From: Candidatus Latescibacterota bacterium
GTDB taxonomy: Bacteria; Latescibacterota; UBA2968; GCA-2709665
Length of the DNA stretch: 64,000 nt
Direction of reading: 5' to 3'
Assembly: GCA_965116875.1 (NCBI GenBank)
Contig: OZ220733.1
Span: 672,001-736,000 of the forward strand
Shown: piece after piece, positions 1 through 64,000 of the stretch
Layout: each line of letters starts with the position of its first letter
How positions within the stretch are numbered: position 1 is the stretch's first letter
Translations under genes and position numbers: made by a program
Notes under the pieces: model-generated
Databases searched by the model: none
What the model was told of the DNA's origin: nothing
Seen by the model: the letters and a program-made list of their open reading frames with translations, nothing else

Positions 1-279
1 GGCCATCTGTGCGCCGGTTACGAGCCTGGCGTGAACCTGGGGCACCGGGCCTCCGTGGGATGCTGTCTGAATACCCCCGGCGGTCTTTGTGCGCCTGCAA
101 ACGCCGGCAGAAACCGGACCACCCGGGAACGCCTCAAACTTGCCTAATAATACAGGAATCTCCCGGTCGGCGCAACTCCAATTTTTGACAGCTGAAACCG
201 GCGGAAACAGACGATTTCATGGGTCAAAAACGAGAGTGACCGGGCGGCCGTCCGAGCGTGGTTTCCGGAGACAAAGATC

Positions 280-307
280 TTGACAGGGAACACCCGTTTT
301 CTATAGT
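280..307 (+). promoter_or_regulatory. sigma70-type promoter for tRNA-Ser
   Basis: TTGACA (280-285), 16-nt spacer, TATAGT (302-307), upstream of the tRNA at 354. Confidence 0.65.
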
Positions 308-353
308 TTTCCCACTGGACCGCCGCAGATATCAGGCCTGTATTCAAAGTGAC

Positions 354-442
354 GGTGGGGTGACGGAGTGGTCGAACGTGGCGGTCTTGAAAACCGTTGA
401 TCCTTACCGGATCCGTGGGTTCGAATCCCACCCCCACCGCCA
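354..442 (+). tRNA. tRNA-Ser(TGA)
   Basis: Acceptor GGTGGGG/CCCCACC, anticodon arm GCGGT-CTTGAAA-ACCGT, long variable arm, GGTTCGAATCC T-loop, encoded CCA. Confidence 0.96.
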
Positions 443-444
443 TA

Positions 445-468
445 ACCATGAAACACGTCATGGTTTTC
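445..468 (+). terminator. possible intrinsic terminator hairpin
   Basis: AACCATGA-aacacg-TCATGGTT followed by Ts directly after the tRNA. Confidence 0.4.
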
Positions 469-597
469 CTTCGGCCATGCTTCGGGAAAGACCTTCAATC
501 GTCTTTCGCGGTTCTGCGCGTCCGCCCCGAAGTCGCAGGTTTTCCTTGATTTCACAGACGTCTTTTGGTAGTATTAAATTCCTTTTGAATCGTTTCC

Positions 598-690
<93 letters not shown>

Positions 691-928
691 AAAAACAAGC
701 GGCACTGAGAAAGAAGAAGGAAGAGGGCCACGCCCCTCGTCCCGATGGTTCAGTGACGTTTCTTACGTCCTGTTTCGCGCGTCAGGCTGCCGACCGTGGA
801 AGGTTCATGGTGAGAGTTTCAGCGCCGACACGTCGGCGATTCGCGAAACGCTTACTACGAAACCGACATCGGCGTGGACATCGCTGTTCTCGTCTCACGT
901 CCTATCTCTCAAGTCTCACCGATTCTTA

Positions 929-2368
929 ATGTCCGATCCCGTTCTTCGATTCGCGCCGTCGCCCACGGGCGGATTTCACGTGGGCAACGCCCGCACTGCG
1001 CTGTTCAATTTTCTCTACGTCCGGCATTACGGCGGGCAGTTGCATCTGCGCATTGAAGATACGGATCGCAACCGGTCCACGGACGCCGCTCTCCAGACCA
1101 TACAGGACGGACTGGACTGGCTGGGGATTGAGTTTCACGGCCAGCCGGTGTTTCAGTCCGGGAACGCGCCTGCGCACCGAAAAGCGGTTGACCGGCTGCT
1201 GGAAACCGGACACGCGTATTACGCCTACGAAACCCCGGAGGAAGTGCGAGCCCTGCAGCAGCAGGCGCAGGCGGAGGGGCGGAGGGTTCGGTACAACAGG
1301 GACCTGACGCCGGAACAACGTGCGGTTTTCGAGGCCGAGGGGCGGCCGAAGACGGTCCGCTTCAGGGTTCCCGCAGGTGAGACGGTCTGGCAGGATCCCA
1401 TCCGGGGCGCGCAGCGATGGGACAACGTCGAGGTCGAGGATTTCATCGTCCTGCGCGCGGACGGATCTCCGATTTACCATCTGGCGGTGGTTGTAGACGA
1501 CCACGATCTGGGCGTGACGCTGGTGATCCGGGGCGCGGAACACCTTTCCAATACGCCCAAGCAGGTGATGCTCTTGCAAGCGCTGGGTTGGGTGGTCCCG
1601 GCATACGCGCATACGACGTTGCTGATGGGCACGGATGGGAGAAAGCTGAGCAAGCGCCTTGGCGCGACGACCGTCACTGAATACCGGCAGCAGGGCATCC
1701 TGCCTGAAGCGTTGTTCAATTTTCTGGCGCTTCAGGGCTGGTCTCCCGGGGACGACCGGGAGGTCTTCACACAAGAGGAATTGATCGAGGCGTTTTCCGT
1801 TGAAGGAATGCTCAGCAAGAACGCGGTATTCGACGAGCGGAAGCTGGTCTGGCTGAACGGCGAACACCTCAGGTTGAAACCGGTTTCCGAACTCTTGCAA
1901 ACGGCGCTGAGTCTTTGGATTGACGCGGGATGGATAGCGGCGGAAGACGCGGAGACCCGGCGGTCGATCCTGCTCAGGGCCGTAAAACTGATGCAGCCGC
2001 GCATCCGGACCGTGCGGGATTTCCTGAATTTCGAGTACTTCTTCAACGATCCGGAATCATACGAGGAAAAGGCCCGAAAAAAACACTGGAAGGTCGACAG
2101 CCCGTCCCGGCTGGAGTTGCTGATCGACAGGCTGGAAGCGTTGTCCGACTTCAGCGAACGGGAAATCGAAGGCGCCACGCGCACGCTGTCCGGACAGTTG
2201 GGTATCTCCACCGGAAAGCTGATCCATCCCACACGTCTCGTACTCAGCGGCACGAACACGGGGCCGGGACTGTTCGAAATGATGGATGTTCTGGGACAGG
2301 AAACGTGTATCCGGCGGATGAAGACGGGCCTGGAACGACTGGGACGAAGGGAGACCATTTCGCAATAG
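929..2368 (+). CDS. gltX: glutamate--tRNA ligase
   Basis: RFAPSPTG, HVGN (HIGH), LRIEDTD, VVDD, RGAEH, KLSKR motifs. Confidence 0.97.
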   Translation: MSDPVLRFAPSPTGGFHVGNARTALFNFLYVRHYGGQLHLRIEDTDRNRSTDAALQTIQDGLDWLGIEFHGQPVFQSGNAPAHRKAVDRLLETGHAYYAYETPEEVRALQQQAQAEGRRVRYNRDLTPEQRAVFEAEGRPKTVRFRVPAGETVWQDPIRGAQRWDNVEVEDFIVLRADGSPIYHLAVVVDDHDLGVTLVIRGAEHLSNTPKQVMLLQALGWVVPAYAHTTLLMGTDGRKLSKRLGATTVTEYRQQGILPEALFNFLALQGWSPGDDREVFTQEELIEAFSVEGMLSKNAVFDERKLVWLNGEHLRLKPVSELLQTALSLWIDAGWIAAEDAETRRSILLRAVKLMQPRIRTVRDFLNFEYFFNDPESYEEKARKKHWKVDSPSRLELLIDRLEALSDFSEREIEGATRTLSGQLGISTGKLIHPTRLVLSGTNTGPGLFEMMDVLGQETCIRRMKTGLERLGRRETISQ

Positions 2369-2395
2369 ACCAACAATAGGAATGACGAATATGGC

Positions 2396-2469
2396 TGCCC
2401 CCTCGTCTAATGGCAAGACATGCGGCTCTGGACCGTAGTATCGGGGTTCGAATCCCTGGGGGGCAGCCA
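2396..2469 (+). tRNA. tRNA-Gln(CTG)
   Basis: Acceptor TGCCCCC/GGGGGCA, anticodon arm TGCGG-CTCTGGA-CCGTA, GGTTCGAATCC, encoded CCA. Confidence 0.95.
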
Positions 2470-2525
2470 AATTTTGTCCATAAACGCAGTGGTCGTGGGC
2501 ATATCGTACCTATTTTTCTTGAAAT

Positions 2526-2912
2526 TTGCCAAAAAATAACAGGATTTCCAATCCCGTAACCGTTTTGTCGGGAAGTGCGATATCTGAACGCAACAAGAAT
2601 ACACCCACATACAAGCTTGCAGGATGTGCGTCTCTTGTCGAACGGTACCACCCTGACGTTATTCCGAACTTGCATTCCTCCGTCGTGACCACCAGAGCAA
2701 ATCGAACGATTGACTCCCGATACGGAATGGTCAAGGAATCCTTCCCACCCAGGTATTGGCCCAAGGATACGCCGGGCGACCGCCTGGAATTCGCTCTCAT
2801 GTATAGCGGGACAGATCTCGCTATTCTCGCTACGCTGTTTGAGAATGGGAATTACATACAATCGAAAACAAGAGAGCGTACGCAGGGCCCGTACTTCCGA
2901 AACTCAGTATAG
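2526..2912 (+). pseudogene. N-terminal fragment of a Fic-family protein
   Basis: AG..LVERY..DVIPN.H...YWPKDTPGDRLEFALMYSGTDLAILA resembles the N-terminus of long Fic proteins; no HPFxDGNGR motif follows. Confidence 0.5.
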
Positions 2913-3163
2913 CAAAGTCGAGCTGTTTCTCAGGGGGTGCACATTCGGTCCGGTATTGCACGAGCAGGACGTTTGTATTACATTTGAGGACGTCGACGCC
3001 TTCGTTTGACGATTAGAAATGCGATCACCTGCCTGCCCCGGCCGAAGAAGGACTTGACAAGAGGCCGATGTTACATTTAAAATTCCCTGGCCTCACTCGT
3101 CGAATTCAAAACATATGAACACACGTTCATCCTCCCCGACGCTGTGTTTGTAGGAATACCTAT

Positions 3164-3200
3164 ACCCGCAACGTCGGGATGTCCCCGCGTGCGGGTTTTT
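3164..3200 (+). terminator. intrinsic terminator-like hairpin
   Basis: ACCCGCA...TGCGGGT stem followed by a T run. Confidence 0.5.
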
Positions 3201-3229
3201 CAGTGTGCTCCATAGAGGGGGTGACTGAC

Positions 3230-3751
3230 ATGCCGGATTGGCTCAATACACCAGTAATCGTTATCGCCGTCCTCGCCGTCTGTACAGTATTGGTGAAAAT
3301 TGGCATGTGGGTAGGAGGCGTAAACAGTGATCGAAGGACATTCGATTCTTTTATAGACGAGGTTAAAACGGATATCAAGGAAATCAAAAACAACATCACT
3401 CGAATTATCATTCAACTCGCCCAGCGCCCCGCGTTTGTCGCAGGCAGCCCACTACAGCTCACAGATTTCGGAGAAGAAATTTCCTCGGATATAGAGGCCA
3501 AAAAGTGGGCCGAAAAACTCGCCCCGTACGTAAAGAAGGAAATCGAAGCTGAAGACAGCCCTGTTGACACGGACTACGATGTCCAGGAATACTGCGTATA
3601 CTACACCCAACACAATGAACTTGATGCTGATCTGGTTCGGGCGATCAAGAATTCTGCCTTTAATTGAGGCATGGATGCCGAGATCGTGCAGAGGGTTTTC
3701 GCCATTGTGTTGCGAGACAAACTTCTCGAAGTCATGTCATCCGAGAAATAG
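3230..3751 (+). pseudogene. membrane-anchored hypothetical protein with an in-frame TGA at 3665-3667
   Basis: RBS GAGGGG then ATG 3230, N-terminal TM helix, short coiled coil, SPLQLTDFG; the frame stays protein-like (GMDAEIVQRVFAIVLRDKLLE) to TAG 3751. Confidence 0.6.
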
Positions 3752-3790
3752 GCGTAACTGCACAACCGAAAATCGGAATCTCCTTTTCTC

Positions 3791-3961
3791 GTCAATATCC
3801 GCGGAAAAGACGGCAGGACGTACACCATGGTAGCGGAACGCCCCAACGAGCCCCCGCCGGACGTTCCATCGATCCAGGCGGATATTACGACTCGTGATGT
3901 CGTCAGCCTCATCAGAGGGCAGAGGCGCAGAATCCGAGGGCAGCGCCAGCGCAACAGATGA
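3791..3961 (+). pseudogene. 5'-truncated Phd/YefM-like antitoxin remnant
   Basis: Manual translation VNIRGKDGRTYTMVAERPNEPPPDVPSIQADITTRDVVSLIR resembles the C-terminal half of a prevent-host-death antitoxin subfamily; in-frame TAA at 3755 and no start. Confidence 0.5.
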
Positions 3962-4460
3962 ATTTGGAAAGACTCGGAACCGACGGGTTACTCCATACCT
4001 CCGGCGCGGTCCCGGATTCGCTGTAAAAAATGCCGCCGCTTTCGCACAACGCGAGAGCGGCGGCGTCTTATTTTCCGGACAGAGGGACGGGACGGTTATC
4101 GAGTCGTGCGGTCCGCCAACACGATGACCCCGCTTGCGATCATCTGCCGTATCCTGGGCCACCATGTATTGGCACGAACGGCCAAAACATAACCCGACCG
4201 TCGAAAGGCACAATTAACCGAAGCTGTCTGGTGGCCGTCAACAGATCGGTTGCGTAAGGACGAAACGTATCGCAAAACGCGCCAGCTATGGGTAAGCACG
4301 TGGCGGTTTCAGAGGGAACTCAATTCTAACATACACCGAAAGCAAAGTCGATTTGATGCTGGAGTTGCAAGGGATCAAGGTCACTGGCCAGAAGCGCAGA
4401 AAACTTCCATAAGTACGTCATGCGAAGTCAAACGAGATATAGTCATGGAGATAGGCCGAG

Positions 4461-6113
4461 TCATTTCGGTACAAAGCTGTAGCTGATTCCGACTCCAATG
4501 CCACTCTTGAAATGCTTCTGGGTCGGTACCGTGTCGAGTCCTTCGATCTTTTGAATACCCTGTGTTAAGTTCTCTTGCAACGTGGTAACTCGGCCGACAT
4601 GAACACCGACGGTTACCAGGAGACACCTTTTGATTCTTACACTGCCGCCAACGATATACTCAACATTTGATCCATGTTCGCCTCCGAGGTTTGCGAGTGC
4701 GCCACCTAAACTCAGGTGCATATCAAAGTGATCTGAACAATGCCAGGGTAGGAGCATATTGACCAGTACTCCCGGTATCGCCCGATACTTCGACCGATTG
4801 TTGAATCCGATCACCTCCGATGTCTTTATGTTGCCTTGCGCATCAAGCATTGGTCGGAAGTCGTACTCTTTGTCAATGATTCTGCTCATAAAGACTCCAA
4901 AACTGAAAGAGAGCGGGTGCTCACAAACGAACGTAACCAAGGGCAACTCCTCCACTTTGGCCTTTTTCGTCTGCGCCGTGTCAGCTTCATCAGGCGGGAA
5001 TAAGTCGAAAACCAACAAGGTCAGATTCTCTTTTCGAGGCCTGGGACCAATGTTAATCGACTCCGTGATCTTGGACTGCGTGCGTTCGTGAATTTGGAGG
5101 GCGGTGCGAAGATGCTCTGCGATTTCCGCGATCTGCTGCTCGGCTCGCAGCCACTTCGGTTTAACTGCTTCGATCCGTCTCACGATGCTGTCAAGGTTTG
5201 TTTTTTCGACACGCGCCAATGCTGCTTCGGTTTGTCTCAGTTTGCCGTCAAGTTCAGCTGCTTCAACCAATGCCAATGCTTTTTCGACCTTTTTCAGTTT
5301 ACCGTCAACTCTTGGTGCCACGGTCGCCTGCGCCAACTCTGCTTCGGTCCGACTCAGGGCACTGTCAAGTGTCGCTTTGCTGGCGAGGAAGATACGTTCT
5401 TTCAAAGAGGCCAACCGGTTCTTCAGAGCATCAGTTCCAGGCCAAATCGGTATGTTCTTCGTGTTCCTTGTTTCTTCTATGAGTCGTCTGCACCTGGCCA
5501 TTAGTGTGTCGCTTGCTAGTCTTCCGCTATCAGCGATAAAAGCGCGTAGTTTTCGAACTCGTTCCGCAGTGGCTCGCTGGGCACTGTCGGCCTGAGTTGC
5601 CGTCTGCAAGATCATGGTTACAAGACTTACGTCCCCACATTTTATGCGCGACGGAATTTGGGCTAAAACCACATCGGGCGTGAAAGGCAGAAGCTTGAGC
5701 AAATTAGGTGTGTTTGTCGGTGGTACATTCGTAGGTTCAGCTTGATTCTTGTTGGCAGCGTTAGAGGTCAGGGACGGCAGAAGCTTGAGCACATTTGGAG
5801 CGTCAATCTCCGTAACGTGACGGCCAATCCTGTATCGGTAGCGAACCCAATTTAGATCCTTCACCGTGATCGTTGCTTGGCCGCGAACTGGCACTTCGCC
5901 GAAGGAACCGTGGGACGTTAGGGCGGAGAAAGTTAAATTGGTTCCGGCAAGCAGAGGCGCGGGGGATCCCGCGAGCGACAGCATTGCAAAGCCAGCGAAG
6001 AGTAAGGACTTGAGCAAATTGCAATTTATCCACTTCGGTTTTGGGCATCGGAACAGCGGGATTGTAGCCGAAATGGAATGACTCACGCAGCGATGTTTTG
6101 GCTTCCATGTCAT
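4461..6113 (-). CDS. secreted hypothetical protein with coiled-coil stalk and C-terminal beta-strand domain
   Basis: 550-aa ORF, signal-like segment (LLFAGFAMLSLAGSPAPLLA), heptad-rich middle, amphipathic strands ending GIGVGISYSF; start uncertain. Confidence 0.75.
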   Translation of the reverse strand: MTWKPKHRCVSHSISATIPLFRCPKPKWINCNLLKSLLFAGFAMLSLAGSPAPLLAGTNLTFSALTSHGSFGEVPVRGQATITVKDLNWVRYRYRIGRHVTEIDAPNVLKLLPSLTSNAANKNQAEPTNVPPTNTPNLLKLLPFTPDVVLAQIPSRIKCGDVSLVTMILQTATQADSAQRATAERVRKLRAFIADSGRLASDTLMARCRRLIEETRNTKNIPIWPGTDALKNRLASLKERIFLASKATLDSALSRTEAELAQATVAPRVDGKLKKVEKALALVEAAELDGKLRQTEAALARVEKTNLDSIVRRIEAVKPKWLRAEQQIAEIAEHLRTALQIHERTQSKITESINIGPRPRKENLTLLVFDLFPPDEADTAQTKKAKVEELPLVTFVCEHPLSFSFGVFMSRIIDKEYDFRPMLDAQGNIKTSEVIGFNNRSKYRAIPGVLVNMLLPWHCSDHFDMHLSLGGALANLGGEHGSNVEYIVGGSVRIKRCLLVTVGVHVGRVTTLQENLTQGIQKIEGLDTVPTQKHFKSGIGVGISYSFVPK

Positions 6114-6531
6114 GCTATACCTCTTTCATCGTTTTGGCGGATAGTGACCCGCTGAGTTACAAAGACTTACGTTCATCTTTGACAGAAAGTCCACGACCCT
6201 GACCACACGAGTCCCTTCGAAGAGCGACATGCCAATGACCCGCCACCAATTCGGACGAGGATTGGCCATTTGTAAAAATGGGACTTCCCTACATAAACAC
6301 TCATTTAAGCATCGATATATTGAAAACTCTGTTCTGGCGAGATCACTCCTTGGAACTTCGACTAAGTCGATTTTGACTTTGGTGAGTGGACTCAACCGCA
6401 TGTCGGAACTTAACTTTCCGGTAGGGGCAAATTGAGTCTTGTCTATTGTTTTTCGCCAGCGTACGGGTTATCCAGCGCGCGAAGGTTTCGTCGTATGCTT
6501 TCGACTTAATAGGCTTATAACCGATGCGATC

Positions 6532-6957
6532 CTATTTCTGAAGCATACACTCACATCCCATCCACAACTTGACAAGGTCTCCGGTCTTATTTTGCAGTAA
6601 GCGTATGCGGGTGCGCAGGTGTTCTATGTCTGAACACTGGGATTTATTACTAATGTTGGTGATGGAGTCGATCTTTGTATGCAGTACTCCAATAGATCTG
6701 TGGACGCTGTCCTCGTGGGCCTGAACGGTATCAATGAGCGCGTTTAAGCTTGAATCCAAGTTGGTAATGATAATTCTCAAGGAGTCGACCGTTGCTTCAA
6801 CTGGGCTTACGGTTTTGTTCTCTACGTAGATGACACCGTATAAACCGCCCGAAAAAGCACAGATGAAGAGGATAATTTCCAAGAAGTATTTCATTATGAT
6901 TTTCCGAAATACGAACTCAAGAACGCTCATAATCAAGCCACCGATGCCATTCATCAA
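6532..6957 (-). CDS. hypothetical membrane-anchored coiled-coil protein
   Basis: AT-rich ORF with TM helix (FLEIILFICAFSGGLYGVIYV) followed by heptad pattern. Confidence 0.55.
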   Translation of the reverse strand: MMNGIGGLIMSVLEFVFRKIIMKYFLEIILFICAFSGGLYGVIYVENKTVSPVEATVDSLRIIITNLDSSLNALIDTVQAHEDSVHRSIGVLHTKIDSITNISNKSQCSDIEHLRTRIRLLQNKTGDLVKLWMGCECMLQK

Positions 6958-7243
6958 ATACCCCCGAATTAGGCCAAGTTCAGAGAGTTGCGATCCAATG
7001 TGGACGTACGCGGTACGACCTGAACCGACCGGTTGGGTTCAGGACAGCTTTGCCCTGAGCGCTTGAAAAGCAATTTTCGGTATTTTGCAGTGGGCGACCC
7101 GCGGGCCTCCGCAGCTATTACAGCCGCAGTGCAAGAGAGCAACGGCATGTTCGCCGGGACCCTCGCTTTCGCGGTGCTATTGCGCAATCAAGCCATGCCT
7201 ACGGGTACCTGCATACGGCGGCGAGCACGACAACTGTGCTCGT

Positions 7244-7950
7244 TACATGATGTTTTCCCGCGAATTGTGAGGTGTGTCAGCTTTTGCGGTATTGTCCTGC
7301 CTATCCTATTTATCCATGTTTCCCGAATTCAAACCGACATTTGCGCTTGTTGATTCTTGGTTTTGACGTTCGCCGTTTGTTTCATGGCGAGGGCTGACGG
7401 CTGCAAGCTAACGGCTTTTTACGGTTCAACCGTCCGGGCAACACGGAAACCGACGTCGCTGATGTAGTCCCGATAGTCAGCAGAATCCCTGCCGCGATAG
7501 CCGGCGCGGAAATACTGTGGGCTATAGTTCCACGATCCGCCGCGAATCACGCGATACGAACAGTCGCCGCGTTCCCACGCCGCCCCGTCCGCAGGCGCGC
7601 CAATCGGCCTTTATACATGATGTTTTTCCTCGAATGGCCAGGTTTGTCGGTTTTGGGGTCTTGTCCTGCCTCTCTGGTTCATTCATGTTTCCCGAGTTCG
7701 CACCAACGTGCGTGCTTCTTGATTCTTGGCTTCGCTGTTGGTTTTCTGCCTCAAGCTGTACGCTGACAGTTTCTTATGGCGTAAGCGTCCGGGCAACTCG
7801 AAAACCGATGGCGTAGTGCCGGTTCGTGGTAGCGTACTCGCTGCGAATCGCCGAGCGGAGGTGAATGGGAGGGGCGGACCACGAACCGCCGCGGATAACG
7901 CGACGCGAGCAATCGTCTCTCTCCCACGCCGAGCCGTCCGCAGGCGCTCC
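7244..7950 (-). repeat. diverged tandem direct repeat of about 350 bp (7244-7601 and 7614-7950)
   Basis: Both units begin TACATGATGTTTT on the + strand, share TTGTCCTGCCT, CATGTTTCCCGA and TGATTCTTGG, and continue through an FGE-domain 3' end. Confidence 0.85.
7419..7601 (-). pseudogene. orphan 60-aa C-terminal cassette of an FGE-sulfatase/CLec domain
   Basis: Manual translation GAPADGAAWERGDCSYRVIRGGSWNYSPQYFRAGYRGRDSADYRDYISDVGFRVARTVEP*; no in-frame start. Confidence 0.9.
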
Positions 7951-10209
7951 CACGTAATTGCCGTGCCAGCAGTCCTGCACCCACTCATACACGTTTCCGT
8001 GCATGTCGTGAAGTCCCCACTCATTGGCGGGAAACGAACCCACAGGCGCGGTGGTTCTCTCACCGTCCCACTGACTGCCGCAACCTGCGCAATTTGCCCG
8101 GTTGCTGCCGATCTCATCCCCCCAACTGTACTTCGTCGTCGTGCCCGCACGAGCCGCATACTCCCACTCGGCCTCGCTCGGCAGACGGTACCGCTCCTCT
8201 CCCGCCAACGTGTTTAGCCTCGCAATGAATGCCTGCGCATCGTTCCAAGTAACTAGCTCCACAGGACAAGCCCCGCATCCTTGGAAGTTTGACGGGTTGC
8301 TCTCCATCACCGCCTCCCACTGCGCCTGCGTCACCTCATACTTTCCCAAATAGAATCCTTGGCTGATAGTTACCGGATGTACTGGTCCTTCACTCGCAAC
8401 GCGACCCGCCTCCGATGGAGGAGAACCCATCCGAAAGGTCCCCGGCTTTATCCATACCATCTCCATCGACACTCCCCCCGGCAATGTGTAGATGGTTGGA
8501 GGGGGCAATACCACCACTTCCACCTGCTTGGCCAACCCATTAGCGCGGTCAAACACACTCAGAGTCGCTGTCTGCCCGCTGTCCCCGACCGCAATCATCC
8601 AAGCCACTGACGCATCAATCGGGTCCGGATTGATCGAGACGACATCGTCGTCGCTCGACTCCCATTTGTACTCTGGCGACCTGAAATCTGGAACCGTCGT
8701 CGCCTGTACGCGCACCGTATCGCCCTCGGTAATCCACAGTTCCTTGATTCCCTCAGGATTGGACGGCGACCGGTTGATGAACACCTCGGGGCGTACCGAA
8801 TGGAATTCCCGGCTGTTAAACTCCCCCCAGAGTACGAAGTTGTGTAGATTCTCTTTCACGCGCAGCTCCAGGCGATGAACCCGGTCGCCGCGTTTGGGGC
8901 TCAAGTATCGCAACCAGTAGAAGCTGTCCGCGAATGAGACGATCCTCTTCTGAATCTCGATAAACCGTTCGGCCAACTGGTCTGCCAGTTCGGTCACGTC
9001 CGTGATCTGGAAGAACCCCGCATTACCCAGTTCCTTCAGGACTTCCGGATCAATCTCGTTCCCCAACCCGATGGTATAGATGTTCTTCTTTCCCCGCGCC
9101 TCGAGCGCCTCGTCCAGGGTATAGGAGCCCTGCGTATCGCTCCCATCGGTCAGGATGACCAGGAACCCCTGCTCGACTTCAGTTGTCGAAAACACGTCCC
9201 GCCACCGTCCGGTTCCTGTGATGACGCTGCCGTACAGGTTGGTGGTGGAAAAGCCCAAGCGGATCTCCCGAATTGCTTTCGTCAGCGCTTCCACGTCGTT
9301 CGTGAAGTCCTGCAGCAGCACCGGGTCCTCTGAGAATTCATACAGGGCGATCTCCTGGTTCTCGGTCATGTTCTCCACCAGGACGATCGCGGCCTCCTTG
9401 ATCTGCTCCAGGTGGTCCTTTACGCTCGTACTGGTGTCGAGCATCAAAACCGTCTTCAGTTTGAAACGATGGGGCAGAGCTTTCCGCTTCTGTACGCGCA
9501 TCGCCGATTCGGAAGGGGAAACCTCCTGATCGTTCTCACGCACTTCGAAGTGTTCGGTGGTAAGCGCAGTGACGCCCCAGTTGTTGAAGTCGAGCACCTG
9601 GAACAGGATATTGACGAAGCTGGGCGCCTCGGTGGTGATCCGGTGCCCTACCAACTTGAATCGGAACTCCACCACCCTCACGGCGATGGTTTCGGAGTCG
9701 GTCCCGCCGCGGCCGTCGTCTACCGTGAAGGTAACGCGGTGGACGTCGCCTACGCCGCCGCTGGGCGTCCATTGGAACGTGGTCCCGGAAAACGACGCGC
9801 CAGGGGGCTGCCCGCTCACCCGGTACCGCAAATCATCCCCGTCCGGGTCCGTAGCCGCGAGTTCGATATTCAGCGGAACGCCAATGGGTACCCCCTGGTC
9901 GCCGATCCGCTCCAAAACGGGCGGATCGTTCGGGACGGAACTCATCCCGAAAAACCCGGCAAACGCCACGAAATCGGCGAAACCCACCTGCCCGTCGCCA
10001 TTCAGATCGTATTTCGCGTCGTACCTGCCATCGCCCGAACTGGTCCCGAAGTTGCCGGCGAACGCCACAAAATCGCTGAAACCGACCGTTCCATCGCCGT
10101 CGAAATCGGCGTCTGCGGCGGACTGGGCGTGGACAAAGGCAAGGCCGGCGAATGCGATTGCCGTCAGAGCGAGAGCGACGCAGACGGATGTTTTCGCGAG
10201 GTTCTTCAT
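7774..10209 (-). CDS. secreted dockerin-like / Ig / vWA / Ig / FGE-sulfatase (SUMF1, CLec-fold) protein
   Basis: Signal peptide; twin DFDGDGTVGFSDF / DLNGDGQVGFADF; cadherin-like ATDPDGD..VDDGRGG; MIDAS DTSTS and LTDG; YEVTQAQW, RLPSEAEWEYAAR, DMHGNVYEW, RGGSW, GFRVAR. Confidence 0.92.
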   Translation of the reverse strand: MKNLAKTSVCVALALTAIAFAGLAFVHAQSAADADFDGDGTVGFSDFVAFAGNFGTSSGDGRYDAKYDLNGDGQVGFADFVAFAGFFGMSSVPNDPPVLERIGDQGVPIGVPLNIELAATDPDGDDLRYRVSGQPPGASFSGTTFQWTPSGGVGDVHRVTFTVDDGRGGTDSETIAVRVVEFRFKLVGHRITTEAPSFVNILFQVLDFNNWGVTALTTEHFEVRENDQEVSPSESAMRVQKRKALPHRFKLKTVLMLDTSTSVKDHLEQIKEAAIVLVENMTENQEIALYEFSEDPVLLQDFTNDVEALTKAIREIRLGFSTTNLYGSVITGTGRWRDVFSTTEVEQGFLVILTDGSDTQGSYTLDEALEARGKKNIYTIGLGNEIDPEVLKELGNAGFFQITDVTELADQLAERFIEIQKRIVSFADSFYWLRYLSPKRGDRVHRLELRVKENLHNFVLWGEFNSREFHSVRPEVFINRSPSNPEGIKELWITEGDTVRVQATTVPDFRSPEYKWESSDDDVVSINPDPIDASVAWMIAVGDSGQTATLSVFDRANGLAKQVEVVVLPPPTIYTLPGGVSMEMVWIKPGTFRMGSPPSEAGRVASEGPVHPVTISQGFYLGKYEVTQAQWEAVMESNPSNFQGCGACPVELVTWNDAQAFIARLNTLAGEERYRLPSEAEWEYAARAGTTTKYSWGDEIGSNRANCAGCGSQWDGERTTAPVGSFPANEWGLHDMHGNVYEWVQDCWHGNYVGAPADGSAWERDDCSRRVIRGGSWSAPPIHLRSAIRSEYATTNRHYAIGFRVARTLTP

Positions 10210-10284
10210 GCAATCCTCCAGGCTTCAGGTGGACGTTATTGACGCGGCGAGTCAAGGACGTGCATCCTGTCGGGGCAGATGAGC

Positions 10285-10460
10285 AGGGCAGGTTTGAAAC
10301 CTGCACCTACGGCTGTCGCATTGAGAAAGATTTCGGTCCTGTAATCGAAGCGAATGGATTCGGGCAGACAGAAATGTCCGCCCCACCTTCTCACTGATGT
10401 CCTCGGCATTATGGTCGCGGTAAACGTGACGTGGAGGGCGCCCACGAGGGACGCCCCTAC
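10285..10460 (-). repeat. cluster of REP-like palindromes
   Basis: GTAGGTGCAGGTTTCAAACCTGCCCT (10285-10310) and GTAGGGGCGTCCCTCGTGGGCGCCCT (10435-10460) on the minus strand; GGCAGACAGRAATGTCCGCCCCACC at about 10363-10387 recurs at 11737-11761. Confidence 0.65.
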
Positions 10461-10536
10461 ATTACGTCGGACTTGCGGGCGCCAGATGTGGCGAATCGCC
10501 GCATTTTGCAACGTTCGGATTCCCATTCGAATAAAA

Positions 10537-10555
10537 CTGTCGCATTTTGCGACAG
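10537..10555. promoter_or_regulatory. palindromic operator-like site
   Basis: CTGTCGCA-ttt-TGCGACAG, same design as the sites at 14296-14357. Confidence 0.55.
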
Positions 10556-10792
10556 CGCAGGCGCAAAACGAATTAAGGCCGCGGGTACCTGCCTACCAGG
10601 CAGGCAGACCGGTCGGCGCCGACTGTCCGGAGCGAGCGGATGGCGCCAATTCCGGCAGGCCCGCGACCACTGGACAAGGGCAGAACCACCCATCAACCGC
10701 CCGGTTTCCGCGAGAGGGCGATCTGGACGGCGACGTTGCCAGCGACCGAAGGAGTCCGGTTCATGGTTCGCGGATGAGTTTCGGCTCGTGGT

Positions 10793-11602
10793 TTATTTCA
10801 ACAACAACATCCGCCTGGACGCCGAGAAATCCCCGACGTTGATCGTATAGAAATAGACGCCGCTGCCAACACGACGTCCCTGTTCATCCGTCCCGTCCCA
10901 CGTCGCGGTGAATGAACCGGCCTGCATTTCCTCGTCGACCAGAACCCGTACCTCCTGGCCCAGCAGGTTATAGATCGTCAGCCGCACCCAACCCGCCTCG
11001 GGAAGCTGATATCCGATGACGGTGGCGGGGTTGAAGGGGTTCGGCACATTCTGATCCAGCGCGAATCGCTCGGGCAGCGCTTGCAGGTCCCCGATTTCTA
11101 CGCGTGCGGGCACGTCCAGCTTTCCGTCAAGGCCAACCAGCACGCTTTCCGAAATCTGAAAATCCGTAGCGGCCGGCGTTCCGCTCGTCGTGAAAACGAG
11201 TTCGACTAGCTCGCCCTGGCCGCTGATGCCCTGGCCGTCCACTTTCATCGCGGCAATTTCCAACTGGCCCGGCGTCCGGTCCGATGCCAGGAACAGGGTC
11301 TCCCGGCCGGAACCAGACTTGAGCAGGTTTCCGTCCGGTTCACTGGCTTTCACGAAATCATACTTCGCCGGATCGAACTGAAGCGATAAGCCATATCCCT
11401 TCAGATTCTTCGTATTTGACAGCGAGACGTGGATCTTCAGCACGCCACTCCCGTCGGCCGGGTCGTTCACGCGTTCGAGGACAAGCTTCGCCGAGGCGTT
11501 CTGACCTCCCGTAATGGTCAAGCCGCGTGTCAATTCACCCGCTGTGGCGGTAGCCGCGAGCGCCAGAGCGGCGCAGGTGGAGACTACAATCCGTTTCAAC
11601 AT
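10793..11602 (-). CDS. secreted cohesin-like domain + FlgD-Ig/T9SS-like C-terminal sorting domain protein
   Basis: GGAGG RBS then ATG 11602, signal peptide; LKGYGLSLQFDP..ISGQGELVELVF cohesin-like pattern; FALDQNVPNPFNPAT..IYNLLGQEV..WDGTD..SGVYFY..RRMLLLK. Confidence 0.85.
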   Translation of the reverse strand: MLKRIVVSTCAALALAATATAGELTRGLTITGGQNASAKLVLERVNDPADGSGVLKIHVSLSNTKNLKGYGLSLQFDPAKYDFVKASEPDGNLLKSGSGRETLFLASDRTPGQLEIAAMKVDGQGISGQGELVELVFTTSGTPAATDFQISESVLVGLDGKLDVPARVEIGDLQALPERFALDQNVPNPFNPATVIGYQLPEAGWVRLTIYNLLGQEVRVLVDEEMQAGSFTATWDGTDEQGRRVGSGVYFYTINVGDFSASRRMLLLK

Positions 11603-11806
11603 ATCATCCTCCATTTGGTAAGGTAGGCGTGGACGTTGTGTCGATTAAAGTCCCTTGCGCTGCGTCTATGAGAGTAGATGAAGGACTGTTGATGTTGCCG
11701 TTTCAGAGTTCTCGCTAGTGATAGTGGGACGAATCAGGCAGACAGGAATGTCCGCCCCACCTTCGCACAGACTTGGCCTTTGGTCTAGTCGCGGCGCCGG
11801 TGACCA

Positions 11807-13588
11807 CTATTGCGGGCAGTTGGGGCCACTTGTCTCTTTGATAGCCTGAAGCCAGGTCTGAAAGGTCGAATCGAGCGGTGCGCATAAGCCCGTGCCGGCG
11901 AAATAAAAGCCGAGCATTTCGGTCAGCCGGGTCAGGCTTTGCGGAAGCGCGCCCGTTAACGACTCGTTGTTATTTACCCGCAGATATTTCAGCTTGGACA
12001 GTTTCCCCAGTTCGATTGGAATCGGACCGCTTAGATCGTTGTTATTCAGGTCAAGGTTTTCAAGGTTGGCGAGATTGCCCAACTCAGGTGGAATCGGGCC
12101 GCTAAGACTGTTGTGATTCAGAGAAAGGCCCGGAAGGCTGGTGAGTTGACCCAGTTCGGCTGGAATTGGTCCAGTCAGCTGATTGAAACCAAGAAAGAAC
12201 CTTTCGGCCTTTTTCAGATTGCCCAGTTCCGCTGGAATCGAACCTGTGAGCTGATTTCCGGCAAGGGCGAACCCCCACAGGTTCGTGAGGTTGCCCAAAC
12301 CGGGTGGAATCGGACCGCTTAGCTGATTTCCGTTAAGCCACAGCGACTCCAGGTTGGACAGGTTGGCCAACTCGTCCGGGATTTCGCCCGTCAACTGGTT
12401 ACGGGTAAGAAGCAGGCCCTCCAGATGTTCCAGTCGGCCTAATTCCTCAGGAATCGAACCGTCAAGGAGATTAAAGGCCAGATGCAGCATTGTCAGGTTC
12501 CGGAGGTCCCCCAGTTGAACCGGTATCGGCCCGCTCAGTTGATTTGCCCAAAGTTCCAGCTGTGTAAGCCTCGAAAGATCAGCCAACTCGACTGGAATGG
12601 AACCGCTCAACGCGTTTCGGTCCAGTTTCAGGCTGTCCAGGTCGGTCAATTCGACCAGTACCAACGGGATTTCGCCCGTCAGGTTGTTCTGAGACAGGAC
12701 AAGACCGGCGACCCGGCCATCCTCAACCGTGACGCCATGCCATCTCTCGATAGGGCTTTCCGTCAGCCAGTTGTGCTGCGTCGTCCAATTGTGCCCTTCG
12801 GTAGCGTTGTATAGCGCGACGAGCGCGTCACGGTTTGGCGTAGCATGGGGAGACGGCGCCACTTCCTGCCCGAACTGACCGGCAAGCACGAGAAAGTCCG
12901 CGAAACCCACCGAGCCGTCGCTGTCCAGGTCGAACCGCGCTTCATACGTCCCATCACCTGCCGTCGTACCGTATTGAGCCGCAAACTGAAGAAAGTCGGA
13001 AAACCCCACCGCACCGTCCGCGTCGAAATCGGCTGACGGCCCCGAGGATGCCGCGTTCAACTCAATTGCGACGTTCACATTAATGGTGTCCTGTTGCCCA
13101 TCCCGGCCGAGCCTCGCTTCCACGATACGGATCGTGGTGCCAGTAAAAGTCGCCTTCGTGCGAAACTGCACGCTCGCAGCGAGACCGGTAGCCGCCGATG
13201 CATTGCCACCCATCGACGCGATTCCAAGAGAGACCGACGGAGGGTCCGTCCCGGTCTCCGTCAGCACCTGCGCATCGGGAAATACGTCCCCCGCAGCGGC
13301 GCCTTCGTACGACACCCGCCCGCTGTCGTATACGAATCGAATCTCGACCCCCTGCGTTCCGCTGACGCCACTCGCGTAAACATGGATCGATACGGTCTCT
13401 TCGGGGGACACGTCGACGGCCGTGACGCCCTGATCGCCGGCGGCGCCATCCACGTCCGCGGACAACGAAAAACTGTCCTGCGCAGATAGAGACAACGGGC
13501 AAAGCAGAAAGGCGCTGGCCAGCAAAACAAGACATTCGGTCCGTACCGGCCCGAAGAATTCCGTCACATAATGGCGTAGCGTAACCAT
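11807..13588 (-). CDS. secreted cohesin-like / dockerin-like / plant-type leucine-rich-repeat protein
   Basis: GAGGA RBS then ATG 13588; DFDADGAVGFSDF / DLDSDGSVGFADF; DALVALYNAT.G.NW cap; about ten LxLxxNxLSGxIPxELGxL repeats. Confidence 0.9.
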   Translation of the reverse strand: MVTLRHYVTEFFGPVRTECLVLLASAFLLCPLSLSAQDSFSLSADVDGAAGDQGVTAVDVSPEETVSIHVYASGVSGTQGVEIRFVYDSGRVSYEGAAAGDVFPDAQVLTETGTDPPSVSLGIASMGGNASAATGLAASVQFRTKATFTGTTIRIVEARLGRDGQQDTINVNVAIELNAASSGPSADFDADGAVGFSDFLQFAAQYGTTAGDGTYEARFDLDSDGSVGFADFLVLAGQFGQEVAPSPHATPNRDALVALYNATEGHNWTTQHNWLTESPIERWHGVTVEDGRVAGLVLSQNNLTGEIPLVLVELTDLDSLKLDRNALSGSIPVELADLSRLTQLELWANQLSGPIPVQLGDLRNLTMLHLAFNLLDGSIPEELGRLEHLEGLLLTRNQLTGEIPDELANLSNLESLWLNGNQLSGPIPPGLGNLTNLWGFALAGNQLTGSIPAELGNLKKAERFFLGFNQLTGPIPAELGQLTSLPGLSLNHNSLSGPIPPELGNLANLENLDLNNNDLSGPIPIELGKLSKLKYLRVNNNESLTGALPQSLTRLTEMLGFYFAGTGLCAPLDSTFQTWLQAIKETSGPNCPQ

Positions 13589-14295
13589 GGTTTCCTCACT
13601 TTCTGTTCGTTGGATGGTGGTGAAGGGCCACTTGTTTTTCGATGTCCGACGGCCTGATTTGCATCCGGACGGCCGGGTAAGAGATATGTTTGAAAGTGAC
13701 GATGACACCGACCGAATCTTGGCGTAGACGAATGTGGCGATATTTCTCGACAGGGTTTCCCGCTTTTTTGATATTCGAGCTTTTGTCAATAGTCAGGCTT
13801 CACGCGGATTGCCTCTGCGTTTTCCCGAAATTTCCGCGGAGGGATTCCGTGGTATCTTCGAAAGGCTTCCTCAGGCCTGGTTTGATTTCTGAAACCGTGC
13901 GTTTCCGCGACGTTGTACAGAGAACATTGTCCGGATTACAACGTCTCCTTCGACGCCGGTTCCGGTTGACATTTCGGCCCCGGTCGGATATATTGAAAAA
14001 TGAAGGCCGCGATCCGTCCTGCAGCGCAATCGCGCCAGGGACATATGGGCTGCGGACCTTTGTCGCGGGCCGTCGGTTGTCGACTTTGCGGGTCAGGGAA
14101 CCGACGGCTTTTTTGTTTTAAAGGTGAGCGTGCACCGGCAGATTTCTTACCCCTGCAACTACAATTGTTCGGGTATAATACTATTACCCATGATAATGAA
14201 CGACCGGCCCGAATTCAACCTATAAATCCGGTTTCAGGGCCGATTTTCGTGTTTTTTTTCAATTACTTACGGGATCGAACAGACCGGCGGGACCT

Positions 14296-14357
14296 TTCGT
14301 GTTGCATTTTGCAACACGTGTTGCAAAATGCAACACGAATTGATGCAAAATGCATCA
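14296..14357. promoter_or_regulatory. nested palindrome: three tandem TGWTGCA-N3-TGCAWCA sites
   Basis: Perfect 44-bp palindrome 14296-14339 whose halves are each inverted repeats, plus TGATGCA-aaa-TGCATCA at 14341-14357. Confidence 0.7.
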
Positions 14358-14769
14358 TTCCGACGTGTGATGCAGGTTTGGTGTCGCAGTTTGAATTCGT
14401 AAGGTGACACTGCGACGCATGATGCGACCATGTGAATTTGTGCAGTTTGCATTTGGAATGGTGTTGGAATCCACCCACCACATCAGCCGTCGCCGACCCT
14501 TCGACAATCTCTCGGCTGGCTCAGGACGACGGCTCAGAGGACGGCTCGGCTTCTGCCTGCTTCAGCATGCAGGCGACTCCACTCGTGGGGGGCGGATTGG
14601 CCCATCAAACGGGCGCGCGTTTTCTCTGCCATCGACCGTATGCGGCTGAACGTCCCGAAGCCGTGCGAGAAATCAGGATCGATGACGTCGTCATCATTGT
14701 TTCCCTGTGTCTCGAGTGGCGCTGAAAGCCGATCGCTGACCGCTTTATTTTTGGATTGTTGTATATTCG

Positions 14770-15738
14770 ATGGCCACCCCAATCACCGTACCCTTCGCGC
14801 AGGCTCTCGAGTCGGGCGACATGTTGTCAATTCAGCGCGCGCCGAAAGCCGACTTCCATCGCCATGCATTCTTTGGGACGTTCATCGAGAACGTGGAGCG
14901 CTGGCTTGGGTTCGCGTTGGAACGCCCCACGCTTCCGTTGCCCGGCCTGAAGGCGATGGAGGACTACGCAATCAGAGTCCTGGGGCCCCATATCAGTTCG
15001 CGGGCGGCTTTTGAATTCACGGCCGGGGCGGCGATCAACGACGCGATTGAAGACGGCGTCCGATGTCTTGAGATGAGCTTCGACGTACGGTCCGCCGGTC
15101 ATTTCGAACGCGGCTTCGCGGAATTCGCGTCTACCATCCAGGAACTGAGGGAACGATATTGCGACCGGATCGATCTCAGGCCGGAACTCGGCATCCCGCG
15201 GGAAATCGTCGCCGACAGGGAGATGGTCCATCGCGTACACGAGGGAATCGACTCGGGCGTTTTCCTTTCAATCGACCTCTATGCCGACGAAAACGCGTGT
15301 TCCGTGGACGCCGTGATTCCCATCTACAGAAGTGCAGGGTCAGCCGGAATGAAATTGAAGGCGCACGTTGGCGAATTCGGCGGGGCCGAACGCGTGCGGG
15401 AGACGGCCGGAGCCCTCGAGCTGGATGAGATACAACACGGCATCGCGGCTGCTGAATCGCCCGGTGTGATGCGATGGTTGTCGGAAAACCGGATTCGCCT
15501 CCACGTCTGCCCGTCCAGCAACGTCATGCTGGGCGCCGTGGACTCACTCCAGTCGCATCCGATTCGAGCACTCTTCGATCACGGCGTGGAGGTTAGCGTG
15601 AATACGGACGATCCGATGATTTTCGGGCAAAGCGTCTCGCAGGAGTACATGAACCTGTATGAAGCGGGTGTCTTCCGTCCCGAGGAACTGGATGCGATTC
15701 GAGTCACATCTCTCGCCACGCGATCCTGTTCCAGATAA
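14770..15738 (+). CDS. adenosine/adenine deaminase family protein
   Basis: PKADFHRH, AHVGE, IQHG, CPSSN, NTDDP motifs. Confidence 0.88.
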   Translation: MATPITVPFAQALESGDMLSIQRAPKADFHRHAFFGTFIENVERWLGFALERPTLPLPGLKAMEDYAIRVLGPHISSRAAFEFTAGAAINDAIEDGVRCLEMSFDVRSAGHFERGFAEFASTIQELRERYCDRIDLRPELGIPREIVADREMVHRVHEGIDSGVFLSIDLYADENACSVDAVIPIYRSAGSAGMKLKAHVGEFGGAERVRETAGALELDEIQHGIAAAESPGVMRWLSENRIRLHVCPSSNVMLGAVDSLQSHPIRALFDHGVEVSVNTDDPMIFGQSVSQEYMNLYEAGVFRPEELDAIRVTSLATRSCSR

Positions 15739-15897
15739 TATCGGATACATTGGAAACAACAAGCCCTTGATTCGGGAATTGATGGGTCACGGGAAGTTCG
15801 AGGGCAGGATGCCCTCGCTCCGGATACTAGTGTATCAGGCCGTGATAGAAGGCAGATTGCCTTCGGTGGCGGCGGGACCAGGAAACGGAGAAAGACG

Positions 15898-16878
15898 ATG
15901 AGGGAAATCGTGATGTTCGGCGGCACGGCGCATCCGGAACTGGCCGAAGACATCTGCAGACACCTCGGCGTGGCCCGCAGCCGAAGCACGTTGAATCAGT
16001 TCAGCAACGGTTGCTTCCAGGTGCAACTCGAGGCCAATTGCAGGGAGGCCGACGTTTTTCTCATACAACCGATGGTGATGCCGGTTCACGATCATCTTAT
16101 GGAACTGTTGCAGATGCTCGACGCTGCCAGGGGCGCATCCGCGGCACGCACGACGGCGGTCATCCCCTATTTCGGTTATGCGCGTTCGGACAAGAAAGAC
16201 GCGCCCCGGATCTCCATTGCCGCCCGGCTTGTCGCGGACATGCTCTACACGGCCGGCGCCAGCCGCGTCCTCACGATGACGCTCCACGCGGCGCAGGTGC
16301 ACGGCTTCTTCAGCGTACCCGTGGACCACCTCAACGCGCTCAACATCCTGGCCGGTCACTTTCTGGGCCGCAATCTGGACAATACGGTGGTCGTCTCGCC
16401 CGACCTTGGACGGGCGAAAGACGCCGCCCAGTTCGCCAGGATGCTGAAACTGCCGGTGGCCGCGGGCAGCAAGCGCCGCATCTCCGACACAAAGGTGGTG
16501 ATCGACGCGATCGTGGGCGACGTGGACGACAGGAGGGTCATCGTCCTGGACGACGAGATCGCCACAGGCGGGACCCTTGTCGAGTTGATCCGCCGCCTCC
16601 GGGACCGGCGGGTCAGCGAAATCACAATCGCATGCACGCACGGCCTGTTTACGAGCAACGCGCTTGCGCGCTTCTGCGCGTTCGATGAAGTGAAGGAAGT
16701 CGTGACAACGGATACCGTGCCCCTGCCCCCGTCAATTCAGTCGCATCCGAAACTGGCGACGTTGTCCGTGGCGCCCCTCCTTGCGGAAGCCATTCGCAGA
16801 ATTCACAATGGCGAGTCGGTCAGCAGCCTGTTCACGGAGCCGGAATGGATCGCGGAAGGCGAATCCGGGAGCCCGTAA
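15898..16878 (+). CDS. prs: ribose-phosphate pyrophosphokinase
   Basis: VIPYFGYARSDKK, LHAAQVHGFF, VVSPDLG, DDEIATGGT, CTHGLF. Confidence 0.95.
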   Translation: MREIVMFGGTAHPELAEDICRHLGVARSRSTLNQFSNGCFQVQLEANCREADVFLIQPMVMPVHDHLMELLQMLDAARGASAARTTAVIPYFGYARSDKKDAPRISIAARLVADMLYTAGASRVLTMTLHAAQVHGFFSVPVDHLNALNILAGHFLGRNLDNTVVVSPDLGRAKDAAQFARMLKLPVAAGSKRRISDTKVVIDAIVGDVDDRRVIVLDDEIATGGTLVELIRRLRDRRVSEITIACTHGLFTSNALARFCAFDEVKEVVTTDTVPLPPSIQSHPKLATLSVAPLLAEAIRRIHNGESVSSLFTEPEWIAEGESGSP

Positions 16879-17073
16879 GAAATCGTTGAAGGCATCCCGT
16901 CTGCGTGACGATCGGACGACAAGTCGTTCAGTGCGCAATGAAGATTGAGTAACGAGTCGTGGTCATTGCGGTGGAATACGAGCCGGGCGACTCGACGACC
17001 GAATTCAGGCAACTGCCTCCAGGACAGAACACTTAGCGTCGTTTGATTCTCTCTACCATTCGAGGTGTACCCC

Positions 17074-18804
17074 ATGAACGAAGCCGACGCCAGCGCCGCT
17101 GACGCGCACGAAAACGCTCCGTCCGATTTTATCCGCGACGCGATTCGGGAGGACCTCGCCGCCGGCCGGTACGAGGGCGTGATGACGCGCTTTCCTCCAG
17201 AGCCGAACGGGCATCTGCACATCGGCCACGCCAAGGCGATCTGTCTCAATTTTTGGGTTGCCGAGGAATTCGGCGGCGTCTGCAATCTCCGCTTTGACGA
17301 CACTGACCCCACCAAGGAAGAGGCCAGCTATGTCGACGGTATCCAGCGGGACATCCGATGGCTGGGGTTTGACTGGGAGGACCGCCTCTATTTTGCCTCC
17401 GACTATTTCGAGCAACTCTACGAATTCGCGGTCAAATTGATCAATGAGCGCAAAGCGTACGTGTGCGATTTGAGTACGGTTGAGACCCGGACGTACCGGG
17501 GGTCGGTGACCTCGCCGGGAAGAGAAAGCCCGTATCGAAACCGGTCCATCGACGAGAACCTGGATCTGTTCGCGCGGATGAGAGCCGGTGAATTCCCGGA
17601 TGGTTCGCGAACCCTGAGGGCGAAGATCGATATGGCGTCGCCCAACATGAACATGCGCGATCCAGTGATGTTTCGCATCCTCCGGGCGTCTCATTACCGC
17701 CGGGGAAATGCGTGGTGCATCTATCCAATGTACGATTTTACCCACGGGCAGTCGGACGCCATCGAGGGGGTTTCGCATTCCCTGTGTTCGCAGGAGTTCG
17801 AAGACCACCGCCCCCTCTATGACTGGTATATCCGAGAGCTGGGGATTTTCCCTTCGCGGCAGATCGAATTCCCAAAGCTGTTCGTCACGTATACGGTGGT
17901 GGGAAAACGACACCTGCGGCCGTTGATCGAAAACGGGCTGCTTGCCGGATGGGACGATCCCAGGCTGATCACGCTCTCGGGACTTCGGCGAAGGGGCGTG
18001 CCCCCCGAGGCGATTCGGAATTTCATCCGCCGCGTGGGACTGTCCAAACGAGATACAACTGCGGAGATCGACCTCCTGGAGTTTCATATCCGGGACTACC
18101 TGAATCGGTATACGCCCCGCGTGATGGGCGTGATCGATCCGCTCAAGGTGGTCATCGAGAATTATCCCGACAGTATGGAAGAGACGTTCGAGGCGCAGAT
18201 CAATCCGGAAGACCCGTCCGCAGGGACGCGCGCGGTGCCGTTTTCACGGGAGGTCTACATCGAAAGGGAGGACTTCATGGAGGATCCGCCCCGAAGGTTC
18301 CGTCGCCTCGCGCCGGGGCGGGAGGTCAGGCTCCGCGCAGCCTGTTATATCACCTGCCAGGACGTGATTAAAGACCGGAATGGAGAGATCGTGGAACTGC
18401 GGTGTACGTTCGACCCTGAGAGCCGGGGCGGGTCAACACCGGAGGGCCGAAAGGTCCGGGGTACTATCCACTGGGTGTCTGCCGCGCACGCGGTTGAGGC
18501 GGAGGTGCGCCTGTACGACCGGCTGTTCAACGCCAGGAATCCGATGGAGGTTGCCGAAGGCGGGGACATCAGCGAAACGGTGAACCCGAAATCCCTGGAG
18601 GTGCGGCGGAGCTGTTTTGTGGAGTCCACGGTCAAGGGTGCGGAACCGGGCGCGCAGTTTCAGTTCGAACGGTTGGGATATTTCTGCGTGGACCCGGATT
18701 CGACGGCCGAAAAGCTCGTCTTCAATCGCACGATTACGCTGCGCGATACCTGGGCGCGGATGCAGAAACGAGGGAAACCGAACGATACAAGACGAAGAAG
18801 GTAA
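17074..18804 (+). CDS. glnS: glutamine--tRNA ligase
   Basis: [52 protein letters not shown]. Confidence 0.96.
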
Positions 18805-18901
18805 CGAAAGACCAGAGCAATAAAAGGCAACCTGACGTGCCCGTTCGGACAATCCTCCGACCGGGCATTCTTGTGTACGGCGTCGACTCAACGTCTTGCG
18901 G

Positions 18902-19552
18902 CTAGTGGGCGAACCTCATGCCGATGGCGATGGTGAACGTTGCGAAATTCACGGCGCCCGGTTCCGAATCGTCGTCGGCTTCGTTGCCGGCGAAATTTAC
19001 GCGCATTTCCGCGAAAGGTCTGGTCAATCCCCGCTCCAGGCGGGCTTCGCCGCCCGCGACCAATTGAAGAGATCCACCAATTTCCCAATCCGAATACTCC
19101 CTGGAGTCATGTTCCCGTAGCCCGTATACGCCAACGCCAGCGCCAAGATAGGGCTTTACAGGGGAGTCTCCGATCGCACGCAAACGCAAAAACACAAATG
19201 CCGCCCTGAATGACCTCGAAAAATCCGTCGCGTTGATTTCGTCCCTGCGAGCAATCGTAGAGAGTAACTGGCCCGAGATCCCGCGTTTGGAAAACATGAC
19301 GGTTCCGATTCCCATGTCAACCGGCTCGATGCGCAGGAAAAGGTCGCCGCCAACAACCGGTCCTGCCTGCTTGCCGTTGAAGGTCATTTGCGCATACGGC
19401 CGTTCCCCTTCGCTGCCGCTACAGTGTCCGGAGAATATACGACTGTCGCCAGGAATGGAATAGCCGCCGATAACACTCACGCCCAACTCCTGCGCGTTTG
19501 ACGTACCGGCCGCCAGAAGGAAAATGACCGTGAAACCGATAGCACGCCGCAT
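18902..19552 (-). CDS. outer-membrane beta-barrel protein
   Basis: Signal peptide, VKPYLGAGVG, alternating strands, terminal IGMRF. Confidence 0.75.
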   Translation of the reverse strand: MRRAIGFTVIFLLAAGTSNAQELGVSVIGGYSIPGDSRIFSGHCSGSEGERPYAQMTFNGKQAGPVVGGDLFLRIEPVDMGIGTVMFSKRGISGQLLSTIARRDEINATDFSRSFRAAFVFLRLRAIGDSPVKPYLGAGVGVYGLREHDSREYSDWEIGGSLQLVAGGEARLERGLTRPFAEMRVNFAGNEADDDSEPGAVNFATFTIAIGMRFAH

Positions 19553-19905
19553 ACGGTCCCTCCGCACGAAGAATTTCACACGGAGGTATCGATATTAAGA
19601 AGCGTGCCAGGATTATCCAGGGACGGATTTTTCTGTAGCCACCTTGCGAGAGTTCGAACTTATATTTAATAATATCAATTAGTTGATTATAATTTCATCG
19701 AGTGACTCAGTGTGGATCAACCGAGTCTGGGACTCAAGGTCCGTCATCCGTATTCCGGGACAACGTGGACGCGATGCACACCTGTGGCGAGCCATCGACA
19801 GTCGCTGCTGTGGAATTATGGATTGGAAATCCCGCGCGGGTCGCTTATTGTAATAAGGCAGACGCGGCGGGGCCGGTTCGGCGTCACCGGATTCGAGGAG
19901 AATCC

Positions 19906-20367
19906 ATGTCGGATAAACGCCTCAAACTGAAAGTCATGTGCTCGCGATTGCCGGGACTCCGTTTCGAAGACCCCTACAAACACGAACCCAGGGTCAAGGA
20001 GCCGGTGTATCTGGGAATCCAGCGCGGAACAGAGGTCATCGAACAGGTCCCGGCCGACCGGCATCGGGTGGAGTTCAATCCGGAATTCAGGATCGGGAAA
20101 CAACCGGACGGGTCTCCGAATTTTCTGGGTCCGTTCGCGCAGGGAAGGCCGCGGGACCGTTTCTTCTATCTCTCCTGGGGGGTGAAGCGGTCCGATCGGT
20201 TCGATATGTTTCGGCGGCTGAAGATCCGCCTCACGCACCTGGAGTGGCCGGAGATCGAACGGGCGATCGAGTCGGACGAGCCCATCGTCGTGAGGCTGAA
20301 GTTGACCGACGACCATGGCGGCCCCGCCTGCGGTACGCCGGACCAATCGCGGATTGCGTGGGGATGA
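19906..20367 (+). CDS. DUF5990-like hypothetical protein
   Basis: GAGGAG RBS; LGPFAQG...RFFYLSWG...MFRRLKI...LTDDHGGPAC. Confidence 0.7.
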   Translation: MSDKRLKLKVMCSRLPGLRFEDPYKHEPRVKEPVYLGIQRGTEVIEQVPADRHRVEFNPEFRIGKQPDGSPNFLGPFAQGRPRDRFFYLSWGVKRSDRFDMFRRLKIRLTHLEWPEIERAIESDEPIVVRLKLTDDHGGPACGTPDQSRIAWG

Positions 20368-20391
20368 TGACAAACCTCGGAAGGGAATAAG

Positions 20392-21057
20392 ATGCCCATT
20401 GAACCCAAAGCATTGAAATTCCTGGCGACGGAAGAAAAGGGCGAGGTATCGGCGTTGATCGCGAGGCCGGACGGGGCGGAGGCGCTGCTCGTCCTGGGCC
20501 ACGGCGCGGGAACGAATATGCGTCACGCGTTCATGCAGGACCTGAGCGACGCGTTGAACGACGTGGGCATCGCCACGTTCCGTTTCAACTATCCCTACTC
20601 CGAACGGGGCGGGGGCATGGACGGAGAGAAGGTGCGACTGGCCACCGTGCGTGCCGCCGTCGCGACCGCTTTGGATCACGCGAACGGCCTGCCTGTCTTC
20701 GCGGGCGGACATTCCATGAGCGGACGCATGGTCTCCATGGCCTGTGCGCAGGAACCGATGGATGGATTGAGAGGCATCGTGTTTTTCGCTTTTCCCCTTC
20801 ACGCGGGAAAACCGAATACGGAACGCGCCGTCCATTTGCAGGACGTACCGGTACCGATGCTGTTTCTGTCGGGACAGCGGGACAAGATGGCGGACATGAA
20901 ACTGCTCGAGCCCGCCATTCGCGGGCTGAACCATGCGACGCTCCACGTTGTGGATACCGCGGATCACGGCTTCAAAGTGCTGAAACGGAGGAATACCGAC
21001 GAACCCGTTCTGCATGAACTGGCCAGGGTGGCCGGTGATTGGATGCAAGGCGACTGA
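20392..21057 (+). CDS. alpha/beta hydrolase (KANL3/Tex30-like)
   Basis: GHGAG, RFNYPY, GGHSMSGR, FPLH, ADHGF. Confidence 0.88.
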   Translation: MPIEPKALKFLATEEKGEVSALIARPDGAEALLVLGHGAGTNMRHAFMQDLSDALNDVGIATFRFNYPYSERGGGMDGEKVRLATVRAAVATALDHANGLPVFAGGHSMSGRMVSMACAQEPMDGLRGIVFFAFPLHAGKPNTERAVHLQDVPVPMLFLSGQRDKMADMKLLEPAIRGLNHATLHVVDTADHGFKVLKRRNTDEPVLHELARVAGDWMQGD

Positions 21058-21091
21058 AGGATTGTTCTCAGCTTGTTTGGGGGAAGACGAT

Positions 21092-21550
21092 ATGATTGAA
21101 AAAATCTACGAACCCGATTTAGACGAAAAGCTGCATCGATCACCCCGCGGGAGTTTCTGCGTGTCGCGAAAGGACATTTCGGGCGCCCTGGGAACCGAAG
21201 GGCAACCGTTCGAAGTCGACTGGGTGCGGATTCCTGCCGGCATGACCAACTTCCCGTATCACGCGCACCAGGTCCAGTGGGAGTTCTATATCGTCGTCAG
21301 CGGCCGCGGTATCGTCCGGAGGAACGACCGTACGTTCGAGGTGGAGGCCGGCGACGTATTCGTCCAGCCGCCCGGCACGGCGCACCACATTCGCAATCCC
21401 AGCGAGGACGAGGACATGGTCTACTACGTCATTGCCGACAATCCTGTGTGCGATCCCTGCTACTATCCGGATTCGGACAAATGGGCAATCCGCCCGCCGG
21501 GCAAGCTGGGCCGCATGACCGACGCGGATTACTACGACGGAGAGGAGTAG
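21092..21550 (+). CDS. cupin domain protein
   Basis: PYHAHQVQWEFYIVVSG, PPGTAHHIRN, YYPDSDK. Confidence 0.88.
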   Translation: MIEKIYEPDLDEKLHRSPRGSFCVSRKDISGALGTEGQPFEVDWVRIPAGMTNFPYHAHQVQWEFYIVVSGRGIVRRNDRTFEVEAGDVFVQPPGTAHHIRNPSEDEDMVYYVIADNPVCDPCYYPDSDKWAIRPPGKLGRMTDADYYDGEE

Positions 21551-21642
21551 ACGCGGCCAGACGGACATCGGTTCGCGCTTCCTAAAAAATGCCCCGGAGA
21601 GTTGTTTCCCCGGGGCTTCGTTTTGTCAGAATCGCGCACGGC

Positions 21643-22629
21643 TCAAGGAATGGAAGCAACCAGGTATTCAGCGGCGGAACCGTCGCGACGGACGACCGAA
21701 AAGTCTCGACCGGCGGGGACCAGAAGGGTATCGCCGTTCCCCGCGCGGTAGGCGTCGTCGCCGCCCTGGACCTCGGCGCTGCCCTGAATAAACGTGACCG
21801 TTGACACCGAAGTGCGAGGTGGATGATCGATTCTGTTTCCGGATGGGTGAAAGCGTTCCAGCCGGAAATGTTCGGACTCGACCAGGAGGGCGTGGCCTGG
21901 GTTTGTCGAGGGCAGCGTGGACGAGGCGACGGATTGCGGGTTCGGACCTTCGAAATCGATGACCGCCAGGGCGTCGTCGACGTGTAAATCCCTGGGTTTC
22001 CCGTCGGCGCCGGGGCGGTTGTAGTCGAAAATGCGGAAGGTAATGTCGCTGGACTGCTGGACCTCGTACACCATGACCCCGGCGCAGAGGGCGTGGACCG
22101 TCCCGGGCGGGATGAAGACAACGTCGCCGGGGCGGGCATCGAAGAATTCGACCGCATCCGAGACGCGATTGTCGTCAATGGCATCCACGAATTCGGACCT
22201 GTCAACGCCGGGTTTCAGACCGCACGCGATGCGGCCGTTTTCAGATCGAAGCACGTACCAGGCTTCCATTTTCCCAAATCTTCCCAAACGCTTCATCCGG
22301 GCGTATGCGTCGTCCGGGTGTACCTGAATGGAAAGGTCCTGCTGCGCATCGAGCAGTTTGACGAGCAGAGGGAATTCGCCGCGGTAACGGTCGAAGACCG
22401 CCTCACCGAGCATCTCGTGTCCTTGTGATTCAACCAGGGACCGAAGGGATCTGCCGTACAATGGCCCGGCGGCAACGATGCTCTCCATGCCCGGGTACGC
22501 GGAGACTTCCCAGGATTCGCCGTAGAGTCCTCCGGGCGGCAGGGCCTTGTCGTACTCTTCCTGCAGCCTTCGGCCGCCCCAGATCATCTCTCGGAAATGG
22601 GGCTCAAGAGGGAGCACGTTGGGGAGCAT
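21643..22629 (-). CDS. manA: mannose-6-phosphate isomerase, class I
   Basis: IWGG, GESWE, FPLLVKLLDA, LSIQVHP, K.EAWY, GTVHAL, EVQQSSD.TFR.FDY.R. Confidence 0.9.
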   Translation of the reverse strand: MLPNVLPLEPHFREMIWGGRRLQEEYDKALPPGGLYGESWEVSAYPGMESIVAAGPLYGRSLRSLVESQGHEMLGEAVFDRYRGEFPLLVKLLDAQQDLSIQVHPDDAYARMKRLGRFGKMEAWYVLRSENGRIACGLKPGVDRSEFVDAIDDNRVSDAVEFFDARPGDVVFIPPGTVHALCAGVMVYEVQQSSDITFRIFDYNRPGADGKPRDLHVDDALAVIDFEGPNPQSVASSTLPSTNPGHALLVESEHFRLERFHPSGNRIDHPPRTSVSTVTFIQGSAEVQGGDDAYRAGNGDTLLVPAGRDFSVVRRDGSAAEYLVASIP

Positions 22630-22751
22630 AGTTGATCCCTGGCAGATGGTCCGGATTGTCCGGAAATGGACGTTTGTTTCAAGATATCCGGTATTCTCCG
22701 CGATGTCAATGGCGTTCGGTTCAATGAACCCTTCCCCCCGCCCCACCACCT

Positions 22752-22950
22752 GGTGAGACGTAAGACGTTAGACGGGAGAGATTGTCTGCCTTGAGAGGAT
22801 TCTTCTCGTGCTGGAGGCCAGGAGGAATAACAAACCGGGCAAGGGCTTCTTCTCCCGTCTACCCTCTACCGTCTTACCGCATTTCTTCTACCGGCTCCCG
22901 TCTGCCTTCTTCCTTCTACCTTTTTCCTTCTTCCTTCTTTCCTACCCGTG
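22752..22950. repeat. heptamer-based dispersed repeat
   Basis: TGAGACG/TAAGACG/TTAGACG units then pyrimidine-rich units; GGCAAGGGCYTCTTCTCCCGTCT recurs inverted at about 39548-39570; related purine tract at 25350-25465. Confidence 0.55.
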
Positions 22951-23107
22951 TTTGTCTCCGAGGATGTCTATTCCGCTTGCGGCGTTTGGGCTCAGGCATT
23001 AGGTTATGTGTTCATTTTCCGCTTTGTCGTTTGGAGAAAACGAAGGGCGTTTGAAAATGTGTCGCAGTTGCCGGGATCGTTGATCAGAGAAGCATGAAGG
23101 GGGCGAC

Positions 23108-23710
23108 ATGTCGAACGACAGGATCGTAGAACTGGAGCGCCGGATCGGTGAACTGATGGCGGAACTCCACGCCCTGCAGAGAGAAAATCCGGCAACGCCG
23201 GTCTCCAATTACACGTTTGATACCACGTCCGGGCAAACGTCGCTGTTGGATCTGTTCGGCGACCGGGAACAGCTGCTGGCCATCCACAACATGGGCCAGG
23301 GCTGCCGTTACTGCACGCTGTGGGCGGACGGCTTCAACGGACTTCTCCCGCATCTGGAGTCCGCCCTTGCCGTGGCGCTGCTTTCCAAAGACCCTCCGGA
23401 AACTCAACGCCGCTTCGCGAATGCCCGCGGGTGGCGGTTTCAGCTGGCCTCCCACGGCGGCGGGGACTACATCCGCGAGCAGTCCGTCATGGAAGGGGAC
23501 GACAACTACCCCGGCGCAGTGGTCTACAAGCGCGACGGAGACACGATTCTCCGCAAGAACGCGTGCGTTTTCGGGCCGGGAGACATCTACTGTTCGATGT
23601 GGACGCTGCTGGGTCTGGCCGGCCTCGGCGAAGAGGACTGGACGCCCCAATTCTCGTACTGGCGGCGTCCCGACAGCCTGGACGACGGCGGCCGGAACGT
23701 GCTCGATTGA
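23108..23710 (+). CDS. DUF899 thioredoxin-like protein
   Basis: SLLDLFGD..LL.IHNMG..CRYCTLWADG; FANARGW. Confidence 0.85.
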   Translation: MSNDRIVELERRIGELMAELHALQRENPATPVSNYTFDTTSGQTSLLDLFGDREQLLAIHNMGQGCRYCTLWADGFNGLLPHLESALAVALLSKDPPETQRRFANARGWRFQLASHGGGDYIREQSVMEGDDNYPGAVVYKRDGDTILRKNACVFGPGDIYCSMWTLLGLAGLGEEDWTPQFSYWRRPDSLDDGGRNVLD

Positions 23711-23860
23711 CAGCCCGCTGGAAAAGTCCATCCGGGCTACGGCCGAGCGACTTTATCAACGGACTGTGAAGCGTTTCAGTACGTCGGGGACACGCCGCGC
23801 CGCGATGTTTCCGTCCTGCCCTCCATTTCGCCGCCCCTTTCGAGTCCATATGAGGTTTCG

Positions 23861-25291
23861 GTGAATCTGATTGTGTTGTGCAGCGACACCTTTCGAGTGG
23901 ACCATCTGAGCTGCTACCGGGACGATTCGCCGGTCCGCACGCCCCACATCGACCGCCTGGCGGCGGAAGGCGTGCGGTTCGATGCCGCGTTCGGCGAAGG
24001 CATACCCACGCTGCCCGCGCGCCGGGTTCTCTATACCGGACGGCCGATTTTTCCGTTCCTTTGGGCGCCTCAGAAATGGGACCGCGTGCAGCTTGCCGGC
24101 TGGCATCCCCTGTTCCACGAAGACGTGACGCTGGCGGAATGGCTTGTCGAACGCGGATACGTCACCGGGCTGATCAGCGATCTGCCGCACCAGTTCAAGC
24201 CGGGCAAGAACTTCCACCGGGGGTTTGTACAGTTCAACTGGGAACGCGGACAGGAGATGGACTACGTTGTGGCCGGGCCCCGGGACGCCGTTCCGGTTGA
24301 GAGCTTCGATCCCACCGGCCGCGGCTCCCCCGTGTTGACGCAGTTTCTGATGAACAGCCGGAACTGGAGAGACGAGACGGACTGGTGCAGCGTGCGGGTG
24401 CTTCGGAAGGGCATCGAATTCCTGAGGGAAAATGCGCGCCAGCAGCCGTTCATGCTCTGGCTGGAGTGCTTCTTCCCGCACGAACCATGGTTTGCCCCTC
24501 CCGAACTGGTGGAACAACATTACGAGGGGGACGACCACGACGGCGTGGAGTGGATATTTCCTCCGGCCAGCACGGAGGGGATGAGCGAAAACCAGGTACA
24601 CCGGGTGCGGGCGCACTATCGGGGTCTTTGCGCGCTGATCGACCGGTGGTTCGGGAGGCTGATGGAAACCGCGGAAAACCGCGGGCTGCTGGAAAACTCG
24701 ATCGTCGTCTTCCTCTCCGACCACGGCACGATGATGGGAGAACAGGGGCAACTCCATAAAGGTCCCAGCCGGCTGCGCTGGCAATGCACGCAGGTGCCTC
24801 TGATCATACGGCACCCGGACGTGGATACCTTTGGCGGCAGCGTCGTGGATGCCTTTGTGCAGCACCAGGACCTGATGCCCACCCTTCTGGGTCTGATGGG
24901 GATCGATGCCCCGGATCGATGCCTGGGCGAAGATCTCCGAAAATCCGTGACGGGAGAGACTGGGGGCGGGCCGGACCACGTGATTACCGCATTCGGCAAC
25001 TACGCCAGCGTACGCGGCAGGAAATGGAACTATCAGACACCATGGGTCAGGTACAACCCCGCGTCGGCGGACGGAAACAGGCAGCCGCTGGCGCCGCCGG
25101 AGCTGTACGATCTGACGTCGGATCCCGATGAACTGGACAACGTCGTGAAAAACCATCCCGACGTCGCAGAGGAATATCACGACCTGCTCATGGCGTATAT
25201 CCGTAAAAACAAACCGGTGACGGGGGGCTCACTGGAAATTGGCGAGGCGGCCCTGTCGCACGTGCCGCTCTTCGATCAGTCGCGGCTGTAG
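23861..25291 (+). CDS. sulfatase-like hydrolase (Thr at the nucleophile position)
   Basis: NLIVLCSDTFRVDH, TPHIDRLA, PTLPARR, FPHEP, SDHG, ELYDL..DP.E..N. Confidence 0.9.
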   Translation: MNLIVLCSDTFRVDHLSCYRDDSPVRTPHIDRLAAEGVRFDAAFGEGIPTLPARRVLYTGRPIFPFLWAPQKWDRVQLAGWHPLFHEDVTLAEWLVERGYVTGLISDLPHQFKPGKNFHRGFVQFNWERGQEMDYVVAGPRDAVPVESFDPTGRGSPVLTQFLMNSRNWRDETDWCSVRVLRKGIEFLRENARQQPFMLWLECFFPHEPWFAPPELVEQHYEGDDHDGVEWIFPPASTEGMSENQVHRVRAHYRGLCALIDRWFGRLMETAENRGLLENSIVVFLSDHGTMMGEQGQLHKGPSRLRWQCTQVPLIIRHPDVDTFGGSVVDAFVQHQDLMPTLLGLMGIDAPDRCLGEDLRKSVTGETGGGPDHVITAFGNYASVRGRKWNYQTPWVRYNPASADGNRQPLAPPELYDLTSDPDELDNVVKNHPDVAEEYHDLLMAYIRKNKPVTGGSLEIGEAALSHVPLFDQSRL

Positions 25292-25567
25292 GCCAAACCT
25301 CAATTCGAAAAAAAACGACAGTCAAGTTGACCATAGAAAGCCCGAATGCGGGGAGACGGGAAGCAAGAAAAAGGAAGAAGGAAGAAGGAAAAAGGAGGAA
25401 GGATAAAAGAAGAAGGATGAAGGAAAAGAGGCGGGGAAACGGTCGAGGTGAGAAAATCGGGTAGACAGGGTAATCCGCCGTTGAATCGCCTTTATTCACT
25501 CGCACATATTCGAATTAACGTCCACGAAAACCTGCGAATCAAGGTTAACACGCCAAGGAGGTTTCAG

Positions 25568-26662
25568 ATGGCCGATAAACTGGGGGTTCTGGTACATGGC
25601 GCGGGCTGGGTGTCCACGCAGCACATCATGGCCTTCACCAACAACCCGCATACCGAAGTGGTGGCCGTATCCAGCCGGAAACTGTCAAGCGCGCGGACGC
25701 GTGCCGAAGAGGCCGGTCTGGAGGGCATCGGGCTTTATGACAATTATGAACAGGCCCTGGCGCACGATGGCGTTGACATTGTATGCGTCTGCACGCCGCA
25801 GCGCTTTCACGCGGAGAACACCATCGCCGCGGCGGAGGCCGGCAAACACGTCGTCATCGAGAAGCCCATCGCCAACAGCCTGGACGAGATCCGGGCCATG
25901 CGCGAGGCCGTACACAATGCCGGCGTGCGGACGGTGGTGAGCTTCGTGCTGAGGTGGAATCCGCTGTTCGAGACCATCAAGTCCATGGTTGCCGACGACG
26001 CCCTGGGGGACGTCTTCTACGTGGAGGCCGACTACCAGCACGATATCGCAAGCTGGTGGACGGGGTGGGACGAAGCCAGGAAGACGAGTACGGGCGTAAG
26101 CGCGTTCCTCACCGGCGGGTGCCACGCCATCGATTCATTGCGCTGGTTCGCCGCGCAGGGCGAGTTCGAAGCGGCCCGACCCGTGGAGGTATTCGCCTAC
26201 TCGGGCGGTTACCGGAAGGGACTCAAGAAAGAGTTCGACTACCTGGCCAACAAGTGGGTGGACGGCCTGCCCCTGGAGTACGACGACCTGGAGGTCGCCC
26301 TGGTGAAGTTCTCCAATGGGGCCGTCGGAAAAGTCTCCGTGAACTACGGATGCATCATGCCGTACACGTTCCCGGTGGAGATCTTCGGCAACAAGGGGAC
26401 CGTAAAGGACAACAAGGTCTGGTCGCACAAGTATCCGGGACAGAACAGTTGGGTGGAGATTCCGGCTATCCTGCCGGACAGCGCGGACGTGACCCACCAC
26501 CCGTTCCAGGGGCAGATGGACCATTTCGTGGAATGTATTCAGACAGACACGGAATCGCACTGCAACCTGGACGACGCGATTGTAACGCATGAAATCGCGT
26601 TTGCGGCATTGCAGTGTTACGAAACCGGACAACCTGTGCAGCTCCCGCTGATACAGGACTGA
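25568..26662 (+). CDS. Gfo/Idh/MocA oxidoreductase
   Basis: GAGWV, CTP..H, GKHVVIEKP, GCHAID. Confidence 0.92.
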   Translation: MADKLGVLVHGAGWVSTQHIMAFTNNPHTEVVAVSSRKLSSARTRAEEAGLEGIGLYDNYEQALAHDGVDIVCVCTPQRFHAENTIAAAEAGKHVVIEKPIANSLDEIRAMREAVHNAGVRTVVSFVLRWNPLFETIKSMVADDALGDVFYVEADYQHDIASWWTGWDEARKTSTGVSAFLTGGCHAIDSLRWFAAQGEFEAARPVEVFAYSGGYRKGLKKEFDYLANKWVDGLPLEYDDLEVALVKFSNGAVGKVSVNYGCIMPYTFPVEIFGNKGTVKDNKVWSHKYPGQNSWVEIPAILPDSADVTHHPFQGQMDHFVECIQTDTESHCNLDDAIVTHEIAFAALQCYETGQPVQLPLIQD

Positions 26663-26742
26663 TTCCGGAACGGGGGACGGGGTCCGGTGACGTCCCGCCC
26701 CGTATCGCCGCCTGTTCGACGGACGGAAAGGGTCCACAGACC

Positions 26743-28158
26743 ATGGGAAGACGAAATCTGTTGTTTTTCGGGGTGGACAGCCTCTGGGCCGACCACATGA
26801 GCTGCTACGGATATGAACGGCTGACGACGCCCTACGCGGACCGGCTTGCGTCGCAGGGGGTGTTGTTCGAAAAAAACTTCAGCCCGCACATACCAACGAC
26901 GTCTGCCTATGCGTCGATGCTCACCGGCATGGACTGTTTTTCCACGCAGGTCGTGGCGCTGCGCCATCAGGGTGGATTGCGGCCTGAGGTAACCAGCCTT
27001 CCAGAGATTCTGCGCGACGCCGGATACGATACGACATGCGTCGGGTTCACGGGCAATCCCGGTTCCCGGGGGTTCGACAGGTACCTCAACTACGAGGCAT
27101 GGGGGTCGTGGGAGCAGCGGCCCCTTCGCAAGGCCGAGTGGCTGAACGACGTCACGATTCCTGAATTGGAACGGCTCGCGTCGGCCGACCGGCCCTTCTT
27201 CCTGTTTCTGCGGCATATGGACCCTCACGCGCCCTACCTGCCACCCCCGCCGTTCGATACGATGTTCTACAGCGGCGACCCGTGCGATCCCGCCAGGACG
27301 TCAATGGAGCCCGTTCGGAATTTCAAGCCCTTTCGGGACTTTCATCTCAGCTGGATGCCGCCCGGCATTACGGACGCGGACTACGTGATCGCCCAGTACG
27401 ACGGCGAAGTCGCGTATATGGATGCCTGCATACAGAGGATCCTCACCCGCCTGGACGAACTGGGCCTGGCCGAAGAGACGCTTGTCGTATACAACGGAGA
27501 CCACGGGGAGACCCTTGCCGATCACGACTGTTACTTCGATCATCACGGGATGTACGACTGCACCCTGCACGTGCCGCTGATTCTGCGTCTACCGGGTGTG
27601 TTGCCCGAAGGGCTGCACGTGAACGGCTATACGAGCCATCCGGATCTCGCGCCGACACTTCTGGAGCTTCTGGATGTGCGCACGAGCATTGAGTTCAACG
27701 GGGACAGCCAGTTGCCGCTTATCCGTGGACAGCGGGCGTCGAACCGGTCTGAATTCTATATCACGGAGGCCACCTGGATGCGAAAGCACGGGTGGCGCAC
27801 GCCCGAGTGGAAGCTGATTGTGGCGCTTGAGCCCGATTTTCACGGGAAGCCCGAGGTGGAGCTGTACAACCTGGTGGCAGACCCGGGCGAGAACGTGAAT
27901 CTTGCGGAAGAGGAGCCCGGTGTGGTGCGGATGCTCCGAAACCGCATGGACGGGTGGATTGCGAAGCGCGAGGCGGAAACAGGACTGACCAATCCGATGT
28001 TCACCAATCTGCAGTGGCACGGCACCTCGCACGAAGGCCCCTTTCCGAGTTCGAAAGCGGCCTATGACTCACTCTATATCGGGTCCCCGAAGACGGCCCG
28101 GAAACTGCAGGCGCGGGACGTCGGCGAAGACGAAGAAACAGCCGGCGGCGAGTCGTAA
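26743..28158 (+). CDS. sulfatase-like hydrolase (PTTSAY variant)
   Basis: VDSLWADH, TTPYADRLA, IPTTSAYASMLTG, DPHAPY, YDGEV, GDHGE, HVPLI. Confidence 0.9.
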   Translation: MGRRNLLFFGVDSLWADHMSCYGYERLTTPYADRLASQGVLFEKNFSPHIPTTSAYASMLTGMDCFSTQVVALRHQGGLRPEVTSLPEILRDAGYDTTCVGFTGNPGSRGFDRYLNYEAWGSWEQRPLRKAEWLNDVTIPELERLASADRPFFLFLRHMDPHAPYLPPPPFDTMFYSGDPCDPARTSMEPVRNFKPFRDFHLSWMPPGITDADYVIAQYDGEVAYMDACIQRILTRLDELGLAEETLVVYNGDHGETLADHDCYFDHHGMYDCTLHVPLILRLPGVLPEGLHVNGYTSHPDLAPTLLELLDVRTSIEFNGDSQLPLIRGQRASNRSEFYITEATWMRKHGWRTPEWKLIVALEPDFHGKPEVELYNLVADPGENVNLAEEEPGVVRMLRNRMDGWIAKREAETGLTNPMFTNLQWHGTSHEGPFPSSKAAYDSLYIGSPKTARKLQARDVGEDEETAGGES

Positions 28159-28202
28159 GCAACTTTCGTATGGTCTTGCCGCCGTACTCACGATGAAGGA
28201 GA

Positions 28203-29306
28203 ATGAACATGAGCGACGGATTTCCGCTCCTTGAGGTGTCCGGATCGCCCTTGAATCGCGGGCGGGCGCACGGAGAGGCGTTCCGGGAAGAGATTCGCGC
28301 GCTGCTCCCGGTCTATTTCGACCATCTGGAGCGCACGAGCCGGCGCCATTCCGTACCTGTATTGAGCAAGACGCGGGTGCTAGAAATCTCGGCGACCTAC
28401 GCGAAGCCCGCGGAAGCATACGCTCCGGACCTGGTTCAAGAGGCAGGAGGAATCGCCGCAGGCGCCTGCGTACCCATTGAGGAGATTATGGCGCTCAATG
28501 GCTTTCTGGACATTTTCGACTACCTTTCTCCCAACTTTATCGGTGCGGGTTGCACGACGTTCATGGTTCCGGACACGGAAGACGGCGCAGGGGCTGCAAT
28601 CGGCCAGAATTACGACCTGATGGAGTTCTTCCAGCCTGCGGCGGTTTTGCTGAGAATCACGGGCGCCGGACCGGACGCGCTCATGTATACGACGGCGGGC
28701 ATGCTGGGAAGCGCGGGCATGAACAGCGAAGGCATTGGCGTGGTCATCAACAACCTGGTTCCCGGAGACGCCGGGGCCGGCGTTCCCTATCCATTCGTGA
28801 TCCGGCGGATCCTCGCAACGGCGCAGATCGGGGACGCCATCGACGCCGTTCTCGCTTCTCGCCGCGCGTCCGGCATGAATTATGTTCTGTGCGACCGCCA
28901 CGGAGAGATCTACAACCTGGAAACCACGGCCGCCGACTACGAGGTCACCAGCCCGTTCGACGGACCCATGGCGCACTCGAATCACTATCTGGCGGACCGC
29001 CTGCAACCCCTCGAGCGCCGCGCAAACGATCAGCGAGGTCAGAGCATCGCGCGCTGGGGCCGGGCAACGCGGCTTCTGCGCAGGTCTGCCGAACCGGATG
29101 CGGAGACGATCCGGTCGGCGTTGCGGGACCACGTGAACAGCCCCGTTTCGATCTGCAGGCACAGCGTGAACGGATGCGGGCAGACGATTTGCGGCATCGT
29201 TCTCGAGCCGTCCAATGGGCGGGCGTGGTTTGCCAGGGGTCCGTGCTGCGAACACGCCTGGGAGGAGCACCGGCTGTTCGAGGTCCAGGGCCGGCGTGTC
29301 GCATGA
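28203..29306 (+). CDS. peptidase C45 / AAT-family Ntn hydrolase
   Basis: RGRAHGE, G-CTT autoproteolysis site, GQNYD, GMNSEG, HSNH, SICRH. Confidence 0.88.
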   Translation: MNMSDGFPLLEVSGSPLNRGRAHGEAFREEIRALLPVYFDHLERTSRRHSVPVLSKTRVLEISATYAKPAEAYAPDLVQEAGGIAAGACVPIEEIMALNGFLDIFDYLSPNFIGAGCTTFMVPDTEDGAGAAIGQNYDLMEFFQPAAVLLRITGAGPDALMYTTAGMLGSAGMNSEGIGVVINNLVPGDAGAGVPYPFVIRRILATAQIGDAIDAVLASRRASGMNYVLCDRHGEIYNLETTAADYEVTSPFDGPMAHSNHYLADRLQPLERRANDQRGQSIARWGRATRLLRRSAEPDAETIRSALRDHVNSPVSICRHSVNGCGQTICGIVLEPSNGRAWFARGPCCEHAWEEHRLFEVQGRRVA

Positions 29307-29384
29307 GAAATATCGCCCTCGTCCGCAGTTCTTGAATGACCTTATATACAAGGGCTCACGACCCACCAACTGAAAGCATCTGAC

Positions 29385-30086
29385 ATGGGTACGAGAATCG
29401 AACGCTGGTTCAGAGCGCCATACGGGATGCCCAATGGCGTGCAGGCAACCGGCGACGGCATATGGGTGGTCGACCAGGTAACGGACCGCGCCGCACTGCT
29501 GGACGTCTCGAATGCGGACGAGTATGGCATGCTGCGGATGCGGTTCGAAGTGCCCACCGAGTCGTCCAACACCAGCGGGCTGGCAGGGGGAGACGGATCG
29601 CTCTGGCTGGCGGCCAACGGTTCGGCGGAGAAGTGGAGAACGCCCCGGGACACCGACGCTGAATCGGGCGAGATTCTTCGGGTGGATCCCGGTTCCGGGG
29701 AAACCCTGGGTCGATGGGCGCTGCCGGGCGGTGGCGGAACCCACGGGCTGGAATACGATTCGTTCGAGTCCGGGACGTTGTGGTTGACCACGTTGAAGGA
29801 CCAGACGTTGACGCAAGTGCGGATTTCAGATTGGTCCGTACAGAAGGTGATACCCCTTCCGTACGGAAGGGCGCATGGCGTCGTACGAGTCGAAGACGGC
29901 GTGTGGGTTGTCCACACCTCGGACCGGACGATCGTGAAACTTGACGTGGATACCGGTACGGTATTGGATCGGATCGACGTCGGCCGGTCTGACCCGGAGC
30001 CTCACGGTCTTTCCCGTCACGGGGATGGATTCCTCTATTGCGACGCGGCATCCGGATGGGTCGTAAGGATCGACGTGGAAGCGTAA
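29385..30086 (+). CDS. beta-propeller protein (Vgb/glutaminyl-cyclase-like)
   Basis: Repeated PNG/SGL/HGL...LW blades. Confidence 0.7.
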   Translation: MGTRIERWFRAPYGMPNGVQATGDGIWVVDQVTDRAALLDVSNADEYGMLRMRFEVPTESSNTSGLAGGDGSLWLAANGSAEKWRTPRDTDAESGEILRVDPGSGETLGRWALPGGGGTHGLEYDSFESGTLWLTTLKDQTLTQVRISDWSVQKVIPLPYGRAHGVVRVEDGVWVVHTSDRTIVKLDVDTGTVLDRIDVGRSDPEPHGLSRHGDGFLYCDAASGWVVRIDVEA

Positions 30087-30126
30087 GTTGATTCGCCGCT
30101 GCGCAAGCGCGGAACGACAGGTAGCT

Positions 30127-32940
30127 ATGAAACATAAAGTACTCTCTACGACCGGATCGACGCGGGGAACCGCGTACACGATGAGCAACAAGATCCTGAC
30201 CCACGCGGGAAAGACACACGTGGCGTGGCTCGATCAGATCTGCAGGATCTACGTACGGACCTACCATCACAAGACCAGGCGCTGGGGCAGGCCGGTCTAC
30301 GTGGGAACCGGGGACGACAACCACGCCGGCGCGGCGCTTGCGATGGATTCGCGCAAATACCTGCACCTGGCGTTCGGACCCCATCACAATCCGATCCGTC
30401 ACGTGGTGAGCAGGCGTCCCAACACTTCAACGTCGTGGGTGGAACAGCCCTCGTTCGGAGGAACCACGGCGACCTATCCGAGCCTGGTCTGCGACGCGGA
30501 CGATACGCTGCATGCCTGTTACCGCGGATCCTACGCCTCGGAACGACCCTGGTCGCTGGTGTATCAGAAAAAAACCGGCGGCGATTGGACGGACCCGGTC
30601 AAGCTCGTGGACCCCGAGGGACCCCCCGCGTATACGCAATTCGAGAACGCGCTCCACGTCGACCGGAACGGAACGCTCTACCTTGCCTACCACGTCGTGC
30701 GGGCAACTGAAGCGGACTATGGCGACACGCGCGGCAGAGGATTCGGCGTGATGCGGTCCCGAGACGGCGGCGAGAACTGGGAGACTGTCGACGGACGCGC
30801 GCTGGGACTCCCCACAACCCCGGCTTCACCCTGCATCATCGAATTCGATGAAGGCCTCGACGTCCGCATGGGCAACGTGGCAACCGGCGGCAGGGGTACG
30901 CTCTGCTTTACGCTGAATCGCCGCGAGAACGGCGCGGCGGAGACGTTCGTCTACACCAGGGGAAAGGACGACTGGCGGGTGGTCTCTCTGATGCCCCAGG
31001 CCCGGCGGCTGTTCGGCGACTGTGACATGTCGGACGTGTGCGCGCTCAGCATCGCGGACGACGGCGTGATCTACGCTGCGGGTCCGGTCTGCCGGCGTGG
31101 CGGCGGCTGGGCGGACTCCACCAACGAGATTGCGCTGTTTACGTCGCGGGACGGCGGCGAGACGTTTTCGGGTTACCGGATATCGGCAAACGAACCGGAT
31201 GTATCCAACTGGCTGCCGGCCCTCGAACGGCAGACCGGACACAACCGCGTGGACGTGCCGGGACTGGTCTATACGCACGGGCACATCGGCGAGGGATGCA
31301 GCCCGGATATCGACACACAGATCCGGTATGTATCGCTGAACGGCATCGCGGAGGCGGAAGCAGGCGCGGTAGACGCCCGGGTCGCCGGCGCGGAGCAGTT
31401 GAGCGGGATCCGCTTTACCGAAGAACAGCGCGGGAAAATGAGGCGGGACGTGGAGCAATACCGTCTCCGTTACCGGGAACTTCGCGAGGTGGACGTGGGC
31501 TACGACGTGAGCCCGGCCTCGGTATTCCTGCCCGGCGCGAAACCGCCGCCATCCGGAGAACAGCGCCCGTTCCGTTTGACCGCTTCCGCGGTCGAGCGAC
31601 CGGCATCCGGGGAGGACCTGGCATTTCTGCCTGTGAGCGCGCTCGCCCGCCTGGTAGAAACCCGACAGGTTTCGCCCGTGGAACTCGCCAGGCTCTACCT
31701 GGACCGTCTGGACGCATTCGGGGAAGCCTTGCATTGCGTGGTTTCGCTCACCGAAGACCTGGCGATGGCACAGGCGAAAACCGCGGAGGCGGAGATTATG
31801 GGCGGCGAGTACCGGGGGCCGCTGCACGGGATTCCCTGGGGCGCCAAGGACCTGCTTGCCACAAAGGGAATCCGGACCACGTGGGGCGCCACGCCCTTCA
31901 GGGAACAAACCGGCGAGACCGACGCAGCCGTTGTGGAACGGCTTCGGGACGCGGGCGCGGTCCTTGTGGCCAAACTCTCAACGGGAGCCCTCGCCAACGG
32001 ACCGCACTGGTTTGGCGGAATGACCCGGAACCCCTGGAAACCGGAAACCGGCTCAAGCGGCTCTTCGGCCGGTCCCGGTGCGGCGACCGCCGCGGGCCTC
32101 GTCGGCTTCAGCATCGGATCGGAAACGCTGGGATCCATCGTGGGGCCAAGCCACACCTGCGGAGTGACGGGGCTGCGGCCGACGTACGGCCGCGTGAGCC
32201 GGTACGGCGCCATGGCGCTTGCGTGGACCATGGATAAACTCGGCCCCATGTGCCGTGGCGTTGAAGATTGCGCGGCCGTGTTCAACGCGATCCACGGACC
32301 GGACGGGAGAGACCGGTCGGTGGTAGACGCGCCGTTCAACTGGCCCGCGGCGGTTGACACGAAGGCATTGCGAGTCGGTTTTCTCAAAGCTGAATTCGAT
32401 GCGTTAGCATCGTCCGGAGACCGTGCCGTCTACCAGGAGGCGTTTTGCAGGTTCGAGGAACTGGGACTCCGCGTGGAGCCGGTGACGCTTCCGGCGTGTC
32501 CGCACGGCGCGGTGTCGATGATGCTGTGCGTGGAAGCGGCGGCCGCGTTCGACAGTGCGACGCGGGCGGGCGAACTGGACGCCATGATCGATGCGGACAA
32601 GAGCTCCTGGCCCACGGTATTTCGCAGCTTTCGGATGGTGCCGGCAGTTGAATATCTGCGGGCGCAACAGGTCCGTTCCCTGATGATTCGCGACTTGGAG
32701 GCGTTGATGGCGAATTGGGACGTGCTTCTGGCGCCCGGTAGAGCCGGGGCGAGTCTCGCCACGACCAATCTCACCGGACATCCGGCCCTGACGCTGAAGT
32801 GCGGTTTCGTGGACGGGATGCCTCTGGGTCTGACGCTGATCGGAAACCTCTACGACGAAGCGACCGTTCTGGCGGTCGGCCTGGCGTACGAGCAGGCGAC
32901 GGATTGGCACAGACAACATCCGCATCTCCGGTCCGCTTAA
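30127..32940 (+). CDS. BNR-repeat beta-propeller fused to an amidase-signature enzyme
   Basis: GDDNH..ALAMD...LHL, ATYP, SRDGGENW, SRDGGETF Asp-boxes; GPLHGIPWGAKDL, GSSGSSAG, GSETLGSI, GLRPTYGRVSR. Confidence 0.9.
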   Translation: MKHKVLSTTGSTRGTAYTMSNKILTHAGKTHVAWLDQICRIYVRTYHHKTRRWGRPVYVGTGDDNHAGAALAMDSRKYLHLAFGPHHNPIRHVVSRRPNTSTSWVEQPSFGGTTATYPSLVCDADDTLHACYRGSYASERPWSLVYQKKTGGDWTDPVKLVDPEGPPAYTQFENALHVDRNGTLYLAYHVVRATEADYGDTRGRGFGVMRSRDGGENWETVDGRALGLPTTPASPCIIEFDEGLDVRMGNVATGGRGTLCFTLNRRENGAAETFVYTRGKDDWRVVSLMPQARRLFGDCDMSDVCALSIADDGVIYAAGPVCRRGGGWADSTNEIALFTSRDGGETFSGYRISANEPDVSNWLPALERQTGHNRVDVPGLVYTHGHIGEGCSPDIDTQIRYVSLNGIAEAEAGAVDARVAGAEQLSGIRFTEEQRGKMRRDVEQYRLRYRELREVDVGYDVSPASVFLPGAKPPPSGEQRPFRLTASAVERPASGEDLAFLPVSALARLVETRQVSPVELARLYLDRLDAFGEALHCVVSLTEDLAMAQAKTAEAEIMGGEYRGPLHGIPWGAKDLLATKGIRTTWGATPFREQTGETDAAVVERLRDAGAVLVAKLSTGALANGPHWFGGMTRNPWKPETGSSGSSAGPGAATAAGLVGFSIGSETLGSIVGPSHTCGVTGLRPTYGRVSRYGAMALAWTMDKLGPMCRGVEDCAAVFNAIHGPDGRDRSVVDAPFNWPAAVDTKALRVGFLKAEFDALASSGDRAVYQEAFCRFEELGLRVEPVTLPACPHGAVSMMLCVEAAAAFDSATRAGELDAMIDADKSSWPTVFRSFRMVPAVEYLRAQQVRSLMIRDLEALMANWDVLLAPGRAGASLATTNLTGHPALTLKCGFVDGMPLGLTLIGNLYDEATVLAVGLAYEQATDWHRQHPHLRSA

Positions 32941-33107
32941 CCCTTATCCGAAAAAGGGCAACGGCAAAACTTACCACAAAAAGCGCAAAAGACACAAAAG
33001 GTACATGTACTGAACCGGATGTGTTGTAACGCCGTGATTCGGCCGATATCGGTTCACGGTGGCGATGGATGTCTGACGACAATTTCAAACAATGGAGGTT
33101 TGGAAAA

Positions 33108-34187
33108 ATGGCAGAGGAATTCAGAGGCATGCCGTGCAGGCGGGTCGGTAAATCCGGCCTGTTCGTATCCGTTGTGGGGCTGGGTATGTGGAAATGGGGC
33201 GATCCGGTATACGATGGATCCCGCATCGGAGACCACGAGGGGTTCGAGGTCCTGGACCGCGCCCTGGATCTGGGGGTCTTTCACTGGGATACGGCATGTT
33301 CCTACAACCTGGCATCGGGAAACTCGGAACGCCTGCTGGGCCGCTATTTCGCCTCCCGCCCCCGGTCGGTCAGGGAGCAGGTGGTGATGGCAACCAAGAT
33401 TCACAACCCGGTGCGCCCGGAGCACGCCATGGAGGCCGATTTTACACCCAATCAGCTCGGCGCTTCCCGGACGTACATCCACTTCGGCGTGGACAAGTGT
33501 CTGGAGCGGATGCAGACGGACTACATCGACCTGCTCTACCTGCACCAGAACGGCACGGACGACGAGGGAAACTACCGGGTGCCCATCGAGGAGACCTGGG
33601 GCGCGTTCGACGATCTGGTCACCCAGGGGAAGGTGCGTTACCTTGCGGTATCCAATCATTCGGCGAAACAGATGGCCAACGTGGCCGCCACGCTGGAAAA
33701 GGTGGGCAAGGACGTTTCCCGTCGGATCGTGGCCGTGCAGAACCGGTACAACCTCGTGCAGCAGGACGCGGTCACGGCCGAGGAGGGCGCCAGGGCTGCG
33801 GACTTCCTGAAGGCGGCTGCCAGGGCCGAAGTGGGCGTGATCCCCTATTATCCGCTTGCGAGCGGACTGCTCACGGGCAGGTACCGCAAGGGAAGGCTGG
33901 ACGACGCGAGCGGCCGGATCATAGACGACGGCGACCAGGCCGAGTTCCTCACCGAACCCTATCTGGAGGCCGTTGAAGGGCTGATCGCGATTGCGGAGGC
34001 GAAGGAGATTTCCCTGGCCCAACTCGCCATCGCCTGGCTGCTGGCCAACGAGCAGGTGCCGTCCGTAATCGCCGGCGTAACCGAAATGCGGCATCTGGAG
34101 GACAACGTGAACGCGGCCGCCGTGGAATTGACAAACGACGAGATAACGCGAATCGACGAGACCGTCAGTGGCGCACTCGGCGGGTGA
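33108..34187 (+). CDS. aldo/keto reductase
   Basis: VGKSGLFVS, WDTA.SY..G.SE..LG, TDYIDLLYLH, GKVRY, YYPLASGLLTG. Confidence 0.93.
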   Translation: MAEEFRGMPCRRVGKSGLFVSVVGLGMWKWGDPVYDGSRIGDHEGFEVLDRALDLGVFHWDTACSYNLASGNSERLLGRYFASRPRSVREQVVMATKIHNPVRPEHAMEADFTPNQLGASRTYIHFGVDKCLERMQTDYIDLLYLHQNGTDDEGNYRVPIEETWGAFDDLVTQGKVRYLAVSNHSAKQMANVAATLEKVGKDVSRRIVAVQNRYNLVQQDAVTAEEGARAADFLKAAARAEVGVIPYYPLASGLLTGRYRKGRLDDASGRIIDDGDQAEFLTEPYLEAVEGLIAIAEAKEISLAQLAIAWLLANEQVPSVIAGVTEMRHLEDNVNAAAVELTNDEITRIDETVSGALGG

Positions 34188-34245
34188 CGGGACGCCGAAA
34201 GCGGATCCTCTTTAAAGATGGGCGCGTACTGGTTGGGACCCTGGC

Positions 34246-35106
34246 ATGTTCGTTGATCGAATTGTCACCTACGGGCGGATGATCAAGTTTTCGCACAGCG
34301 TGTTCGCCCTTCCGTTTGCGTTCAGCGGCGCGGCGCTGGCGGCTCTGGAGTTTGACATCAGCATATCGCAGGTGTTCTGGATCGCCGTGGCGATGGTGGG
34401 CGCCAGGAGCGCCGCGATGGGGTTCAACCGGCTGGTGGACCGGGACATGGACGCGGCGAATCCAAGGACCGCCTCCAGGGAATTGCCAAAGGGCCTGATC
34501 TCCCCGACCGCCGTGCGCGCGCTGATCGCGATTTCTTCCGCGGCGCTCATTCTCGCGGCGTGGCAACTGAACCCCCTGTGTTTCGCGCTTTCGCCCGTGG
34601 CCCTGGGCATTGTGTTCTTCTATTCGTACACCAAACGGTTCACGTGGACCACGCAGTTCTTTCTCGGACTCGCGCTGTCGGTTGCGCCGATCGGGGCCTG
34701 GATCGCGATTACCGGAAGTCTGGACCCGGAGATCCTGTTGCTGGCCGGCGCCGTCCTGGCGTGGGTTTCCGGGTTCGATATCCTCTATGCCTGCCAGGAC
34801 GTCGAGTTCGACCGCGGCCACGGGATCTATTCGATTCCGCAACGCTTCGGCGCGCGCAGCGGGCTGGTCATTGCGCGGGTGTTGCACGCGGTTTCTTTTC
34901 TTCTGATGTGCGCGGTCGGTGTGCGTTTCGGAATGGGCGTCATCTACACGGCGGGGCTGGTCGTGGTGGCGGGGCTGATGTTGTACGAACACTCGCTGGT
35001 GAAGGCGGATGATTTCTCGAAACTGGGCGTGGCGTTCATGAACGTAAATGCTGCGATTAGCACGGTCTTTTTCGCGTTTACACTCGGAGACGTGCTGTGG
35101 CGCTAA
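34246..35106 (+). CDS. ubiA: UbiA-like prenyltransferase (MqnP type)
   Basis: IKFSHSVFALPFA, AMGFNRLVD..D..NPRT..R, YSYTKRFT, GFDILYACQD. Confidence 0.9.
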   Translation: MFVDRIVTYGRMIKFSHSVFALPFAFSGAALAALEFDISISQVFWIAVAMVGARSAAMGFNRLVDRDMDAANPRTASRELPKGLISPTAVRALIAISSAALILAAWQLNPLCFALSPVALGIVFFYSYTKRFTWTTQFFLGLALSVAPIGAWIAITGSLDPEILLLAGAVLAWVSGFDILYACQDVEFDRGHGIYSIPQRFGARSGLVIARVLHAVSFLLMCAVGVRFGMGVIYTAGLVVVAGLMLYEHSLVKADDFSKLGVAFMNVNAAISTVFFAFTLGDVLWR

Positions 35107-35705
35107 ACCGGATTGCGGTTGCGGTTACCGGCGCCAGCGGGGCGATCTATGCGCTGCGCACCCTGCGCGCGCTGCTGATGAACGGCGACGAGGTACATCT
35201 CATCGTATCCGGGTTCGGCTGGATGCTGCTGAGAGAGGAGGTGGGCTTCGAGGGAAAACAGTCCGAGCTTGGAGACTTCCTTGCCGATCGATATGGAGCC
35301 GCAATTTCGAACGGGCGCGTGATCATCCACCAGATCGGCAATATGGCGGCGCCTGTCGCGAGCGGGTCCGTGGGCCTGCGCGGCATGGTCGTGGTGCCCT
35401 GTTCGATGAAATACCTGGCGAATATCGCCCACGGCGCTTCCGGAAACCTGATTGAACGGGCGGCGGACGTTACGCTCAAGGAGCGGCGGCCGTTGGTCCT
35501 GGTTCCGCGTGAAACCCCGATGAACCTGATCCACCTCCGCAACATGACCGCCGCCGCGGAGGCGGGAGCCGCCATCCTGCCGGCCATGCCGGCGTTCTAC
35601 CAGAAGCCCGAAACCTTTAACGACCTGGCGGATTTCATCGCCGGAAGGATCCTGAATCTGCTGGGAATCGAACACGACCTCTTTCCACCATGGACCGGGA
35701 CGTAG
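35097..35705 (+). CDS. ubiX: flavin prenyltransferase
   Basis: VTGASG, ASGS, PCSM, NLIERAADVTLKERR.LVLVPRETP, PAFY. Confidence 0.94.
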   Translation: MALNRIAVAVTGASGAIYALRTLRALLMNGDEVHLIVSGFGWMLLREEVGFEGKQSELGDFLADRYGAAISNGRVIIHQIGNMAAPVASGSVGLRGMVVVPCSMKYLANIAHGASGNLIERAADVTLKERRPLVLVPRETPMNLIHLRNMTAAAEAGAAILPAMPAFYQKPETFNDLADFIAGRILNLLGIEHDLFPPWTGT

Positions 35706-35723
35706 CGGCGCGGGGGCGATCGC

Positions 35724-37049
35724 ATGAAGACCGACCTGAGCCAACATATCGAGAACACCGCACTGGTCGACACGCACGAGCATCTGCGGAAAGAGCCGGA
35801 ATGGGTGAACGACGGCCCGGACATTCTGCAGGATCTGTTCGGAAACTACGTTCCGGCCGACCTTCACACCGCCGGCGCGCCTCCGGCCGCGATGAATCGG
35901 CTGATGGACGGGTCGGACGCGGACGTCGCCGGTCGATTCGAGGGAATCCGTGACGCCTGGGAAGCGACGCAATTTACCGGATACGGAGAAGCGGTACGGC
36001 TGATCGCCAGGCACGTGTACGATATCGACGTCCTCACCGCCGACGCCATTGCGGCCGCTCAGGAAAGGATACACGCATTGCGTCAGCCCGGCGAACGGCT
36101 TCGCCTGCTTCGCGACGAGGCGAACCTGGACCACGTTCAGACGGACGATTTCCAGTGGGCATGCCTCCCCGATCCGTCCGGCTCGGACTTCTTCCTCTAC
36201 GACCTCTCGTGGGCGGGATTCTGCAACGGGCAGATTGATACGGAGCAGATTCACTCCGAGACGAACGTCGAAGTGACGGGGCTCGACTCCCTGAGGCGGG
36301 CGATGGAGGGCATCTTCTCGAAATACGCCGGCTGCGCGATTGCGGTGAAGGCGCAGCACGCGTACAACCGTACCCTGAACTGGACGGACCGAGACGACGC
36401 GGAGGCGGCGGACGCGCTCGAAAGGATTCTGCAGGGGCAGGACGAAGAGATCCCGGAACAGACGTGGCTCTGCCTTGGAGACTGGTGCTGGGCGCGGGGC
36501 CTGGAGCTGTCGATCGAATACAACCTGCCGTTCAAGATCCACACGGGATATTACGCGGGGAACGACCGAATGCCGGTGAGCCGGATTGCCGCGGGGAACA
36601 TGTGCGCGCTGTTCGCACGTTATCCCGATGCCCGGTTTGTCCTGATGCACATCGCCTATCCATATAGCGATGAACTCGTTGCGCTGGCCAAGCACTACCG
36701 GAATATCTGGGTCGATCTGTGCTGGGCATGGAGCATCGACCCGTTCAGCTCGAGGGATTTTCTGCGCCGTTTCCTGCATGCGGTCCCCGCAAACAAGCTG
36801 TTTGCGTTCGGGGGCGACACCGGATGGCCGACCGGCGCGCTCGCGTATTCCATTCAGGCGCGGAACGAGATTCGCCGGGCGCTGGAAGCGGAGATTGAAG
36901 ACGGGTACATGACGGAAAAACAGGCGATTGAAGTCGCGACCCGGATCATGCGGGCGAACCAGTACGCCTGTTTCGATATTGAAGGAACGCGTGGGAATAT
37001 ACGCGTTGCCAACACGGCGTTCGCCCAATCGGACGAGGTGAAAGGTTGA
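35724..37049 (+). CDS. amidohydrolase family protein
   Basis: VDTHEH, KIHTG, VLMH..YP, FGGD. Confidence 0.85.
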   Translation: MKTDLSQHIENTALVDTHEHLRKEPEWVNDGPDILQDLFGNYVPADLHTAGAPPAAMNRLMDGSDADVAGRFEGIRDAWEATQFTGYGEAVRLIARHVYDIDVLTADAIAAAQERIHALRQPGERLRLLRDEANLDHVQTDDFQWACLPDPSGSDFFLYDLSWAGFCNGQIDTEQIHSETNVEVTGLDSLRRAMEGIFSKYAGCAIAVKAQHAYNRTLNWTDRDDAEAADALERILQGQDEEIPEQTWLCLGDWCWARGLELSIEYNLPFKIHTGYYAGNDRMPVSRIAAGNMCALFARYPDARFVLMHIAYPYSDELVALAKHYRNIWVDLCWAWSIDPFSSRDFLRRFLHAVPANKLFAFGGDTGWPTGALAYSIQARNEIRRALEAEIEDGYMTEKQAIEVATRIMRANQYACFDIEGTRGNIRVANTAFAQSDEVKG

Positions 37050-37381
37050 AACAGGTTACAGACGCCCTACTCGAAGAGATGGTAAGAACCATCGTCGACG
37101 AAGCCGATCCGGAAGAGGTCATCCTGTTCGGCTCCCACGCTCGAGGTACCCTTGACGACGATTCAGACGTGGACCTGCTGGTAATTGAATCAGAACCATT
37201 CCCGAATGCTCATTCGAGGTACGAGGAGGGAATCAGGCTCTACAATGCGCTATCCCACTTTCACGTTCCCAAAGACATTCTGGTCTACAGCCGCGAAAGG
37301 GTCGAGTATTGGCGCGACTCTCTGAACAACGTTGTCGCGCGAGCCCTCCGCGAAGGCCGGGTGCTTTATGAACGACCCTAA
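37046..37381 (+). CDS. minimal nucleotidyltransferase (MNT antitoxin-like)
   Basis: ILFGSHARG....DSDVDLLVI, DILV, REGRVLYE. Confidence 0.88.
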   Translation: MKQVTDALLEEMVRTIVDEADPEEVILFGSHARGTLDDDSDVDLLVIESEPFPNAHSRYEEGIRLYNALSHFHVPKDILVYSRERVEYWRDSLNNVVARALREGRVLYERP

Positions 37382-37404
37382 ACAAGCTTGTCGTTGGAAA
37401 AAAG

Positions 37405-37428
37405 CCGCCGGTTGTTGGCAACCGGCGG
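37405..37428. terminator. hairpin between convergent genes
   Basis: CCGCCGGTTG-ttgg-CAACCGGCGG. Confidence 0.5.
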
Positions 37429-37467
37429 TTATTCCTGTACCTCACCAGTTTGTTTCAGAAGTCCGCG

Positions 37468-38751
37468 TTACCAATAGGCGTCCGCGTCGAAATTCACGCG
37501 CATGGAAACGAGCGCGCGTATGGTTCGTACCCTGTCCTGGCGATTCCCTTCCGTCTGTTTGTACCCGCCGATCACGGCGGCCAGATCCAGCGCAAAATAC
37601 CGGTCCAGCTCTGCGCCGATCCCAAGCGTCCATGCGTCGCGGTCCGTCTCGATCCGAACCTCCGGTACCGGGCCGCCTCCCACGTATTGAACAGGGTCGC
37701 GATAGTATCCGGCCCGCACGGCCACACCCCGGCCGGGAACGGCGTATTCACCTCCCAGATGGACCCGCACCGCACTTCGGTATTGCCGGCGGAAATCGTC
37801 GACGTACGGCGTGATGTTCCGGGCCTGGACGCTGTAGGTCGCTTCCTGTAGATCCCCGTAGTGCACGTCGCCGGCCAACGTCAGCCCCTTCGAGGACCAT
37901 CCCAGACCGAATCCCAGCGAAACCGGCTGCCGTATCTCATATCTGTCCGCGTAGTTGTCGCGAGGATAGAACTCCTTCCGGTCGTCGAACGTATCTTCGA
38001 ATTCATCAGCCAGCTCAGCCGAAACCTTAATAGGGGTGGCCGCGGAAACCGTGAAGCCAATCCGGAAGTTGGCGGGATGCCAGTAGCGGATGCCGGCCTG
38101 GACGCCCAGCGCGGAGAAGCTGTCGTCGGATTCGAAACGCTGGTAGATGCGAACCGTGTCCACGTGGACCTGCCGCACGTCGTCAAGCGTCAACTCCTGC
38201 ATGAACCGGTTGGTTCCACGCCACTTGTAAAACGAAACCCCGGCGGACAGTCGCGGCGCAACGTCGATAGCCGCGCCCATGGTCCAGGCGCCAAAGGTAC
38301 CCCGGTCTTCCGAGAAACCCGACTTATCGAATTCGGCGACTTCATCGTACGCGTCGATCCGCAATCCGCCGTCGAAGTGCCGGACGCGCCCGAATCCCCC
38401 TGCAACAACCAGACTTCCCCGATAGACCGGAATGGGATAGACGATACCTCCCGTGGCGAAGCGCGTGCTGTTTAATTCGAACGCCGACGTCCGGCTGAAG
38501 AACTGAGACTCATTCCGATACCGGTCGTGGGACATCCCCCAGGAGATGGATCCGCGCCGGGCACGCGCCAGTCCTGCCGGGTTCCAGAAAAGACCGGAGA
38601 AATCATCCGATACCGTGACATACGCGCCTCCCATCCCCATCGCGCGCGCGCCGATTCCGGAAAACCCGTCCAGCGCAACCTCCTGCGCGTTGAGCATTGC
38701 CGTCCAGGCGCATATCGCCAGCATCGAAACCATTGGACGGAGGGGCTTCAT
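37468..38751 (-). CDS. FadL/OmpP1-like outer-membrane transporter
   Basis: GARAMGMGGAY...DD.S.L.WNPAGL; beta-strand pattern; VRAGY. Confidence 0.85.
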   Translation of the reverse strand: MKPLRPMVSMLAICAWTAMLNAQEVALDGFSGIGARAMGMGGAYVTVSDDFSGLFWNPAGLARARRGSISWGMSHDRYRNESQFFSRTSAFELNSTRFATGGIVYPIPVYRGSLVVAGGFGRVRHFDGGLRIDAYDEVAEFDKSGFSEDRGTFGAWTMGAAIDVAPRLSAGVSFYKWRGTNRFMQELTLDDVRQVHVDTVRIYQRFESDDSFSALGVQAGIRYWHPANFRIGFTVSAATPIKVSAELADEFEDTFDDRKEFYPRDNYADRYEIRQPVSLGFGLGWSSKGLTLAGDVHYGDLQEATYSVQARNITPYVDDFRRQYRSAVRVHLGGEYAVPGRGVAVRAGYYRDPVQYVGGGPVPEVRIETDRDAWTLGIGAELDRYFALDLAAVIGGYKQTEGNRQDRVRTIRALVSMRVNFDADAYW

Positions 38752-39419
38752 CGCATGCCCCCCCTGCGCCGCTGGCCCTCGCGCTTCTCCTCACGCTTTT
38801 CCTGCTGCTTCTCGTCTTCTTTCGGTTTGGACGACTGGCCGCCGCCCGAATCCCGCGGTTTCGAGGCGGTTCTCGACGTGCTGCCCGAACTTTTCGGATT
38901 CGAGTCGGCCCGGATGGCGCTTGCCACCGGCGCCCGCCGCCTCCGCGTCGTCTTTCTCACCTTGCCCTTCCGGACCGTCCCGGCGGGTGCGTGCTCCCCA
39001 CCCCGCAATCCCGTGTATCTGATGCGCAGGCGCGGTTCGTGAAGGTCGATCGGATCTGCGTCGACCGGACGATACCTGTACTTGGGGGCGGGCAATCGTC
39101 CTCGCGCGAGGACCCGCCGCATCCACCCCCTCCACCACGGCCCGTATGCCGCGGTCCAGTAGGAATGTCTCCATCGGAAACCGCGTCGTGCCCACGACGG
39201 ATAACCGGGGAAATACGGTTCATAGTACGGCGCCACGACCCACCCGTACGGATCGAAACTGTTGTACACGTACTGTCTGTATACAACAACAGTGTCGGTT
39301 TCCGCAGACAGAGCGGAACCGACACGATCATCCGTTTCATATTCGGGCGGCCGAATCTGCGTGTAACATCCGGCAAGTGCGAACACACACGTCAGCGCGA
39401 GGCAGATACGATACACCAT
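38748..39419 (-). CDS. lipoprotein with Tyr/Trp/Pro-rich and basic disordered regions
   Basis: Lipobox LAGC followed by YTQ; stop overlaps the start of the FadL-like gene. Confidence 0.75.
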   Translation of the reverse strand: MVYRICLALTCVFALAGCYTQIRPPEYETDDRVGSALSAETDTVVVYRQYVYNSFDPYGWVVAPYYEPYFPGYPSWARRGFRWRHSYWTAAYGPWWRGWMRRVLARGRLPAPKYRYRPVDADPIDLHEPRLRIRYTGLRGGEHAPAGTVRKGKVRKTTRRRRAPVASAIRADSNPKSSGSTSRTASKPRDSGGGQSSKPKEDEKQQEKREEKREGQRRRGGMR

Positions 39420-39682
39420 GGCAGCCTCCCCGGGATTGAAATCCGCAGTTCTCTTCAGCGCCGTTCCTTTACGAAATAATAGCCAATTTTCAACACGGGC
39501 ACAATACCCCGGGCATTGAATTCACATGTGGGAAGACGGGAGAGGTGAGACGGGAGAAGAGGCCCTTGCCGAATTGTCCCTCCGACTTGCCTGCGGCATG
39601 AGATGAAACCCCATACGGCATGCGATCTCTACCCTCTCACGTCTTCCCGCCCTTGGCTTACTGCTGATCGCTTGTCGCTTTC

Positions 39683-40024
39683 TCAGTTGCTCCTATGGAA
39701 GAGCCTTGCGACAAGGGAGCGGAACCCCGTGCCTTCGCGGCTGCCATGTTCGTCATCCGAACAGCAGGAATCCGATCCGGCTCCACCGGGCCCTGTTCTT
39801 GCGGCCAGGCGGGACACAATCTCGTCGTTTTCCGGAAACCGGCCTTCCTTCAGTTTCGAAAAGACCGTCTCCCCGTCAGCAGTGATTTCAAATCGCCCGC
39901 GTCCCGAGGGAGCCAGCGTGAAACGAGAGATGTCCGTCTTGTATTTTTCCAGCACATGGCGCGTCAAACTGACGGCCTCGTCCTCATAACCTCACATGGC
40001 GCAGTAGACGAGTTCGATATCCAT
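39683..40024 (-). CDS. SelT/SelW/SelH (Rdx family) selenoprotein, CxxU
   Basis: AAGGAG RBS, MDIELVYCAM-TGA(39992-39994)-GYEDEAVSL in frame with PSGRGRFEI..DGE.VFSK...GRFP; hairpin CGTCA-GTT-TGACG downstream of the TGA. Confidence 0.9.
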
Positions 40025-40084
40025 TCACAATCTCCTTTCGATTCCCTTTTTCCAACTGACGACTGATTGTCGGAGGCGCACCGC

Positions 40085-40717
40085 TCAGGCCGATTCTCCG
40101 ATATAGAATGCAGTTGTACGCTCGGCCGCCGCGTGCGCCGAGACCGGGTCCGTTCCAGCAGCTACGGCCGCCCGTTCCCATGCCTCGCTGCTGCCTGATA
40201 TATACGCCCTGCCTTCCGGTGACGCGACGAAGGCGGTCTCGTCCTGCAGTGGTTCGTCCGGATGCGTGATGTGGATCGAAAGTCCCGTGAGACCCAGTTC
40301 CCACCCCACGCCAGCCGCGCCCGGCCCATAGTCGTCCCAATGTTTCGAACGACGCGTGGTGTGCGTGAGTCTCAATCGCGCGTGGCCGGTACCGTCCTGC
40401 GCAATGCGGACCTCCACCCAGCTGACGTCCCCGCCGAACTCCCAGGTGACCTCGAAATGAGATGGTCTTCGACACGCTGTGATCACCCCGCCCGCGTTCC
40501 CCTCCAGCTGATAACGGCCGTCCAGTTCCAGTTCGCCACTGATCGGGAGAAACCAGCGCGAAATACGCTGTCCGTTCGTCACCGCGTCCCACAAGTCTTC
40601 CACCGTCGTGGGGTAGCTGCGAACAATGGCGACTGCATGAACGGATTCTCCATCGCGCTTTGGAGACGACACGCAGCGCGTTGCCGCGTTCAGTTGGGCT
40701 TCGACATTGAAACGCAT
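40085..40717 (-). CDS. SRPBCC/AHSA1 domain protein
   Basis: EDLWDAVT...ISRWFLPISG, GRYQLEGNAGG, GPGAAGVGWE. Confidence 0.88.
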   Translation of the reverse strand: MRFNVEAQLNAATRCVSSPKRDGESVHAVAIVRSYPTTVEDLWDAVTNGQRISRWFLPISGELELDGRYQLEGNAGGVITACRRPSHFEVTWEFGGDVSWVEVRIAQDGTGHARLRLTHTTRRSKHWDDYGPGAAGVGWELGLTGLSIHITHPDEPLQDETAFVASPEGRAYISGSSEAWERAAVAAGTDPVSAHAAAERTTAFYIGESA

Positions 40718-40733
40718 GGTGTCCTCCCTTCCG

Positions 40734-42194
40734 TCAGTGCGCCTTCGCGACGGCTCGTCGCGCGATGCTCCGAAGGAGCCCGCCGAACAACAGGACGTGG
40801 ATCGGATACAGGGCGTGCCAGTAGATGCGCCCCCACAGGCCCGATGGGTCGAACACGGCGGTCTGCCGTATCCTGGACGCGCCTCCGTCCCGTGGCGTGA
40901 CGTCGAATTCGAGCCAGCCCCGCCCGGGCAGCTTCATCTCTGCCGCAAGCCTGAGACGAACGTTCCCCTCAACGACGTCCACCCGCCAGCAGTCCAGGAC
41001 GTCGCCCGCGGCCAGGTTCTCCGGGTCCCGGCGGCCGCGATTCATGCCCACGCCACCCAGCGCCAGATCGACCCAACCGCGCAGGCGCCACATCCAGTCG
41101 CCGAAGTACCAACCGTTGACACCGCCGATGCGCTGAATGGGGGCGAACGCAGCCGAGGGCCTCACCGGCAGGTCGACAGCCGCCGAGTGGACCAGCCGCC
41201 CGCGGAGACGGACGCCGCCCCAACGCAGGACCGTTCCGGACGCCAGCGCGGCCTCCGACCACGGCGTGTTGGCGAACGCCGCGTCCTCGTCCTCGACGGC
41301 CCGTGCGGTGGCCTCCCGCAACCCGAGCGGCCGGACCGGAAATACCGCTCCTGCGGTTGCATCGTTGACGACGGTCGCCGTGCGAAGACCGTCGACCAAT
41401 TCACGACCGACCCGCGCATAGACGGGCGTGGTCAGCCCAAGCCAGAGGCTGGAGAGACGCGGTGTCAGCAGCGGTACGGGAATCAGCAGGCGCCGGAGAC
41501 CGCGCTGCCGTGCGTACTCGCACATGATCTCACGGTAGGAGACCACGTCCGCTCCGCCAATTTCGAACAGCCGGCTCTTTCCATGGGGAAGGTCAAGCGC
41601 CGCGACAAGATACGCGATCAGGTCGGCAAGCGCGATCGGCTGGGTGGGCGTGCGCACCCACGACGGACAGACCATCACCGGCAGGCGTTCGACCAAGGCC
41701 CGGATGAGTTCGAACGAAAGGCTGCCGGCGCCCAGCACAATGCCGCTGCGGAACTCGATCACGGGCACGCCGGACGCCCGCAAAACCTCTCCCGTCTCAT
41801 GGCGGCTGCGCAAATGCTTTGAAAGTCCCTCGGCGGCGCCGAGACCGCCCACGTAAACGATGCGCCGGACGCCGGCAGCGCGGGCCGCGTTACCGAAGTT
41901 GCGCGCCGCCTGGCGGTCCCGGGATTCGAAATCGGCGCTGCCGCCCATCGAATGGACCAGATAATAAGCGGTGTCGATTCCCGCGAATGCGCCCTGCAGC
42001 GAATCCGGATCCAGGCAGTCGGCGCAAACAACGCTGCTCGTCGGTCCAATCCTTCCGTTGAGCGCATCAGGACGGCGGGTCATGCAACGGACGGGGCGAT
42101 CCGTCGCCACGAGCGCCTCGAGCAACCGCCCGCCGATGCAGCCCGTGGCGCCGGTCAGCAGGATTTCCGGCTGTGGTTTCGTCCCAATCGTCAT
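40734..42194 (-). CDS. atypical SDR with DUF2867 domain (YbjT-like)
   Basis: LLTGATG.IG, AYYLVHSM, S.HLRSR, IGG..GWY, AEMKLPG..WL, F.P.GL.G..YW. Confidence 0.9.
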   Translation of the reverse strand: MTIGTKPQPEILLTGATGCIGGRLLEALVATDRPVRCMTRRPDALNGRIGPTSSVVCADCLDPDSLQGAFAGIDTAYYLVHSMGGSADFESRDRQAARNFGNAARAAGVRRIVYVGGLGAAEGLSKHLRSRHETGEVLRASGVPVIEFRSGIVLGAGSLSFELIRALVERLPVMVCPSWVRTPTQPIALADLIAYLVAALDLPHGKSRLFEIGGADVVSYREIMCEYARQRGLRRLLIPVPLLTPRLSSLWLGLTTPVYARVGRELVDGLRTATVVNDATAGAVFPVRPLGLREATARAVEDEDAAFANTPWSEAALASGTVLRWGGVRLRGRLVHSAAVDLPVRPSAAFAPIQRIGGVNGWYFGDWMWRLRGWVDLALGGVGMNRGRRDPENLAAGDVLDCWRVDVVEGNVRLRLAAEMKLPGRGWLEFDVTPRDGGASRIRQTAVFDPSGLWGRIYWHALYPIHVLLFGGLLRSIARRAVAKAH

Positions 42195-42478
42195 GCGGTG
42201 ATTCCAGCTGCGCCTCTACCATGATGCACTGCGGTCCTGTTTTGTGACCAACGACGCGCGACCGGCCGTTCGCACATTCAAACAGGAGGACCTCGGCGAT
42301 CCGACCTGGTACGAATATACAAAAGGGGGACGTGGGACTCAACCCGTTCCCCCTCAGATTCGGTAGGCAGTGAGACGTAATTGGCACATCTCAGGTTCGT
42401 TTTGTCAGTGTTAGCGCTCGCATCAGGCCAAAACATCAATCGCCCGGACTGTCAGATGAAGGCTTGTGAAAGAATCAG

Positions 42479-42520
42479 TTGACATTGCGCATCAAATCAC
42501 GTAGATATTTGCATGTGATC
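42479..42520 (+). promoter_or_regulatory. TA promoter with operator-like inverted repeat
   Basis: TTGACA-17-TAGATA overlapped by ATCAC...GTGAT. Confidence 0.45.
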
Positions 42521-42540
42521 AACTGAAATGGAGCCCTATC

Positions 42541-42798
42541 GTGAAAACCGCTCTTATTCAAATCGGAAACTCGCGAGGCATACGAATTCCCAAGGCGTTC
42601 CTGGAGCAGTGCCGACTACATGAAACAGTGGAACTTGAACTCTGTGCCGACCACCTCATTATTCGTGCGGCGACCCCGCCTCGGAGCGGTTGGGAGGACG
42701 CCTTTCGTGACATGCGGGAAAAAGGTGACGATACCTTACTGGATGAAGTGTCTCATTCAGTTACCAGATGGGATGACACGGAGTGGGAATGGCAGTGA
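42541..42798 (+). CDS. AbrB/MazE-family antitoxin
   Basis: IQIGNSRGIRIPK, PR.GW..AF, WD..EWEW. Confidence 0.9.
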   Translation: MKTALIQIGNSRGIRIPKAFLEQCRLHETVELELCADHLIIRAATPPRSGWEDAFRDMREKGDDTLLDEVSHSVTRWDDTEWEWQ

Positions 42799-43113
42799 GT
42801 CGTTTCGACGTGTACGTGGTGCGGCTAGATCCGGCACAAGGGCGCGAGATTCAGAAAACGCGCCCTTGTCTCGTTATATCGCCGGACGAGTTGAATCGTC
42901 AGATCGGAACCGTCATCGTTTGCCCCGCTGACGACAACGGAACGCACCTATCCTACGCGCGTATCGATTCGTTTCCAGAGGAAAAGCGGACAGATTGTGC
43001 TGGATCAGGTACGCACGGTTGACAAAACGCGCCTCGTCGGTCGACTGGGAAGAATCAGCGACAGTGAAGCGCTGGAAGTCCTGGCCGTGTTACGGAAAAT
43101 GTTCGCGCCGTAG
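42789..43113 (+). pseudogene. PemK/MazF toxin, frameshifted
   Basis: LDPAQGREIQKTRPCLVISPDELN; removing one T from 42919-42921 restores IVAPLTT...YPTRV...LDQVRTVDK.RL...KMFAP*. Confidence 0.88.
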
Positions 43114-43154
43114 GCCCTGCCAGCTGGAATACGGCGAACGGGATTCACGGTTAA

Positions 43155-43735
43155 TTGCGCTTCGGTCAAATTCATCTCTTCTGCGTCTCAATCCATGGGA
43201 TTCGAGGCATAGACGCCGCAAATGTCCTGGAGAACGGAGAGGTGTCGTATCGCGCCAGGTGTCGTACCGCGCCACAATCGGCGGATTTCGCCAGTCTCAA
43301 TCTCAGTCGGCCGAGGACTTCGCCGAGGAGGTCCGGAATATCATCACGAGGGACAATCTTGCGGGGTGGAGCGTGCGGGTGATCCAAAAAGGGGCGAAAG
43401 CTGTCATCCGAAAAGCCGAGGCGAGGGACAAAGAGGTCTATATCGAACTCGACAAACTGTCAGGCGCCCGCCACGCCGTTCGCCTCAAAGTCAGTCGAGA
43501 CAATTACACAGTTGCCGAAGTCGATCGCCTTTTTGACATAGCCTTTGCTGCGAGCGAAGCGGAATTGGCAGGTTCGGAAGAAACCGTGCTACTCAGGATG
43601 AGTATGACCATCGAAGAAGTAATCGACCGGAAGGGCAAACCCGGAACGCGCGTTGAACTCGGCTCCAAAACCATCCTCGCCTATGATGACTTGATGCTGA
43701 TCTTCAAGGACGGAAAGCTGGTGGATGCGCTGTAG
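43155..43735 (+). pseudogene. hypothetical protein disrupted by a 17-bp tandem duplication
   Basis: AGGTGTCGTAYCGCGCC twice (43240-43273) joins two protein-like frames; C-terminus GKP..RVELGSKTIL.Y....IFKDGKLVD. Confidence 0.55.
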
Positions 43736-43755
43736 GGGCGACCGGCCGGTCGCCC
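43732..43755 (+). repeat. GTAG-type REP palindrome
   Basis: GTAGGGGCGACCGGCCGGTCGCCC, identical copy at 63208-63231. Confidence 0.75.
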
Positions 43756-44411
43756 TGCAGGCAACATTGTCGTTCCGTTACGGACACACGCCTGGCGGAA
43801 TCGTTACCGTGGCGTGTTCACGACGGTTCCCGCGAATCAGTACGTCATTCCCACATCCAAATATCGCATCGCGCCTCTGGCAACTCCGGAATTCGCTCGA
43901 GGCGCGATGTGCGTTTCAGGCGATGTTTCCTCCCTCATTCTGATGGATGATTCGCTGCGGGACCTCTTCGCCTTGGAAGCTGTCAGCGGAACTTCGCAGC
44001 GCGTGAAGTGGTGTATTTCTCCATACAACCGCTGTAAACCGAAGGCAGGAACGCAGCGGGTGTCATCAGGATTTGCAGGACGGGTCCGGCGCCGAACCGG
44101 TCGATAGGGCCAGCACGATTCCTTTCGCGCCAATCAGGCCACCCATGATCGGCATATTAGCGTGAAAGAATCCGAAAAAAAGGTGGTTTCCTTGCCCAAG
44201 GCATTGGTTTATATTGTGGTTACGCAAATAATGATTACACGACGAAAGAGGATGAAACGACCTTGGAAGAACAAGACAAACATCACAAGGAGACGTCTGT
44301 GAATTTGACATCGGAAACCGGTGCAACCTCACGCCACGCCGCTGCCGTGCCGCCGGCAGGCGCCGCCCGCACGCCTTGAACACGCCAGATCCGTCACAGC
44401 CCGGGCACTGC

Positions 44412-48306
<3,895 letters not shown>

Positions 48307-48314
<8 letters not shown>

Positions 48315-50151
48315 CCTGCGCGAGATGCTTGCCGACGGACGGGTTCTGGTGACGGACGGCGCCATGGGCACGGCGCTTTACGAACGGGGTGTGTTCGTGA
48401 ACGTCTGCTACGACGAACTGAACGCGACGCACCCGGAACTCGTCGAGGAGGTACACACGCAATACCTCCGCGCAGGGGCGGACATCCTGGAGACGAACAC
48501 CTTCGGCGCAAACCCGGTGAAGCTCTCGTCGTACCGTCTTGAGGACCGCACCGAGGAACTGAACCGTCTCGCCGCCGGGATCGCCTTGCGGGCGGGGCGT
48601 GGACGGGCGGCGGTGACGGGCGCGATCGGGCCGCTGGGGATTCGGGTCGAGCCGTTGGGACCCACGTCGCTTGAGGAGGCTCGAGAGTACTTCGGCCGTC
48701 AGGTGGACGGGCTGCTGGCGGGTGGCGTGGACGGGTTCATCCTGGAGACCTTTTCCGACCTGGCCGAACTGGAGCAGGCGTTCCGGGCCGTGAAGAGCCG
48801 GTGCGATCTTCCCGTGATCGTCCAGGTGACGGTGGAGGACGACGACGGCAAGACAGCTTCGGGCGCTTCGGCCGAGCAGGCCGCACGTGCGGCGGACGAC
48901 TGGGGCGCCGACGTGGTGGGCCTCAACTGCTCAATCGGTCCGGCGGTTGTGCTGGAGGTGCTGGAGGGCATGGCCCGTGTCACGTCACGTCCGCTTTCGG
49001 CCCAGCCCAACGCGGGGTCCCCCACGGTGGTGCGCGAACGCAAGATGTACCTCACGCGGCCCGACTACATGGCGCAATATGCGCGCCGTCTCATCGACGC
49101 GGGCGCGCGGATCGTGGGAGGCTGTTGCGGGACGACCCCGGAACACATCCGCCGCATCAGCGAGCAGGTCGCCGCCAGCCAGCCGCGCACGACGTCGGTT
49201 CGGATTGCCCGCGAAGCGGCCATCGACGTGAACGGGAAGCCGAAGCCGCCGCTGGCGACGCGTTCCGCCCTCGGCCGGCGATTGGCACAGGGCGACTTCG
49301 TGGCCTCGGTTCAGATCCTCCCGCCGCGGGGATGGGACACCACAGCGCTCGTGAGGGACTGCCGCGCGCTGGGCGCAGCCGGGGCCGACGTGATCGCCGT
49401 CCACGAGGAACGGGGCGCCGCGCGGCTTGGCGTGTTCGCCGCTGCCGCATCCATCGCGCGCTCCTGTCCGGGCATCGAGCCGCTCGTCCACTATACCTGT
49501 CGCGACCGCAAGCTCTCCCGGATGATGAGCGACCTCCTGGGTGCGGCCGCGACCGGTCTGCACAATGTTCTGCTGCTGACGGGCGATCCTCCCGGACCCG
49601 CCCACTACCCCGACTACCAGTCTGTCGTCGACGTCGACTCGATCGGTCTCACGAACGTCGTGACGGGACTGAACGCCGGAATCGGTCCCTTCGGCAACGT
49701 TCTGGGCGAACCGACAGGGTTCGTGGCGGGCGTCGCGCTGAACCAGGCGGCACACGACCGCATCCGGGAACTGGGCCGCTTCCACTGGAAGGTGGATGCC
49801 GGTGCTGATTTCGCCGTGTCTCAGCCGGTCTTCGACGCTGGCCAACTGCGCGGATTCCTGGCCGAAGTCGAACAAAGAATCCCCGTGATCGCGGGCATTC
49901 TGCCACTCGTGAGCGCCCGCCAGGCGGAGTATCTGCAGAACGAGGTACCGGGCGTGCATGTGCCGGACGAGGTGGTGGAAAGGATGCGGCGGGCAGAGAC
50001 GCAAGGGGTTGGCAGGGCCGTGGCCGAGGGGATGACAATCGCTTGTGAAATTGCCGGGGAGTTGCGGGGCGAGGTCGCCGGCGTCCAGGTCTCGGCGATC
50101 CGTGCAGGAGTGGACGCCGTGTTGGGGGTGGTGGAGGGGATGCGGAGGTGA
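48307..50151 (+). CDS. bifunctional homocysteine S-methyltransferase / MTHFR (YitJ-like)
   Basis: [21 protein letters not shown], then [26 protein letters not shown]. Confidence 0.92.
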
Positions 50152-50161
50152 GTCGGAGAAA

Positions 50162-51088
50162 TCACTCTGATTCGCAGTTCGAGATGCTCCCCAACCGACC
50201 CACGACCTCACGACCCCGCAGGTTGCTCACGTACACCTTCTCCGCCCCGGCGTCCCTGAGTAAGCGGATCGAGCGCGCGCAGACGTCGTCGGCGCTCATC
50301 CCGGCTGCAAATTCTGCCGTGATCTCCCGGCGCGGAACCGGGAAATAGCGGTCCAGATACCTGAGCGTGCGGGGATTGGCGCTGCGGTACAGGAACACGC
50401 CGTACACGACCGGAACGTCCACACCCAGGCGTTCCAACTCAGTGCGGAACAGCTCCACCCGGCCGAGCGAGTGGTGCGATACGATCTGCGTGAGGACGAA
50501 GTCGGCGTTGTAATCCCGGTCAGCTACCAGGCGAGCCTGCTCGATCGGATCCCGGTGCGGGTTCGCCCATCCGCCAAGGGGGAATCCGGGCTGCGCGCGT
50601 CGCAGGATGGCGCGCAGGTCCTTGCCGTGGGGAACGCATCGCTCGGGCCCGACCGTGTGGTCACCCCCCACCACGGCCACCCCGGCCACCCCCAATCCCA
50701 CCGCTCGCCGCGCAAAGAGCCGGCAATACTCCAGCGGGTGTTTGCACGTCAGAAACGGCACCACCGTCTCCAGGTCGGCGGCGGCGCCAAGATTCGCGGT
50801 CAGATGGGCCAGGCTCTCTTCCTCCGGGTCTCCGGCGGCGTTGTCGGTGAGGAGGACGAAAGTACCGTTGCGGGCAAGACGTCGGACCGAATGGTACATG
50901 TCGATCCAGACGTCAATGCCGCGTGTCGCGTCCAGACCCAGCCGGGGCGGCCGCAACTCGACGCCGACCAACGGCCCCGGTGCGCTCAGTCGCGCCAGGA
51001 TGTCCGTCGACGGCCCGGGGCGCTCGTCTTCCGGTGGGCGATGGACCTCGATGCCCCCTTCCCGATCCGTCGATCGATTGATCATCAC
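50162..51088 (-). CDS. divergent methylenetetrahydrofolate reductase-like protein
   Basis: VELRPP, LTDN, FLTCKH, VVGGD, GGWANPH, ADFVLTQ, PVVYGV. Confidence 0.75.
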   Translation of the reverse strand: MMINRSTDREGGIEVHRPPEDERPGPSTDILARLSAPGPLVGVELRPPRLGLDATRGIDVWIDMYHSVRRLARNGTFVLLTDNAAGDPEEESLAHLTANLGAAADLETVVPFLTCKHPLEYCRLFARRAVGLGVAGVAVVGGDHTVGPERCVPHGKDLRAILRRAQPGFPLGGWANPHRDPIEQARLVADRDYNADFVLTQIVSHHSLGRVELFRTELERLGVDVPVVYGVFLYRSANPRTLRYLDRYFPVPRREITAEFAAGMSADDVCARSIRLLRDAGAEKVYVSNLRGREVVGRLGSISNCESE

Positions 51089-51253
51089 AGATCGGCTCCC
51101 TGATCATCCTCTGACCGAAAACCGAGGCCGGCGGTCAGCCGCGGGTACGGTCCCGCTTCGTCCGCCGGCCGATGGGACGTCCGGTCGATGAAAGTTCTGA
51201 CGAAGTTGGAGCGAAGGACCCGTAAGCGGCGGCCATGGCGGTCCGTTGCGTGC

Positions 51254-54151
51254 TCACCTGAACAGTCCCGAGTATTTAAAGGTCAGTATGTAGTCCTGCG
51301 AACCCTGCTTTTTTGCCAGGGGTCGATTGTCGAAAATGTCCCACCCGAAGCCGATTAGAAACTGATCCTTGAAAAAGGAAACGGCCACACCCAGAGAAAT
51401 GGCCAGCGATTTTTCGGTTGAAAGGGCTTCAAGGATGTTGCCGATAACGGTCAGATGAATGCCGGAAATCGACGGGTTATCCACGTTGTGCCAGCCGGCA
51501 AACGCGAGTCCGGGCAGGCCAAGGAGGCGCTCGGTTCTGCCCCGGACGGTGTTGCCGTCGGCGTCTGTATAATCGCGACCGGGGCGAATGGTCAGAAAAG
51601 AAACCAGCGGCTTGGCCTCAAACTCCCACTTCCAGCCCCCGGCTTCCAGAATCTGCGACACGCTCTGAGGCGCCGCGCCCGGATAGCTTCGTGTTGAGAT
51701 TTTGAGTCGCACCCGGCGATTTTTTTCTTCCGACAGCAGCAGGTTGAGATCCTCGGCAATGACGCGCCCGCCGCTCGACTCGTAGATTCTGACCTTCTGC
51801 TCCTGGTTACTGCGATTGCCTCTGGGGGCGTAGTTTTCGTCCAGCCGGGTCCACGAAACGACGATCTCGCGACCGATCAGCGCTTGCCGTAGCGAATCGG
51901 GAATCGCAATGGACACATCGACCTTCGTGCCGTCTCGCTGCATAACCGGGACATTATCCCAACGAACGGCAAGGGGCTGGGTCTTCTCTCCGCGGGAGGC
52001 CAGAACCTCGACAATCTGTGCCAGGTCGATGTCTGCGAGCACCCCGTGCCCCTTGTATTCCAGCGGACGTGCGCGATCCTTGACGTCATTGCTGACCAGG
52101 AAAACACGCCCTCGCCGGTCACCCAGGGCATGCGGCGTAAAATAGAGCGTGAGGCGCGCCGACTCGCCTGCGGCCAGAGCGAATTTCGCCGGTGCGACGT
52201 GGGCTTCCTTGCTCTGGGGATGCGCCTCGACCTGCAGCACGGTATCGCCGACGTTGGTGGCCACGAGGGTCCTCTCCGCCTGCTCTCCCTGGATCGCATA
52301 GCCAAAATCAACGATGCCCGCCGGATTCAACTCGATTTCCGCTGCCGCGCCCTGGCCCTTGAGCAAGACGTCGAGCGACATGATCTCGTTCGCGCCCAGG
52401 CCTTCCAACCGTAAGGTTCCTGAAATCGCTCCGCGTGCCGACGGGCTGAAGGTCACGTCCAGCGGCAAGGTGCGCTGACTGTGGGCCGGCAGCAGGAACC
52501 TGTTGTCGGAGTCGATCGAGGTGTGGGCGCTGAATTCGTCGCTCGTCGAGCGAAACCGGTGAATCTCGAAATCGGCGTTGCCCACATTGGCTATTTCGAC
52601 GACTCGACTGGTGCTTTCGCCCACGGAAACGCGGCCGAAGTCTACGGTCGCCGGGCTGAGAGCGAAGAACCGGCCTACGCCCCGCAGATGCACGGTCTCA
52701 CGCACGGCTCCGGCCTCGACCTGGAGGGTGGCCTTGCGAGGACCGGATCCCCTGGGCGAGAAACTCAGCGCCACCTGCGCGCTGGCTCCCGGTTGAATGA
52801 GGACGGAGCGCTGCGCGAGATTGAATTCATCGCCCTCGTCCTCGACTACAGAGACCTGCACCGCGCCCGGCCGGCCACCCTTGTTCCACAATAGCAAATG
52901 GCCGCGCGTGGTCCCGCCAATCGGCACGCTGCCAAAGTCAACCTCGCCGTTGATAATCTCAATATGCGGCGGACTGATTCGGCCGCGGCCCGAAAGGGGG
53001 ATGGCGACGTCAGCAGCCTGCGGATCGTTGGTGTGAAGGCGCATGACTCCGCTTCGGTCACCTTCGTGCCGCGGCGCAAACGCTATATTCAGATCAAGTC
53101 GTCTCCCGGGAGCAATGGTTGCCGACGAGTCACCTTCACCGATGGCAAATGCCGCACCCTCGATGCCGACAATTTCAACTCGTAACTCGGCTCGGCCCTG
53201 GTTCAGGACGGACACCTGGCGCGTGAGGCGCCGACTCACTTCGACGGCGCCGAAATCGAGCCCTACCCGCGGGAGGGGAGAAAAAGCAGCCTCCGGCGCC
53301 AAACCGCTCCCCTGCAAGGGAATGGACCACTCCCCAAGGTCACGTGCGGTGACAACCAGTTCGGTTGAGACCGGCCCCGCGCGCGTTGGCGCAAACGCAA
53401 CGTCGATCCGCGTTTCACCGCCTGAAGGGGGCCATGGGCCGACGTCGCGCTCAATGCGAAAGGGACCCGTGAGGTCGGCAACTTCCATCTGACCCTCCGC
53501 CCCGGGCACGGTTCCGCTATTGCGGACGGTAACAACCGCCGTCGCCTCGTGCCCGACGGGCACCGCGCCAAAATCCAGCCCCCCGGCCGGCAAGAGCTCC
53601 AGGGACGGAACAACGGCTGTCGCCTGCAGCGGCACGGACAGGCGCCGGCCGATGAATAGCGCGGCAACCTGAACCGTCAGTTCGCCCGAATACTGCCCGG
53701 CCGCAGAGGCGCTGAAGCTCACTTCGACGCTGCCGACGCCCATGCCGCCCAGGCGCAGCGTATCCGATAACACCTTGAAGCCCTCGCCGCGAATGCCGAC
53801 GACCACCTCAATCGCGTCGTCCTGCAGGTTTTCTATCGAAACGGAAGCTCGTTTCTCGACGCCAACTCCGACGATACCCAGGTCGAGCGCGTTCGGGTCA
53901 GCGGCAAGGCGTTGCGCACGCAGAACCGCCGGCAGGCAAAGGAGGGCGATCAAGAGAATCAACGAAAGGCGAACAACCCGCCTGAATTTCGAACGCCATG
54001 GTTGTCGGACATTCACGTCGCAGAGGTGCGGAAGATCACGCCTGAGGAATCCTCTGCGCCGATCCGGTTGGCCCTGGTTTCGTCCATGCATACGTCCAAA
54101 ATACCCATTGTGAATTGTGGTGAAGATTGATTGCATTGTCCCGGCAATCAT
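51254..54151 (-). CDS. secreted protein with six ASH/choice-of-anchor-D Ig-like domains and a C-terminal beta-strand domain
   Basis: Six repeats of LDFG.V..G....V.N.G...L....F.P...G...G.L; signal-like LSLILLIALLCLPAVLRA; true start probably downstream of 54151. Confidence 0.85.
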   Translation of the reverse strand: MIAGTMQSIFTTIHNGYFGRMHGRNQGQPDRRRGFLRRDLPHLCDVNVRQPWRSKFRRVVRLSLILLIALLCLPAVLRAQRLAADPNALDLGIVGVGVEKRASVSIENLQDDAIEVVVGIRGEGFKVLSDTLRLGGMGVGSVEVSFSASAAGQYSGELTVQVAALFIGRRLSVPLQATAVVPSLELLPAGGLDFGAVPVGHEATAVVTVRNSGTVPGAEGQMEVADLTGPFRIERDVGPWPPSGGETRIDVAFAPTRAGPVSTELVVTARDLGEWSIPLQGSGLAPEAAFSPLPRVGLDFGAVEVSRRLTRQVSVLNQGRAELRVEIVGIEGAAFAIGEGDSSATIAPGRRLDLNIAFAPRHEGDRSGVMRLHTNDPQAADVAIPLSGRGRISPPHIEIINGEVDFGSVPIGGTTRGHLLLWNKGGRPGAVQVSVVEDEGDEFNLAQRSVLIQPGASAQVALSFSPRGSGPRKATLQVEAGAVRETVHLRGVGRFFALSPATVDFGRVSVGESTSRVVEIANVGNADFEIHRFRSTSDEFSAHTSIDSDNRFLLPAHSQRTLPLDVTFSPSARGAISGTLRLEGLGANEIMSLDVLLKGQGAAAEIELNPAGIVDFGYAIQGEQAERTLVATNVGDTVLQVEAHPQSKEAHVAPAKFALAAGESARLTLYFTPHALGDRRGRVFLVSNDVKDRARPLEYKGHGVLADIDLAQIVEVLASRGEKTQPLAVRWDNVPVMQRDGTKVDVSIAIPDSLRQALIGREIVVSWTRLDENYAPRGNRSNQEQKVRIYESSGGRVIAEDLNLLLSEEKNRRVRLKISTRSYPGAAPQSVSQILEAGGWKWEFEAKPLVSFLTIRPGRDYTDADGNTVRGRTERLLGLPGLAFAGWHNVDNPSISGIHLTVIGNILEALSTEKSLAISLGVAVSFFKDQFLIGFGWDIFDNRPLAKKQGSQDYILTFKYSGLFR

Positions 54152-54568
54152 CGGATCGCGGTTCGCACGGCAACCATCCGAACCGTTCCGGCCAACGAGG
54201 ACCTCCGCAGACCGCTATCCGGCAAGTTGACACAGACGTACGGGGCTATATGAATATACAGAAGTAATCGCGGGATTCAATCCCGATGTTGACCAGGGGT
54301 GGCACAGGGAGATTCACCCGGCGGTCGTCTGCCTCCGAAAAGGGTAGCGCCGTCGGGATGGCAGCATTGGAACGCGGCGGGGTCGTGCCTGTTTCGGACG
54401 CCGTCAGACAAACGCGCCTCGATCCTTGTTGCGATGGAAGATTCTTACCGGCCACTGGTCACCGGCTACTGGCTACTGGCCGCTGGTCCCTGGACATGTG
54501 CTCCAAAACGGAAGACGATACGGACGCGCACTCAAAAGCGTTTTTTTTTGGAATACGCAAACGTGTGC

Positions 54569-54615
54569 TTGACAACGGTTCCCGTTCGTATATATTGTTA
54601 TGTTATAACATAACA
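54569..54615 (+). promoter_or_regulatory. sigma70 promoter overlapped by a Zur-box-like palindrome
   Basis: TTGACA (54569), TATATT (54591), perfect palindrome TGTTATGTTA/TAACATAACA (54596-54615) containing TGTTATAACA. Confidence 0.8.
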
Positions 54616-54842
54616 CAATTTGATAAACGATGACGAACCGCTTTTCATGAAACGAACCGCAACCTGGCCTGTATCGACAGTATCAACATTACACCACGCC
54701 GGGCGCGATCGGCCCTGTGAGCTGCACGAAATCCTCGACCCGGGCGCAAATGAACCTCAGCCTCGGATTCCGCCTCGCCCGGCTTCAATAAGAGCGGTGG
54801 TGATGACCGCAGCATTCAGTTTGCCGAGAGGGTAACGATTCG

Positions 54843-55868
54843 GTGCGAGTGAGCTTTGACATAGCGGTGTTTCTCGTGTGGCTTTGTGCCGTCGCGTTCA
54901 CAGAGGATCTCCACGCGACAACGATGCTGCATGGCGATCCAATCGCGGCCGTACGGTCCACCGGTGGCGGTCACGCGGACACCAGTCAGACATCTTCGAT
55001 CTGGAATCAGGCTGGGACATGGGTCTGGGAGAAGCAGCGCGAATTCCTCGTGCAACTGACAACGGAATTGCGATCGCTGCAAGGCCAGGACGACGTCGGC
55101 TGGGCGCTGGTGCTGATGAGTTTTCTCTACGGTGTCTTGCATGCCGCGGGGCCCGGGCACGGGAAGGTCGTGTTGACGACCTATCTGTTGACCCACCGAA
55201 GCCGGCTGAATCGCGGTATCGCCATGGGCGCCACAGCCGCGCTCCTGCAGGGGGTAACGGCGCTGGTGCTGGTCTACGCCCCGATTGGCCTGGCAGGCTG
55301 GCTGCCGATGGAGACGGAAACGGCTTCATTGTGGGCTACGCGAGTCAGTTTCGCTCTGCTTGCGATGGTCGGAATCTTCCTGTTGGTACGCGCGGCAGGC
55401 GCCCTGTTGGAAAGCGTTCGCAGGTTGCGGCGCGAAACCGGCGAGGTCCGCCACGACCATGCCGATCATGTACACGGGGCGGATGGCGGTTGCCGGCATC
55501 TGCCCAGCGTTGCCGAGATTGATGCTGCCGGCAGCCGGCATGCGGCGGCAGGCGTTGTTTTGGCCATTGGACTGCGCCCTTGCAGCGGCGCCGTGTTGGT
55601 GCTCGTCCTCGCCGCCGTGATGGGGTTGAATTGGCATGGTGCGCTTTCCGTGTTTGCCATGTCCGCAGGTACCGCGATCACCGTTGTTGTCCTGGCCATG
55701 ATTGCGACGAGGGCGCGAGACTGGGCGAGTGCGGTGGTCGCTCAACGGTCGCCGCTGTGGACGCTGGCGGCCGGTGGCGTAGGCGCGCTTGGCGGCGCCT
55801 TCCTGGTACTCCTGGCGTTGTGGTTGCTGAACGCGTCGTTTGCATTGAAACCGCCAATGGTTTTGTAA
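54843..55868 (+). CDS. RcnA/NicO-like nickel/cobalt transporter
   Basis: SFLYGVLHAAGPGHGK, His-rich loop, GLRPCSGA, AMSAGTAIT. Confidence 0.88.
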   Translation: MRVSFDIAVFLVWLCAVAFTEDLHATTMLHGDPIAAVRSTGGGHADTSQTSSIWNQAGTWVWEKQREFLVQLTTELRSLQGQDDVGWALVLMSFLYGVLHAAGPGHGKVVLTTYLLTHRSRLNRGIAMGATAALLQGVTALVLVYAPIGLAGWLPMETETASLWATRVSFALLAMVGIFLLVRAAGALLESVRRLRRETGEVRHDHADHVHGADGGCRHLPSVAEIDAAGSRHAAAGVVLAIGLRPCSGAVLVLVLAAVMGLNWHGALSVFAMSAGTAITVVVLAMIATRARDWASAVVAQRSPLWTLAAGGVGALGGAFLVLLALWLLNASFALKPPMVL

Positions 55869-56024
55869 ACGGTGGGCATTGGCCTGGTTGTTCGCACGAG
55901 TCGTTTTAAGGATGATTCGGATGAAGCCACCATTCTCTCCCCTTCGTGCCGGTATCGGAGCGCGCTTCGGGCTTGCTTGCGCTGCCACAGGTCTGTTGTG
56001 GTTCGCGGTTGTCTGGGCCCTGCT

Positions 56025-56774
56025 ATGAGCGCGCCCACGGACGGTACGATCCTGCACTTCGATAACCTGACCCTCGGATACGACCGCCACCCCGCGGTCC
56101 TTCATCTCGACTACGCCATCCGCACCGGCGCCCTGGTCGCCGTTGTGGGACCGAACGGCGCCGGAAAGTCGACGCTTCTCAAAGGGACCATCGGCAGCCT
56201 CGCGCCTCTCGAAGGCGAGATCCGGTTGACGGGGATCAGAGCATCGGAAATCGCGTACCTCCCTCAACAGTCAGATATCGACCGCAGCTTCCCAATCTCA
56301 GTTTTCGACATGGTGGCCATGGGATTGTGGCGAAAGCTGGGCGCTTTCCGTCGATTCGGGCGTGAGGGAATCCGAAAGGTGGGCGAGGTCCTGGATATCG
56401 TGGGGCTGGGTGGATTCGAGAAGCGCCCTATCGGCACGCTCTCCGGCGGGCAGATGCAACGTTCCCTGTTCGCCCGCCTGCTCCTCCAGGACGCGCGCCT
56501 GATTCTTCTGGACGAGCCATTCACGGCCATCGATTCGGCGACGGTGCGCGATCTGAAGCGACTCATTCATCGCTGGCACGGGGAGCTGCGGACGGTCGTC
56601 GCCGTCCTGCACGACCTGGATCAGGTTCGGACGGATTTTCCCGAGACCCTTCTGCTGGCCCGCGAGCAGGTCGCCGCGGGGCCAACCGAGAACGTCCTTT
56701 CTCCCTCGAATCTCAATCGAGCGCGCCGGCTTACCGAGGACATGAACGAAGGGGCGGCCGTATGTGGGAGATGA
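56025..56774 (+). CDS. znuC: Zn/Mn ABC transporter ATPase
   Basis: GPNGAGKST, YLPQ, LSGGQ, LLDEPF, VLHDL. Confidence 0.88.
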   Translation: MSAPTDGTILHFDNLTLGYDRHPAVLHLDYAIRTGALVAVVGPNGAGKSTLLKGTIGSLAPLEGEIRLTGIRASEIAYLPQQSDIDRSFPISVFDMVAMGLWRKLGAFRRFGREGIRKVGEVLDIVGLGGFEKRPIGTLSGGQMQRSLFARLLLQDARLILLDEPFTAIDSATVRDLKRLIHRWHGELRTVVAVLHDLDQVRTDFPETLLLAREQVAAGPTENVLSPSNLNRARRLTEDMNEGAAVCGR

Positions 56775-56811
56775 ACGCCATCGCCTTGTCCATTCCGGCA
56801 AAGGGCACGTG

Positions 56812-57678
56812 ATGTACGACGCCGTCATCGCCCCCTTCGTTGAATTCGGCTTCATGCGTCGGGCTCTGGTCGGGTGCCTTGCTCTTTCGCTGGGGGCGAC
56901 ACCCATCGGGGTGTTCCTGACCTTGCGTCGGATGAGTCTCGCCGGGGATGCCATCGCCCATGCAATTCTTCCTGGCGCCGCGCTCGGGTACCTCGTGGCA
57001 GGGCTGTCGCTCGGCGCCATGACACTGGGCGGGGTCATCGCGGGAGTTGCTGTGGCTATGCTCTCCGGACTGGCAGCCCGAACCACCGTGGCCCGCGAGG
57101 ATTCCAGCCTGGCCGCCTTCTATCTGATATCCCTCGCCGTCGGGGTGGTGATCGTCTCGACGCGCGGAAGCAATGTCGACCTGCTGCACATCCTGTTCGG
57201 CACGGTGCTCGCCTTGAACGATACGGCCATATTCCTGGTCTCGGGAATCGCCACGGTCACCCTGTTCGGGCTTGCCGTCATCTACCGACCATTGGTGATG
57301 GAATGTTTCGACCCGGGCTTTCTCCGATCGGTCAGTCCGTTGAGTCCGGTGGCCCATTACAGCTTCCTCGTCCTGACGGTCCTCAATCTGGTGGGCGGGT
57401 TTCATGCCCTGGGGACCCTGATGGCGGTGGGCGTCATGATCCTTCCCGCCGCCGCCGCCCGGTTCTGGACGCGCGACGTCACGCCGCTGGTGGTCATCGG
57501 TGTGATTGCGGCTTTTCTGGGTGGGTTTTTCGGCCTGTTGTTGTCCTATCACGCCAGTCTGCCGTCCGGCCCCGCCATCATCCTCACGGCGGGAGCGTTC
57601 TATCTGTTCTCGTTGTCCTTCGGGTCTGACGGCGTCATCATGACGCGCCTCAGGCCGCGGCGTCATCCGCATGCATGA
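56812..57678 (+). CDS. znuB: Zn/Mn ABC transporter permease
   Basis: RRMSLAGDAIAHAILPG, EDSSLA, DLLHILFG, FDP, PSGPAI. Confidence 0.88.
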   Translation: MYDAVIAPFVEFGFMRRALVGCLALSLGATPIGVFLTLRRMSLAGDAIAHAILPGAALGYLVAGLSLGAMTLGGVIAGVAVAMLSGLAARTTVAREDSSLAAFYLISLAVGVVIVSTRGSNVDLLHILFGTVLALNDTAIFLVSGIATVTLFGLAVIYRPLVMECFDPGFLRSVSPLSPVAHYSFLVLTVLNLVGGFHALGTLMAVGVMILPAAAARFWTRDVTPLVVIGVIAAFLGGFFGLLLSYHASLPSGPAIILTAGAFYLFSLSFGSDGVIMTRLRPRRHPHA

Positions 57679-57705
57679 ACCCAATACGGAACCATGTGTA
57701 TGCCC

Positions 57706-58722
57706 ATGATATCGAGGCCATCTATCCTGTTTTCAGTCATCATCGCCGGTTGGGTCGCCGTGTCAGGGTCGGGGGCCGTCGGTGCCGACGCCCCCATCGA
57801 CGTTGTCGCATCGTTCAGCATCCTGGGTGATATGGTCCGGCAGGTAGGCGGTGATCGGGTGCACGTCACCACCCTCGTCGGCCCCGACAGTGATGCGCAC
57901 GTCTATCGGCCGACTCCGGCGGACGCCCGGGCCGTCGCCGGGGCCAGGCTGCTGGTCGTCAATGGATTGGGCTTTGAAGGCTGGATAGACCGTCTCACGG
58001 AGGCATCCGGCTACAAAGGTCCGGTGGTGACGGCGACAACCGGCGTCGAACCCCGCATGATAGCGGATCGCGACCGCGGCGAGATCGATCCCCATGCCTG
58101 GCAGTGTCTCGCCAATGCCCGGATCTACGTCCGCAACATCGCCGAAGGATTGGCTGCGATCGACCTGGCGGGGGCCGAAATCTATCGCGGCAACACGGCG
58201 CGCTACATGGAGGAAATCGACGCGGTCGAGGCGCAGGTTCGCAAGGCAATCGATTCGCTGCCGGTCGGACGGCGCAAGGTGGTCACGTCCCATGACGCTT
58301 TCGGCTACCTGTCGGCAGCCTACGGGATCGAGTTCCATGCGCCGGTGGGGTTCAGCACCGAAGCGGAGGCCTCTGCGGGTGACGTCGCCAGGCTGATTCG
58401 TCAGATCAACAGGGAAAAGATTCCGGCCGTCTTCGTCGAAAACATCTCCGACCGCCGCCTGCTCGACCAGATCGTCCGGGAAACCGGCGCGCAGATCGGC
58501 GGGACACTCTATTCCGACGCTCTGTCGAATTCGGACGGGCCGGCGGGTACCCACCTTGACATGATGCTACACAACATACTGACGTTGGTTTCCGCCCTCG
58601 GCGTTTGTTCGGGTGTGTTGACAGGGGGTGTCTCTCCGGTCCGCAGCGTTGACGAAAATCCTCGATCGCCGCCGTGCGCAACCGGCCGCCACGAGAGTTG
58701 CGTGGAGAGGAGAAAACCATGA
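57706..58722 (+). CDS. znuA: Zn/Mn ABC transporter solute-binding protein
   Basis: VVASFSIL, DAHVY.PTP, NGLGFEGW, DPHAW, SHDAFGY, LYSDALS; extended C-terminal tail. Confidence 0.88.
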   Translation: MISRPSILFSVIIAGWVAVSGSGAVGADAPIDVVASFSILGDMVRQVGGDRVHVTTLVGPDSDAHVYRPTPADARAVAGARLLVVNGLGFEGWIDRLTEASGYKGPVVTATTGVEPRMIADRDRGEIDPHAWQCLANARIYVRNIAEGLAAIDLAGAEIYRGNTARYMEEIDAVEAQVRKAIDSLPVGRRKVVTSHDAFGYLSAAYGIEFHAPVGFSTEAEASAGDVARLIRQINREKIPAVFVENISDRRLLDQIVRETGAQIGGTLYSDALSNSDGPAGTHLDMMLHNILTLVSALGVCSGVLTGGVSPVRSVDENPRSPPCATGRHESCVERRKP

Positions 58723-59180
58723 ACGACAAAGCGCTTTCCCGGATTCTGGATCGAGCCGAGGCCCTGTGCCACGAGCGCGGCCTGCGGCTGAGCAAACAAC
58801 GCAAGGCAGTCCTTCATCTGCTGTGCGTATCGGACAAACCGCTCAGTGCTTACGTGTTATTGGAGCGCATGCGCGGCTTTGTCAGGAATCCCGCACCACC
58901 GACGGTCTACCGTGCGTTGAACTTCCTGCTCGAGCAGGGTCTGGCGCACAAGCTCGAAAGCCTCAGCGCATACGTGGGCTGCGCTCATCCGGATCATCCG
59001 CACGTCAGCCAGTTCCTGATCTGCGATGACTGCGGCGAAGTGGACGAGGTTGAAGACCTCGATTTGGCAAGAAGCCTGAAAGCGGCAGGCAAGGAGATTG
59101 GATTCCGTACCAAGCGGCAGATCGTCGAACTGCTGGGAACCTGTGCGCAGTGCATCGCGGAAAGACCTGGTTCCGCCTGA
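58719..59180 (+). CDS. zur: Fur-family regulator, Zur type
   Basis: PLSAY, PPTVYRALNFL, HKLES, FLICDDCG, GTCAQC. Confidence 0.9.
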   Translation: MNDKALSRILDRAEALCHERGLRLSKQRKAVLHLLCVSDKPLSAYVLLERMRGFVRNPAPPTVYRALNFLLEQGLAHKLESLSAYVGCAHPDHPHVSQFLICDDCGEVDEVEDLDLARSLKAAGKEIGFRTKRQIVELLGTCAQCIAERPGSA

Positions 59181-59224
59181 GTCGAATCCGCATCGACCAC
59201 ACGGCGGAGGGCAGAAGAGAGATC

Positions 59225-59533
59225 ATGTTGATCAACACATCATCACGCCGCCCGAGCGGCGAACGGGCTCGCCTTATCAAAAACGCATTGCGCGAAGCGC
59301 TTAACCTTTCCGATGACACGACGATTTCGGTCACCGAATTGGCATGCCTCGAAGAAGGCTGTGCGCCCGTCGAAACCGTGTTCGCCCTGCTTCGGCGCAA
59401 TGCCCCACCGTTACAATACAAGCTTCACAAACCCACGGACGCCGTTGACGCCGCAGACCTGATCCAGGTCTGCGCGGCGTGGGGATTCGACGTCCAGGCT
59501 CCATACCTTGAACCTCTGCTCCGGGAGGACTAG
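59225..59533 (+). CDS. small conserved hypothetical protein with CxxxGCxPxET motif
   Basis: ISVTELACLEEGCAPVETV; abuts the GTPase start. Confidence 0.7.
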   Translation: MLINTSSRRPSGERARLIKNALREALNLSDDTTISVTELACLEEGCAPVETVFALLRRNAPPLQYKLHKPTDAVDAADLIQVCAAWGFDVQAPYLEPLLRED

Positions 59534-60973
59534 ATGAACACGCCGAATTTGGGAATGACACTTCGAAGAGTACCCGTAACGATCCTTACCGGCTTCCTCG
59601 GCTCCGGCAAGACGACCCTGCTCAACCGGATTCTGAGCGAGGAACACGGCAAGCGCATTGCCGTGATCGAGAACGAATACGGGGAGGTCGGCATCGATCA
59701 GGGACTCGTCATCAACGCGGACGAGGAGATCTTCGAGATGTCGAACGGTTGCATCTGCTGCACGGTGCGCGGAGACCTGATTCGTGTACTCGGCAATCTC
59801 ATGAAGCGCCGAGACAAATTCGACTATGTGCTGGTGGAAACCACAGGACTCGCGGACCCCGGTCCGGTCGCTCAGACCTTTTTCATGGACGACGAGATTC
59901 GCGCGGAATTCTCGCTCGACGGGATCGTCACGCTCGTCGATGCAGCCCACGTCGAGCAGCAAATCGGCCGGAGCGACGAAAGCACGGAGCAAATCGCGTT
60001 CGCGGACGTCCTCGTTCTCAACAAGACGGACCTCGTCAACGACGAGGCGCTCGACATGCTCGAAGCCCGGCTGCGTGAAATGAATCAAATGGCGCGAGTC
60101 GTGCGCAGCGAGCGGGCGAAGGTCTCCCTCGATACCGTACTCAATCTGAACGCCTTCGACCTGGACCAGGCGCTCGAGCGTCGACCCACCTTCCTCGAAC
60201 CCGAGTACCCCTTCGAATGGACGGGAGTCTATTCGCTCGATACCGGCCGTTACGAACTCAGCCTCGCCGATGGACCTGATCCAACGATGTCTCTCGTCGT
60301 CGCGCCCGACCAGGGCACGAATGACGCCGCCCTTCGTGAGGGTGCGGAGTGGTGTGTACGGCGGTACGGCGAACCCGCGGAGCCCATTCGCCCGGGAGAC
60401 GAGATTCCTTTGGGAAGGCATGTGAACCTTCGGCTCAATTCTCCAGGGCGAAAGTCGTTCTTCCTGGAGGTCGATACCCGGGCGCGGGTTGGCTTCTACG
60501 CCCAGCACATCGCGGAGGAGTTCGATCTCCAACTGAAGTACGCGGATGGAGCGACAATCAGCCCGGAGGATGGTCCGCACTCCGGGATTGCCTCCTCAGA
60601 GAACGGCGCCAAGCACGTCCAGGGAGCGGTTGTTCCCGTCGAGGTCGAGCGGACGTGGGTCGCACAGCACGAACACGATGACGAGGTGGGCTCGATCGCG
60701 ATCGAGAGGAACGGGGACGTCGATCTTGAAAGGCTCAACGACTGGCTTGGCAGACTGCTCGCCGAGCGCGGGGTTGACATCTTCCGAATGAAAGGCTTTA
60801 TCAGCCTCGCAGGCGAGTCGCGTCGCTTCGTCTTTCAGGGGGTTCACATGCTCTTTGACGGCCAACCGGACCAGCCGTGGGGCGACACGCTGCGGCGCAA
60901 TCAACTCGTCTTCATCGGCCGCAACCTCGACGAGCAGAGCATGCGCCATGGGTTTGACGCATGTCTGGTTTGA
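59534..60973 (+). CDS. COG0523/CobW-family metallochaperone GTPase
   Basis: TGFLGSGKTT, ENEYGE, GCICC, ETTGLADP, NKTD, FRMKG, QGVH, LVFIGRNLD. Confidence 0.94.
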   Translation: MNTPNLGMTLRRVPVTILTGFLGSGKTTLLNRILSEEHGKRIAVIENEYGEVGIDQGLVINADEEIFEMSNGCICCTVRGDLIRVLGNLMKRRDKFDYVLVETTGLADPGPVAQTFFMDDEIRAEFSLDGIVTLVDAAHVEQQIGRSDESTEQIAFADVLVLNKTDLVNDEALDMLEARLREMNQMARVVRSERAKVSLDTVLNLNAFDLDQALERRPTFLEPEYPFEWTGVYSLDTGRYELSLADGPDPTMSLVVAPDQGTNDAALREGAEWCVRRYGEPAEPIRPGDEIPLGRHVNLRLNSPGRKSFFLEVDTRARVGFYAQHIAEEFDLQLKYADGATISPEDGPHSGIASSENGAKHVQGAVVPVEVERTWVAQHEHDDEVGSIAIERNGDVDLERLNDWLGRLLAERGVDIFRMKGFISLAGESRRFVFQGVHMLFDGQPDQPWGDTLRRNQLVFIGRNLDEQSMRHGFDACLV

Positions 60974-62007
60974 ACGTCGGCAGTTCGAGGGGTGCGCTTC
61001 GCCGGGGCTGGTCTGCGGCGGTTGGCGACTACGCCATCGCCGGGGGCTGGTGCCCGCGTGGTGAGGCGCTGATCGTTGGCGATGCCGCAGGCGGCGTCTA
61101 CGCATTCGACGGCAAGTCCGGCGCGACCGCATGGGAGCGGCGCGGGATTCATGAAGGCGGTGTACTCGCGGTGGCGATCCAGCCTGACGGAACCGCGTTC
61201 GCTTCGGCCGGCCAGGACAGCCGGGTCTTGATCTGGAGCTCCGACGAAGGCCGGGTATGCCGGACGATCGACGTTGGAAGCGGTTGGGTAGAAAACCTGG
61301 CGTGGTCGCCGGACGGCCGATGGCTGGCGGTTTCCTGCTCCCGGCAGGTTCGTGCGTTTGGTACGGACGGCGAGGAGGTTTGGCGATCTGACGATCATCC
61401 CAGCACCGTCAGCGCGATCGACTGGTCGAGCGCAGGAGAGCTGGCGACGGCCTGTTACGGTCGCGTCACGTTCTTCGGTGCGTCCACCGGAGAGATTCGG
61501 CAGAAGCTGGAGTGGCAGGGATCCTTGGTGTCTATGGTTCTGAGCCCGGACGCGGGTATCGTGGTCTGCGGCAGCCAGGACAACTCGGTACACTTCTGGC
61601 GTCGCTCCACGGAGCAGGATTCCGCGATGTCAGGGTATCCTGCCAAGCCGTCGGCCCTGGCTTTCGATGACACCGGCACCTTCCTGGCCACGGGCGGGGG
61701 GGAGGCGGTGACCGTGTGGAACTTCGCGGGAAGGGGTCCTGAAGACTCGCGGCCCGGCGTCCTGGAGTTTCATGTTCAACCCGTAACGACACTCGCCTTC
61801 GCTCCGCGCGCAATGCGCCTGGCATCGGGAGGCCGCGATGGCGCCGTGGTTGTGTGGTCGATTCAGAAAGATGGAGGAGGCGATCCGATTGGGATCGCGG
61901 CTGTGGCGGGCGCAGTGGCCGATTTGTACTGGCGGCCGGACGGTCGCGCCCTCGCCGCGCTCGACGCACAGGGTGGCGTGACGGTTTGGCGAGTGAGCAA
62001 CGCGTAA
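60961..62007 (+). CDS. WD40-repeat protein
   Basis: ASAGQD..V.IW, LAWSPDG, GSQDNSVHFW, ASGGRDG.V.VW. Confidence 0.9.
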   Translation: MSGLNVGSSRGALRRGWSAAVGDYAIAGGWCPRGEALIVGDAAGGVYAFDGKSGATAWERRGIHEGGVLAVAIQPDGTAFASAGQDSRVLIWSSDEGRVCRTIDVGSGWVENLAWSPDGRWLAVSCSRQVRAFGTDGEEVWRSDDHPSTVSAIDWSSAGELATACYGRVTFFGASTGEIRQKLEWQGSLVSMVLSPDAGIVVCGSQDNSVHFWRRSTEQDSAMSGYPAKPSALAFDDTGTFLATGGGEAVTVWNFAGRGPEDSRPGVLEFHVQPVTTLAFAPRAMRLASGGRDGAVVVWSIQKDGGGDPIGIAAVAGAVADLYWRPDGRALAALDAQGGVTVWRVSNA

Positions 62008-62016
62008 GGCGCGCCA

Positions 62017-62496
62017 ATGAATACTCAGACGCTACGCATCCGCGAAACGCTCGCCAGAGACGAAAACTTGGCTACGGCCCGAGGCCGCGTTCTTGGGCAG
62101 ATCGTATTCTGCGAAGGCTGTTGCTGCGGTCAGACAGACAGGGGTTTCAAGGCGCTGCCCCGTGAATGGATCAAGCACCAGTGGAAAGTTGAAAAACTCA
62201 ACAGGTCGGTGCAACTGACGTTCTCCGGATGCCTTGGCCCGTGCGATCTGGTTAACGTCGTCTGTGTCGTCTCGGCTGAACGGATGCAGTGGTTTGGAGA
62301 CCTCCAGGAACAGTGGCAATACGACCTGCTCCTGGATTGGGCCATTGCCTCGCGTGATGCTGGGGCCTTGATCGAAATGCCTGCCGAATTGAATCGACTC
62401 CGGTTTGAACGGTTCGCTGTTTCGAACCCCGGTAAGAACTCCGATTGCATGCGGTCACCCACCCAGGGCCGCAGCTTTCACGACGCATCCCCATGA
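62017..62496 (+). CDS. thioredoxin-like [2Fe-2S] ferredoxin-like protein
   Basis: CEGCCCG and SGCLGPC..NVV motifs. Confidence 0.7.
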   Translation: MNTQTLRIRETLARDENLATARGRVLGQIVFCEGCCCGQTDRGFKALPREWIKHQWKVEKLNRSVQLTFSGCLGPCDLVNVVCVVSAERMQWFGDLQEQWQYDLLLDWAIASRDAGALIEMPAELNRLRFERFAVSNPGKNSDCMRSPTQGRSFHDASP

Positions 62497-62541
62497 ACAA
62501 CAGACTCACCAGCCAGGGCAGCAATTCGGCCCGCGTGCTTC

Positions 62542-63093
62542 TCATTCATCTCCACGGATCCTGGCCAGCGCGTCCCGTGCATCGTCTGCCATGAAACCCG
62601 TAGAATCTTTGGGATTTTCGCGTATCCGTTCGAGATACCTCACCGCCCGCTTCTCCCGGAACTCGCCGAGTTGCCGGATGATCGTTTCCCCCAGACCTGT
62701 GCCTATAGGATACCAGTCCCCTGACATGTGCTCGAAAATGCTCTTGAGCAGATCCAGCAGGTGCTGGCGAATCTCTTCCGAGTCCGGCGAGGGTTTCCAG
62801 ACGGAACGCGGGTTTTCCCTGCTCACCAACACATCGGGTTGACCGGCCTCGACCCGCCATTCCTCTTCCCAGCCGCCGTGGCGCATCACCGGTCCGATGG
62901 GGATGGGGTCGCGATCGGGCCGGCGATGCGGATGGTTCGCACAGTAGGTGTAGAAGGGGTCCTCCACCGCAATGTCCCTGATTTCACAATAGGGCGGTAT
63001 TCTCTTGTCGGCGTGCTGCAACCAGTCGCGCTCTCCCTGATTCCTTTTATTGAACCAGCAGGTTCCGCAACAATCGGATCCTCCATTTGGCAT
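62542..63093 (-). CDS. Cys-rich hypothetical protein with HEAT-like C-terminus
   Basis: MPNGGSDCCGTCWFN..CEIR..YCANHP; LGEFREKRAV.YL...ARDALARI. Confidence 0.75.
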   Translation of the reverse strand: MPNGGSDCCGTCWFNKRNQGERDWLQHADKRIPPYCEIRDIAVEDPFYTYCANHPHRRPDRDPIPIGPVMRHGGWEEEWRVEAGQPDVLVSRENPRSVWKPSPDSEEIRQHLLDLLKSIFEHMSGDWYPIGTGLGETIIRQLGEFREKRAVRYLERIRENPKDSTGFMADDARDALARIRGDE

Positions 63094-63207
63094 CGCTCAG
63101 CCCTCCTCCCGTTCGAACTTTCAGCACCGCAACCGCAATCCTTCGTGGAAAATCGCCCATCGTCACATCGCTCGGTCCCAGGATAGAACACTATCGGTTG
63201 ACGATAC

Positions 63208-63231
63208 GTAGGGGCGACCGGCCGGTCGCCC
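63208..63231 (+). repeat. GTAG-type REP palindrome
   Basis: Identical to 43732-43755. Confidence 0.75.
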
Positions 63232-63396
63232 GTGCGGATTCCGTGCACGAATCGAATTACAGCGAACCCGCAGCGATGACCGGCAGACGGCCTGCTGGCG
63301 TCGATTTATGGTTGCCAATTTGTTGGTTATAACGTACAATTGACCTCCTGCGGAGTTCACCGTTTCCTTCCTGACTGACTACAAGGAACGTTCCCG

Positions 63397-63708
63397 ATGA
63401 AGCCTTCCGTCCTATTTGAAAAACACCATTTTGAATTCCTCAGTGATCCCGAACGCGCGCGCGCCTACCTCGAGGTGGCGCTCGAGGAAACCGCCAGAGA
63501 CCAGGACAAGTCGGCCCTTCTGCTGGCGCTCAAGGACGTTGCCACCGCGCGAGGCGGGCTGGGACGATTGGCCAGGCAGGCAAACCTGAACCGGGCCCAT
63601 GTATACAGGGCGCTATCAGCAAACGGGAATCCACGTCTGGATACGATGGAGAAGATCCTGAACAGCCTCGGTTTCAGATTGTCTATCGAACCGCTGGCAG
63701 AGCGTTAG
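63397..63708 (+). CDS. addiction-module antidote (HTH antitoxin)
   Basis: AYL..ALE, ALKDVA.ARGG...LA....LNR...YRALS..GNPRLDT..KIL..LG. Confidence 0.88.
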   Translation: MKPSVLFEKHHFEFLSDPERARAYLEVALEETARDQDKSALLLALKDVATARGGLGRLARQANLNRAHVYRALSANGNPRLDTMEKILNSLGFRLSIEPLAER

Positions 63709-64000
63709 AAATGAGCGTACGGCCATCGGCCGTCGCTCAAGGTGTCGCACAATGCAACAGCGACGCGACGGGTGGCCGTCGATCGATTCGGCGCTCCAAC
63801 GGTACGTACCCAACGCCCTTTCTCCACCATGCTGCACACCTGAATCAGTCTCGTTTCCAATCCTGACATTAACCTTGATGCGTCGTTTTTCGGTGACGTT
63901 CGTTCGTATATGTGCAAGTTGACAAAGGCGATTCAACTGCTGATTACCAGGATACACCAGGTTGCTGGACGTCAACTGAAAAAATGTCCTTCCAGACGAC

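Follow-up and report, generated by a model that had tools for sequence, protein, structure and literature searches.

Variation confined to one end of a surface protein has been described in several kinds of system, three of which come close to the locus presented here. Silent-cassette systems such as Neisseria pilE/pilS and Borrelia vlsE have many cassettes, long identical flanks and dedicated cis elements, and they leave mosaics in the population; efficient exchange by RecA needs far more than 14 nt of identity. Diversity-generating retroelements (DGRs) combine a reverse transcriptase (RT), a template repeat (TR) and a variable region (VR) that differs from the TR only at adenines. FGE-type CLec proteins (TvpA type, category 'b') are the largest class of DGR targets, with 71 of 372 DGRs, in the part of Wu et al. 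2018 (PMC5758913) that deals with targets, and the relevant portion of Roux et al. 2021 (PMC8144416) infers intragenic recombination among DGR targets from their domain modularity. Lastly, polymorphic toxin genes are accompanied by orphan C-terminal modules, and in the functional Rhs orphan of Salmonella the upstream homology extends over 522 bp at 95%, according to those passages of Koskiniemi et al. 2014 (PMC3967940) that concern it.

The locus that we describe adds to these a genome without RT that has fossil VRs together with a displaced tip resembling an Rhs/CdiA orphan. It lies within a window of 64,000 nt, by which we mean the whole stretch of DNA analysed, and centres on a gene for an 811-aa protein. 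By eye, the N-terminus of this protein is signal-peptide-like, and Pfam finds dockerin/EF-hand-like repeats, Big_9 (7e-10), VWA (1.3e-11) and a C-terminal FGE-sulfatase domain of CLec fold (residues 583-807, E = 4e-56). On the minus strand, the gene is followed by a non-coding element of ~172 nt (copy A), a start-less and stop-free copy of the gene's last 60 codons (the cassette, or VR2, as opposed to the expressed tip VR1), and a second copy of the element (copy B; Table 1). An earlier note on this DNA had described such a copy behind the gene, and it is indeed there: the frame from 7610 to 7422, 63 codons in length, translates as RPIGAPADGAAWERGDCSYRVIRGGSWNYSPQYFRAGYRGRDSADYRDYISDVGFRVARTVEP, with a stop at 7419-7421 and a TAA at 7611-7613 that bounds it on the upstream side. 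The cassette alone matches the end of the FGE-sulfatase profile (positions 200-255 of 255, E = 3.2e-7), and both gene and cassette exceed the curated PF03781 cut-off of 23.3 bits (191 and 30.7 bits, respectively). The ORF listing contains no in-frame ORF of >=50 aa in the cassette region.

Table 1. Features of the locus and of the retroelements in two relatives (window positions unless a genome is named)
Feature	Position	Strand	Basis or remark
811-aa gene	7774..10209	minus	ORF listing and Pfam; secreted multidomain protein
Expressed tip VR1	7774..7947	minus	from the GCGCCTGCGGACGG repeat to the stop; aligned to TR/VR pairs of relatives
Variable segment of VR1	7807-7878	minus	24 codons
Upstream 14-nt direct repeat, GCGCCTGCGGACGG	7934..7947	minus	encodes APADG; one border of the 349-nt block
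Element copy A	7599..7773	minus	non-coding, 3' of the gene's stop; includes the natural continuation ..GATTGGC up to the repeat
Downstream 14-nt direct repeat	7585..7598	minus	first 8 nt, GCGCCTGC, at 7591-7598 also fit the element continuation in G005
Orphan tip VR2 (cassette)	7419..7610	minus	63 stop-free codons plus stop, no start codon
Variable segment of VR2	7452-7529	minus	26 codons
Element copy B	7244..7418	minus	MAFFT, blastn, four-way alignment
Conserved downstream flank past element B	7129..7243	minus	72% (query 631-832) to the third copy, genome 2374642-2374834
Copy of the genome-wide motif CATGGATAAACAGGATAGGCAGGA, 1 mismatch	7295..7318	minus	inside element B; element A has a degenerate copy
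Intact DGR of G007	G007:C1:5556001-5563000, 1617-4076	reverse complement	VR 2182-2302, RT 2754-3953, TR 3956-4076
Decayed DGR of G015	G015:C1:557001-564000, 975-3870	reverse complement	

The two tip-plus-element units are direct repeats with a spacing of 349-369 nt (349 for the 14-nt repeat). Aligned with MAFFT they have a mean column identity of 81%, and by blastn they are 68% identical over 363 nt as a whole and 80.6% identical over the 72 nt (24 codons) of the 5' scaffold. Elements A and B are 78.3% identical over 120 nt, which bears out the claim that the same non-coding element follows both copies; likewise, the 14-nt identity reported at the start of the cassette was found at both sites given in Table 1, and is the longest exact identity between the two units. 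This arrangement is no assembly artefact, as two studies recovered it in their contigs: 6500-7982 is covered by one contig of run X1, and 6500-7679 and 7724-7982 by pieces from X2, of the second study, all with 0 differences from the window.

The earlier note saw no RT in the window, and this absence extends to the entire genome (a single contig of 5.45 Mb, 97.7% complete). The RVT_1 profile returned 0 candidates there, in a search which as a control gave matches in 3 of 14 genomes; the RT of a DGR that we found in a relative (G007, below) gave a best tblastn match of only E = 4.4 and 0 matches in a second genome search; and the same query found no RT remnant in the flank of the cassette. The peptide of the TR matched only the tips of FGE genes, and a stand-alone TR is absent from the genome. 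A DGR RT and TR acting in trans, as the note had suggested looking for, were therefore not found in this genome by the RVT_1, G007 RT and TR peptide searches.

Two relatives do carry such elements. Our survey of FGE tips across 22 genomes of the family returned two short 'tips' rich in Asn and AAC, in G007 and G015, and both are TRs. G007 possesses a textbook intact DGR: a 400-aa ORF matches RVT_1 (E = 1e-14), the TR follows directly and lies 1.65 kb behind an FGE gene, and VR and TR agree at 83/83 non-adenine but 12/31 adenine positions. This DGR sits within a 46-kb cluster that holds ~10 FGE 3' ends, and the frame of its target is broken by a TAG at the border between body and FGE domain. 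In G015 the element has decayed: of the RT only the last 41 codons are left, whilst the TR survives ~260 nt past its target gene and is oriented like it; here, VR equals TR at 81/83 non-adenine and 15/31 adenine positions. With the G007 RT as query, this type of RT was found in only these two of the 22 genomes, and the other RT matches (~28% identical, multi-copy, 463 aa) are probably group II intron RTs, judging by their copy number and length. G015 also has a start-less FGE tip (G015:C1:2817001-2831000, 4116-4430 minus), which is fused, in a different frame, to part of a T9SS C-terminal sorting domain. Because this tip matches the G015 TR, 2.3 Mb away, at 78/83 non-adenine but only 14/31 adenine positions, it was a DGR target in trans, either before or after its truncation.

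The TRs of these relatives change how the two tips of the window are to be seen. The earlier note held that the differences between them are not adenine-specific, which is right insofar as neither copy is the other's template; the differences do, however, fall on the TR-adenine columns of relatives. VR1 and VR2 differ at 26/31 adenine columns of the G015 TR as against 19/83 others (Fisher p = 4e-9), the same comparison on the G007 TR gives 24/31 against 21/83, and within the variable segment alone the differences fall on 25/30 TR-adenine and 15/42 other columns (p = 9e-5). The 3' boundary of VR1, CCCGGACGCTTAC, is moreover of the VR type, like those of the VRs in G007 and G015. Since their differences sit on the adenine columns of relatives' TRs, both tips are fossil DGR variable regions, the diversity of which comes from a since-lost DGR and not from recombination. 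A difference of ~23-36% between VR1 and VR2 at non-adenine positions means at the same time that the tips are old, or that they came from different templates. A similar footprint is present elsewhere in the genome: at genome 4768046-4768240, beyond the window, an 825-aa FGE paralog ends in a tip equal to the G007 TR at 73/83 non-adenine and 12/31 adenine positions, which is a further fossil VR in this RT-less genome. From this match it follows that the lineage once had such a DGR, or that it received genes which a DGR had diversified.

Set against the DGR class, the locus is thus no member, for the RT is missing and, in place of a TR that differs only at adenines, there is a cassette that departs from VR1 at the 19 non-adenine columns counted above. 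What it has is the third hallmark of the class, a CLec-fold VR with variation on TR-adenine positions, in the form of a fossil footprint against the TRs of relatives. Its likeness to known FGE/CLec targets is otherwise close: the domain is PF03781, the variable segment, flanked by RV.RGGSW and GFRVAR, makes up the very C-terminus, and in G007 and G015 the homologous genes each come with a matching TR, from which they differ in an adenine-directed manner. Unlike these targets, the genome of the window has neither RT nor TR, and one of its two fossil tips is detached from any gene. We would therefore describe the locus as what remains after the loss of a DGR, with frozen VRs whose adenine footprint is recognisable only against the TRs of relatives. 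For annotation, RT-less 'cassettes' of this kind are best read as fossil VRs, and not as a novel system of variation independent of an RT, unless population data show switching.

One could ask whether the cassette is itself an old TR, as it has the position and orientation of the G015 remnant, where the TR follows ~260 nt behind its target in the same orientation. We find this hardly credible. The cassette agrees with the G015 TR at 12/31 adenine and 60/83 other positions, no better than ordinary VRs do; its 3' boundary is the VR-type CCCGGACG and not the CCCGCACG of the G007 and G015 TRs; it is not AAC-rich; and its flank is free of RT remnants. Cassette and gene are homologous from GAPADG onwards, whereas homology to the TRs of G007 and G015 sets in 48 nt later (RV.RGGSW), and the related fragment in G005, described below, reaches 74 codons further upstream. 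On the strength of the longer upstream homology, the VR-type boundary and the composition, we rejected the cassette as a TR in favour of a gene fragment.

Comparison with orthologous loci bears on how this fragment arose. Orthologs of the gene body are found in 6 other genomes among the 53 searched in the order (own genome included), 2 of them among the 14 other genomes of the genus. The G011 ortholog, with 69% aa identity over the part of the body used in the search, carries a VR1-like tip but is not accompanied by an orphan. A frameshift splits it where body and FGE domain meet (G011:C5:2262001-2273000, reverse-complement ~3430-3565), which could be an error in sequencing or the scar of a recombination; the same border is the site of the TAG in the G007 target and of a domain replacement in G005. 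G015 has two orthologs (78%), one of which bears a VR2-like tip that shares the cassette's 2-codon insertion. The second (G015:C1:498001-510000, 2448-6752; 1435 aa) continues beyond the FGE tip with a long LRR domain, a read-through that we take as another sign of modular recombination at the tip. This LRR domain resembles a separate 660-aa LRR protein in the window (11807-13789).

The G005 ortholog (81%) is the most telling. Its own FGE domain is quite different, and after another ~300 nt comes a stretch of at least 134 codons with neither start nor internal stop. The part of this fragment from EWEY to GAPADG has the window gene as its best match within the window's genome (81.6% over 239 nt, next paralog 76.6%), with dS = 0.89 and dN/dS = 0.13, the gene bodies having dS of 0.5-1.6. 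The tip of the fragment, by contrast, has its best match in the cassette (74% over 177 nt; 72-74% nt), the closest relatives of which are this tip and the expressed tip of the G015 ortholog; and a copy of the element follows the fragment in turn. In G005, one contiguous sequence thereby joins the domain half of the window gene to a cassette-type tip. This is the fusion of cassette and gene half at GAPADG that the earlier note predicted, although it occurs as a start-less fragment, in another species, and the joined form was seen only there. Between orthologs the type of expressed tip changes (VR1-like in G011, VR2-like in G015, a third domain in G005), and the scaffolds of VR1, VR2 and the G005 tip lie at much the same distance from one another (46/59, 45/59 and 46/59). 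The divergent G005 domain and its 300-nt spacer are matched best in G015, at 66-70% identity, so that a recent donor was not found.

Relative to G005, the window has an extra 349 nt (7599-7947), comprising the VR1 tip, the stop and element A, and with the 14-nt direct repeat at its borders. The G005 element is followed by GTTTGGCGCGCCTGCC, where the window has GATTGGCGCGCCTGCGGACGG, so that the first 8 nt of the repeat (GCGCCTGC) belong to the element's continuation; the junction in the window is then one of microhomology between this continuation and the APADG codons. It follows that the sharp end of the element, placed by the earlier note at ACATCATGTA, is no true end, as the natural continuation seen after the G005 copy (..TTGGCGCGCCTGC) runs into the 14-nt repeat.

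Our favoured explanation, which we hold to be probable, is that the cassette is an orphan: a variable tip, either the former one or a sister of it, from a CLec/FGE surface protein targeted by a DGR, displaced by recombination and now inert. The displacement would have been an unequal or illegitimate recombination, the partner being a diverged allele or paralog with a VR1-type tip and a similar downstream element. Such an exchange, at the short repeat GCGCCTGC(GGACGG), would have put the 349-nt block of tip, stop and element before the old tip, setting the newcomer in frame and cutting the VR2 tip off from the gene. The hypervariable segments of both tips would have been made earlier by adenine-directed mutagenesis from a DGR that is intact in G007, decayed in G015 and lost from this genome, leaving the tips frozen as they now stand. 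A separate event of the same sort, in which another domain did the displacing at a more upstream point, would account for the fragment in G005. We infer the direction of the event, insertion and displacement rather than deletion, as well as the lack of present function, from these comparisons.

Compared with five other tips, the 34 scaffold codons of the cassette give dN/dS values of 0.09-0.49 (our dN/dS values rest on 34-74 codons), which means that the cassette was being translated during most of its divergence; a duplication in situ, if silent from the start, would be expected to have decayed further than the cassette has. Start-less 3' fragments of FGE genes are, besides, a recurrent sight: in the 22 genomes, 9 of 51 tip matches lie in open frames of <200 aa, and on inspection these are 6 fragments, 2 TRs and 1 frameshifted full domain. 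Some of the start-less fragments stand in plain debris, such as a frameshifted fragment, or an out-of-frame T9SS fragment that runs into the tip. Two points run counter to displacement. Elements A and B (78%) are closer to each other than B is to the G005 copy (~70%), which would fit an in-situ duplication or gene conversion, and the orphan retains all scaffold motifs and an open frame, as does the G005 fragment over 134 codons, which could reflect continuing selection. A donor for the block of VR1 plus element was not found among the 41 genomes searched.

An identical junction could also have come about by microhomology deletion of a tandem paralog downstream, an alternative that the earlier note had itself raised. 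In this scenario a second DGR-target FGE gene lost all but its last 60 codons by deletion between two GCGCCTGC sites, one after element A and the other in the GAPADG codons of the second gene. The junction, at 8 nt of microhomology within the element's natural continuation, fits such an event; FGE genes do cluster, as the ~10 3' ends within 46 kb in G007 and a further FGE gene 2 kb upstream of the G005 ortholog illustrate; the scaffold dN/dS of 0.09-0.49 suits a tip that was expressed until recently; and a decayed FGE fragment with the element occurs at a second locus of the same genome. We nevertheless judge it rather unlikely. The domain half of the G005 fragment looks orthologous to the window gene, being its best match and having a dS like that of the body, and yet bears a cassette-type tip. 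Deletion would thus require that tandem genes existed in the ancestor, that 5' parts were deleted twice independently and that a domain was replaced, which makes it less parsimonious than displacement, with its one event per lineage; and a full second gene was not found at any of the 7 orthologous loci inspected in the 6 other genomes.

With displacement as the preferred reading, the likeness to orphan rhs-CT and cdiA-CT modules becomes plain. As in the orphans treated in the pertinent sections of Koskiniemi et al. 2014 (PMC3967940), there is a start-less 3' fragment downstream of a full gene, with its own copy of the downstream sequence and the look of a displaced tip; it retains upstream coding sequence, since 24 of its 63 codons are scaffold at 81% nt identity. 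The differences are as clear: the tip is a lectin-fold binding module and no toxin, a non-coding element follows it in place of an immunity gene, the diversity of the window tips was made by a retroelement, and the homology amounts to 72 nt at 81%, compared with 522 bp at 95% in those sections (PMC3967940), with no recombinants seen. Of the tip swapping in the manner of Rhs/CdiA that the earlier note proposed, the orphan 3' module stands, whilst the diversity of the variable segment is the work of a DGR and no ongoing switching was observed. If our reading holds, DGR-target genes shed and displace C-terminal tips through recombination at short homologies, in the manner of polymorphic toxin genes, and the locus offers concrete cases for the intragenic recombination among DGR targets proposed in the part of Roux et al. 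2021 (PMC8144416) that treats modularity. A loose literature search on orphan or fragmentary DGR targets returned nothing relevant, and the supplementary tables of DGR surveys may list remote or fragmentary ones.

Is the orphan still in use? A working silent cassette, kept and swapped in at the scaffold by RecA-type recombination, would provide phase or antigenic variation independent of any RT. The open frame and the full set of scaffold motifs, kept both here and in G005, would agree with this, as would the joined form in G005, the different tip types that the orthologs in G011, G015 and G005 express, and the intragenic recombination among targets suggested in the section of Roux et al. 2021 (PMC8144416) already mentioned. 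The locus also shares with pilS and vls the promoter-less partial copy of a variable surface-protein segment beside the expression locus. There is, however, one cassette where those systems have many, its longest identity is 14 nt where theirs have long near-identical flanks, and their dedicated cis elements and population mosaics were not found at the window locus. The 5' flank of 72 nt at 81% likewise falls far short of the Salmonella Rhs orphan described in the portion of PMC3967940 cited above, the contigs of two studies are identical over both tips, and the other orphan tips in relatives stand in obvious debris. We accordingly found no support for the silent alternative cassette of the earlier note, and consider a working one very unlikely.

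The orphan tip is most likely inert debris, and at best a passive reservoir, because it has no start codon and too little identity for efficient homologous exchange. The assembled contigs of two studies, which drop rare variants, give no sign of ongoing switching, and those of the two runs contain no credible recombinant joint; seven joints with sides of 20-43 nt, in paralog-rich parts, were discounted. A metagenome scan with the 811-aa protein gave no full-gene match, and hence no strain-level variants, among 45 loci, as 42/45 match the FGE domain only (35-60% identity) and 3/45 match residues 25-87 only. It is conceivable, if improbable, that displaced tips make up a second tier of diversification, competent for recombination, mutagenised in trans where a DGR is present, and swapped as stored tips at the GAPADG scaffold in lineages that lack an RT. 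Were this so, a lineage without RT could still change its ligand specificity.

The non-coding element deserves separate mention. A search of the genome and its relatives, as the earlier note had advised, found full-length copies after FGE 3' ends in 4/4 cases, namely the two in the window, one at 2.37 Mb in the same genome and one in G005. The third copy, 1.7 Mb from the window, follows a frameshifted FGE fragment that starts mid-domain (genome 2370001-2378000, local 4101-4840), and shares with the window the flank past element B, which is absent after copy A. A gene next to this third locus (local 5938-6555) resembles, by eye, the gene beside the G015 orphan (G015:C1:2817001-2831000, 5790-6644). 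Between species the element is ~70% identical, better conserved than synonymous sites would suggest. That it recurs only after CLec ends is true of the full copies; its first 60 nt, on the other hand, also occur away from FGE genes, and its core motif has many copies in the genus. Two candidate roles were rejected: a conserved gene after the RBS-like sequence and ATG, as the frames in the four copies run to only 23, 0, 23 and 47 codons, and a conserved module of tip, element and gene, as the small membrane-protein genes downstream in the window, in G005 and at the third locus are non-homologous (BLASTP E = 2.2, 2.5). Rfam gave 0 matches in the region 6000-8400 on both strands at E up to 1; folding of the four copies gave no convincing conserved hairpin (two short hairpins, 13 predicted pairs, covariation term -0.06); and within 6900-8000 a scan for such signals gave 0 sites resembling promoters and 1 resembling a terminator, where 1.4 were expected.

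The core motif of the element, CATGGATAAACAGGATAGGCAGGA, has 38 copies in the genome at <=4 mismatches versus 0, 0 and 0 in three shuffles, examples being those at genome 641742, 954114, 1050347 and 2707996. Frequently TAAAAGCCAAAACCGA and more CAGGAT repeats come after it, and it is present in most genomes of the genus. Many copies end, on the opposite strand, in TAAGTTTG, which we take to resemble a Bacteroidota-type -7 box.
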